Shown here: one piece after another, positions 1 to 64,000 of the stretch
Numbering within the stretch: position 1 is the first letter of the stretch
Layout: each line of letters opens with the position of its first letter
From: Octopus vulgaris
Taxonomy: Eukaryota
NCBI GenBank assembly: GCA_951406725.2
Contig: OX597817.1
Span: 141,608,001-141,672,000, forward strand
Direction: 5' to 3'
DNA: 64,000 bases
Notes under the pieces: generated by a model
Databases searched by the model: none
Told to the model about the DNA's origin: nothing
Seen by the model: the letters and a program-made list of their open reading frames with translations, nothing else
Made by a program: the position numbers and the translations under genes

Positions 1-1059
1 CTTTCTAGATCTACCATCAGTTCTGCTAGTTGTCTCGGTTTGAAGAATCTGTATAGCGGTCCTTTCCTGTGACATTCTAACTACATGTCCGTAAAACCAG
101 AGCCGTGGCCTCTCAATGCGGCGGCTCCATCTGGAGAGAGACTCTGATCTTCGATCTATCCAAACTGTAAAGTAACGTCACTTCAGAGGAGTTTACGGGG
201 AACCCCGTGTTGGCCGTTAGTACTCATTCGATTATTAAGCAACATTTATGACCAAGCTTGAGAACAGATACGAAAATTGATTTGAAAATAAGAAGTGCAA
301 ACTAGATAAATACCGCAAATCATTTGTACATTGCTCTAATGCTATTAGAGTGCTAATTCTAGCACATCAAAAGAATGTACAGAGCAGAAGTTTTTAACCG
401 GGAATATTCATACTCCGAGCGAATGATACTAAAAGGCAGGGCATTTAAAACTTGATCTCTGGTATCTTTATTTAACGCTTCTTTTGAAAGTTGATAAAAG
501 TAGACATATGTAGGAAAGCTGCGATTTTCCTTTAACTGTTATAAAATTTGGTTTCTTTATTTTCTTTCTCCTCTTTTCGCATTCATCTAAAAAGAAAGTA
601 ACAGATTTGGCTATTTTCTTTTTTTTTTCTTTACCAGGCTCTCGTCTTTTAAGTATCGAATGCTGAGCTGGTGCATTACTATACCAGTACCTACAATTCT
701 TGCAGCCAATTAATGTTTCACTAACATAAACAAAAGCAGTCAAGTATTTCATGTAGACTTGTAGTTTCACCTAATCCAATAGCATCGTTGGTACATTTAT
801 TGTTTCACCTCATCAAATATATGTAATGCTATGTGTGGCATGTAGAGTTATATCATATTGAGCCGGTCCATAAACAGCATAAAAGTAAACGATTAAATGA
901 AATAAACTAACGCTGTACAGACAACATGTTATACGATTGTAATAAAACAGATATAAAATGCTTGTATCGTACGAGTTAAATAACAAAACGAGGGATTGCT
1001 GATGGGAATAATCTGATTTAACTTACAGGATAAGAAATAAACCTTCTGGATTTTATAGG

Positions 1060-1064
1060 ATGTA

Positions 1065-1131
<67 letters not shown>

Positions 1132-1170
1132 GTATGTATATATATATATGTACATACATATGTATTTATG

Positions 1171-1214
<44 letters not shown>

Positions 1215-1266
1215 TTTGTACATACATATGTATATATGTATGTAAATATGTATATGCGTATATATG

Positions 1267-1309
<43 letters not shown>

Positions 1310-1329
1310 GTATGTACATATATATATAT

Positions 1330-1398
<69 letters not shown>

Positions 1399-1510
1399 TA
1401 CATATATACATATATGTGTTTGTGTGTGTGAATGTGTGTGTGTGTGTGTATATATATATATGTGTGTGTGTGTATGCATATATGTATGTATACATGCATG
1501 CATGTATGTA
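1060..1510. repeat. Compound (TA)n/(GA)n/(TG)n microsatellite block
   Basis: Direct inspection; source of the overlapping YIYI/HTHT ORFs. Confidence 0.95.
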
Positions 1511-2217
1511 GCTAACGGTTTAATAAAAGCAATAAGCATCTACGAATGGTTGCCAGAAATATATAACCAGAAAGGCGCAGACGAACACATACAATCATAA
1601 TTTACATACACATTGATACACACACACATAAACACCCACACCCACACACATATAGATATACATGTGTGTATAATGTAAGAGTTGGTTTCAATAGTTTGTC
1701 TCCTGCAAGTCTGTGTTTGCTGTAAAGATTACATAAACTGGAAGCGCTGTTTACAAAAATGCGATTTGATAATCGCCACAGGACTTTTATCAAGTGTTCC
1801 TTCTTTATGATAAGCATATAGTTAAATGCAGGCTACCATACGTGAGATGTTCGGGTGAAAATATCTGATGTTTGCTGGAAAATTTATTCATCAACAGATA
1901 AATAAAGTTACTGTTTAAAATATATTTTCATGGAAGGAGTAAAGAAGAAAAATTCTGAAACTCGACTAGACCAAAATTTTAATTCGTAATGAAGACATCA
2001 GAATTAGTGAAAATTTCGAACATATTTCGCTCTTCATGGACCACCTTAGCATGACAAAAATGGAAGAAAATATACAGTGATTAGTTTAATTTAAATAATT
2101 AGGGAAAATTTCTCGAGAATAATCTTAAACTCACTCACACGCACATATAATCACACAGACATGCACAAACACATACGCGCACACACACACATACATATAT
2201 ATGTATCCATATATATA

Positions 2218-2287
<70 letters not shown>

Positions 2288-2289
<2 letters not shown>

Positions 2290-2430
2290 GTCTGTCCGAG
2301 TCAGTCGCCATGATTGATCCTTAGCCACTACACATATTCTCTCCTTGTTTTTCTGTGTCCCTTTCTGTAGAAGAGCGTAGGCTCGAAACGTAAAAACCTT
2401 TTTCTATTCCTGAGCGTTATACTAATACAC
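2288..2430 (+). mobile_element. Short (TA)n-associated PLE-derived repeat with hammerhead-like motif (family H1)
   Basis: Follows (TA)n; related sequence at 4020-4122(+), 21742-21900(-), 31529-31725(-); contains CTGTAGA-A-GAGC-GTAG-GCTC-GAAA-CG-TA. Confidence 0.7.
2362..2395 (+). ncRNA. Minimal type-I hammerhead-like motif, variant core CUGUAGA
   Basis: ttt-CTGTAGA-a-gagc-gtag-gctc-GAAA-cg-TA-aaa; the same core is seen in the copies at ~21825 and 31624-31659. Confidence 0.5.
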
Positions 2431-2433
2431 CTC

Positions 2434-2545
2434 ACCAAATCCACTCATGCTAGAGTAGAGGCCCCTTGCCCAAGGTGCCATGCCGTGGAAGTAAATGTTG
2501 TGTTCGGGAGGGAAACCTCTTACCACTAAGCCACACCTGCGCCTA
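2434..2545 (-). mobile_element. SINE-A fragment (tRNA head, degenerate)
   Basis: Reverse complement reads ggcgcaggtgtggcttagtggtaag...ccttgggcaag...gtggatttgg. Confidence 0.7.
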
Positions 2546-3247
2546 ATAATTTTCTTCTAATTATGTATATCTCACTTATTTCATGCTGACAGAGAGATGG
2601 TCAGTTGTTTCGTAAGTTCGTTTCGCATTATGCAGTTTCACATTCGGTCCTATAGTTATGGAATACTGTGCTAGACACAAAGCTGTCATTTGAGAAGAGC
2701 CAAAGTACGTCGGGCACCTCGAAGCACGTGAGATTGTTCAGAAAGCGTTTCGACTTGATTACACTGTTCCCATGGACTTTATCGGACAGGAACCGCCCTC
2801 TTCTCATAACTTGGGATAAATACCTGTCGTCTTATCAGCTACAATTTGCATCTGATGTCTAATCGTTGACTCCTCACGTTTAATCTATGATTTCGATACA
2901 GGGACGTATTTGACAATGTTGCTCCTCATTGCCTTGCCCGAATTCTCATTCATGATGCTTTGATACGATATCAAAGACTGGCCGTCGAGAATGTTTATCT
3001 TTTCTTTTAAACAGGAAGGAGCAGGTGACATTTATGAAGATCACAGTTTCAGTTTCACTGTGGTAGGCAGTTAAGATGATGAGAACGGAGTGACTTTCGA
3101 TCGTCTGCATTAGATCCGAAGATACCACCCAGGGGCTGAACAAAACATGAGAAAATATTTAGTTTCTTGAAAGAGTTGTTCTCAAATAGCTGACACGTAC
3201 ACCGAATACACATAATATAAATATACATATATACAAATATATATATT

Positions 3248-3892
3248 CTATTTATTTCAGTCACTTCACTGCGGCTATGCTGGAGTAACACCATTAGTCG
3301 AACAAATTGACCAACAGACGTATTCTTTGTAAGCCTAGTGCTTATTCTATCGGTCTCTTTGGTCGAACCGCTAAGTTACGGTGACGTAAACACACCAGCA
3401 TCAGTCCTCAAGCGATGTTGGTGGGGGGACAAACACAGACACAAAAATACACACAGACACACACACACACACACTCTCTCTCTCTCACACACACATATAT
3501 TCAATATGTGACCGCATGTTTATCATTGGCGATTTTCTTTGTCCGTCTTCCCTTCTTTGGACTTTTTCTATATTCCTGATGAAGAGCTCCGCTCGAAACG
3601 TGAAATCCTCTTCCTTTTTTTTCCTTTCCCGAGCGTCCAATAACACTGTACTTGTACCACGTCCTCGCATTGTTGTTTTTTCTTGCTTGTTCATGTTAGG
3701 ATTAACTATATATAGAAATACATGTATGTATGTATGTATGTATATGTATATACGCGACGTGCTTCTTTCAGTTTCCGTCTGCCAAATCCACGCAGAAGGC
3801 TTTCGTCGGCCCGAGGCTATAGTAGAAGACATTTACCCAATCTGCTACGCAGTGAGATTGAACGCGGAACAACTTACCACACAGCCACTCCT
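3248..3892 (-). mobile_element. SINE-A (tRNA-derived, CORE-like ccttgggcaag, internal microsatellite, 3' module), interrupted by the 3500-3716 element
   Basis: Matches the + strand copies at 28690-29080 and 15911-16328. Confidence 0.85.
3500..3716 (+). mobile_element. Short hammerhead-bearing PLE-derived repeat inserted in the internal microsatellite of SINE-A
   Basis: Contains ttc-CTGATGA-a-gagc-tcc-gctc-GAAA-cg-tg at 3573-3605; ends in tatata. Confidence 0.6.
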
Positions 3893-3893
3893 T

Positions 3894-3924
<31 letters not shown>

Positions 3925-3938
3925 CATACACACACACA

Positions 3939-4022
<84 letters not shown>

Positions 4023-4178
4023 GAGGCAAATACTTTTTCTATTCCTGAGCGTTATACTAATACATCTGTTTGTTTTGTATACCACCTGTCTTCGTCTTTT
4101 GTTTTTTTCGTAAACTCTCCCTATATATATATATACATATACACGCATGTGTATGTGTGTGCATGCGTGTGTATGTGT

Positions 4179-4244
<66 letters not shown>

Positions 4245-4959
4245 AATGCCATGTTCATCCCTATCCTCTTCTACCCTTCTCTTTCGTAACTATTTGAATC
4301 AACATTTTCCTTTACTCACTTTGGATCGTCTGGAGTATTTCTTCTGTTCTTTAGAAAGTGTTATCTTTTACAATGCGAATATTATCCTCCATATTTATGT
4401 TGGAAACGATGTGTTTATATGGATCTTCATATCGTTACTTTTCACAAAGAGGATTACTTGCAACATAAGCAACGTTCTGTTGTTTTAGGCCATCTTTGAT
4501 TTCAAGTGTGTCACTAATTTTCTTTCTTTCTTTTGTTTTCCTCACATAAAGATTTGCAATAACTTCCATTTATGTTTCTGTATTTCCTTGCGAACTTGTT
4601 TTCCACGTCTTCAGCGTCTTTTCGATGCTTCTATATCAGACAAGCTTGTGTTTACACTCTTGCATGGCCTATCAGAAGTTCATTTATATATTAGTTATAT
4701 TTTCACATCTGTGTTCACTCCTGCGCCTCTGAAATCGCCCTCCACTCCTATTTGTCTTATTTATGTCGAAGTCTCAACGGCAAGTGATAACGTTTATTAT
4801 TTATCTATTTATTTATTTAAAGAATCGAAAATTCCTGACCCACGTCTTCCATTCCTCTGTGTTATCCATAGCATTCTTAAACTCATGGGTAAGCGCATCA
4901 AGTGTCTTGTAGAAATAGGCAGTTGATAACGTTTTCAGATTAAAATTTTTTCTTGGAAT

Positions 4960-6450
4960 AACAAACATTGTATGTTTCGTAGCATATAAGCATCTCCTGT
5001 GAGCACGAGTTTTTTCGTCTGTTTTTGGAATTTCCTGGAATCGGAGGCAGGTTGCCACCAGTCCCTTTTGCTATTATTCCTAGGGTACCTGTGACAACAG
5101 GTAATTGTTCTAATCTTGAATTTTCCAGATTTTGCCAATTTTTATTCTAAGATCTTTATACTTTTTCAGCTTTCCTAGGTCTTAACATATACATTTATGT
5201 TGAATGGGATGTTCATATCGATGAGGAGGCATTACGTTTGTCTGGAATCGTTTGATATAATGTCTGGCCTATTTGCATCTATCTTTCTGCCAGTTTGAAC
5301 CGTAAAGTTCTATAGATTATATATGATCATTTTCAAGAACTGGAGGTGGTTTATGTCCTCATATGTTTTTATCATAGGGCAGGCCCATATCCTTGGAAAT
5401 TACCCGGTGAATATACAGTGCAGCTTTCTTATGCCTATTGAGATGTTCTAAGTGCGCAAGAAGGTGATACATAGCGACAATATGTTCGTGGGTTGCAGTC
5501 TTGCGTACATGCACGCCATTGGCTACTGCCAATCTCTTCTTGTAGGGTGACACTGATCTTGGGCTGCTATGATAAACCCTTCTATCTCTGATGTTAAGCC
5601 AAAATACACTAACCATTGATGGCTAAGAGCCTTTTCAACATCAGCATAGTTAGCTCTCTTCAGGTATTTACCGTTGAATGGTTTTTACTTGCCTTTCATC
5701 ATTGAGAATATTTAAGGCAGCATTCTTAGCTATGGTTTTGATAATTTTAGCTTTTCTGTGCTTTTTTCCCAGTTCATCTAATTCTGCGACTTGGTTATTT
5801 GGAATTCCTTTAGATATTCTCCTGCCTTTTTTTGCTACTGAATAACAGATTTTCTTGTTTTCATGTTTACGAGAAGTTTTAGCATCCGGTCATCAGAATT
5901 TTTCAGATAAATGCTTAGGTCAATTGTAACAATTTTTCAGTGTCAGTTCACGTTGTAAGTGTTCACGGCCACCTACATTTCTTGGCAAGTAAAGTCTTTC
6001 CACAGTCTGTCTTAGGGTGCTGTATTCTCTTCATTGTCAACATTTTTCGGATTTGTCAATCGAGGTTACAAATTTCAGCATTTGGCCAGTTAATAATATT
6101 GAAACAATTAGATCACGACTAGTATGCCTAAAGTATTAATTGCTCCACTTAAGTTTCTTGCATTCAGCTCTGTCTTGAGTATTGCCCTTAACCTGCGATA
6201 ACATTTTTGCTTTCTTTTCCTCTCATCCTTGAATTTTTGATTCCATCACATTCGTAAACCCCTAGACATTTATAACCCTCCAAGGGCTTTAATTCTTCTA
6301 TAATATTCCGTTGGTCAGTTTCGACTTTTGATGTTTCTACAAGTTTCCAACTGATAAAGGTGATTTTGCGCATTCGTCAAGGCCAAATTCCAACCTGATG
6401 TTATCACTAAACTGTTTTACAAGTGTTAATAAGCCTTGTAATTGCTGGTC
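4960..6450 (-). pseudogene. Decayed R4/Dong-like (restriction-like endonuclease) non-LTR retrotransposon, RT C-terminus to RLE
   Basis: Fragments QQLQGLLTLVKQFSDNIRLEFGLDECAK, YKCLGVYE, LNRHKKAALYIH, ANRPDI, CLLIDMNIPF and LVLTGDAYMLR occur in the order expected for an R4-clade ORF, with many stops and frameshifts. Confidence 0.75.
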
Positions 6451-6550
6451 TAGCACACCGGGAAAATGCTTAGCGGCGTCTAGTTTGTCTTTACTTTCAG
6501 GGTAGTTCCGCCGAGGTCGATTTTGATTTTCATCTTTTGGGGTCATTAAG
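6450..6550 (+). mobile_element. SINE-B fragment
   Basis: gcacaccgggaaaatgcttagcggc...ccgccgaggtcga...tttcatcttttggggtc. Confidence 0.7.
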
Positions 6551-6739
6551 ATAAGACTGCCTCATTCTGTATTTCATTACCTTGATAGTTCCGAGTGAGG
6601 AGACTCTGATCTTGAGCCGCTACGATAAATCCTTGTTTCTGTTTATACTATTAGTTTGGTTTGGCTCAGGTACGGTTTTATTCCAGATAGGATTTATATT
6701 ACAATCATTCTTTAAACTTCATCACTCATTCGAGTAAAG

Positions 6740-7870
6740 AGTTATGGTTTGCAGAGATTTATCCGGGTGTAGGTGATTTATCTGGAGTTTGTCGAAGATA
6801 TTCATCCAGAAACCGTTTTGAATATTATGAGATCTTTACCTTATTTTATGTCTTGGTGTGATGTTAAAGAGAGCAGGGCCTGTTGAAGTGAAATGTTTTT
6901 GTTTCAGTGATGTGACGCGAGCAGGAGTTTTATAGAGGACGGATGGCACGGGCACCAAGTATTTGGTGAATTCTAAAGTTGGCATCATTTAGGCAATAAT
7001 GAAATATTTCCAAGTTCATACAAATGGCATAACGCTCGTGGCAATCTTGGGTGATGGTGGGTGGGTGGGTGGGGGAAATAGAGGTTGACCTTTAATGTAG
7101 TGTTTTTTTTAAAAATAAATTCTGATTTATCACTGGACTGTTTCAATTTTTACAATATTTTGTTTCATACACGGAAACCATACCGGACAGCATTATTCCA
7201 GGTGAGAATGGGCAAAGAAGGAGAAGATATGGATAATGCTAGGAGCGTCTCTCGACCGAAATGTCCTGAAGGTCCAGAAACACGCTGTACAAGCCATGTT
7301 GACTTTGCTGTTCATATGGGCACTTCAGATTAAGTTGTAGTTGATAGCTACCTCGATGATCCTAGCGAGATTTGATCCAGGGGCAGGAGTTCGCTCGAGG
7401 GAAGAGCATATAAACTTAGATAAACTTAGATATGTTTCGACCAGAGATTGGTCCAGGCCATGTCTAACTTAATAGCACCACCTGATAGGATTATTCGAAT
7501 CCTGTTTAAGTCAAGTTTTGTTCAAGTAGTGAGTTCTTGTTGGGTGAGTTGTATCCAGTTTTGTTCAAGTAGTGAGTTCTTGTTGGGTGAGTTGTATCCA
7601 ATTATGGGTGGCTTATCTGGTATTCTTTGTGGGAATCTATCCAGACTCTGTTTAAAGTTGATGGGATCCTTTTCCTCTTTGATCTCCCTCGGGACAATGT
7701 TAAATAGGGCAGGGCCTGTTGAGGAAAAGAAATTATGTTGCAGTGTACATGTATGTTGTGATCTTGAATTTGGCAGGGGACGTATATCCCGTGGTCCAAG
7801 TCTTGGATGAACCTTGAAGCTAATGTTTAGGTCGTTTGGGCAAAGTTGGCGGTATATTTTCCACATCGTA
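6740..7870 (-). pseudogene. CR1/L2-superclade LINE ORF2 3' fragments (at least two pieces)
   Basis: PHLE*CCPVWFPCMKQNIVKIETVQ (~7130-7205); HNFFSSTGPALFNIVPREIKE..FKQSLDRF (7522-7866); second HFTSTGPALFNITP copy (~6855-6900). Confidence 0.7.
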
Positions 7871-8260
7871 CATTTTCCACATATAGAGTGGAATACTTCA
7901 AATTAGTTCTCATTTAGATGTATACTGTGTCTTTCTTTTCTCTCCCCCATTGGACTACAGCGAGCAGATCTTGTTAAATATTAGTTCGCTCTTCTTTTGA
8001 CGTCTTTCAGAGCGGGAATTCTAATGATGCTTTGTTTGCTGACCTCAGTGATGTCATTGATGTAAATAATGAAACGGAGTGGGACCAATACCTTGCCTTG
8101 TTCGAGTCCATTATCATTATTGTTGTTGTTGTTGCTCTGCGAAATATACAATAATAAAACAATGTATCTGCGAGTGTGTGTGTCGATCTAATGGTATATA
8201 TGTGTCGCTTGTGTGTGTATACACAACAACACAACACAAACACACACATATATACACCTG

Positions 8261-8305
<45 letters not shown>

Positions 8306-8396
8306 GTGTGTGTGAGTATGCGTATGTTGTGTGTGTGTGTGTATGTGTGTGTGTCTTGATACGCAGACACAAACACACACATGTATGTATATATAC

Positions 8397-8458
<62 letters not shown>

Positions 8459-8601
8459 GTGTGAGTGCGGTGTGCGTGTGTATATGTGTGTATCTGTGTG
8501 TGTATGTGTATGTAAGTATGTCTTCCCCACACACATAATATATACATATGTATATATTTACATATATACATATATGTATGTATATATATATGTATATGTG
8601 C

Positions 8602-8691
<90 letters not shown>

Positions 8692-8863
8692 AAGTATGTA
8701 TTCACCCACACAAACACACGTATAATTGCTCTTAATAACATTCGTGATACACTCGCCTCTTATATTGTCTCCTATTCATAAATTTAGAACCGTGTAGGCT
8801 ACAAAGTACTTCATCCTCATCACCGTATCTATATTTGATCGACCGACCTCGTCGCCGGCAGCC

Positions 8864-9304
<441 letters not shown>

Positions 9305-9763
9305 GTCATTACCGCTTTACCATTACCATCATATGCACCATCAATTCTTTTCATTTTAAATGTGATCAAATAGGCAGGCTCAAACACACACACATATTTA
9401 TGTATAAATATATATGTGTGTGTGTGTGTTTGTGTGTTTGTGTGTGTGTGTGTGTGTGTATTTCGCTGTACGATCACTTTGATGCTGTAAATGTTCCAGT
9501 AGATTTAATGAAGTGTATAAGTATAAACGTGTTTTGGAACCAAATCGATGTCTAGACAGTGAAAATACTTCCGTACTGTGTTGAAATATCATTTCAAATG
9601 ATCGCTGCGTAAGGTAGCGGCCCAATCAAAAGACCAATTACGTTATCCAGAAATGCATTGAATACGGATAACATATCGATCATATTTAGTTAGTTTTTAA
9701 ACACAGACATCCAAACAGTCACACACACATACCACACACATACAGTGTGATAGGTAGGTAACT

Positions 9764-9814
<51 letters not shown>

Positions 9815-9959
9815 TATTGGGGAGATGTACTTGCATAGCGAGTGACTTGATCTGAGATCGTGTGCTGGAACGAAAACAATTGCAACGTGGAAGGTGTTTA
9901 TAAGCCATTTAAGAAACACACAAAAACCGTTAGATTCACTTCAACATTTAAATTTAATT

Positions 9960-10006
9960 TGTCAAAATATTTTCGTCGCTTTGAGACCGCGACCTGTTCG
10001 CTGACA
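9960..10006 (-). ncRNA. Hammerhead-shaped motif with non-canonical core (GCGAACA)
   Basis: tgtca-GCGAACA-g-gtcgc-loop-gcgac-GAAA-atat-TT-tgaca; stems I and II pair perfectly. Confidence 0.4.
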
Positions 10007-10081
10007 AAACTTCGTGCTGCATCGTGCTGCATATATATATTTATATGTAAATGTAATATGTGACAATTATTCGGTAGCCAT

Positions 10082-10135
10082 GATAAAACTCCGAGTTTCG
10101 GATGCCGAAACCACACCGCTATCTCTTCAGTTATC
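10082..10135 (-). ncRNA. Type-I hammerhead ribozyme motif
   Basis: gataa-CTGAAGA-gat...atc-c-GAAA-ctcggag-TT-ttatc; perfect 5-bp stem I. Confidence 0.7.
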
Positions 10136-10290
10136 TGACCATCGAAAAATGCTATGAAAGATGACCGTTAAGCAAAGGGAAATTACTGTGTGATAGACCG
10201 TTATTAAGACAAAAGAGCTATTTGAATGACCGCTAAGTAAGGGAAGGAAGTAAGAGTAATAGTATTCGCGTAAGAGCGCATGTTCATACC

Positions 10291-10350
10291 TACACTGAAG
10301 AGATGGCGGCCTGGATTTCCACCTCGGCATCCGAAACTCGGAGTTTTATC
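10291..10350 (+). ncRNA. Type-I hammerhead ribozyme motif (inverted partner of 10082-10135)
   Basis: CTGAAGA-gatg...catc-c-GAAA-ctcggag-TT-ttatc; stem I imperfect. Confidence 0.55.
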
Positions 10351-10525
10351 ATGGCTACCGTATAATTGTCACATATTACATTTACAGATAAATTCCTCTA
10401 TTTACATAATATCGAGGTCTCTTGCTTTCTTTGGTTGTCTTACCATTTTTATTAATATATATATATATTAATAAAAATGGTAAGACAACCATATATATAT
10501 ACATATATATGTATATATATGTATG

Positions 10526-10559
<34 letters not shown>

Positions 10560-10617
10560 TGTATGTATGTATGTATGTATGTATGTATGTATGTATGTAT
10601 GTATGTATGTATGTATG

Positions 10618-10680
<63 letters not shown>

Positions 10681-11231
10681 CACAAGCCCCCACACAATTT
10701 CCGTGCACTGAATTCTCTCTCAAGATTGGTCAACCGGGAGATGTAGTGTAATACCCTAGCCCAAGGTGTATGTATGACGACTACTTGACTTTGAAAGTGA
10801 GGGTCTTAGAGGTGTTATGCAAGTTGTTATCAACTATAAATTTGAGCCCGGGAATCTTTCACCAACATAAATAATTTGTCAGCGTTAGTTACCAGTATCA
10901 CAGAGGAATTGCTGCAGAATGTATTATGAAGTCACTAAGATTTCCCAGACACATAGATACATACATATCCAGATTACAAGTTCGGGTTTACACCTGTAAT
11001 TATTGAGGCCCTGGGATATGTAACACGCTCACCAATTGTGAGAAATTAGGCTTATCAAAATTTGAAAGCAGAAATCTAATTCAAAGACTACAGATACAGT
11101 CCATCACTGGAACTGTATAAATCTGTAAAACTTTCCAGAAGTTTATCATTTACATATATATGAGATATGTAACTATATGCATGGGAATACATACATAAAG
11201 CAAAACATACAAATCTACACATACATTTATA

Positions 11232-11490
11232 TACATATACATACATACATACATACATACATACATACATACATACATACATACATACATACATACATAC
11301 ATACATACATACATACATACATACATACATACATACATACATACATACATACATACATACATTTATATACATATACATACATACATACATACATACATAC
11401 ATACATACATACATACATACATACATACATACATACATACATACATACATACATACATACATACATACATACATACATACATACATACAT
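11232..11490. repeat. (TACA)n microsatellite
   Basis: Direct inspection. Confidence 0.95.
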
Positions 11491-11495
11491 GTATA

Positions 11496-12781
11496 CGAGG
11501 GGCGTTCAATAAGTAATGCCCCTGACCCACTTGCAGTTGTTTGATCTAGCTGAAATTTTGCATGTGCAATTATTTATATCTATATAGATTAAGTCGCAAA
11601 TTACAGCTCGGAACTAATTGTGGTTTCTGAATTACAGGTGTTTGAACTGAGTCAGGTGTGAAATGGAGCCAGTTGAGTGTCGAGCAGTGATCCGGTTTTT
11701 GTATTTGAAAGGACGCACACCACGGGAGACTTTTGATGAGATGAAAATAACTTATGGTGATGATGCCCCATCATATGACCTTGTAAAACGCTGGTATCGT
11801 GAATTCAAACGTAGTCGGAACTCTGTGGAAACAGCTCCCAGATCTGGTCGCCCCACTTCTGCCATTGATGAGGCATCTGTACGTCAAGTTGAGGCTGCCA
11901 TTTTGGAAGATCGACGCATAACTATTCGCCAAATAGCCCATGAGGTCAAGATTAGTACCGGGTCTGTGGAAACTATCATTCATGACCATTTGCATATGCA
12001 AAAGGTGTCTGCCAGATGGATTGCCAGGTTGCTCGCACCTTTCCAGAAGCAAGAACGCGTCGAGTGCTCGAGGACGAATTTGGAGATGTGTCAAGAAGAT
12101 GAGTCAAAATTTTTCAAAAGACTGATTACACAGGATGAAACCTAGGTCCATCACGATGATCCAGAGACCAAAGCCCAGTCAATGCAGTGGAAGCACCGTG
12201 ACTCACCTCCTCCAAAGGAGGCAAGGGTGCAGCCCTCCGCTGGCAAGGTCATGCTCACAGTCTTCTGGGACCAGGACGGAGTAGTGATGACAGATTTCCT
12301 GGCAAAGGGTACCACAATTACAGGAGCCTATTATGCTTCACTTTTCAGGAAATTAAGAGAAGCTATCAAAATCAAGAGGCGGGGCAAGATCAGCAAAGGC
12401 ATCCTCCTCCTGCAGGACAACGCTCCGGTCCACAACTCGCTTGTCGCTAGATCAGAAGCACAGGCGTGCGGCTATGAACTCCTCCCCCATCCCTCTACTC
12501 TCCTGACCTTGCACCCTCTGATTTTCACCCAGCCATGAAGTTATTTTTGAAAGGAAAGCGTTTCCCAGATGATGCAGCCTTGATTTCTGAAGTCACGTCG
12601 TGGTTGGAGGACCAAGCTGGGGTCTTCTACAAAAACGGTCTCCAGAGCTGCATCAAACGATGGAAGAAATGCGTAACTCTGGGTGGTTCCTAGGTAGAAA
12701 AAGACTAATAACTGTGCCAAGTTTCGTTGATCTACTGCAATGGGAAGTGGGTCAGGGGCATTAATTATTGAACGCCCCTCG
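11496..12781 (+). mobile_element. Full-length mariner DNA transposon (1,286 bp), TA target duplication
   Basis: TIR cgaggggcgttcaataagtaatgcccctgacccactt / aagtgggtcaggggcattaattattgaacgcccctcg; TA at 11494-11495 and 12782-12783. Confidence 0.97.
11663..12708 (+). pseudogene. Mariner (DD34D) transposase, inactivated
   Basis: HTH ...PRSGRP, WIARLL (WVPxxL motif), ITQDET*VH, LLQDNAPVH, frameshifted YSPDLAPSDF; stops at 12143-12145 and 12691-12693. Confidence 0.95.
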
Positions 12782-13223
12782 TACATAGTTGTTTGGGATG
12801 GAGTAGAAAAAGGACGTAGCATCATAAAGGTCAACTGTCCAGCAGATATGAATGTCTCTTCTAATATCAAAAAGGAACAGGATAACTACAGGAAACTGCT
12901 TCAAAATCTCCAGCTTCTACACTAAGATGATGAATTCACATTTATACCAAAATTTACGCACTTTGTTTTGTGCGTAAATACTCCAGAGCTAATTTGAAAA
13001 AAACTACAGTTTTCAGAAAAAAATAGATCAACCTGCTAACCATCCAAATACGATCTGTAAATGGTGCAGTAAATATATGCCTGATCTTTCTGTTTCAGAA
13101 TGGGTATTCGTGTTTGTTATCTGCATCATACGAGAGAGAATTTTTAGTTTTGTTAGAAACCAGATGCCTCCTGGCAAAAATTGAAACAATTTAAAATACT
13201 GGAGATAATAGATACATACATGA

Positions 13224-13626
13224 TGCAGGCGTGGCTGTGTGGTAACAAGCTTTCTTCCCATCCACATGGGTCCAGGTTCAGTCCCACTGAGTGGAACTTT
13301 GGGCAAGTGACTTCTACTATGGACTTGCGCTTACCAAAGCCTTGTGTGTGGATTTGGTAGGTGGAAACGGAAAGAAACCCATCGTGTGTGTGTGTGTGTG
13401 TCTGTTTTTATTTCCATGTCTGACTTCTCACCACAGCTTGACAACCTGTGTTGGTTTGTGTATGTTCTTGTAACTTAGCAGTCCGGTATAAAGACGGACA
13501 GAATAATCACCAGGCTTCAAGAGAAAAAGTAAGGTTGTCGATTCCTTCAACTAAAAGCACTTGAGGGTGGTCTCCAACATGGCCACAGTTTAGTGACTAC
13601 AAGAAGTAAAAGATGAACTATAAAAG
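13224..13626 (+). mobile_element. SINE-A, diverged copy
   Basis: gcaggcgtggctgtgtggtaa...ggttcagtcccactg...tttgggcaagt...gtggatttggtag...3' module. Confidence 0.85.
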
Positions 13627-13637
13627 ATACATACATA

Positions 13638-13674
13638 GGCGCAGGAGTAGCTGTGTGGTAAGTAGCTTGCTAAC
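13638..13674 (+). mobile_element. SINE-A 5' head, split by ORF1-only element; includes left TSD 13660-13674
   Basis: ggcgcaggagtagctgtgtggt-aagtagcttgctaac; the SINE resumes at 15911. Confidence 0.9.
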
Positions 13675-15910
13675 ACACATGCGCAGTTAGTCAGTTGCTT
13701 CCTGTTCAGCCAGAGTGGACGCGAGTCAACCAGCTCCGTCCAATTAAAGAAAAAAGACCAAAAACGGAAAGTTGTCGAGGTAAGTGATTTTGTTTATTGT
13801 GAGTTGGGCATAATTTATTGCGTGCCAATTATTATTTCAGTAAGTTGTGTCCAAATCTGAGACAATTTCGCCTGCTCTCGGCGGCTGCCGTTTTTGTGTT
13901 CATTGAAAAAAAAAAGAAAAAAACAGTGGAGGGGCGTATCCTCGGAATTCAATACAGTTACTGTTAAAATTACCGTTGGCGGTAGCCAGTGCTGTGTTTG
14001 GGTTTGTTGAATTTATTCCCTTGTCAGAGTACTTCGCAAGAAAATTATAAAAATAAGCCACTATTGGATTACCTTTCGGACCCATTTTTGTGGAAGTTGT
14101 GTTGCAGTTGCGGCGTTCCAGGTTCAACCCAGGCCGGGAGTACCGCAAGGCCAGAATATTTTTGCTGTGTTTTTTCTGTTTATTAACTTTCTTTTGAACT
14201 TCATTTTAACCCCCCCTTTTGTTTTTTTTCTTTATTGCGACTTTCCGTTGATTTCTTCCCTTCTGTTGTGCTTTCTCCTTTTTGTTTTTTCAAAAATCTA
14301 TCAAATTTTATTTGAACTTTTGAACTTTTTTCTTCTTGCTTTTTGAGTTTAATTTGAATATATTTAAAAAAAATATATATATGGCAATGAAAAATAACAA
14401 AATTTTGGAGTGGGAAATCATACCACCCAAAAAGTGGTTAAAAGACCGTGAAGATAGGACGGTGGTGTTGAGAACCTACTCCAAGGCACTCGACACCATC
14501 GCCCTATTCGAAAAGACGGCAATTGAAAAGGAGTTGGAAGAGTATTTGCCAACAATTAAATTCATTTCAGGGGTGTCAAATATGCAACGGTGTGGTTGCT
14601 ATTTGACACCCCTGAAGAGGCTTGCAAACCCCTGGAGGGTAAGGAAATCTTATTCCTGCCCACGTACAAAAAAAGAAATTGATGAAAGCTTGGATTTGCG
14701 GACTGCCACCCGACATAGAACCCGAGTGGATAGAGGAGACTATCCGCCGGGGTCTGGGTGGCAGCGAAACTAAGCTCCTTAATGTAAAAGTTCTTCCTGC
14801 GGCTGCTTGGGTTGGGTCAAAAGCAATTTTGACCCTGTGGACCCAATCAGCCAATCTGGTTCTTCCAGATTTTTTGAAAATGGCCGGGTGCAGGTACCCG
14901 GTGATGCTTGAGGGTCGCCCCCCTAAGTGTCATCGGTGCTTGGAGTCCGGCCACATAAAGAAGAACTGTCCCCGGGAACAAAATAGGATCCCGGAACAGT
15001 TAAGTAAAACCCCTCTAGAAGAGGGAATGATAACGGCCGAGAAAGCAGAGGAAAGCAGAGGCCGAAAGAGGAAGGTGAGCAACAATGGGTGCTCACCAAA
15101 GGATAATAGGGATGAGGAGAGGAAGGCGAATCTTCCGGCCACGGAGGAGACGCACCCTCCCTCAGTTGAAAAGGGAAAAAAAAGAAAAAGAGGAAGAAAA
15201 ACGGGACATTGCCGGCTGTCAGTGACATAGCACCGGAATGTCCCGGAACTACGTCGGTTGGGATTGTGCCACCGACAAGAGAAGGAATACCGTTGGCGGG
15301 AACTGTGCCGCCAACGAAAGAACTATTGGTCCTCTTCTATAGAGGAGGTGAAATTGAAAAGGTGATGGAAGAGCACCACAAGGGAGTACCTTTAGCCTTC
15401 ACACAGGACCCCGAATGGCCTCCGCAGGTAGCTGTGGAGGCCGTGGCGTTCGACGTGACGCTTGGGCTAAAGGAGCTCAATGAAGATTATAACTTGGTCC
15501 CGGGCGACGCAAACTCGGAACTTGATTACGTTCTGAGGGAGGCGTGGTTGATGGTGGAGGGCGCGGGCACAAGCTATTTCGAGGACGATATGTAATTATT
15601 GAACTGTTATTATTAGTAATGGACTGCTAAGTCCAAAAATTGAAAAATTGTAAGAGGTTTAATACCTCGTTTTGTAATAATGGACTGCTAAGTCCAAAAA
15701 TTGGAAAAATTGTAAGAGGTTTAATACCTCGTTTTGTGTTTATCTTTAAAAAGAACAATGTTTTAGAGAAGCGAAAGTCGGCGGGCGCTTTTTGTCTTCT
15801 CCCATCCTTATCATCTTTCTTTCATTATCATTCACTTCATTAATGTCCTCGTCCAGCCCGCAAAGCTAACTTAATCTGTGTACTGCCTTTATGGCAAATG
15901 TTTTGAAATA
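13675..15910 (+). mobile_element. ORF1-only L1/Tx1-like (HAL1-like) non-autonomous retroelement, copy 1
   Basis: Perfect 15-bp TSD aagtagcttgctaac (13660-13674 / 15911-15925); ~700-bp 5' UTR, one broken ORF, 3' UTR ending in gaaata(aa); homologous over most of its length to 51199-53634; no RT. Confidence 0.85.
14381..15595 (+). pseudogene. ORF1p-like protein (putative RRM-like region + CCHC zinc knuckle), frameshifted
   Basis: Pieces in three frames; AWICGLPP, LEGRPPKCHRCLESGHIKKNCP (CX2CX4HX4C), basic tract. Confidence 0.8.
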
Positions 15911-16053
15911 AAGTAGCTTGCTAACCAACCACATGATTCCAGGTTCAGTCATACTGCGTGGCATCTTGGGCAAGTGTCTTCTGCTATAGCCCCGGGCCGA
16001 CCAATGCCTTGTGAGTGGATTTGGTAGACGGAAACTGAAAGAAGCCTGTCGTA

Positions 16054-16096
<43 letters not shown>

Positions 16097-16328
16097 ATGT
16101 GTATGTGTTTGTGTGTGTGTGTTTGTCCCCCTAGCATTGCTTGACAACCGATGCTGGTGTGTTTACGTCCCCGTCACTTAGCGGTTCGGCAAAAGAAACC
16201 GATGAAATGAGTACTGGGCTTACAAAGAATAGGTCCCGGGGTCGATTTGCTCGACTAAAGGCGGTGCTCCAGCATGGCCGCAGTCAAATGAGTGAAACAA
16301 GTAAAAGAGTAAAAAAAGAGTAAAAGAG
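15911..16328 (+). mobile_element. SINE-A remainder after the insertion
   Basis: Continues caaccacatgattccaggttcagtc... and is nearly identical to 28712-29070. Confidence 0.92.
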
Positions 16329-17000
16329 TACATACATACATACATACATACATACAGATAGACAGACAGACAGACACAAACACAAACATACATGCATGCA
16401 TACATACATACAGACGGAGAGATACACACATAGATACATGCATACATACATGCATACAGACGGTGAGAGACACGCACATACATACATGCATACATACTTA
16501 CATACAGAGATGAGAGACACACACAAACACGTACATACATACAGAGGAAGAGAGAGAGACACACATACAAAAACACACACATACATACATACATATATAC
16601 GTATGTACACATAGAAATATACATAATTGTATACATAATTTTGAAAGCAAAACCAAAGAATATTGGCAGACCATTCCAATAGAAACAACAACCTACAATG
16701 AAATCAACAGACCAAGCATAATTGACAGAACTGGGAATAAGACTTGTACACTGTCCTGAAGATCTGTTGCAGAACTGCAACACACACACACATACACACA
16801 CACACGCATGTGCGCGCGCGCGCCTAAATACAATTTTGCAAATGAAAATAGTTTAAAAAAATACATTCACGTTAATGTTTGTTTTTATTCAGTTACAATG
16901 AAAACAATACTAAATGAATCTAATGGGTTACTCCCTACTTTTGGAGAGTAGAAATTTATTATTCTTGAACAAGAATAAGTGCAGGAGTGGCTGTGTGGTA

Positions 17001-17217
17001 GGTAGCGAGCTGGCAGAAACGTTAGAACACCGGGCGAAATGCTTTGCGGTATTTCGTCTGCCGTTACGTTGTGAGTTCAAATTCCGCCGAGGTCGACTTT
17101 GCCTTTCATCATTTCGGGGTCGATTAAATAAGTACCAGCTACGCGTTGGGGTCGATATAATCGACTTAATACCTTTGTCCCCTCTATGTTTAGCCCCTTG
17201 TGGGTAATAAAGAAATA
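17001..17217 (+). mobile_element. SINE-B (tRNA-like head; central domain recalled as Meta-like) inserted in the SINE-A head
   Basis: gagctggcagaaacgttag...gttcaaattccgccgaggtcgactttgcctttcatc..tcggggtcgattaaataagtacc...gtaataaagaaata. Confidence 0.88.
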
Positions 17218-17372
17218 GGTAGCTTGCTTACCAACCACATGGCTCCGGGTTCATCCCACTGCGTGGTACATTTGGCAAGTGTCTTCTACTATAGCCTCGA
17301 GCCGACCAAAGCCTTGTGAGTGGATTTGGTAGACGGAAACTGAAAGAAGCCCGTCGTATATATCTATATATA

Positions 17373-17605
17373 TATTTCTTTACTACCCACAAGGGGCCAA
17401 ACACAGAGGGGACAAACAAGGACAGACAAAGGGATTAAGTCGATTCCATCGACCCCAGTGCGTAACTGGTACTTAATTTATCGACCCCGAAAGGATGAAA
17501 GGCAAAGTCGACCTCGGCGGAATTTGAACTCAGAACGTAACGGCAGACGAAATACGGCTTCGCATTTCGCCCGGCGTGCTACCGTTTCTGCCAGCTCGCC
17601 GCCTT
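17373..17605 (-). mobile_element. SINE-B inserted in the internal (TA)n of SINE-A
   Basis: Reverse complement matches 17001-17217. Confidence 0.88.
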
Positions 17606-19384
17606 ATATATCTATATATATGTGCGTGTGTGTGTGTGTGTGTGTGTATGTTTGTGTGTCTGTGTTTGTCCCTCCAACATCGTTTGACAACCGATGCTGG
17701 TGTGTTTACGTCTCCGTAACTTAGCAGTTCGGCAAAAGAGACCGATAGAATAACTACTAGGCTTACGAAGAATAAGTCCTGGTGTCAGTTTACTCGACTA
17801 AAGGCGGTGCTCCATCATGGCCACAGCCAAATGACTGAAACAAGTAAAAGAGTAAGAATATTATTGACAGCGACTCCGTTAACCCATCGTCTGACTGTCC
17901 GACGACCTTTTATCCGACCGAAACTTCGAAGTCACTGTCATCAGTATTCTTGTTTAAGAATGCTAAAATTAATCGAAAAATACACAGATTTCTTTCCTGA
18001 TTGCAGCTTAGTTTTCCTCGCGAATTGTTTCCATTTGATCGCAAAAGATGCTAGGTTGGTTTTCTCTGCTTTTCATTAAAATTTCTTTAGCAAACATGCA
18101 CAAACGAACATTGAAAGCAAGTGGTTACAATTTCAGAAGAGCATTGTCGGAGTAGATTAATGGTTAATGTTTGAATTTCGCTACAACATATAACAAGGAG
18201 AATAAATCTTATTACATAAAGGAGAAATCTGATTTTCGCGATAATTGAATGTGACATATCAAAGTATATTTTGAACATTGCTAATTAATTTTTACTGATC
18301 TGTCAATAAGACACAGAAACGCAGCTAATGATGATGTTCTTTGCTTTGAGCTGGCAGTTATATACATGCTATACCATTTGACATTGATCAAATCATGGCT
18401 TCTGTTATTGCATGTTTTAATTAGATTGACTACGTATCAGTTCGATCGCATATATCGTATGAAAGTATATAGAATGATATAACGATCATATTCTTTGATG
18501 GCTTTAAGCTTTTGTTCGATAAAGTCCACAGTAAATATATGAAAAGGCAAAATCAAGAACCAAATTTATTGTTAATATATGTCAAGCGTCCTATCCGTTA
18601 TAAGTATTAAACACGAATGGCGTAAAGTAATCAGCACACATAAGAACGGTTCAAACGAAATAGGTTTTGAAGAATTACAGATTTGACTTCTTAGGAAATA
18701 TTATGTGAATGAAAACTTATATTTATCACATTTTTGTGGGTCCAATACAAATACCAGCTTGGCCCATGGCGCAAATGACACCCCTGAGAGCTGTAATTTG
18801 AAAAGAGTACGAAAAACAAACCACACCGCATCGTCAATCACGCGGATTAACAAGGGATGCGTTTAGCTTTGAGGCGAAGGAGCTCGTTCGAAAAATGCTG
18901 GTACAACGAACAATAATGCCGCAACTTATTCTGGGAGGAGTGAAGTGGAAATACAAACGAAGAGTCTCCAAGGAATCTGAAGCGTGTCCAGGAGAGAACA
19001 ATAGTTAATAATTGAAAAGTGTAATGTTGCTTCTGATAGGACCCTACGGCGGCAGTATCTGATAGCTCTGTCACCCCGCGACTCTCCCAAGAATTGTCGA
19101 CAGAGGAAATGGATGGATACATATTTTTACCATATATTTAAATTTCGCGTGAAATTATTCATAATTTCATTCTCGTATAGCTGGTAAAACATACCGATTG
19201 GTTTGGTTATATGGCTATATACATTTACCTTCTGGCTAAATCGGCGGTAAAAGTAATGTGTACCCTAATACGTTTTCAGGGTCCATGAGTTAGGCAGACG
19301 AAAGTGATGACGTTATCCGGAAGCCGACGATATGTCTCAAATAACTGAAACAGACGGGTCCAGACGGCTGTCGTTTATCTTTTA

Positions 19385-19800
19385 TTTTATCTTTCACTTA
19401 TTTTACTCATCGGACTGCAGCCATATGCTGGGACATAGCCTAGAAGATTTTTACTCGAACAAATTTTCTCCAGTATTTATGTTCCTATAGTCAGTTGCTT
19501 ATTCTATCGGCCTCTTTTGCTGAACCGCCCTAGGATATAAAGAAACCAGCATCGGCTGTTTTGTTTTGCTTATGGAGTCATACGTTGAAACATAGTGACC
19601 TATATTCAATGAATGTCAGCCAGCCATCTTTAATAGGCTTGGCTATTTCATTAAGAAACTTTCTATTTAATCATATGACTTCGGGTCCAAACATAATGTG
19701 TGGCAACTTGGAAAACTGTCTTTCTTTTACTATAACCAAGGATCAACCAAAGCATTCTGAGTGGATTTGGTAAATGGAAACGTGAAGAGGCTCTTTGTAT
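19385..19800. mobile_element. Two degenerate SINE-A pieces (3' module on -, core on +)
   Basis: Similarity to the SINE-A 3' module and to gagtggatttggtaaatggaaac. Confidence 0.55.
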
Positions 19801-20933
19801 ATATATGTATATACGGGGTTAGTTTGTTTGTATCCTTGTTTTGACATCACCTGATGGTTGTACACTATAATACATATCATACAAGTGAAGTGGAACGTTT
19901 CCTGTCTTCAGTCGGAAACATTTTTTGGCCACGGAGAAATACTACTTTGCCTGGAAAAAGGTGAGTGTAGGCGACAGTATCGACATTCAGCCGCCGTAGA
20001 AGACACGCATCGACAAATGCCGCAGGACACATACACGCATCGAGTAGTTTATGTAAATGATAATGATGAAGATGATAATCTCCAGTCTCCTCTACAAGTA
20101 TCTTTAAACATTATCTGACTCCAAAATGATGGGGTTACTTAATAGCATACACAAATAGGTTCTACGTAAAAATCTAAGTATTCTTACCGGGTATAATGCA
20201 ACCGATTTACGTTTACGTACAAACGTAGAACATTGATATTTAAACACAAGCGTTCGAACATTTACGAATACCATTCCAACATAAAGAGATGTACCAACAT
20301 CCAAACTGTCCGCAGTAATTTTCAGCTTTCTCTCTATTGAATAATGTCGGTTTACCGGAAATAGAGAAGAAATAAAACAGAATCAAATAATAAAATCAAC
20401 ATGTTTTGTCGAACCATAAACCAAGCAACAGGAGCATAGATATAATTACATCAGCTTTCAGGCCGTTTAAAATCCATCTCACTTAGCATGGGATTTTGCT
20501 AATCTGCAGCAAGCATTATTTTTCCTTCAGAGCTGCTAGATTCAGATAAATGATAAGGCAGACCCTAACTTAAATATTTTACTGCTTGCGTGACTTTACA
20601 GACATTTTATTTTTCTTGCTTTCAAAACATTATTAATTTTCTCTTTTCAGTGTCTTTTTTTTTTCTCTATTTCACTCGGTTTTGCTAGCAAGCGGCAAAT
20701 TATTAAATTAGAAGGAATAATAAAACAGCAAGAGGTGATAGTGCAGTTTCCATTGTTGGCATAAAAATGAATGGAGAAATAAATCGAAACAATTAACCTT
20801 TATCAATGGGAAACTATCTGAGTAATAAATATTAGATGGATCGAGTTAGCCATCCAAGCTATTGGTTAGACGTTCGCTTTATTACAAGTCATTGCATGGT
20901 GTATACACACAGACACACATATACATATATACT

Positions 20934-20998
<65 letters not shown>

Positions 20999-21168
20999 CT
21001 CTCCTCTCTATCTTTCTCTCTCTCTCTCTATATATATATATGGATGGATGTATATATATGCATATATAAATATATATATATATATACATACATAGACACA
21101 CGCACACACATATACATATATGCATATGTACATACACCGTCATAGTTTTTCAACAGCCAATTGAGACG

Positions 21169-21218
<50 letters not shown>

Positions 21219-21627
21219 ATGGATGTATATATATGTATATATAAATATATATATATATATACATACATACACACACACGCATACACATATACATGAATAC
21301 ATATGTACATACACCGTCGTAGCTTTTCAGCAGCCAATTGATACGCTATCAGCTATCAGTATTATCCTTACGAACACATATATCACCATACAAGCTTATG
21401 TCTCGTATCTAAGCTTAGTACTTTATGAAATTTGCAATCAAAACTTGGCAAAGAAAAACAATAGACAATAACTCCCAGGTAACTCTTCTCACAAACATAC
21501 GCTAGCCTCTCCTTTGGAGTCTGAACAGTTTATCATATAATTAAGCGTCCATGATATATGAGCCTCGGCGTGATGCTAATACGGTAGGTTAGAAGTGGCT
21601 ACACGGTGGAGTGATGTGCATCAGGAG

Positions 21628-21684
<57 letters not shown>

Positions 21685-21694
21685 TATACATGCA

Positions 21695-21741
<47 letters not shown>

Positions 21742-21745
<4 letters not shown>

Positions 21746-21900
21746 AGACTTTACGAAAAAAACAAAAGACGGAGACAGGCGGTGTACAAAACAAACATAT
21801 GTATTAGTATAACGCTCAGCAATACGTTTCGAGCCTACGCTTTTCTACAGAAAGGGACACACAAAATAACAAGGAGAGAAACATATATGTGGTAGTGGTG
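21742..21900 (-). mobile_element. Family H1 repeat with hammerhead-like motif
   Basis: Reverse complement matches 2288-2430 and 4020-4122; directly abuts (TA)n. Confidence 0.7.
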
Positions 21901-23200
21901 AAATTATTCTAAAATACGACATATTTCTTTCTGTGACTTCATTTTCTGCCTCCAAAAGCATCTCAAAATATGCCAAAAGTATCGTAAATATTGTAATTCA
22001 TCGAATTCAGAAAATCTTTCATGTAGAGTTAAATTACAGTACACAGCCGGAGATGAAGTCACACACAATAAAAACATGTTTAAGTCATATTTCAGAGTAA
22101 TTTCAGTTGTAATCTTTTAAAAGCTACTCGAAGAAGATGCAATAAAAACTGTATCTTATCGCTAATAAATAAGTAGAGGTATTTTCTTCCACTCTTCCAT
22201 TTTTCGATGCATTTGTGGAAACAGAAGATATTGTCACACAGTTCTAAGATTTCCACCAGTTTTTTTTATGTCTGTTCACAACTTTTCCGCACTAACGCGT
22301 CACGAAATAGAAAATGGTGAAAAAACCTTCCACACTAAAACACAGTGTGTTATTTACAGTAGTTTACAGATAACATTAAGCGCGTAGATATAATGACAGA
22401 TAGAATATAATTATAATCACAATACAGAAATAAGGAAAGAAATAGACAAAGAAAAAATATAAAAAGGACTATAGATTACTCGTACAATTCTATGTTCGTG
22501 GTCAGATGATAAGGAAGAAGGAACAAACCGGAAGGACAAACTAAATTAAGCGTTTAACAAAAATAAAGTGATAAAGCGATGAAGACTGACCATTTCTGCA
22601 CTTATCACTTATTCCTTTGTTTTATTTCGTTGTTTTTTTTGCTGTTTTTTGACGGATCTAAGTTATGTTCTGTTTTTCGCGACAAAACAACTGGATCCAT
22701 TCTCGAATCAACTTTTATTCAAAGTTAATTTATTACCGTCTATCTTTTATAATCATTTCTAAAAAAAAGAATTTGAGAAATAAGTTAGTGGGTATATCCA
22801 CTCAACCCAGTGTATATAAATATACTTTCATATTATCATATATGTTGGTTGGTTGGCATCCTTTCTGTCTCGGGAGACAATGGAGTTGCGCATAAATTAG
22901 TCTAGTCCGGCTTTTATATTTCATGTCCTGATACATCTCTTGCTGTGGCTGTGTAGTCCTATCCTGGACAAACACTCCCTCTGGCAGGTACCGCAAATGT
23001 AGCGAAGACTGTTCCATATCATATATGTATATATATATTATCATACACACACACATACACATACACACACATATATATATACTTCTTAAACAGAGACAAA
23101 TGGACATAATATAATACACAAAAATTAAAGTAAAATAACCAGATTTTATCAATAAAGTTTTAAATATTGCTTTTGCAAAACGACTAACATGAGTCCATAT

Positions 23201-23250
<50 letters not shown>

Positions 23251-23555
23251 GTAAAATGTGTATATATGCGTATTTATATAAACATGTATACGTGTGTGTA
23301 TCTGGAAATATATATATACTTATATATATGTGTATATGTATGTACATTTTGGTCACTGGTGACGATGCCATCGACTTATACCCTCGTCCAAAATTGGCTT
23401 TGTGTCAAAATTAGAAACCAAATATATTGCATACCTTAGAAGGGTTCAAACATATCAAGAGGCATGAAGTAAATCGTTTCTTACGCTGGAAATTGATGCA
23501 AATAAATCTATGAACAAGAAGCATATTGAATAGTGTTTTAAGAGCATCCATATAT

Positions 23556-23802
23556 CCTTTTATTTATTTCAGTCATTTGACTGCGACCATGCTGGAGCAC
23601 CGCCTATAGTCGAGCAAATCGACCCCACGACATATTCGTTGTAAGCCTAGTACTTATTTTATCGGGTCCTTTTGCCGAACCGCTAAGTTACGGGGACGTA
23701 AACACACCAGCATCACTTGTCAAGCGATGTTAACAGGGGACAAACACAGACACACAAACATATACATACACACACACACACACGTACACACACATATGTA
23801 TG

Positions 23803-23846
<44 letters not shown>

Positions 23847-23889
23847 GTTGGTAACCAAGCTACATACCACACCGCCACGTCTGCGCCTA
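23556..23889 (-). mobile_element. SINE-A, internally deleted
   Basis: 3' module 23556-23760 and head 23842-23889 joined by a microsatellite. Confidence 0.75.
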
Positions 23890-24329
23890 TGAAAAATAAG
23901 ATCCAAATGCTGCTCGTAGGATGCAAACCTGAATCTTCAGTGAACATTACTCATAACCTATCATAGTATAACTGTAAACACTGACATTTAATTCTATCCA
24001 TTTCAGCAGTTTTGTTCATTCCAGCGATAATTTTCTCTTGCTTATTCAAGAGATACGAACAACGGAATTGGTAGTAGATTAAGCTTTAGCTAATGCATGG
24101 ATTAAATCGAAAGTTGTTCATATTAAACATGTTTATAAATGATAAATATATATTTAGTGCACGATAAAGAGAAAGTGCTTTTTCTGTAAACATTGTATAC
24201 ATAGTCTCTACAACACAACATATATGCCACAGAGCGTGTGCTATGTATATGCTTATTCCAGACTTCCTTACTCAACAGATTGGAACTATTTAACCCTTAT
24301 CTTATACTTCACGAAATATACATGCACAC

Positions 24330-24382
<53 letters not shown>

Positions 24383-24519
24383 ACGTATACATATGCATTC
24401 TACATATATTTTTTATTTTAAATTTATTATTTCCCTTTATACTTCTTATTTACGTCTTTTTCCAACGTAACTCCTTGTATTGAACTCTACTATTTCCTTC
24501 TATTTAACTCTTTCATATT

Positions 24520-24567
24520 GTCTTTGATGAAGGGATATCCCTACTTTTCCAGAAACGGGCGTAAGAC
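24520..24567 (+). ncRNA. Hammerhead-like motif in a microsatellite-flanked repeat (24378-24600)
   Basis: gtct-TTGATGA-a-ggga...ttcc-a-GAAA-cgggcg-TA-agac; stem I gtct/agac. Confidence 0.5.
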
Positions 24568-24652
24568 TAACTTTCTCTTCATAATGGTCATGAGAAATTC
24601 ACACACCCTTGGATTTTTTGTGTCTCATTTTATTTAACACACACACGCACAC

Positions 24653-24685
<33 letters not shown>

Positions 24686-24730
24686 AGTGTCTGTGTGTGT
24701 GTAGAGAGAGAGCGGGGAAGAGAGGGAGAG

Positions 24731-24809
<79 letters not shown>

Positions 24810-27763
24810 AATAGACTGCATCCCATCTAACAGCTGTTTCTGCTTCCAATGTTGTATGGTATTGCCACTGATATGCTAAAAATATTTATCATATTTGGTA
24901 ATAAAACTGATCAGAGACACACACACACGTCATTCTGACCTCTTAAGCCAGTCCCTAAAACCACTGAACCATGACAGACTAGGCCAGAAACAAAAAAATC
25001 ATTGTCATTCCACATTGCTCTTCTTTTCTCCCACCCCAACCAACCTCCCACACTGTCCCTTAAAATAGCAAACAATCCTTAGCTACACACAAAAGAAAAA
25101 ATGCTAAGAAAACAGGTTGGTTCCTCTCAAATTCTTTGTAAACTCTTAAATATATATCCTTCTGTGTATATATATATATATATACTACCCAACAAACATG
25201 ATTTTTATTGAACTCCTAATACTTTTTGGTGCATATTTTCTTAAATACTTTCTTGTAAACCGTTTTTAACATTTTCTTCTTATTATTAAACACTGTATAA
25301 CCGTATTTCAATACTTTTGTGACAACCAGTACTTGACACAACAAAGCTTATACAAAGCTTTACATTTTACTTTTGACAATATTTTTCTAAAAAGAGTGAA
25401 ACCGGTCAATTGACTAAACATCTTTAAAATTGCATTTCAAACTTTCTTTCATAAATATTTCCACTCGTGTGGTAACTTACAACTTCAATTATGTATATAT
25501 CACGGTACTAAGTTGTTGACCAGAATATAGGATACTGTTATGCATCGCTGGTGACAATTCTCTGCGAATTGGTTTAACCATAGAATAATGCCACCCTGTT
25601 GACTTCATGATCAAGCTGACATTCCTGCGATCGGGTAAGCCAGTCCGTTACAGGGTTACCCAGTTTCAGGTGAGTGGAGCAACGTCAAATGCAGTGTTTT
25701 ATTAAAGAAAAGCAACACAGCGCCTGGTCGGGGGACCGAGGTAACGTTCTAGTAATCTTGAGTTTAGCCCTCTAAGTACTAGGCTAAGAATCTTCAAACA
25801 CACACATACACACGTGTGTATGGATGGATGGATGGAGAGATGCATGTATGTATGTATGTATGTATGTATGTATGTATGTATGTATGTATGTATGTATGTA
25901 TCTATCTATCTATCTATGTGTGTCTGTATGTATGAATGTATGTATGTATGTGTGTGTATGTATAGGTGGATGTATTGCGCAGTTCACAAATGCTGAGAAA
26001 GCATTTAAAATTCCAAGAAAGAATAGAAAATATTGTTTTAATTTATTCACACATAAACAAACGCCGCCAGTCAGTGTAACCATGATCAAATGTGTTGTCA
26101 TTTGGATTGATGAGGAAAAAAAAAGGCAGATTCTTTTGTTGGCTTCTTTACATCTGCCTTGAAATGTTATGGAAAACCGCCATTGGCAAAACTATTATAA
26201 TGTTGTATAATTGATGGCGATATTGATATTACATCATACGCTCTCATTGCATTCGATATCTCAATGTTAAGATAAGTTATAACTTGATTAGACATATTCC
26301 AATATGCAGTTAACTTTGGAAATAATCTTTTCAAAAAATTAAACAGTATTTACTCGCTTCATTTATCAAAAGGATTCAGTTGTTTTGCAGTCTTTTGAAT
26401 TTCATTTATGATTGTTTTTTTTTTGTTTTTTTTTTGTATTTTTTTCTCGAGACTGTTAAAACCCTTGTCATATTCTTCTGCATTAGACTGCTCGAGCGTG
26501 AATCGTTGCTCATTTTGCTGATGAAAATTGCCTATTCAGTAGAAATAGTCCTCATTATGTTGATAAGACTAGCAGAAATTACCATAGTAACAGTGAAATA
26601 ACCTCAAATATTTATGCAAATGTAATTAGCTTTCTAAAGAGGCCTAAAATGCAAAGCGAAATCTTTTTGGCGTGTTGAAACATTTTAGCAAGAATTAACA
26701 GTTTCTTTGATCAATAACCATTTGGATGAAATTAAACAAAACAAAAAACACAAAGAATAAAAACAAGTTTAGAAAAATTAAGAATTCTGATCAACAAAAG
26801 TTTTAGAAACTAATAGAATCTGCATAAAAATTGGGTTTAATTGATGGTTTGTTTATTTATTATAGCAACCAATTAAGAAGTAAGAAAACATTATCTATTT
26901 CTGTTTTAATGTTTATCAATGTCTACTTGAGTTGATGTTAAATTTATATGAAAGTATATACGAAGATGAGTCGTACTAAACTATGCAGATTTTGTAGACA
27001 TTAACACTACACTGGTCATTTGAAATCTAGTTACATAAACTATTAACGTTTATTCAGAGTTAAGTGTTCTATATTCTATAGTTAACGGATCATAAGTTTA
27101 TTACGTATAGACCAACAGTAAAATAGTCATGTCATACTTATCTATAATTGCTGATTCAGCTTTAATGAGGAGGATATAAGAGAGAAGACAAATATTTCTT
27201 TGTATTATGGTGATGACGTAAACTTGAGCTTTTACAAATAGCAGCCGACTGTACCAAAATCATATGCTTCCATCTGGAGGAATTGAGTGGAAGACATGTT
27301 AAATAATGTGGCTATGAATATACAAAAAGCAGCGATGGTCACATCCAGAAAGTCTTTGAACAGATTGTAATTTTTGTTTATGTTATAGTAAAGAAGAAAT
27401 ACGGGGCCCCCGGCATTTTACAAGTCCTCCAAAACTAGTGATGAAAAAGGAGGAATGAGGTCCAATTAGAAGACATGACCTGAAAGCTTGCAACAAAATG
27501 GAACCCGTGAAAAGCATGTAAGATGCAAAATTGTGGGGTTAAACAGAGGAATGAATTAAATCTACCACCCCAAGTAGACGCTGGCGGTATTTAAACTCAG
27601 AACAAAAGAACCCGGAACAAATACCACAAGCCGTCCAGTTAGACGTCCCCATACTTCAACCAGATGGTTATTTTTTTATGAATATTTCGCGGTCCATCTT
27701 CTAATTCGCCGCAATAAATATCTCATGAAACCCGTATATACAGCGGTCATTTTTGTAATAATA

Positions 27764-28147
27764 GGCGCAAGCACAGCTGTCTGGTAAGACGTATACTTCG
27801 TAACCACGTAGTTCCGGGTTCAGTCTCACTGCGTGGCAGTTAAGTGTTTTCTATTGTAGTCTCGGTTTCACCATGTATAGATACAAACAATATATATATA
27901 TATATATTACATGTTCAAATACCGCCAGCGCCTAATGACTGAAACATGTAGCAGATAAAAGCCAAAGAGACAATTTTAAAGAAAGGCGCAGGAAGGGTTG
28001 TATGGTAAGTAGCTTAGTTACCAGCCACAAAGTTCCAAGTTCAATCCCACCGCGTTTCACCTTGGGCAAGTGTCTTCTTCTATAGCCTCAGTCCGGCCAA
28101 AGCCTAATGAGTGGATTTGGTAGATGGAAACTATAACAAGCCCGTCG

Positions 28148-28192
<45 letters not shown>

Positions 28193-28280
28193 TTTGTTCG
28201 GCTAAAGAGATCGATAGAGTAAGTACTAGGCTTACAAAGAATAAGCCCTGCGGTCGATTTGTTCGACTAATGGCGGTGAT
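27764..28280 (+). mobile_element. Two degenerate SINE-A copies (27764-27870, 27985-28280)
   Basis: ggcgca heads, gttccgggttcagtc, ccttgggcaagtgtc. Confidence 0.75.
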
Positions 28281-28689
28281 CCAACAAATAAAAGAACAAA
28301 AGAATAAAAAGAACGATTAGAAAGTAATGATTTATAATAAATAAGTACAAATAATAAAGAAAAAATGAGGTGTTACGAAAGAATGAAAGATTCTTTTGTT
28401 GAAGGTGATGCCGTTGAATGAAAGAAAATGAAGTGTTCCTTAGTTACTTGAATAATTGTTTTTAATATATGTAAAAGCCCCAGGCATTTAGAGCAAATGT
28501 GAAGTTAGTTAAGACATGAGCCCGGGAAGCTCCGTGTCTCTCATACCAGCTTGCCTTCGATATTTACCTTTTCGTTCCACGTTTAGTACAAGGCCAGTAA
28601 TTTCGAAGGAGGAGGTAACTCGATTACATCAACCCCGTTGCTCAACTAGCAGTCATTTTATCGATAACGAAAAAAATAATAATAATAAA

Positions 28690-29080
28690 TGGCTGTGTGG
28701 TAAGTAGCTTACTAACCAACCACATGGTTCCGGGTTCAGTCCCACTGCGTGGCATCTTGGGCAACTGTCTTCTGCTATAGCCCCGGGCCGACCAAAGCCT
28801 TGTGAGTGGATTTGGTAGACGGAAACTGAAAGAAGCCTGTCGTATATATGTATATATATGTGTGTGTGTTTGTGTGTCTGTGTTTGTCCCCCTAGCATTG
28901 CTTGACAACCGATGCTGGTGTGTTTACGTCCCCGTCACTTAGCGGTTCGGCAAAAGATACCGATAGAATAAGTACTGGGCTTACAAAGAATAAGTCCCGG
29001 GGTCGATTTGCTCGAGTAAAGGCGGTGCTCCAGCATGGCCGCAGTCAAATGACTGAAACAAGTAAAAGAGAAAAGAGAGA
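28690..29080 (+). mobile_element. SINE-A, young near-complete copy with an empty target site
   Basis: tggctgtgtggt-aagtagcttactaac-caaccacatgg shows the uninterrupted target of the ORF1-only element. Confidence 0.92.
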
Positions 29081-29599
29081 GAGGATAAGTCGACATCGGC
29101 AGAACTTGAAATCCGAACATAAAAAACTGGATGAAACTCTGCGAATCATTTTGTCCCACGTTCTACCAATTCTGCCAGCTTGTCACCGTTAAAATTTCCA
29201 TAATTTACTATGTATGTTAGTCTGGCATACTGATGTTACCTTACAGGGCAGACAACTGTATATTTGATATGAAAACATAACAGATTCTTTCTCTAACGCT
29301 AAGCTCCGTCTATATTGTTATACTGTAACAAAGAAACATCGCCCTCCAAGTTTAATTCTAGCATTGAAAGAATTTAAATTGTTGCACAGTTTTCTCGTTT
29401 TGGTGCTTCTTCATTAGATTCTGTCTTGGTAAAAGGATTATTCGTTTTGCTAATGATTTAACCCGACTGAGAAGCTGTGGTGATTGCTTGGCAATACATC
29501 AACAGGAGAGGATAAATATGTCAAAGAAAGACAAATGTAAATGTAGGAATTATAATACGGAGAATAACGAAGCTTGAGGATGGGGAAATTGAAGGGGGA

Positions 29600-30055
29600 A
29601 GGGGGGAGAAGGAAGAAGAAGAAGAAGAAGGAGAAGAAAGAGAAGAAGAAGAAGAGGAAGAGAAAAGAAGAAAAGAAAAGAACTGGAAGAAGAGGAAAAA
29701 GAAGAAGAAGAAAAGGAATTAGTGAAGAAGGAGAAGAAGAAGAAGAATTGGTGAAGAAGGAGAAGAAGAAGAAGAATTGGTGAAGAAGGAGAGGAAGAGG
29801 AAGAATTGGAAAAAAAGAAAGTGAAGAAGAAGAAGAAGAAGAAGAAAAAGAAAAATAGGAAAAAAAGAAAGTGAAGAAGAAGAAAAAAGAAGATGAAGAA
29901 AAAGAAGAATAGGAAGAGAGGAAGAAAAAGAAGAAGAAGAAGAAGAAGAAGAAGAAGAAGAAGAAGAGAAGAAGAAGAAGAAGGAGAAGAGGAAGAATTG
30001 GAAAAAAGAAAGTGAAGAAGAAGAAGAAGAAGAAGAAGAAGAAAAAAAAGAAGAC
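29600..30055. repeat. Degenerate (GAA)n purine tract
   Basis: Direct inspection. Confidence 0.9.
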
Positions 30056-30377
30056 GATGACGTCGGCGGTGACACTGTCGACGAAAACGACGTCGGCGGT
30101 GATGACCGACTATGAAAATGTGTAGCATTACATGTTATCGCTGATCGATATGAAGTGAGTTAGAAAGATTCAAATGAATTCATGCGTGATTACAAAAGTG
30201 GGTGAGTGGGGGCGGAGTTGTGCGGGGTAAGGTTTTGAGGCTGTAGTGGTTGGAGGCGAGAATATTAACAGCTTGACCTCGGAGAAATTGGATAGAAATG
30301 AAACTTGAAAAATATTTCTTTGATGAGCGACACTGACAGGTCTTCTTGCCAAGCTAATTGAAGAATTGTTGTATATA

Positions 30378-30454
<77 letters not shown>

Positions 30455-30569
30455 CATACATACACACACACATACACACACACGCACACACACACACACG
30501 CACACACACACGCACACACACATACACACACACACACACACACGCACACACACACATATATATATATAT

Positions 30570-30752
30570 AAGGCGGTCTGGAAGAATAGTTAGCACACGG
30601 GGCGAAATGCTTAGCGGTATTTCGATTGTCTTTAAGTTCTGAGTTCAAATTCCGCCGAGGTCGACTTTGACTTTCATCTTATTGGATGGATAAATTAAGT
30701 ACCAGTAGCGTACTGGAGTCAATTAAATCGACTGTCCTCTTCCTTGAGTAGA
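30570..30752 (+). mobile_element. SINE-B
   Basis: gaaatgcttagcggtatttcg...gttcaaattccgccgaggtcgac. Confidence 0.8.
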
Positions 30753-30786
30753 AAAAGATACATATATTTGTGTGTGCGTGTCTGTG

Positions 30787-30854
<68 letters not shown>

Positions 30855-31490
30855 CATACATGGTGATGTATATATGTGTATATATATATACATATACATA
30901 TATGCATACATGCTTACATTCATGCATTCACGACTATATACGTAACTAAATGCACTAACAAACATCCACAATAAAAAATGCACCAGATAATCGCACCACT
31001 ACATACATAGAAATACATGCAAGCACAAGTATGCATACACATATACACATACACACATATATAAATACACACGCACTCATGTCTACCTACAAGCAGCCAT
31101 ACATGTTACTAATGTAGGAGTGAATGTACGTGAAGGAAAACGCTTCAGTGTTCCAAAACCAGTTTATGTCGTGTTTGATCTTGTAACTGGTCAAAATTGG
31201 ATTTTTCCTTATCTGCCTTGAAGAACCATGGTCTAGCAAAACGATTGGTCAGCTCAACATTGTTATGGTTGGTAATTGATCCTTCCGCAGACGAAGCTTA
31301 TTTCGGTCGTCTCTGCTCACCCAGGCGCAGCATACAGGGTAAGGGGTGGAAGCCTTCAGTCTTGAAATATGAACACACGACATGGGAAAGGCGCTTCAAA
31401 ACCTGTGCCTAGGTCCTTTAGATTCGGAGAGGGGCAAAAATCTGATATTTACTTCATTTATGTTATATGAATTAGTATTACTCTTAAAAC

Positions 31491-31528
<38 letters not shown>

Positions 31529-31532
<4 letters not shown>

Positions 31533-31725
31533 GAGAGTTCACAAAAAAACACAAAAAAAACGAAGAGAGGTGGTGTAGAAAACAGACAGATGTATTAGTA
31601 TAACGCTCAGGAATTGAAAAAGTCTTTTACGTTTCGAGTCTACGCTCTTCTACAGAAAGGGACACAGAAAAAAACAAGGAGAGAAACAAGAAGAGAAAAC
31701 AATGTGTGTAGTGGCTACCGATATA
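31529..31725 (-). mobile_element. Family H1 repeat; hammerhead-like motif at 31624-31659
   Basis: Reverse complement cttt-CTGTAGA-a-gagcgtagactc-GAAA-cg-TA-aaag; abuts (TA)n. Confidence 0.7.
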
Positions 31726-32011
31726 TACATAGGGTAATATTGTTTATAATTAATATCAGTGGCTTAGCATGCGTTAAAAACTCATAATGGTAAAGGATTA
31801 TCATTAATAAAAAAGGGTGCTAACAAGTAGTACCGGCATGCTAAATATAGCAGTCAAAAGTACAAGATCACAAATTTTCAATTCAACACAAATGTGAAAG
31901 CGGCTAAATGAACAGAAATCCTAAAACCCCGTACTAGTGACGACGAATAATCTCGTACCAATGACGAAAATATTCAAAAGTTGAAAAAGAAACAGACTTA
32001 CCCGTATCACC

Positions 32012-32068
<57 letters not shown>

Positions 32069-32223
32069 CGGATATAATATAAATATATGTGTGTGTGTAC
32101 ATATATCTCATATCATTCTATTGGTCTATTTATCCATCTATTTGTCTCTGTATGTATGTATGTATGTATGTATGTATGTATCTATCTATCTATCTATCTA
32201 TCTACCTATCTATCTATCTATCT

Positions 32224-32255
<32 letters not shown>

Positions 32256-32256
32256 G

Positions 32257-32293
<37 letters not shown>

Positions 32294-32627
32294 GGCACGT
32301 TGGATGTACTTGTGTAAAATGTTTCACTGATGTCGCTGCTGTAAAGATAGAAGATAAACGTTGGCATGTGTTTTTTGCATGGAAATATATTTTGTATGCA
32401 TAAGTGAGTCTGTGTGACTTACTGGTAATTTGGTTACCCTAATTCTCTCCATTCTTTTCTCCCCCCCTCTCTTTCTGAGACAATCACACACGCACACAAA
32501 CTCATATGCACACACATAAAGATAAAAGCGCATTTAAGCGCAACAGACGCACATGTACGCTCGCAAAAAGCACACGAGTTGTCTTATGTTCTTAAATAAA
32601 TTGAATAAATTTCGATTGAAATGTAGA

Positions 32628-32915
32628 TCTTCTTCTTCTTCTTTTTCTTCTTCTTCTTCTTCTTCTTCTTCTTCTTCTTCTTCTCCTCCTCCTCCTCCTT
32701 CTTCTTCTTCTTCTCCTCCTCCTCCTTCTTCTTCTTCTTCTTTTTTCTTCTACTTCTTCTACTTTTTTCTTCTACTTCTTCTTCTTTTTTCTTCTACTTC
32801 TTCTTCTATTTCTTCTACTTCTTCTTTTTCTTCTTCTTCTTCTTCTTCTTCTTCTTCTACTTCTTCGTCTCGTTCTTCTTCTTCTTCTTCTTCTTCTTCT
32901 TCTTCTTCTTCTTCT
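32628..32915. repeat. (TCT)n/(CCT)n tract
   Basis: Direct inspection. Confidence 0.92.
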
Positions 32916-32922
32916 TTCTATC

Positions 32923-32960
<38 letters not shown>

Positions 32961-33343
32961 AATGAGATAGGGGTTGAAAATTCAACCCACCATGGGATAA
33001 TATATATCCAATATACTGCTAGATAGGTACCCAACAAAAATTAATACATAGATGTTAGAAATTGTCAAGCAATCAGTTCATCTATTGTATTAAATGGGTA
33101 AGGGTAATAATATTACCGTAAATTAATACTACAAAATTAGAGAATGGAGAAACATACTTAAATCAATAGAACATCAACTATCCGATGATACTCAATCCAT
33201 ACTTTAATACACCATTACATAGGAGTAAAGGCAATATATAAAATGAAATGAGATATACAGTAATAGTAAAAGTAAAAGTAAAAGTAAAAAGATAAAGAGA
33301 TATAAGTAAAAAATTACAAATACAATATGCAAATAAATCAAAA

Positions 33344-33451
33344 CTGACAGCTGTTTCGGCAGTGGGGACAGTCATACCTCATTTAACCTATAAGCCATAA
33401 AGGCAGGTATAAATGAGGCATTAACAAAGATGCCCCACGGCCTCTTCAGAG
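33344..33451 (-). ncRNA. Type-I hammerhead ribozyme motif (left arm)
   Basis: Reverse complement of 35505-35612. Confidence 0.65.
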
Positions 33452-33794
33452 AATTAAATTAAATTTGTTATAATAGTGAAAAATATTATATAATCATATA
33501 CATATAAATATAAAAATATAAAAAAGTAAAATATAAAAACTTATACATCATAATGCTACACTTGTATAATATAATACATATTTGTACAAAAAGGAAGGTA
33601 ACCAGAACAAAATAAAACAAAATATATAACAGTGTATATATAATATTAATAAGTACCGATATCATACATATTTAGCTAATAGTTTTTTTTAATAAAAAAA
33701 GGGGCTAACACATATGGAGATGAAAAATAATAATAATTAAATCCGTGGTACAGTTCACAAAATTCTAAAGCTATAAAAGTTAATAAAAATTACT

Positions 33795-33828
<34 letters not shown>

Positions 33829-35127
33829 GTAATAATAATAAAAAATAATAAAAATAGATACAGTTAAGTTATCACCAAGTCCATCCTTCCAAGATCGAAA
33901 TAACTATGAGTTAAGAAATGCTGACCACTAGGTAAAGAAAATTTAGATTAATTCGATTGGCTATTGGTTGCCTCATATATTTAGTTTATATCTATAGTCC
34001 TCTGGATCTGTACTTTAAACTATCCTTCCATACATATTTACTTTCAACAATATAAAATATATATATTCACTTTATTTATTTTTATTTATTTCCCATTTTA
34101 TTGTAATATTATCAATATTTGCATCTAGTCTTCTATTTATTTATTTATTTGCCTATTTAAGTGTGGATGTTTACATACATATCAAGTCATTTAATTTGTT
34201 ACCTATTTATTCTTTACTTATTTACTTATACTGGTGTAGTTTTATACATACATATCTATCATTTATTTTTATTTATTTTAATAATATATGAATACATATA
34301 TACTAGTTTGTACTTATAATTATGTGTATAACCGTATTTATTCCTTCGTATTTATTCCTTTTTATTTATTTTATCTCTTTTCATATTAAGTCTTTATAGT
34401 ATAAAATTTATTTAAAATTTCTGTGATGTTCTCATAAGCGTTTACATTAATACTTCCCCCTCTATTTTTTATTGTCTAAACTGGTATATTTTGGCACTAT
34501 ATTTGTTAAGTTAATAAGTGACTTATTTATAATATCTAAATTAATATATTTTATATTTTATATTTTATAATTTAGCGTACTTTAAATCATAACAAACTTA
34601 CGATAAACATAACAACCGTATGTTTACTCTGCAACAAACCGGTGTTACAAATTTTAAGTTACCCATGAAATAATTATCTGAATTAGTAACATACTGATAT
34701 TTAAAAATACATTTATATCTTAATTAAATATTTTATAGAATGCATGGATGGTTCTTTTTTTGTTATTGAGGCTCAGTTATAATTTTGAAGGACTTAGTGT
34801 TAGCATGGTTGCTTCCCTATTTGTTTATCTAAGTGTTAGTTGTTGCTTATGATTATGTATATGTACAAGTGTATGTATATACATATAACTATGTGTGTAT
34901 GTGCGATTGATCTGTAGATGCGTGTGTGAATATTGGCGTTCCCTGACTAACCAACCGTATAATTTTCTTTTGTGATTTAAATTTCAAACCAATAGCCAAT
35001 CGAATTAATCTAAATTTTCTTTACCTAGTGGTCAGCATTTCTTAACTCATAGTTATTTCGATCTTGGAAGGATGGACTTGGTGATAACTTAACTGTATCT
35101 ATTTTTATTATTTTTTATTATTATTAC

Positions 35128-35161
<34 letters not shown>

Positions 35162-35504
35162 AGTAATTTTTATTAACTTTTATAGCTTTAGAATTTTGTG
35201 AACTGTACCACGGATTTAATTATTATTATTTTTCATCTCCATATGTGTTAGCCCCTTTTTTTATTAAAAAAAACTATTAGCTAAATATGTATGATATCGG
35301 TACTTATTAATATTATATATACACTGTTATATATTTTGTTTTATTTTGTTCTGGTTACCTTCCTTTTTGTACAAATATGTATTATATTATACAAGTGTAG
35401 CATTATGATGTATAAGTTTTTATATTTTACTTTTTTATATTTTTATATTTATATGTATATGATTATATAATATTTTTCACTATTATAACAAATTTAATTT
35501 AATT

Positions 35505-35612
35505 CTCTGAAGAGGCCGTGGGGCATCTTTGTTAATGCCTCATTTATACCTGCCTTTATGGCTTATAGGTTAAATGAGGTATGACTGTCCCCACTGCCGA
35601 AACAGCTGTCAG
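35505..35612 (+). ncRNA. Type-I hammerhead ribozyme motif with long stem II
   Basis: ct-CTGAAGA-ggc-c-gtgggg...ccccac-t-gcc-GAAA-cagctg-TC-ag; palindromic stem III ACAGCTGT; GUC site; stem I very short. Confidence 0.65.
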
Positions 35613-35827
35613 TTTTGATTTATTTGCATATTGTATTTGTAATTTTTTACTTATATCTCTTTATCTTTTTACTTTTACTTTTACTTTTACTATTACTGTA
35701 TATCTCATTTCATTTTATATATTGCCTTTACTCCTATGTAATGGTGTATTAAAGTATGGATTGAGTATCATCGGATAGTTGATGTTCTATTGATTTAAGT
35801 ATGTTTCTCCATTCTCTAATTTTGTAG

Positions 35828-35861
<34 letters not shown>

Positions 35862-35934
35862 TAGATAGAAACATACATGCATACATACACACGTACGTAC
35901 TACCTACTTCCGTACAACATACATACATACATAC

Positions 35935-35965
<31 letters not shown>

Positions 35966-36788
35966 CATACATACATACATACACACATACATACATACAT
36001 ACATGATGACTGCAAAACTCGCGTTCGGGTATTGCCGTTACATTATCGAAACCCCAACACATGCAAAGGCTACGACCAGTCATTTTTGTGATAGGCCCTA
36101 CTCCTTCTTTTCAAGCGATGCCTCTGCATGATCATGTTTAGAATGGGGAAATAATTTGCATAAATCCAGTCCCACTCACTGAATATGTACAACATAAAAT
36201 CAGAAAGAAGAATTAGTCTACATGTCGCAGGTTTTCTCTCCTAGAGGGATATGGTGAAAAGAACACAGAGGCCTCCAACTCCTTGTGGGACAACCGCACT
36301 CCTGGACACTGATCCAGGTATTTCCACGTCGCGGTGCATACCACATGCATACATTCACATACACACATATTGGTAGATGGCCGTTGACTGCTCATGAACT
36401 CTTCTGCCCTTTCAAAGGTCTAAGTTTTCAACCTCGTCACCAAGCAGGTTTGATGTGGTTGCCAGGTTAGTCACCGATGACCCGACCGTGCAACAGGTTG
36501 TACTGGACTACATGTTACTAGTAGCACCCAAGAGCGACCTGACAGTACCTACCTACCTACCTACCTACCTACCTACCTACCTACCTACCTACCTACCTAC
36601 CTACATACATACATACATATGTACCGCAGTCTGTACATATGTACATGCAGTCTGTGAGTGGAACAGTAGAAATATGTAAGACTTTTCTCAAGTTCCAAAT
36701 GTGAAGCCTTGTATCTTTGTTGGAAACCGGCTCCCTCCCCAGTGGAAGACATATTATAATTAAAATTTAGAAGAGACATACACGCACG

Positions 36789-36841
<53 letters not shown>

Positions 36842-37676
36842 GCACTCACACACATACACAAAAACACATTCATGTATGATGCTATGCAGTACCTCCCCAC
36901 CAAATACCACCCATATATCAATATAATAATCAAAGCTATAGTAAATATACCTGCCCAATGTGACTCGATGTGTAATCGAAGCTCTTAGACGCATAGTCAT
37001 ACTTCTGCACTATTACCTCCGAATCTCCTGAACATAATGCTGTCGCCCATTGACACAGTGAACGAATACTGATCCGGCATTGTTCTGGTGGGACTCTATT
37101 TTCATGTTATTTACTTATGATACGTATATTATATTCTCAATGAACGCATTGTTCTGTGGAATTTTTCATCATATTTATTTAGAAATTACTCTTTAATGGT
37201 GAGTTTATGTAAATGAATATACTGTGATGCAGTCGCGGATAATTTCAGTTTCCTGAATAGGCCCATGAATTCATCATACGTCTAGTGTCTTATCGTCTGT
37301 AAGTTATTTATTCAGGTAAGAATTCGAAAAATATTCCAGACATATGGCTGCATTCATGCATACATGCATTTATGGGTACTCAAACACACACGCATGCATA
37401 TATATATATGTATATACATACATACATATATGTGTGTGTATACATATCGATATATACATACACCTATATGTATATATGCAACACGTGCGCGTACATACAC
37501 GCACATATATATATACATATACATATCTTTATGCATATGTACCTATCTAGCTTCTTACTTTGTGTATATACTTTCTTAAACATACACACATACACACACG
37601 TGTGCACGTATATTCATATATACATACATACATATACATATATACATAAATATATATATATATATATGTATGTATG

Positions 37677-37709
<33 letters not shown>

Positions 37710-37710
37710 G

Positions 37711-37801
<91 letters not shown>

Positions 37802-38644
37802 GCATATATAAGCCACTTGGCTGCTGCTTATTTGGTCGTGCAAACGTTAACCTAACGAGGTGTGTTAAAAGTTAAGATCAAAGGTGAATGTTTAAGAGAA
37901 CCTGAAGCGTCTTGTTATTCATTCGCCACTCAATAGAATCGACGTATTCAGAGAGTGTGTAAAAGCATGTTATCCCACAGTTCGGTGCCTCCAATATGCA
38001 CATACGCACATTCTTATTTATTACACCAGTTCGGCCAACTTCAAAGTAATATCTCCAAGTTGTAAACACGGAAAAATTGTATATAACAATAAAATTCCGT
38101 TGGAATAGGTGAAGGAAATCTGTGATTATACAGGAACATTAAACAAGAGAATCTTTTGGATACGTGACTTACATAATAATAACAAAACTATATTTCGGTA
38201 GTTATGAAGACTGTAGGAATTTGAAAAAAGAAATATATATAAAAATATTAACATGGAAAATAAATAAAGCTATTCGGAAATGATTCCAGTCTTTGTCTGG
38301 TTTTAATGAGATGGAATAATAAAGAATAATAAAACAAAGAATTCCAGTTGATTCCAGTGACATTAAAGAAAGCAATACTTTGTAAGTGACGAACTTCTTC
38401 CAAAAATGTGACTGACATTTTTATTTCACGAATCTACATAGTATATTATCACGATATCAAATCTGATATCGAAATTGAGAAAAAGAATATTGTGTGGTTA
38501 AGATTTTGTTACTCAATTTTGTAGATATGTGTTCCGGTCTAGACACCTACACAGTGTGAAATTCATATTCTGTATTGCAATTTCATGAATATTAAAGAGT
38601 TTCTGTCATAATGGATTGGCACCTGAATATCTTTGTTACTTATT

Positions 38645-38718
<74 letters not shown>

Positions 38719-38808
38719 TGTGTGTGTATACACAGACGTGTATATATTATATACATATACATATACACATACGTAAGTAGGTAAATATATATATGCATAT
38801 ATATTTGT

Positions 38809-38894
<86 letters not shown>

Positions 38895-38897
<3 letters not shown>

Positions 38898-39150
38898 ACT
38901 GTAGCGTGTAACCCCAGGAGGACACCTCCTCCAACTGGCTATTGACACACTTTCTGTGCCCTATCAGTATTTGCAAAGGGAAGCCATCATTCCCATCTCC
39001 AACATGTATGATACTCGAATTTCTGGGTATTGACCCCTCATCAGCGTGTGACAATCACCGATTTTCAATGAAAAGTAGGTATCCCTTTGCTACAGTAGCA
39101 TCCACCCTTAAGGGTTAGCCACATTTAAGTGGCAAATATACTTAACGATA
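38895..39150 (-). mobile_element. (TA)n-flanked short repeat with hammerhead-like motif (39010-39048)
   Basis: Reverse complement CTGATGA-g-ggg-tcaata-ccc-a-GAAA-ttcgag-TA; stem I poor. Confidence 0.5.
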
Positions 39151-39569
39151 TATATATATGTTTATACATATATACATATATATATATAAATGTATGTATG
39201 TATGCATGTATGTATGTATGTATGTATGTATGTATGTATGTATGTATGTATGTATGTATGTATGTATGTATGTATTGTTTTATAGGTGAATCATTACGTC
39301 AATGTTAATAACACATGCACGGGTTCAATTCCATGTCTTCCTTATTCGTCAGTGAATTAATTAACTATTCAACTAAATAATCGATCGCTAACGTGTTTCT
39401 TAGACAGCCAATGATATTTTTTGTTTTGTTTTTTTTAGGTATTTTATGTTTCTTTGTGTGTGTGTGGTGGAGTGGTCGTCAAAATTCTTTTGAGTTCAAA
39501 AGCTTTTCAGTGGCTTATCTCCTACATCGGTCTGAAGGCCCTTTTCGCCTGTTAATACAAACAAAAACA

Positions 39570-39611
<42 letters not shown>

Positions 39612-39617
39612 ACATAG

Positions 39618-39978
39618 TGGATGCGCAATAGCCCAGTAGATAGGGCGGCAGACTCGCTGTCGTAGGTTCGCGGTTTCGATTCCCCGGCCGGTGTGTGTGT
39701 TTATTGAGCGAAATCACCTAATGTTCCATGAGGCTCCGGCGGGGGCGGGTGCGAACCGTGCTGCACACAACTTTCTCTCATTCTTCTTGTTTCTGTTGTA
39801 CCTGTATTTCAAAGGGCCAGCCTTGTCACACTCTGTATCACGCTGAATCTCTCTGAGAACTACATGAAGGTACACGTGTCTGTGGAGTGCTCAGCCACTT
39901 GCACGTTAATTTCACGAGCAGGCTGTTCCGTTGATTAGATCAACTGGAACCCTCGTCGTCGCAATCGACGGAGTGCCA
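39618..39978 (+). mobile_element. SINE-C (tRNA-derived), diverged
   Basis: tRNA-like head with gtttcgattcc; shares gagcgaaa..cctaa..tccatg..gctccggc and cacaactttctctca with 40636-40922. Confidence 0.65.
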
Positions 39979-39981
39979 TGA

Positions 39982-40175
39982 CGATGTGGTACTGAAATGT
40001 TCCTGGCTTTGGGTAAAAGAAAATACAGGAGGATGCGTTAATCATGATTTTATTGAACAAATTTCATTCTTAGCTTCACACACTTATTGCAGCAACCCTT
40101 CTGTTTTTCTCGGAAAGCAGGGCCTCTAGCCAGGCCTTTCGAGATAACCTTAAAACCAGGAACTCTTAGTCGTAT
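39982..40175. mobile_element. Possible degenerate mariner-type MITE
   Basis: Weak inverted ends aatgttcctggctttggg / cttaaaaccaggaactctt. Confidence 0.3.
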
Positions 40176-40635
40176 AGTGATATCTCACCCTTTCGCTCTC
40201 TATCCTTTTATTTATCTATCTATATGCCTCTCTTTCTATCACTCTATGTATATCTCTACCTACCTATCTATCTACCTATCTATACATATATGTGTGTATG
40301 AACAAGGATACATGCGTATGTACAATATTCGCGTCATGTATGGAACCCCTTAGTTATGCATATCTCGACAGGAAACTCCCTTACATGGTTATATATTATG
40401 TGTCTTATAATGCTTAAAAATTAATCTGCTTAATTGGACACATTAATGCCATAATGAGAATCATGAAAGTCTTCGTTGTTACTTAACCAGTTAATGCGTA
40501 TCTCACTTAAAACAGAACAACCGGAATACTAAATATCAAAGTGTCTTTTTTCTCCGTAGGGTATACTTTAATACGAGAAACTAATGTTAAAATTCCTTAT
40601 AAGCAATAATAACGAACTCTTAATTCACTCCCCGT

Positions 40636-40922
40636 GGAGGTACATGGCCTAGTGGTTAGAGCAGCGGAGTCGCGGTCGAGGGCTCACGGGTTCGAATCTC
40701 AGACCGGGCGATATATGTGTTATGAGCGAAACTCCTAAGCTCCATGCAGCTCCGGCAGAAGGCAGTGGCGAACCTCTGCTGACTCTTTCGTCACAACTTT
40801 CTCTCACTCTTTCCTCCTGCATCTTGCAGCTCACCTGCGACGGACCGGCGGGGAACCTATACGCTAAGGAAACCGGGAAACCGGCCCTTATAAGCCAGGC
40901 GTGGCTCGAGAAGGAACAAACA
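40636..40922 (+). mobile_element. SINE-C (tRNA-derived) with clear A and B boxes
   Basis: tggcctagtggttagagc (A box), gggttcgaatctc (B box); ends aacaaacaacagcaaaa. Confidence 0.75.
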
Positions 40923-42036
40923 ACAGCAAAAATTCACTCCCTGGAAATACTTTGAAGTTAGATGTAATATATATATATATATACTTCATATAGTTTTCAA
41001 AGTGACATACAGTAACGGATCTAAAAATAGAAATATTATTTCTAAATTTCTCAAAAGAGACATTCAGTAACAGTTCTTTAAAGAAAAGGCTATTTGCCAA
41101 CATAATATGGCTGTCTTGGAAGGGGCAATTGTCACAGTTGTTTTAATCCCAAGAAACATCGTTTCTGGCTGGCTAGGTGGGAGCGCTGAACTCCCTGTCC
41201 GAAAATATAAGGGCATCAGTATTTCGCTTGCTGCTAGAACGATGTCTCTTGGGGCTAAAACAACAGTAACATCGTCCCTTCCAGGATAGCCACATTATGT
41301 TGGTAAATGATCTTTTTATATACTTCATCTTAACAGCAAATTAGCAACTAATTCGTAAAAAATAATTATAGGGGTGTATGGAAGTTCTCTATAAAAAAAC
41401 TAATCATACTATTGAAGAGAGGATATATGGTATGTTAGAAGAGGGCAACTACAAAACAGTAATTTTATAAGGCAATTAAAATGCCATATAAGATAATAAA
41501 GTGGAGATGGTAGACAGTAAGAAAATTGAGATATGTCCGGTTCTAGCCAGAGACAAGATGAGATTGTGGAATATAAATGTAATAGACGTTCCTGTGATGC
41601 ATTGTTACCTAAAAGTCTGAATGGTATTGGAACTGCGACTTGCATTGTAGACCTGTAAGAATCCGTATTTTCTCATTCTACAAATATTCTGTTGGAAAAA
41701 TTCCTTAACGTTAAGTCTTCTACAAGGTAGAAAGCAATTTCATATTAATAGATTCGAGGGTAATCCGATTCTGTAGTTTTCAGTAAGCGATTAATTTTAC
41801 CTTGCGTCGACAACGCTGGTATTAAAGATGAATGCGTTATTCTTAATACATTTTTCTATTGTTTGGGGTAAGACATTGGGTTTATCCTGAAATTTTGAAT
41901 TTATTGGTCACAAATAAGTTTGAATAAATTTATCCTTTCATGCCTTCAAACACATTTCCTTTTCTTTTGCTGTCTTCTCCATTTTCGACGTCACATGAGG
42001 GCTTCGGTTGTATTGTTTTATTTCTTTTTTCCTATA

Positions 42037-42365
42037 AGGTGGCGAGCTGGCAGAAATAATTAGCACGCCGGACGAAATGCTTATCAGTATTTCGCTTCCT
42101 GCTACGTTCTGTGTTCAAATTCCGCCGATGTCGACTTTGACTTTCAACCTTTAGGTGTCGATTAATTAAGTACCAATTGCGTACTGGGATCGATCTAATC
42201 GACTGGTCCCACTCCTAAAATTTCGGGCCTTGTACCTAGAGTAGAAAAGAATCGTTAGTATGCGGAGCAAAATGCGTAGCCGTATTTTGTCTGCCTTTAC
42301 GTTCTGAGTTCAAATTCCGCCGAAGTCGACCTCGCCTTTCATCCTTTCGGGGTCGATAAATTAAG
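42037..42365 (+). mobile_element. Two tandem SINE-B units
   Basis: gttcaaattccgccga..gtcgac motif at ~42112 and ~42308. Confidence 0.8.
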
Positions 42366-43359
42366 CACTTCGCCGAAATAAGATTCTTTTTTAATTACTT
42401 GAATATGTTTCGCATGTTAATTCCCACTCAATAATTATTTTCTCCTACCAAAATATATTTTCTTACAATTTTTGATGCGTTTTATATTTGCACCAGGTTT
42501 TAGCTCTGTGCACGGAACTAATATCTTTCCCTATTCTTTTTGAATATTAATTCTATTTTTCCCTAATCGAAAAAGGGATTGAATTGAATTACATTTTATC
42601 TGAGATTAACATTTTTCTCTTGTAGGCGCGATGATAACTTACTCGTTTTGAAACCACAACGTGTCTTTTCGTTATCTTTAGCAGAGCTTGTTATACTGCG
42701 AACATTCGTCAGCGTCCGACGATTTGAAAGGAATATATTTAAGGGCTTCCATACCTTTCTGAACTGAGAGCTACAAAAGAGCATATTCTCCGCAGGATTC
42801 ATTCAGTTCAATAGACAACTCAGTCTACTTAAGGCATCATTACTAATTGTTTCTGGTACTTTGGTTCATTACCCTTGAAGGATGAAACGCAAGCTTTGCG
42901 ACGGAATTTGAGCTTAGATCATAAGGAAAGATCAAAGATTGTAAGAAAGGTCCTTGGTATCTTAGTAAATAAAAGGAAAATGTAAACTAAGCTCATAGAC
43001 TTTGCCATAGTTAGGGATGCATGAGTGAGAAAGAACTGGAAAAGGTAGAAAAATATAGGTTACTAAAAGACGAAAGTACTAGGCTGTGGGCAATGTGAAA
43101 AGTAAGTGTTATCCCAGCAGATGTAGGGTTAACCGGATAATTAACAAACAGCATGAGGGCAGAGCATGCCCAAGAAATTTCTCTATTGGGGACATCTAGG
43201 ATTTTGTGATTGGTCCTTGGGTGTTGAGTATGCTCCATGAAACTTAACGCCTAAGTAGCAAGTGTTAAAATGAGTCGAAAGAGAAACTGTGAGACCTTTG
43301 ACAACAATATGCTGTCCGCTCTCACAGAATTAACACACAGAGCAAATAAGATCTTATGA

Positions 43360-43630
43360 CGATGGTGATAATGAGGATGATGATGAGGAGGAGGAGAAAG
43401 ATGAGGAGGAGGAGGGGAGAAAGATGAGGAGGAGGGTAATGATGGCGTGGAAAATGAGAAATGAAGTGGTTAAGGATAATGATGATGGTGATGATGATGA
43501 CGATGACGATGACAACGACGACGACGATGATGATGACGATGTTGATGATGATGATGATGATGATGACGACGACGACGACGACGACGGTTGTGGTGGTGGT
43601 GGTGGCGGTTATGGTGATGGTGGTGATGGA
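43360..43630. repeat. (GAT/GAC/GGT/GAG)n triplet tract
   Basis: Direct inspection; a similar tract lies at 45175-45355. Confidence 0.9.
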
Positions 43631-43939
43631 GAGGTGGATAAGGAGAATGTGAAAAGTGAAGGGTAGGCGAACAGGCCTTGATGAAGTAGGAGGAGAAATA
43701 GTTCAAGGAGAAGGAATAGAGGAGGAGGAGGAGGGGGATTAGAGGGAGAGAGGTTGCAAGAGGAGGGAAGTAAAGGAGACGGAAGGGGAGGTGATGGGGA
43801 GCAAGCAGGAGAGGGAGGGGGAAGAGTAACAAAAACAACACTTCGTTGTTAACAGTCACAATAATCATCGTAATATATAGATATTAACTAGTATTTACAA
43901 ATCCTGCTTTGTTATTCGTGTTAATCTGCTAGCATTATA

Positions 43940-44507
43940 CGAGGCTGAGTAAAAAAGTAATGCCATTTTGTTTAGGACAGGTATAATTACCAGCATAGGA
44001 ACATGTATCATACATCAAAATGAAGTTGGTTCTCTGTGGATCACATCCGTACTTCTCAACATAGTCACCGTTTCTATCAATAGCAATGTTCCACCTTCGA
44101 ATGAGAGCATGTATCCCTGCCCCGTAAAATTCTGTTGACTGTTCTTTGAGCCACTTCTCCACTACAGTTTTCACATCCTCGTCACTGAAATAATTTAGCG
44201 CCTTCAGACTATCATCTCTTCGGCCTCATAAAAGAGGGTTTGAGAGGCAAACATTATTCCAGTGACGAGGAAGTGAAAACTGTAGTGAAAAAATGGCTCA
44301 AAGAACGGTCAACAGAATTTTATGGGGCAGGGATACATGCTCTCATTCGAAGGTGAAACATTGCTATTGAGAGAAACGGTGACTATGTTGAGAAGTAGGG
44401 ATGTGATCCACAGAGGAACAAATTCATTTTGATGAATGATACATGTTCCTGTGTTGGTAATTATACCTGTCCTAAACAAAATGGCATTACGCTTTGACTC
44501 ACCCTCG
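43940..44507. mobile_element. Mariner-derived fold-back MITE (568 bp) made of two inverted 3' ends
   Basis: TA at 43938-43939 and 44508-44509; ~255-bp arms each encoding the transposase C-terminus (..SDEEVKTVVKKWLKE..FYGAGIHALIRRWNIAI.RNGDYVEK). Confidence 0.9.
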
Positions 44508-44929
44508 TATTAAACAGTTTATATTTCATCTATGCTTCAATCCGAGCAGCTAAACGTAGAGACGACATCAGCTGAATTTGATCTCATATATTTCATGCGT
44601 TCAGAGCAGATAAATTTGTAAGTCGATACCTGTGGTGCATTGGAATCAATGATGGCGTTTATATCTTTGTCGACAACAATTGACCCAGTGCCAAAGTTTG
44701 AGGCGATTATTAATATCATAACACAGGCTTCAAATTATGAGGGTTTGAACGTTAGCGGAAAATTGTCTATTTTTGTTGAGTTAAACTAGAATTACAGGTC
44801 AGAAGAAATAATAATATATCTTGATTACTTTGATCAATAACAGGCAACATGTCAAGTCTACTATTTAATGAGAAGATCAATCAGAGTTAATGCAAGAACT
44901 AACGTTTGCTGTTGTGGATGCATTTAAAT

Positions 44930-44972
<43 letters not shown>

Positions 44973-45051
44973 ATGTATGTATGTATGTATGTATGTATGT
45001 ATGTATGTATGTATGTATGTATGTATGTGTGTGTGTATGTATGTATGTATG

Positions 45052-45086
<35 letters not shown>

Positions 45087-45514
45087 GTGTGTATGTATGT
45101 ATATATATATACAAATTCTCAAATTCTCATACAGAAGAACAAGCCTCCCCATCAAATGGATATTGACAAGTGAGATATGATGATGAGGAGGAAGAGGGGG
45201 AGGAGGAAGTGGACGACGGAGAGGATAGTGATGATGGCGCTGCTGCTGATTCTGATCATGATGATGAAGAGGAGGAGGACGACGACGACGATGTGGATGA
45301 TGATGATGGTGTTGCTGAAGATGATGATGATGATGAGGAGGAGGAGGAGGAGGGGAGGGTGGTGCTGACAATGATGAATAAGACGTTGATTATTATTATA
45401 TATATATTATTAAGATTATGAAGCGACGAGGAGGTGTGTAGTAGAAAGGACGGGTAATTGACGGAAAGAAACGGAAGAATTTCCATCAAAGATTGATGAT
45501 TTCTCAAAAGTATC

Positions 45515-45558
<44 letters not shown>

Positions 45559-45807
45559 GTATGTATGTATATAAAGACAGATATATCTTTTCCTTCCCTC
45601 TGCGTATCTAAAGTGTGTGAGATTTTTTGTGTACGTGCTAAACGTGTAGCAAAGCGCTGCCAAATCTGTAAAGCTGAAAATGTGGGCTGCTTAAACCAAT
45701 AGACATTTTTCAAATATACACCCAAGTTTGATTTATTGGGCAAAAACTCATGCAGACATCTACATATATACACATACATACATACATACATACATACATA
45801 CATACAT

Positions 45808-45877
<70 letters not shown>

Positions 45878-46158
45878 GCATACACACATATATCGTATAT
45901 GCATAGATATTATCTGACACACAGCCATATATCACTATCTACCTATGTATCTGTACTCCATACTTGTTTTTTTAGTTTGTTTATGTATGCGTTTTTATCG
46001 AACATATATGCCAAAGACTATTTTTAAGCTGTGCACTGTTGGCTCTGCTGTGTAATATTTTATACAGACATGGACGTGGTTTACTCTACAATTGATTAAA
46101 AGTGACCTTTATGTATATCGCTATTTCTACTTTACACTATGTACTTTTAGCCTAATCC

Positions 46159-46260
<102 letters not shown>

Positions 46261-46311
46261 ATATCTATCTATATATATATATATATGTATATATCTATAT
46301 CTATATCTATC

Positions 46312-46365
<54 letters not shown>

Positions 46366-46938
46366 TGTATGTATGTATGTATGTATGTATGTGTGTGTGT
46401 ATGTATGTATGTATGTATGTATGTATGTATGTATGTATGTATGTGTGTATGATTGTATGTATGTATGTATGTATGTATGTATATGTACCAACATTTACAA
46501 GGAAAAGTTTAATAGTAATTTGGAATTCGTCTCTTGCAGATCAGCATTAAAATGATGACAGTGAACAAAATCCGAAACTTCGATGTCATTGTTAACTTTC
46601 TCCTTGTAAAAGTTTATTAAAATGTATACTGCTACAAAGTATTGAATAATGCTTGCGTTTAATGTCTTTTTTTTTATATATTATAACTTGACATAAAAAC
46701 AAGCGTTACCAAAAACATATATAGACACATATATGAATGCTTATATCTTTTACTTGTTTCAGACATTTTTCTGCCTGCGTCCAATACATGCACACACACA
46801 CAAACACACATATATGAGAATAAGTATATAAATGTGAAACAATGTGGTAAAAATAGTATTTGCATATATGTATGTTTTGTCTGTATTTGTATATGTATGT
46901 AGACATGTACCAACATATGTGTGTTTAGTGAGTATATA

Positions 46939-47590
46939 CAGGAGTTCGACAAAATAATGGAAACCCCTTAAAATTTCAAACAATATGGAGTAGGATCGTC
47001 TTCGGCAATAATTACAGCTTCAATTCTACCAGGTGTGGAATCGTACAAAATTTCAATTCTTTCTTCAGTTAAAACAGTCTCCAGTTCCAGTAGTGATGAT
47101 TGTGGAGGATATAGACTCCTTACTTGTTTTTCTAAAATACACCATAAATGTTCAATAATACTGGGATCTGGGAACTATGGTGGCCAGATAAGATGGAATA
47201 TTCGTCGTGCCATTCAGTAACAGCCTTAACTGTGTGAATTGGTGCCTTCCTGAAAGATTCCGTTTCCCTCCGGAAACAGTTCCGCAAGCATAAGATAAAT
47301 TTGATCAGATAAAATGCTTAAATAGTCTTGTCTATTAATTCTGCCATAAAGCGAAATAATTGGGCCGGCGGATTTCCAAGTTATAGCCCCTTCTCCAGAT
47401 CATCACAGTTCCTCCTTCATGTTAAACAGTTGGAAGAAGGCAGTCTGAGTCAAATGCTTCTTTTGGCTGTCTCCACGCGTAGTTGGCTGGTGGTTGGAAA
47501 TAGGGTAAAGGGTGACTCGTCCGAGAAAATATTCTTCCACTGCTTAAGTGTCCAATTCCGCTATTTCTAGCATGGTGGTATCTCTTAGAT
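46939..47590 (-). mobile_element. Tc1-like transposon 3' fragment
   Basis: TA-caggagttcgacaaaataatggaaac terminus; minus-strand FSDESPF, TVKHEG, WPP*FPDPSIIEHLW. Confidence 0.75.
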
Positions 47591-47625
47591 ACCCTTAATG
47601 ATAATTATATATATACCCTTAATTA

Positions 47626-47679
<54 letters not shown>

Positions 47680-48286
47680 AATTGAGATAGGGGTTGTAAA
47701 TGCAACCCTCCATGGGATAATATATATCCAATATACTGCTAGTGAAGTACGCAACAAAGTTAATACATAAATGTTAATGATTGCGATGCAATCAATTCAT
47801 TTACTGTATTATATGGACAAAGGTAAAATGATTTACCACAAATTACTAATACAAAATAAGAAAATGGAGAAATACATCTAAATCAAATATCAATTACCAG
47901 ATAATACTCAATCACATACTTTATTAAACCACCACATAAGAGACTGTAGGGTTAAATATAAAAAGCAGAACAAGACAGTGCACATAAAGGAATGTACATA
48001 AAAAAGTGTACATAAAAGGGTAATGTTGTATAATAAGTAGAATATATATAAATAAGAAATATAAGTAAATATAAATATAAGTATAGATTACATCTTACAG
48101 CTGTTTCGGCCATGTAGATAAGTATGTCTCATTTGACCAATATTAGCCCTTTATGGTTGGTCTGTTCTGCTTTTTATATTTAACCCTACAGTCTCTTATG
48201 TGGTGGTTTAATAAAGTATGTGATTGAGTATTATCTGGTAATTGATATTTGATTTAGATGTATTTCTCCATTTTCTTATCTTGTAT
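47680..48286. mobile_element. Shorter relative of the 32960-35830 element, with inverted arms 47849-47976 / 48160-48286
   Basis: Same start (tgagataggggttg..caaccc.ccatgggataatatatatccaatatactgctag), half hammerhead gccgaaacagctgta on -, (TA)n on both sides. Confidence 0.8.
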
Positions 48287-49338
48287 ATATATATATATAT
48301 ATATATTTCTACACCATGTGCTGTGTTTTTGGCGCAAAACAAAACCAGTACAATAACAGAATACGACGTGACGGTCGTGATTTTTTACTAGGTAGTCAAC
48401 ACTGAAGAGACTCAAGGATTGCAGTTCCAAAAGCCGAAACTCGGATATGTGGATGTCCTAAACTGCACAATCTTTCATAGTTGTACATTTGAATGTATGA
48501 ATTCTTTCCGTTTCTTCGCCTACTGTTATTACTCTGTTATCTTGGTAATTTATGGTGGTTTAATTAAGACTTTAGCTCTTATTTCTAGCATGTTGATGAT
48601 TTCTGCATCCTTACGCTTCGTACTAATTTGTAATTTATATATTTCGTTTTTTTATGTATTAATAATATTGTGTAGTGCGTGTGTTAATAATATTGGCATG
48701 AAGTATCTCCCTAGAAACAACAAAATGTATGTGTGTGTGCAGCTAATCTTGTACAGATGCTAATATTTATATGCTGCTACGCCTTAGCCTTCCATAAGCG
48801 TTACCTGCAAACTGAAGTGAAAAAAAAATAGAAATATTTAACTGGAAAAATTATATATATGTAAAAAAACATTGGTAAAAATTGGAACAACTGGAATAAT
48901 CAAAGGCAGGAATAAAAATGTAAATTATTTGCAACGTAAAGATTAAAATGAAGATATTCCATTTTACATATGTTGAATACTTTCCCATATATAATATCTA
49001 AAAATCAGAATGTATACCTTCGTAATATTTATTATATGACTCATGTTTCTGATCACATACATATAATTTTCTTTTCTCTTTCTAAAATATATATTTTGCG
49101 CCACATATGAGAAAATCAAATTCGCAAATTTTTGAGGAATAAATTATATCGTGTACATAGATATGAATACAATCCTATAGTTTATATATACGTATGTATA
49201 TGCTTATATCTATGTATAAATATTCAGAGTAATTTGAAAATTTTTACATCTCCATTATTATGTATCTCTGTTTCTGGCCAACCAGCCATACGAATATCCA
49301 CAAAATACACATGTATGACCATACCGCGCCTCTTAATG

Positions 49339-49425
<87 letters not shown>

Positions 49426-49823
49426 ATGTATGTATGTATGTATGTATGTATGTATGTGTGTATATGTATGTATGTATAAGTATATATAGCAAATGATAGG
49501 CAGAAAATGGAATATACGAGAATATACTCTTAATCAGGACAATTGTTTCGACACATCTAGCATCGATTCCTCTTGGCTGGGACACAGAACAACTTGTTTA
49601 CGAGCATCCAGTGGTGCAGATGTATCTCGTCGGGTGATAAATAAATAAATACATACAACTCTTTAAAACAGCTGTTCCGCAATCTAACTTACTGTTTTGT
49701 AGAGAGAAAAATTACCACACTGAGGAAATATCCTCTTATACATAGAAGATCTAAAATAAAATCGCAGATCACAAAAAGGGAAACTATATACGTATATATA
49801 TAAAACTACTATATATACGTATA

Positions 49824-49866
<43 letters not shown>

Positions 49867-50022
49867 TCATGTATGTTGATACACACACGCACACATACAT
49901 ATGCACACACACACACACTCATACACATATGTATGTATATAGCCATATATAGATTGAAAGATAAATAGATAGATAGATGCACCCAATCATTTAACAATTG
50001 GTGTTAGTACACATATATAAAT

Positions 50023-50146
<124 letters not shown>

Positions 50147-50283
50147 TTTAAGTTCACCAAAAATTTAGATTCAGATGAATATGGTACTTAAGTTAAAGGC
50201 ACCAGAATTTGGTATGGTATTATTCATATCAATAAAATGGGGTGATTATAATCAAAATAAGCTACAAGGATATCCAAAGATAG

Positions 50284-50369
50284 TTAGTACAATCGTTTCA
50301 CGCTACTTCATTTAATTAAAGAATGTAAGTATTTCACCAGTTGTAAAATGTAGAGCACTCATCAGCCAC
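50284..50369 (-). ncRNA. Type-I hammerhead ribozyme motif
   Basis: Reverse complement gtgg-CTGATGA-gtg...cgt-GAAA-cgattg-TA-ctaa. Confidence 0.6.
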
Positions 50370-50415
50370 ATATAGAACTGAACATTGTCAATTAAATTAA
50401 AAAAATATTCCATTT

Positions 50416-50501
50416 GTGGCTGATGAGTGGTCTAAATATTAAAACGGATGTAATACTTACATTGTTTAATTAAATAAAGTAGCATGAAACGATTGTACTA
50501 C
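50416..50501 (+). ncRNA. Type-I hammerhead ribozyme motif
   Basis: gtgg-CTGATGA-gtg...cat-GAAA-cgattg-TA-ctac. Confidence 0.7.
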
Positions 50502-50535
50502 ACTACCTTTGGATATCCTTGTTGTTTATTTTGAT

Positions 50536-50646
<111 letters not shown>

Positions 50647-50647
50647 A

Positions 50648-50697
<50 letters not shown>

Positions 50698-50996
50698 CAT
50701 ATATATAAATTCGTATGTAAATACGTAGCCATGTATATGGGTTAGGTTATGTGTGTATAATGCATGATGGTCTGTCTGTGTGCATTGTGATATCAAGTGT
50801 TAACTTTGAAATGTTAAGTGTAACACGCTAATATAAACTAGATTTATGTATTAAAACTTGAGATAAGTAGGCGCTAGTTAAATATTCTACTAACTGGCCC
50901 GACTTGTATGAACTGAGATACTTTAAATGATGTCTATATATGTCATCCCTACAGATACAATGTATACATGTGTCTGTATGTATGTATATATGTATG

Positions 50997-51030
<34 letters not shown>

Positions 51031-51142
51031 TGTATGTATGTATGTATGTATGTTTCTATCTATCTATCTATCGCCATATATATATATACATAATTATTAA
51101 CTCGAGCACACAAGCACACAAAAATATATATTCACATATATA

Positions 51143-51198
51143 GGCGCAGGAGTGACTGTGAAACGCAGGAGTAGCTGTGTGGCAAGAAGCTTGCTTCC
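51143..51198 (+). mobile_element. SINE-A 5' head (with partial duplication), split by ORF1-only element; left TSD 51184-51198
   Basis: cgcaggagtagctgtgtggc-aagaagcttgcttcc; the SINE resumes at 53635. Confidence 0.85.
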
Positions 51199-53634
51199 GG
51201 TTCCGGTCGTGGAGTTGACTTCTTGACACTGAACGATGAGGACGTGAGCTTTGAGCTCCGTCCTAAAAAGAAAAAATAACAAAAACAGAGAAGGTTGTCG
51301 AGGTAGGTGATTTTGTTTGTTGTGAGCTGGGCATAATTTATTACGTGCGAATCATTTTTTCAGTAAATTGTGCCCAGCTCTGGGACAATTTCGCCTGCTC
51401 TCAGCGGCTGCTGTTTTTGTGTATTAAGAATTTATTGGATTCATTTTTTCTGGGGCGTATCCTCGTCTTCGGTTTACGTTGAGTGAATATTTTCCTCACT
51501 TAATTATGAAAATTATTGCTTGTATTGTGCCTTTTGAAGAACTTTAATAATTGTGAGAACTGCTGTATGGGGGAGTGTTTTGCCTCCGAAGATTGAACAA
51601 TTTGTATATCAATTTTTGCGGAAGTTGTGTTCCAGTTGTGGCGTTCCGGGTTCAACCTAGGCCGGGAGTACCGAATGACGGGAAGATTTTTTTGCTGTGT
51701 TCCTGAACTATTGACTTTCTTCTAAACTTTATTTGACTTTCTCCTTTTTGTTTATTGTGACTTTCTTTTGATTTCTTTTTTCTTCTCGCTTTTTAAGTTT
51801 TATTTTGAATAAATTTAAAAAAAAAAAGAAACATGGCAATAAAAAATGACAAAATTTTGGAATGGGAGATCATACCGCCTAAAAAGTGGTTAAAAGACCG
51901 TGAAGATAGGACGGTGGTGTTGAGAACCTACTCCAAGGCACTCGACACCATCGCCCTATTCGAAAAGACGGCAATTGAAAAGGAGTTGGCAGAGTATTTG
52001 CCAACAATTAAATTCATTTCCAGGGGTGTCAGATGTGCAACGGTGTGGTTGCTATTTGACACCCCTGAAGAGGCTCGCAAATTTGTTAGTCAACCCCTGG
52101 AGGGTAAGGAAATTTTATTTCTTCCCACGTATCATGAGAAGAGGTTGGCGAAAGCTTGGATCTGCGGGCTGCCACCCGGAATAAAACCCGAATAGATAGA
52201 GGAGACTACCCGCCGGGGTTTGGGTGGCAGCGGGACCAAGCTTCTTAATGTGAAAGTTCTTCCTGCGGCTGTTTGGGTTGGGTCAAAAGCAATTTTGACC
52301 CTTTGGACTCAATCAGCCAATCTGGTTTTTCCAGATTTTTTGAAAATGGCCGGGTGCAGGTACCCGGTGATACTTGAGGGTCGCTCCCCCAGGTGTCATC
52401 GGTGCCTGGAGTCCGGCCATATAAAGAAAAACTGTCCCCGGGAACAAAATAAGATCCCGGGGCAGTTAAGTGTGACCCATGTAGCAGAGGGAATGAAGAC
52501 GGCCGAGGAAGCGGAGGACTCCTAAAATAGGGGCCGAAATTGGAAGAAGGTGAGCAACAATGGGTGCTCACCAAAGGATCCTAGGGATGAGGAGGGAAAG
52601 GCGAATCTTCCGGCCACGGAGGAGACGCATCCTCCCTCAGTTGAAAAGAAAAAAATGAGGAAGAGGAAGAGAAACGGGACATTGCCGGCAGTCGGTGACA
52701 TAGTACCGGAATGTACCGGAACTACGTCGGTTGGGGTTGTACCACCGACAGGAGAAGAAACACCGTTGGCGGGAACTGTGCCGCCAATGAAAGAATTGAA
52801 TATTCCGCCCCCTGGAAAAGACGATGTATTGATCTTCCATAGAGCCGGAGAGATTGAAAAGGTGATGGAAAAGCACCATAAGGGAGCACCTTCAGCCTTC
52901 ACACAGGACCCCGAATGGCCTCCGCAGATAGCTGTGGAGGCCACGACGTTCGACGTGACATTTGAGCTGGAGGAGCTCAATGAGGAATATCGCTTGTACC
53001 CGGGCAACGCTAACACGGAACTCGATGCGGTTTTGGAAGAAGCGTGGAGGATGGCAGAAGATTCGCGCACAAGTTATTTTGAGGATGAGTCATAAATTGT
53101 GGCACTGTGTGACACAAACATTTGATAATAGGCACTTCGCTTTCTTTCTGAACTCCCCGGCTGTCAACGTGGTCTGCTCTGCAGGCGGCTAGATATTTGA
53201 CTGGGTCCGGAAAGAGGAGGAAGGGAGAAGTGATAATGTATTTTTTATTTTTGATAGGACATGTTTAAATACGACTTGAGGGGCCCCGACGTAGAGCTGG
53301 CGTATTCCTAAGGGAAGTGTAGGCCAGGTCTGGGAGGAGGGGCTTTGTGTATTGTATTTATATTATATGTAATTATTGAACTATGTTGTTGTTTGTAATG
53401 GACTGTTAAGTCCAAAAATTGAAAAGTTGTAAAAGTTGTGAGAGGTTTAATACCTCGTTTTGTGTTTGGTTTTAAAGAACAATGTTTTAGAGAAGCAGAA
53501 GTCGGCGGGCGCTTTTTGTCTTCTCTCATCCTTATCATCTTTCTTTCATTATCATTCATTTCATTAATGTCCTCGTCCAGCCCGCAAACCTACTTTACTC
53601 TATGTACTGCCTTTATGGCAAATGTAATGAAATA
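51199..53634 (+). mobile_element. ORF1-only L1/Tx1-like (HAL1-like) non-autonomous retroelement, copy 2
   Basis: Degenerate 15-bp TSD aagaagcttgcttcc / aagaaacttgcatac (53635-53649); same architecture and 3' end as copy 1. Confidence 0.85.
51833..53095 (+). pseudogene. ORF1p-like protein, 420 codons in one frame with two premature stops
   Basis: ORF-track pieces 51833, 52220 and 52550 share one frame; stops at 52193-52195 and 52523-52525; CHRCLESGHIKKNC knuckle; KKKMRKRKR basic motif. Confidence 0.85.
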
Positions 53635-53789
53635 AAGAAACTTGCATACAAGCCACGTAGTGCCGCTTTCCATCCCACTGCGTAGCACCTTCGGCAAGTG
53701 TTTTCTACAATGGCCTCGGGCTGACCAAAGCCTTTTGAGTGAATTTGGCAGATGGAAACTGACAGAAGCCCGTCGTATGTATATATATA

Positions 53790-53848
<59 letters not shown>

Positions 53849-54066
53849 ATATGTATGTGTTTGTGTGTCTGTGATGTTCCCCTCTACCGTCGCTTGACAA
53901 TCGATGCTGGTGTGTTTACGTCCTCGTAACATAGCGTTTCGATAAAAGACGCAGTAGAATAAGTACTAGGCTTACAAACAATAAGTCCCAGGGTCTATTT
54001 GCTCACGTAAATGCAGGGCTGCAGCCTCACCACAGTCACATAACTGTAACAAATAAAAGTAAAAGA
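53635..54066 (+). mobile_element. SINE-A remainder after the insertion
   Basis: cccactgcgtagcaccttcggcaagtg...gaagcccgtcgta-(TA)n-3' module. Confidence 0.88.
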
Positions 54067-54640
54067 TCACGTGTACATGTATACGTATATGCTTGTGCTT
54101 GCTTATACTGCGTTTCTTGATTTATATAATTACGCCTATTCTCCTAATATACATATTAAAATAAGTCTATGTATCAATAAATATATATATATATATATAT
54201 ATTCGTGTGTATACGCATGTAAGTGTATGTATTTATGTATGTCTCTACCGCACGTCTTCATTTACATAAATATACTTATTCTCCTTCAGTAACTATCTGA
54301 AAAATTATATCAAAAAATTCAAATATTACTTCGCTTCGTTTACCCGATTAATTTCTGATCTAACCCCTCTCCAGCTTTCTTTCTCATTATCTCACTCTCT
54401 CTCACACATACTCTCACTCTCACTCTCTGCTGTTTCTTTTAGTCTTCCTCCTCCTCTCTCTTTTATATATACATACATACATATGTATTTATATATAAAT
54501 CAATAGATATATATACATATATATATATACATATATAATTATATAAATATATATATATATACACACACATAGATATACAAAAACTAATATAGATGCATAT
54601 ACACGTATATATATATATATATATATATACATACATACAC

Positions 54641-54689
<49 letters not shown>

Positions 54690-54692
54690 CAC

Positions 54693-54731
<39 letters not shown>

Positions 54732-54834
54732 GGAGTAGACACATAAATGTGAAACAAGGTGGAAAAAAAGAGTACTCAAATACCAGTGGTAGAGTAATAT
54801 GCTTTATTTAAAGCAGCAGAAAATTCAACAAAAT

Positions 54835-54872
54835 CTGTTATTCTGAGTTTCTCGTTGCCGTTCATCAGACAG
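54835..54872 (-). ncRNA. Minimal type-I hammerhead ribozyme motif
   Basis: ctgt-CTGATGA-a-cg-gcaa-cg-a-GAAA-ctcagaa-TA-acag. Confidence 0.65.
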
Positions 54873-55779
54873 TTTTTGTTAGAATGAAACCGATATATCA
54901 ATTCAATCCAGACTCTTACAAACGCTACACCTTTAAAAAATGGACTTGTTTGATTGGCCCTTTAGAAATAACGGTCAATCTTCGAGCGATAAACAAAAAA
55001 AATGAGCTCAAAAATATATATGTAAATATATATAAAAAAAATTATAAAAATTATAAAATTCGAGGAAAAACCTTACATTGAATAAAATACATATTGACGT
55101 TAATGAAGGAAATATAATTAATACATGGAAATTAAAATGCATTATAAATATTACACTGCAATTCATATTCATATTAAAGTGTACATATATATTTATCAAC
55201 ACACACAGAAGGATGCGTGCAAACGACATACATATACAGACGTATAAATATAAATATAAAATATACACACAAATGCATGCATACATATGTATACGCAATC
55301 TATCTCGCACGCAAGTTAAAATCATGGATGCTAATGTAGCGTTCCTTATTTACGGAGCAAAGCTTAAGACATAAGTAAGTGAGGGGGACGTAAAGTTGTA
55401 TGCACCAGTATCAGTTAGAGAAAAAAACGAAAGAAAGAAAGAGAGAGAGGAAGGAACGAAGAAGGGGAAGGAAAAAAGAAAAAGGAGGGGTGGGGGAAAA
55501 AACGAAATAAGAAAAATTATGTATACAAGCTGTGTAACCACGTTATTGACATATATAGAGAGACAAGTATTCAAACACACAAGTTCAAATTGATACATAC
55601 ACATACAGTCGTGTATGTGTGTGCTTAAGCACAAGCATACGCTCACTTACACATACACAGAGACGCATGCTTACAAATACAAATCCATGGCTATACACAT
55701 ATTTACATCAAAATTCTAATTTTTGACAACATTGATTTTTTAAAAAAAATGGTGAGTGCAATAATGAAAAATATACGAT

Positions 55780-56341
55780 AATGAAAAATAATATCAATTT
55801 CCGAGCTATCGATGCTGACATACTGCTTGGCGAAGTCCAATGCCCTTAGGAGTAACGTCCTAGATATTGACGGGTAAAAGTCAATAATTTCGAATTGTGT
55901 AAAACTGCAATTATTCTTATAGCTAATACCTTTAAACCACTCTGTGACTGACTTACTATTCTTCCAAATTCTCAAGTCTACTTCACTATCTAACTTAGCT
56001 AAAATACGGTCCAAAATATTTTTGCTAATAATTCCTATCTCAGTTTTAGCCGGATTTATCAATCTACATTTGGGGTTTCTATTAAAATTGGCTTTATGGT
56101 CTTTTATAGTAATAAAAGCTGGTCGTGGTGAAAGATATTCAATCCTATCGCTAATCTTAAGATCGTTATCTATTCCTCTTGCTTCTAAGTTCACCTCTTT
56201 GTATATATTTGTGTTATCTTTTTTGTATGTATCTGTGACACTATTCGAAATTAGGCGCTTATAAACGTCCTTATCAAGTGCATATAAGTTCCTTGTCTTA
56301 TCAGAATTAACGAAGATCTTATTCGAGTTGTTAGCCAGCTT
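55780..56341 (-). pseudogene. PLE reverse transcriptase N-terminal fragment (to motif A)
   Basis: SDKTRNLY, FITIKDHKANFNRNPKCRLINPAKTEIG, WKNSKSVTEWF, QFEIIDFYPSI. Confidence 0.85.
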
Positions 56342-57087
56342 AATGCTGATAATAATGCTGCACGAAGAACTAGGACCAGGAAAGTTTTGTGGTTCAACCC
56401 GGCTTTCAATTTGGCCGTAAAGACTAATATAGGTAAGGAATTTTGGAGATTAGTCTCTAAGTAGTTTAAGCAGGGCCATAAATTCTATAGGATATTTAAT
56501 AGAAGAACCCTGAAGGTTAGCTATTCTTGTTGCAGAAATTTCGCCTCTTACATTAGCCAGCATAGTAGGAATCTGATTGAAATTAAGCATGGTGCCGAGC
56601 CCATTAAGAAATGCAATTTCAAAAATGAAACTCCTGTCCGTTAGAAGGGAAATATCTAGTAAAAGGAGTAGTTTATAGAGCCAAGGTACAAATAGAAGGC
56701 TCATCGGAATACAAGACATATACAGGGGCTTCAGAAAATTCGTTTAAAACACGATTTTATTCGCATAAAAATTCATTTAGATACCCACAGAATAGGAAGA
56801 GGACCAGCCTAGCAAAATATGTCTGGGAACTAAAAGAAAAGGAAACCCCAACTTTCAACGTGACATGGAGCATTCTGGACAGAGCGGCACCATACAGGCA
56901 TGGAGCACACAGGAATAATTTTAAATGCAATCTTTGCCTATTAGAGAAACTGTATATTATATTCAAAGACAATAATTCTTTGAATCAAAGAAGTGAGCTG
57001 ATGAACTTATTTAGACACGCAACCAAATTTAAAATGTCAAATATAAATATATACCATATGGATAAAGTATATATTTTGTATTTTTGA
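56342..57087 (+). pseudogene. PLE C-terminal region: thumb, Cys linker, GIY-YIG endonuclease
   Basis: RKVLWFNPAF, KVSYSC, CPLEG..VVYRA..YTGASENSFKTRF, TSLAKYVWELK, CNLCLLEK, LNQRSEL; one stop and one frameshift. Confidence 0.85.
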
Positions 57088-57821
57088 TTTTTGAAATTTT
57101 GATTTTGACTCTTGGACTAGTATGTAAACGCGACGTTGGATTTGTTTCGCGCTATGCATATTTCATTCTGTATAGCAAAGTCTCATGCATATATTTTGTT
57201 TATTTTGTTTATATTTCTACATGTACCTTAGGAAAACCTTCATCTTTGTTTATTTCATGTTATTGTATTGTATAGGATTACTTTAATTTTTAATTTATAG
57301 ATGATCCAAAATAGGATGTTATATTTTATATTTCTTTCTTATATTTTTCATTATTGCACTCACCATTTTTTTAAAAAATCAATGTTGTCAAAAATTAGAA
57401 TTTTGATGTAAATATGTGTATAGCCATGGATTTGTATTTGTAAGCATGCGTCTCTGTGTATGTGTAAGTGAGCGTATGTTTGTGCTTAAGCACACACATA
57501 CACGACTGTATGTGTATGTATCAATTTGAACTTGTGTGTTTGTATACTTGTCTCTCTATATATCTCAATAACGTGGTTACACAGCTTGTATACATAATTT
57601 TTCTTATTTCGTTTTTTCCCCCACCCCTCCTTTTTCATATTTTTTTTATATATACAAGTATAAATATAATTAAGGATATAGCAACAAGTTGCTTCACCAC
57701 ATACCGACAATTTAGAAATAGCAGCCAAAGACAGCTAATTCCTTTTAACTACAAATATGACTCAACAGACACATAGGCAAAAAGAAGAAAAAAAACCGAA
57801 ATCAAACAGTCTACGATTAAT

Positions 57822-57875
57822 TATGTACGCGTTTCGGGATTAGAATTATAAAAATTCATTTCCTTCATCGGCATA
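57822..57875 (-). ncRNA. Hammerhead-like motif (core CCGAUGA)
   Basis: tatg-CCGATGA-a-gga...tcc-c-GAAA-cgcg-TA-cata; palindromic ACGCGT. Confidence 0.55.
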
Positions 57876-58273
57876 ATATTTCGGTTATTCACTCCCTGAT
57901 TATTTCCCTCCCTGATAATTTCACTCCCTGATAGCAAGCTACAGTTTTTTTTCTGCGGTACTATCTTGTAACGCACATGGTAGTCTTGGAGGGAAAATAT
58001 GAAATTACTCGTGTATATATATACACACCCACAGATATATATATATCATGATATATTTTAAGAGTACCTTAGATAACATCCACTATTTCACCATCAAAGC
58101 CAGGCTGGTGTATGAAATAACAAGTAGAAGCTAAAGGTACTTATCATATCAGATAATTATAATGAAATTAATAGAATCACAAACAACTTTTAGCGCATCA
58201 CCGAACGCCGTCTTTCCTTAAAGAGTCAAAATAATAAAAACGAAATACATACATACATACATACATACATACA

Positions 58274-58309
<36 letters not shown>

Positions 58310-58310
58310 T

Positions 58311-58354
<44 letters not shown>

Positions 58355-58745
58355 GTATGTATATATGTATTGTGGCAATGTGCAGATATTCGTCGTCCGC
58401 TAATTGGGTATTGTTATGATGTTTTTATGGTAATCTGATTTAATGCATTTTAATACTGTTGCACTCACTGCGCTTCGTTGCCTTGACAGGTAGATGAAAT
58501 ATATACATAATTAGGTTTTACGCATGTGCAGGTTTGCAGTATATGATTGGTTATATCTTTGCGTATATGGGAGACGAATTGATATGGTGTGTATGAAACG
58601 TAGATATCGTCTTTAGAGGGAATGTAAATTCGAAGTTATTACATTTCATCAAGCAGCTGATGAAAATATGTATGGTGTAGATACAAGATAGGAAAGCGTG
58701 GGAACACTGGGCGATGTCAGACATATGTATATATATATATATATA

Positions 58746-58789
<44 letters not shown>

Positions 58790-58909
58790 TATATGTACAC
58801 ACACACATATATATATCCCCCCAGTTGTAATTGTAGGATTAGATCAAAATGTCCGGTATCTGGTCGTTGTTCGGCCCAAAACGTAATTTATAAATACTAA
58901 ATAACTTCT

Positions 58910-59245
58910 AGCAATAGCTTTCTTTATTTCGGTTGTTCGGTGGATCTTAAAAGACGTCTTAACAATCATTTTTCCTCTTTTAGGCTCAAACACAAGGCAG
59001 GTTGCACAACACTATCTAGCAAAATTTGGGAACTAAAAACAAATAATATAGAATGCAACCTAAAATGGGATATAGTTAGAAGGGCGCAAAATTATAAAAA
59101 TTGTAGGGATTGTTGTCAACTTTGTTCTATGGAAAATTATGAAATTTTAAAACATCAGAGTAATACAAATCTGTTCAATAACCGTCTGGAGTTGGGATTA
59201 TCTTGTATACATTGCACAACCCGAACGTTTAAATACTTTAAATAA
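58910..59245 (+). pseudogene. PLE GIY-YIG endonuclease C-terminal fragment
   Basis: FYFGCSVDLKRRLNNHFSSF..TTLSSKIWELK..LKWDIV..CQLCSMENYEI..NNRLE; parallels 56720-57087. Confidence 0.8.
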
Positions 59246-59826
59246 TAATTTTGTGAGTATTCCTATATTTTTGAAATTTTAATTCTTTATAATCAAATAA
59301 TAAGAAATATACTATACTAGCTTTCAATTTAACATTCATAGATGACTGAAAAATCTTCACTGCAAACTTGAAATTTAAATTTTTTTCTAAAATTAATCTA
59401 GCTTTAAAATTAATAAGGCTTTCTCCCAGTTAAAAAGTACTATGCCTACTCATTATAATAAGTGATAGGTTTTTTCCCCTTTTTTCTCTAAATTACACTC
59501 ACTGTGAATGGGATTAGGACCATTTGACATTGACCTAGTTTCTCTCATCAAATAGTAGTAATTGGGATTTATTAGTGGCAATTGCTGTCTTCAACATGAA
59601 TTCCTTTTATGGAGTTCTGAAACCTCCATTTCTACAATTAAAAAATCTTTCTTGCTTCTAACCTTACAGCAGTCAGGAACAACCATATCTTAGTCAGTCA
59701 GTGGAAGGACTTCACTACCTCATATGTTCTTAAAATTTAAATCCACATCTTTGTCAGTATATCTACCTTCTCTATAATGTTGCCACTTGATTTGAAAATG
59801 TTTGTATTATTGGAAAACCTCTATAA

Positions 59827-59912
59827 TTGGCTGATGAGTACTCAGCGTCTTAAATCTGTTGTAATACTTACAACATTTAATAAAATGATGTAGTACGAAA
59901 CGATCGTACCAA
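59827..59912 (+). ncRNA. Type-I hammerhead ribozyme, best-conserved copy
   Basis: ttgg-CTGATGA-gtac...gtac-GAAA-cgatcg-TA-ccaa; all three stems pair; palindromic stem III ACGATCGT. Confidence 0.8.
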
Positions 59913-60499
59913 ATTACCGGAGTCATTCTTGTTGCTTATTTTGATTATATATATATATACGTACATATATAAATACATATGCATGTGTATCTATATAGAT
60001 CGATGTGCGTCTATAGGTGTATGTATGAACATGTGTGTATATAAATATGTGTGTGTATATGAGTGTACGTGTTTGTGTATGTGTGTGTGTCTGTGAGTGT
60101 GTATGTACATATATATGCATAAGACGCACGCACATATATGAATATATAGTTAGGAATGAGAATTAGACAGGAGTGGTAGATAAATAGAATGACAGATGTG
60201 TTTGTGTAGTACAAACATGTAGCTGTTACAGTTATACTGTAGGAAAACAGTAACTTTCTACATACTCCACAAAATGTATTATAAATATCTATAGCTAAAG
60301 ATGACACTTCAAATGTTGAAACCTCTGGAAAATCACAATCTCAAGTGTGGAAATTAAAAACAGAGAAGACGTAACATCATAATTAGATTGTTTGGAAGGG
60401 CAACTTTATTTTACTATTTGGAAGATAAAAATTATACGCGATATTGCATAATACAGCTTTGAAAAGAGTAATCTATTACATTTTTTAAAAATAAATAGC

Positions 60500-60703
60500 T
60501 GAACACAGAACGTAAAGACAGGCGAAATACCTATTTCTGCTTCTTTACTACCCACAAGTCGATTTTGCCTTTCATCCTTTCGGGGTCGATAAATTAAGTA
60601 CCAGTTACGCACTGGGGTCGATGTAATCGACTTAATCCGTTTGTCTGTCCTTGTTTGTCCCCTCTGTGTTTAGCCCCTTGTGGGTTGTAAAGAAATAGGT
60701 ATT
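60500..60703. mobile_element. SINE-B with inverted 5' segment
   Basis: 60500-60558 antisense, 60558-60703 sense. Confidence 0.8.
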
Positions 60704-63029
60704 AATTAAATTCGTTAATAGTAATGGTTTTAATTAGACTGCTATATAATGCAAATAAAATAAATGCAGGGATTTACTAGAATGTTTCTTAAAGGAACAC
60801 AATGATATTGTAATTGAGTATATCGTCTAGAGAAATTTCTGTAGAAATGATTTTGACGGAAGTACACTGGTATATTAGTTTCTGTTCGACCTGAGATCTA
60901 AAATAACAATAGGTTTAGAGCCAGTACTCAACGGAACTAAATAATATTTAAACTACGATCTATATATCTCCGCATTCTGCTGTGTTTTCCAACACAATGC
61001 CTTGAATATATTGAACAATATAATTTAGACATATTGTCCAGAATTTTCATATTCTTCATTGTCTTGCCTAGATAGACTGAAATAATAGAAGCGAAGTTTG
61101 GCTATATCAACACACTTCTCTTTATATTTACATTTTTATTTTGATCGGTGGAAATGCAGACTTTGTGTAGCTTTCGATCGGAACCGGATTTTCCTTTCAT
61201 TTTGTCTTATGCTGTGTTTACTAATAGCTTTACTAATAGTTTATTGAAGTTGTTTCCAGTGACCACAATCTTTTTCTATTGTATCTTGCTGTGTATCTGT
61301 ACGAGAAATCATTATTTAATTGGTAATCTTACAAGCAACTCGATTGCAGATGTAATACGAAGCATGTTTATAGTTTGGTAATTCATGTAAGCCATATACT
61401 TCAAGGAAATAGTCAATCCCTGAGTTGAATCTTTAAATGAATGTATCATATGTGACATTGATCATGGTGAATACTTTTTAGTCGAAATAAGCTTATTTTT
61501 ATTATTTGCTGTTTTCATTCCAGAAATGATTTTTATTCAATGTATAACATTCGATTAAAATAGCAAATACTCAAATGCATTAATAACGTAGATAGGGGAG
61601 GAGATAATGCAAGTTGAATCTTGATGAGTCCGGCATAAAATTAAGGATAGTATGCATATGATCGGATGCAAAACTTACTGCTATTTCTAACAGTTTATTT
61701 TAGAGCGCAGAGGTTCCTGCACTGATTTGAAGATCATTGATATTTCATGAATGTTGTATGAAATGGTGGATGCTGTAAATGTCAACGCTGCCAACATTCT
61801 GAGAGAATGTTATTTCAGCATTTACAAGGCATTCAATAACGAATCACTGATTATATAAGTGATGTTGGCGCATTTATTACAGCTTTATAGCAACAGCTGA
61901 TGGCATTCACATTAATATTTCATCGTATGTAATGTACGCCGATGTGTTTCCCATCAGTACTGTTAGCTTTGGTTGTGATGTCCATTGAGAGAAGAAAACA
62001 AATGACAGATTTTTTTTGTTACTTTATATATAAATCTGGCAACAATAATATTCACATCCGTAGGAATCTGTGTCAGTAAATTAATATTAAATACTTTAAG
62101 AGAGATTTTTTGTATCTTAAAACCTGAAGAAATAAAACAGAATATTTATTGTTATTTACCTCTTCAATGTGATTGATCTCATGCATCACCGGACCGAGTT
62201 TTATATGAAACAAGTGAATACAAAATGGCCGCATGTATCTGTATACGTTTGGGCCTATATTGTGCCTACGATTCAATGTTATGGGATTGCGTATGCGCTT
62301 TGTAACTTTATTACATTCAATTGTGTGTTATGTCAATACAGGCTGTTGAATATTGGTATCTTCTTTGCTGTTTACTCAATGTCCGTTTTACTATTCACAA
62401 GGCTCTGTTTATGATATTGATAATTTGTAACTATATTTTCCCCAAGATATTTTCCCCATCATACTAAATAAAAGCATTTTGATGAAGCTGCTACTCAAAT
62501 TCACAGATAGAAGTTGTCTTAGCAATATTTATTGTCATATCTTTTCAACTTTTGTATGACAATGATTTTGTCACCCTTGCTAAAGTCCAAGGACAAATAT
62601 TTATAAATCCTAGATAACAACATTCTTGTATTTAACATTTTCTGACCAGTAGAAAGGGATTGATGTCGTGATGTCTCATTGAGCAGAACAGCCAGACAGG
62701 ACATTTTCCAACGGAATTCCTTTTGACAAATATAGCGGGTATTGGTCCCGCTTCCTGGATAGCTCACAGATATAGTGAGACATCCAGAATGTTCCATAAA
62801 GAGAGGTATCCTCACAAACAACTGAATTGGAGAGTATTATTTTCATGAAGAATATAGCCTCGCTCTGTTAGTTTTTTGCACAAATTCAAAATCGCATTAA
62901 TCTCGTGTGAAACATCATTTCCCACAACGTGAAAGCTTCCACTCATCTTTCATCACACAGCAAATTTATATGTCTAAAACATATAACTACACCTCAGAAT
63001 ATAATGGTATGTATATGTTTCTACGAATA

Positions 63030-63560
63030 AAGGTTATTCGATAGGGTGCGTAGCCTTGAGATGAAGGAGTTTCTCCGGGGGCGTGGAACTGCTACGTATT
63101 TGCATTGAGTCATCACAGCACCTGCATTACGGATATGTGTTTACAATGTCGCAAGAAAGAATCACAAAACGGATTCTTCAAGCCGAGCCAACCGTCAGGA
63201 GACCGAGAAATCGACCAAGAACAAGATGTTTGAATAATATCTTATTCTTATTTCTTATTTCTTTACTGCCCACAAGGGGATACACACAGAGGGGACAAAC
63301 AAGGCAAGACAGGCGGATTAAGTCGATTATATCGACTCCAGTGTATAACTGGTACTTATTTAATCGACTCCGAAAGGATGAAAGGCAAAGTCGACCTCGG
63401 CGTAATTTGAACTCAGAACGTAGTGGCAGACGAAATATGCTATGCATTTCTCCCGGCGTGTTAACTTTTCTGCCAGCTCTCCACCTTTGAATAATATCCA
63501 TAGTGTCATTTGATCATGCTTGGGACTCCAGTTTCTGATAGCACCCTATGAAGAAGGTAG
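63030..63560 (+). pseudogene. RTE-like LINE 3' fragment interrupted by SINE-B
   Basis: SQHLHYGYVFTMSQERITKRILQAEPTVRRPRNRPRTRC resembles the RTE C-terminal QLRWxGHVxRM...RPRGRPRxRW motif. Confidence 0.6.
63242..63485 (-). mobile_element. SINE-B with 13-bp TSD
   Basis: tttgaataatatc at 63229-63241 and 63486-63498. Confidence 0.88.
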
Positions 63561-64000
63561 TTGATGAGACCACACACCACAGACATTAAAGGCTTAGTGG
63601 ACAGAAAATGTGATGGCTGGCTGGTTTGCTGGATGGATGAATAGATGGATGGACAAGTCAATTGTGATTATGACTGTATAGTTACCTTCTCTGTCAGCAT
63701 ATTATGCTGTTGTATGAACACAGACATCCTGTGTATATTCTTCATTTATTCACAATAATGGCACTTTATAGCCTCATTTCCATTTCTCATCGCAAGTAAA
63801 CATATCGATCTTTCAGTCTCTAATTCGACATAGATTCATTATTTCGTAGATTTACGACCTCCATAATGTTTATCCAACTAACTCCTCTATGGTGAGTAGA
63901 GCAATCTCTTGTAAGCCTAATAATATATAATTATTGCAAACTCATTGTAATTATCATACAATTAGGCTCTCGCTGCACAACAGGGATGTTTGTTCAGTTG

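What the first reader, a model, noticed from the sequence alone, without database searches (positions are those of the whole stretch)
13660..15925. SINE-targeting, ORF1-only retroelement: two independent insertions at the same nucleotide of a SINE tRNA head
Seen: two diverged copies (13675-15910, 51199-53634) each interrupt SINE-A after ...GCTGTGTGG(T/C) and duplicate the same 15 nt (aagtagcttgctaac, perfect; aagaagcttgcttcc/aagaaacttgcatac, 3 mismatches). The host SINE resumes in register. An empty site is visible at ~28700. The two host SINEs and their flanks differ. Each element has a long 5' UTR, one ~420-codon ORF with a CCHC knuckle, a short 3' UTR ending at AATAAA, and no RT. Known: Tx1-group L1 elements are often sequence-specific for multicopy targets (U2 snRNA, 5S rDNA, tRNA arrays, other transposons), and HAL1 elements encode only ORF1. 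Inference: a non-autonomous Tx1/HAL1-like family that borrows a site-specific ORF2 in trans and parasitises a SINE. The insertion separates the A box from the B box and would disable the SINE's Pol III promoter. I do not recall this combination being described in cephalopods.
Basis: partly seen in the sequence, partly recalled or inferred. Interest (0 to 1): 0.9.

Follow-up and report, generated by a model that had tools for sequence, protein, structure and literature searches.

The report
Octopus retrotransposon family targeting a SINE
In this octopus genome a family of jumping genes, some complete and some carrying only one of the two usual proteins, inserts again and again at one exact base inside a different, very common jumping element, a target choice I did not find described.

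Summary
Confirmed and extended. Both window copies are members of a genome-wide family of ORF1-only non-LTR retroelements (two RRM folds plus CCHC knuckle, purifying selection) that insert at one base of a SINE head. 98 of the first 100 exact 3'-end matches and 30 of 30 loci chosen by ORF1 alone continue into that site. Insertions are independent: 5'-truncated copies carry host-specific duplications, and elements 0.4% apart sit in hosts 14% apart. I found a probable partner: a young 5.4-kb L1/Tx1-group element (ORF1, endonuclease, RT; 14 of 150 hits with intact ORF2). It shares the last ~35 nt and uses the same base in 39 of 39 copies. About 1% of near-consensus SINE sites are occupied. One correction: in full-length copies the '15-nt duplication' is partly element-borne, since host variants at positions 12-15 are not copied. 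Young subfamilies avoid the older SINE variant (0 of 72, versus 22% of empty sites). Not shown: trans-mobilisation, Tx1 clade membership, SINE promoter loss, absence from Repbase/Dfam. A new variant of a known kind.

The parts
13637..13659 (+). 5' head of host SINE 1, with A-box-like motif 13648-13658
   Evidence: A-box label is from recalled Pol III consensus, ARAGORN and Rfam give no tRNA hit
13660..13674 (+). 5' copy of the 15-mer: about 9-11 nt true duplication plus element-borne target-identical end
13675..15910 (+). ORF1-only element, copy 1 (young subfamily, 2236 nt)
   Evidence: nearest other copy 1.2% different
13777..13785 (+). splice-donor-like motif in 5' UTR, seen in all seven 5'-end types
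   Evidence: 62 of 66 full-length elements; function untested
14381..15595 (+). ORF1 of copy 1, broken by three frameshifts; CCHC knuckle 14928-14969
   Evidence: intact natural copies of 413-427 aa exist
15596..15910 (+). 3' UTR with a ~62-nt tandem duplication (15614-15737); last ~35 nt shared with the autonomous element
15911..16320 (+). host SINE 1 resumes: target 15-mer 15911-15925, B-box-like motif 15942-15952
28690..29075 (+). uninterrupted SINE copy (empty paralogous site)
51142..51183 (+). host SINE 2 head, partly duplicated (51142-51160 and 51164-51183)
51184..51198 (+). 5' copy of the 15-mer, matches the older element subfamily rather than this host
   Evidence: L170 row; five other copies of this 5' type carry the same or a one-base-different 15-mer
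51199..53634 (+). ORF1-only element, copy 2 (older subfamily, 2436 nt)
   Evidence: 94-95% to five relatives
51833..53095 (+). ORF1 of copy 2, 420 codons, two in-frame stops; CCHC knuckle 52394-52435
53256..53365 (+). 3' UTR segment that is the remnant C-terminus of a related ORF1 lineage
   Evidence: L229-type
53635..54060 (+). host SINE 2 resumes; 79% identical to the empty copy

Best explanation
The window copies belong to non-autonomous, ORF1-only L1/Tx1-group retroelements that insert by target-primed reverse transcription at one fixed base of an abundant SINE, just after its A-box-like motif (shown: site, independence, ORF1 type). They make their own RNA-binding ORF1p (shown to be under purifying selection) and borrow endonuclease and RT from a 5.4-kb autonomous element with the same target and 3' end (partner shown to exist; borrowing inferred). 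The endonuclease nicks the bottom strand opposite GGT|AAG and the top strand about 10-17 nt downstream (inferred from duplications of 5'-truncated copies). The element RNA begins with at least 5-6 nt identical to the target, so full-length cDNA pairs with the target overhang and overwrites host variants there (pattern shown, pairing inferred). That 5' end restores a target site, so elements stack in tandem (shown). Transcription is probably from an internal Pol II promoter (inferred from 11-13 runs of 5+ T per copy).
For: Site: 30 of 30 (query held 2 target bases), 28 of 30 (no target bases in query; 2 of the 28 continue into another SINE), 30 of 30 loci picked by ORF1 protein alone (one host has a deletion), 98 of the first 100 of 361 exact 3'-end matches (hand tally). 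Independence: truncated copies with unique breakpoints and host-specific duplications, L122, L138, L143, L189 in SINEs and L140, L163 in non-SINE DNA; L192 vs L196 element 0.36%, hosts 13.6%. Partner: RVT_1, Exo_endo_phos, zf-RVT; best solved relative L1 ORF2p, E 5e-54; 39 of 39 copies at the same base, 2 of them directly in front of ORF1-only elements; 14 of 150 frames of 1133 aa or more. ORF1: two RRM folds plus knuckle, pLDDT 88; dN/dS 0.09-0.21 for L192 against five others. Element-borne 5' end: host variants at positions 12-15 copied in 1 of 26 cases (that one an indel artefact), at positions 1-11 in 4 of 14; 6 of 6 autonomous copies in variant hosts keep the element's end.
Against: The partner's ORF1 is only 27% identical to the ORF1-only protein and the 5' UTRs do not align, so these are not simple deletions of this partner; a closer autonomous family may be hidden, as searches scored only the best 40-150 of thousands of candidates. 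The shared 3' stretch is short (~35 nt) and partly shared with sister families that do not use this site. Off-target copies exist (L081/L140, L085/L144, L163, L229). Some 3'-only mismatches are mutations after insertion (about 7 such substitutions on the 5' side in 59 copies). No biochemical or expression evidence.
Confidence: 0.8

Rival explanations
1. One ancestral SINE-plus-insert composite was amplified as a unit (retroposition or duplication), so the shared site reflects descent.
For: Most copies are full length with a SINE head upstream, and 33 of 42 full-length copies of the two young 5' types sit in one young SINE subfamily.
Against: 5'-truncated copies with host-specific duplications, inside SINEs and outside; element and host distances uncorrelated; unrelated elements (autonomous, L261-type, L229-type) at the same base; head divergence tracks host divergence (rho 0.35, p 0.005, n=60).
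Confidence: 0.02
2. Site choice is set mainly by RNA-DNA pairing: target-identical sequence carried at the RNA ends selects the site and is refreshed from each host, with a loosely specific endonuclease (AAGW-type, as in sister families).
For: The 5' end is element-borne and differs by subfamily in step with SINE subfamilies; young ends 0 of 72 in the AAGAAG variant against 22 of 100 empty sites, older end 25 of 28; sister families continue with a short AAGAAAT motif into varied DNA.
Against: 5'-truncated copies still land on the site; elements with unrelated 5' UTRs share it; L171 has a host-specific first base on both sides, so the 3' flank is host DNA; off-target sites keep only the first 3-6 bases, as expected from protein recognition. 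Kojima 2015 (PMC4494074, passage) states that target choice is mainly set by the endonuclease.
Confidence: 0.15
3. The ORF1-only elements are HAL1-like derivatives of, and mobilised by, a different autonomous family than the one I found (a closer, unseen relative with the same target).
For: ORF1 only 27% identical to the partner's; 11,513 ORF1 candidates of which 150 scored; older ORF2 relatives at 69-90% exist.
Against: No ORF2 trace in 66 full-length elements; the found family is young, abundant, shares site, SINE-variant preference, terminal motif and 5' end with one ORF1-only copy (L150), and forms mixed tandems.
Confidence: 0.12
4. The real target is a tRNA gene family and the SINE is hit only because its head resembles that tRNA.
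For: The site follows an A-box-like motif in a tRNA-like head; Tx1 elements near tRNA genes are known (Dewa, PMC3706591 passage).
Against: No tRNA flank among the junctions seen; flanks continue into the SINE body; preference follows SINE subfamily variants.
Confidence: 0.04

Closest known systems
Tx1-clade sequence-specific non-LTR retrotransposons (Tx1/Tx1D, Keno, Kibi, Koshi, Tx1-Mar, Dewa, Mutsu)
   Same: APE plus RT ORF2, ORF1, fixed target in a multicopy sequence, including other transposons (PMC4494074, passages and section 15; PMC3706591, passages).
   Different: Targets listed there are DNA transposons, LTR elements, U2/U5 snRNA, 5S, satellites, microsatellites and a tRNA spacer, not a SINE head. 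Clade membership of the octopus ORF2 was not established.
HAL1 (half-L1)
   Same: Non-autonomous L1 derivative encoding only ORF1p, arising several times (PMC5753468, passage).
   Different: Described there for mammals; here ORF1p is the RRM-RRM-CCHC type, insertion is base-precise, and ORF1 is 27% identical to the partner's.
R2 SIDE and R2/R1 SIDE; SINEU with Tx1-Mar
   Same: Non-autonomous elements that share the site of a target-specific partner (PMC3414825, abstract and passages; PMC4494074, abstract and passages).
   Different: Those are short and non-coding; SIDEs use a ribozyme and rDNA sites. The ~490-nt derivative seen here is the closest parallel.
R2 co-transcription with target sequence
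   Same: Co-transcribed target RNA can strengthen target-specific integration (stated in PMC4494074, passage, citing Eickbush 2000 and Fujimoto 2004, which I did not read).
   Different: R2 has a restriction-like endonuclease and rDNA target; here an APE element with 10-17 nt duplications and a dispersed target.
L1-Tx1 families in the Octopus vulgaris repeat annotation (PMC13282606)
   Same: Reports 80 L1-Tx1 families (supplement row) and 13 recently active ones with 421 insertions; these elements may be among them.
   Different: The words 'target' and 'nested' do not occur in the main text or the one supplementary file held; the library itself was not seen.

Membership tests
L1/Tx1 group non-LTR retrotransposon (autonomous partner) | ORF2 with N-terminal apurinic-type endonuclease, RT and C-terminal zinc domain | tested here: met
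   Pfam PF03372, PF00078, PF13966; intact 1133-aa copy L311; best PDB hit L1 ORF2p, E 5e-54, above R2
L1/Tx1 group non-LTR retrotransposon (autonomous partner) | Upstream ORF1 RNA-binding protein | tested here: met
   467-aa ORF1, 27% to the ORF1-only protein, E 1e-22
L1/Tx1 group non-LTR retrotransposon | TPRT hallmarks: fixed 3' end, variable 5' truncation, target duplication | tested here: met
   duplications of 10-17 nt in truncated copies
Tx1 clade (as distinct from L1 clade) | RT phylogeny groups with named Tx1 references | tested here: inconclusive
   Quick tree of 27 rows places it among other octopus families (SH-aLRT 98), apart from plant-type proteins, but holds no named Tx1 or L1 reference
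Tx1 clade | Target specificity (over 20% of flanks one sequence type, criterion in PMC4494074) | tested here: met
   39 of 39; 98 of 100
HAL1-like | Encodes ORF1 only, no ORF2 remnant | tested here: met
   tblastn of intact ORF2 against the window and 66 elements: no hit
HAL1-like | Amplified as such, with ORF1 maintained | tested here: met
   near-identical intact copies L192-L199; dN/dS 0.09-0.21 between subfamilies
HAL1 in the strict sense | Derived from mammalian L1 with its ORF1p type | tested here: not met
   octopus element; ORF1p folds as two RRMs plus CCHC knuckle; homologues named are octopod
HAL1-like | Mobilised in trans by the partner ORF2p | not testable with these tools
   inferred from shared site, 3' end and mixed tandems
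tRNA-derived SINE (host) | tRNA-related head with A and B boxes | tested here: inconclusive
   A- and B-box-like motifs 32 nt apart in the empty copy (consensus recalled); ARAGORN 0 genes; no tRNA hit in Rfam
Already curated family | Entry in Repbase or Dfam with this target | not testable with these tools
   no such library available

The most novel reading that the evidence does not exclude
Targeting is partly RNA-guided and self-updating: each element RNA carries a piece of the SINE it last sat in, pairs with the next target, and so the whole community of autonomous and ORF1-only elements has shifted its preference as the SINE's dominant subfamily changed (AAGAAG to AAGTAG). That would be a LINE whose specificity follows a fast-evolving SINE target through inherited RNA ends as well as through its endonuclease.
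Probability: 0.2. Interest if true: 0.85.

Novelty: new variant of a known kind. Interest (0 to 1): 0.64.

Why it matters
Known base-precise LINEs mostly use conserved RNA genes, microsatellites or DNA transposons. A SINE is a dispersed target that evolves in waves, so this system lets one watch specificity change: old and young element ends prefer old and young SINE variants, and close sister families (62-68% ORF2 identity) do not use the site. That gives natural pairs for mapping how an APE endonuclease gains long-site recognition. It also shows ORF1-only elements with conserved ORF1p persisting on a site-specific partner, which makes the open question of why HAL1-type elements keep ORF1 testable. 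With about 74,000 exact empty sites the element has a large harmless-looking niche. Automated repeat annotation will split or merge these nested units wrongly.

Tried and rejected
Search for the partner through copy 2's extra 3' segment and the short 384-nt matches: these led to a related ORF1 C-terminus and a ~490-nt derivative, not ORF2. The 30 best zf-RVT loci: other L1/Tx1 families, none joined to the SINE site (3' end not located in at least 3); kept as a control. Word-based protein search with ORF1 gave 2 hits; the 'longer' ORF2 search gave no named Tx1, nor did the 'near' one. Single-sequence fold of full ORF1 failed (pLDDT 38); the C-terminal half remains unmodelled. Sequencing runs: no RNA holder listed on record; contigs of two runs guessed to be RNA cover 29-30 of 30 bins and a third 3 of 30, with no spliced joint shown; not used as evidence. 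Junction pattern in metagenome contigs: 0. Earlier scan findings: nothing. The 32-35% host distances for L197 are an alignment artefact of a deletion and were not used. The 92 junction keys merge identical young loci, so I did not use them as locus counts. L129 and L164 are probably one locus. tRNA genes were not checked.

Full report
Observation. The sequence is as described. Two related elements, 13675-15910 and 51199-53634, each interrupt a SINE after the motif GCTGTGTGG(T/C), with a 15-mer on both sides, and the SINE resumes in register; an uninterrupted copy starts at 28690. Each has a 634-706 nt 5' UTR and one ORF of about 420 codons, broken in both copies, with a weak zf-CCHC match (E 0.018, below cut-off). 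Named homologues of the ORF are from Octopus and Argonauta, so the genome is taken to be an octopus.

The site is fixed genome-wide. The last 173 nt of copy 1 gave 2047 candidates, 40 scored; all 30 loci returned continue into the SINE at the same base (the query held two target bases). A query from copy 2 with no target bases gave 28 of 30 at the site, two of which run on into another SINE, and 2 in non-SINE DNA. Thirty loci picked by the ORF1 protein alone gave 30 of 30, one host carrying a deletion. An exact pattern for the element's last 19 nt has 361 matches; of the first 100 listed, 98 continue with the SINE 15-mer allowing small deletions and 2 are doubtful (hand tally; the pattern excludes T at flank position 16). 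Exact occupied junctions of all families number 732 against 74,034 exact empty sites, about 1%.

Insertions are independent. 5'-truncated copies with unique breakpoints have duplications that carry host-specific letters: L138 (15-17 nt) and L122, L143, L189 in SINEs; L140 (12 nt) and L163 (16 nt) in non-SINE DNA. Among 40 full-length young copies, element and host distances are uncorrelated (rho 0.10, p 0.14); L192 and L196 differ by 0.36% while their hosts differ by 13.6% and belong to different SINE subfamilies. The upstream head diverges with its host (rho 0.35, p 0.005, n 60), so it is mostly host DNA.

ORF1. Intact natural copies of 413-427 aa exist, several nearly identical. With a 46-row alignment the first 210 residues fold confidently (pLDDT 88) into two RRM-like domains, matching tandem-RRM proteins in Foldseek (best E 6e-5, low TM-scores because the domain orientation differs) and single RRMs at Z 7-9 for each half, followed by the knuckle. 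dN/dS over codons 1-205 is 0.09-0.21 for L192 against five other copies, 0.11-0.14 against the distant subfamily, and 0.25-0.53 among the closer copies, where decay after insertion adds. An intact ORF2 finds nothing in the window or in 66 full-length elements.

The probable partner. A pattern for the SINE junction that excluded the known ends gave 10 loci: 7 further ORF1-related lineages, 2 with ORF2 upstream and 1 with no element seen. One, L269/L270, is a 5.4-kb element inside the same SINE at the same base, with a 467-aa ORF1 and an ORF2 with endonuclease, RT and zinc domains. Its best solved relative is L1 ORF2p. Forty copies are 99-100% identical over 361 nt. All 39 others join the site: 35 the SINE body, 2 the 5' end of another autonomous copy, 2 the 5' end of an ORF1-only element. 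Fourteen of 150 hits lie in frames of 1133 aa or more; one was read whole. It shares about the last 35 nt with the ORF1-only families, and one ORF1-only copy (L150) begins with its first 32 nt. Against a simple parent-child link, the ORF1 proteins are 27% identical and the other 5' UTRs tested do not align. In a quick tree of 27 rows (4 of 31 dropped as too short; no named references) it nests among octopus families at 62-68% identity that do not use this site and mostly continue with AAGAAAT.

The 15-mer is only partly a duplication. In 59 full-length copies with a defined 5' type, host variants at positions 12-15 appear on the 5' side in 1 of 26 cases (an indel artefact), and at positions 1-11 in 4 of 14. 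Some of the latter are later mutations: about 7 substitutions occur on the 5' side alone. A seven-copy subfamily shares a one-base deletion at position 10 whatever the host. Of 16 autonomous copies checked, 13 had the full 5' end, 1 was slightly truncated, 2 showed no 5' end; the 6 in variant hosts all keep the element's end, and 4 of 13 have an extra T at position 10-11, as do 3 ORF1-only copies. I infer a host-element switch near positions 9-11 and an RNA that starts with at least 5-6 target-identical bases. This would favour full-length insertion and rebuilds a target, explaining tandems (L033, L137, L139, L159, L194). It also explains two or all of the three mismatches in window copy 2.

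Preference follows SINE subfamily. Of the 100 listed ends, the 72 young ones all have T at flank position 4, against 22 of 100 empty sites with A (Fisher p 3e-6); the older end has A in 25 of 28 (hand tallies). The older pattern may only reflect which SINEs existed then. The younger needs discrimination by the endonuclease, by RNA pairing, or by accessibility; I cannot tell these apart.

Shown versus inferred. Shown: fixed site, independence, ORF1-only structure, selection on ORF1, an autonomous family at the same site, element-borne 5' end. Inferred: trans-mobilisation, nick positions, cDNA annealing, Pol II promoter, loss of the SINE promoter when A- and B-box-like motifs move from 32 nt to 2.3 kb apart.

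Comparison with print. Kojima 2015 (PMC4494074; abstract, passages, section 15) lists Tx1 targets as DNA transposons, LTR elements, snRNA, 5S, satellites and microsatellites, and SINEU as a non-coding passenger of Tx1-Mar. PMC5753468 (passages) defines HAL1. PMC3414825 (abstract, passages) describes SIDEs. PMC3706591, PMC3747384, PMC4758252 and PMC5035012 were seen as passages. PMC13282606 (first third of the text, word search of the whole, one supplementary file) counts L1-Tx1 families in O. vulgaris without target analysis. Ten full-text searches found no SINE-targeting Tx1/L1 element; subscription papers, Repbase, Dfam and bioRxiv supplements were not searchable, so prior curation is not excluded. 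The name of the host SINE was not determined.

Verdict. Each ingredient has a precedent; the combination and the target type I did not find. New variant of a known kind, interest 0.64.

Noticed in passing
L151, L153, L156, L160, L166, L209, L212, L213: A ~470-495 nt derivative with a fixed 5' end at the same SINE base, holding only the C-terminal remnant of a related ORF1 plus the 3' UTR; looks like a short non-coding passenger.
   Followed up: partly
window 13777-13785 and 51300-51308; 62 of 66 full-length elements: A splice-donor-like motif about 70-120 nt into otherwise unrelated 5' UTRs, also in the autonomous element; no copy with the putative intron removed was seen.
   Followed up: partly
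window 51142-51183; L034, L051, L312: Partial or triple duplication of the SINE head upstream of the insertion; could be a longer RNA start or a property of the SINE itself.
   Followed up: no
L076, L098: A second, different SINE family follows 11-30 nt after the junction, near the top-strand end of the duplication.
   Followed up: no
L260-L266: Further ORF1-related lineages (ORF1 region about 67-80% DNA identity, or 31-39% protein for L261) at the same SINE base, suggesting repeated origins or an old radiation.
   Followed up: partly
L230-L259: Many other L1/Tx1-type families with intact ORF2 of 1125-1148 aa, some in 5.4-kb tandem arrays, mostly followed by AAGAAAT and sometimes by the ends of other such elements; their targets were not worked out.
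   Followed up: partly
L043, L044, L051, L060, L062, L066, L067, L069: A recombinant-looking subfamily: distant ORF1 N-terminus (54% protein identity) joined to a 3' part 94% identical to copy 1.
   Followed up: partly
P0002: An Octopus sinensis predicted protein with an integrase domain carries the first ~70 residues of this ORF1, probably a gene-model fusion.
   Followed up: no
window, many places (e.g. 1050-1510, 8240-8700, 37400-37810): Long simple-repeat tracts and about ten further copies or fragments of the same SINE.
   Followed up: no
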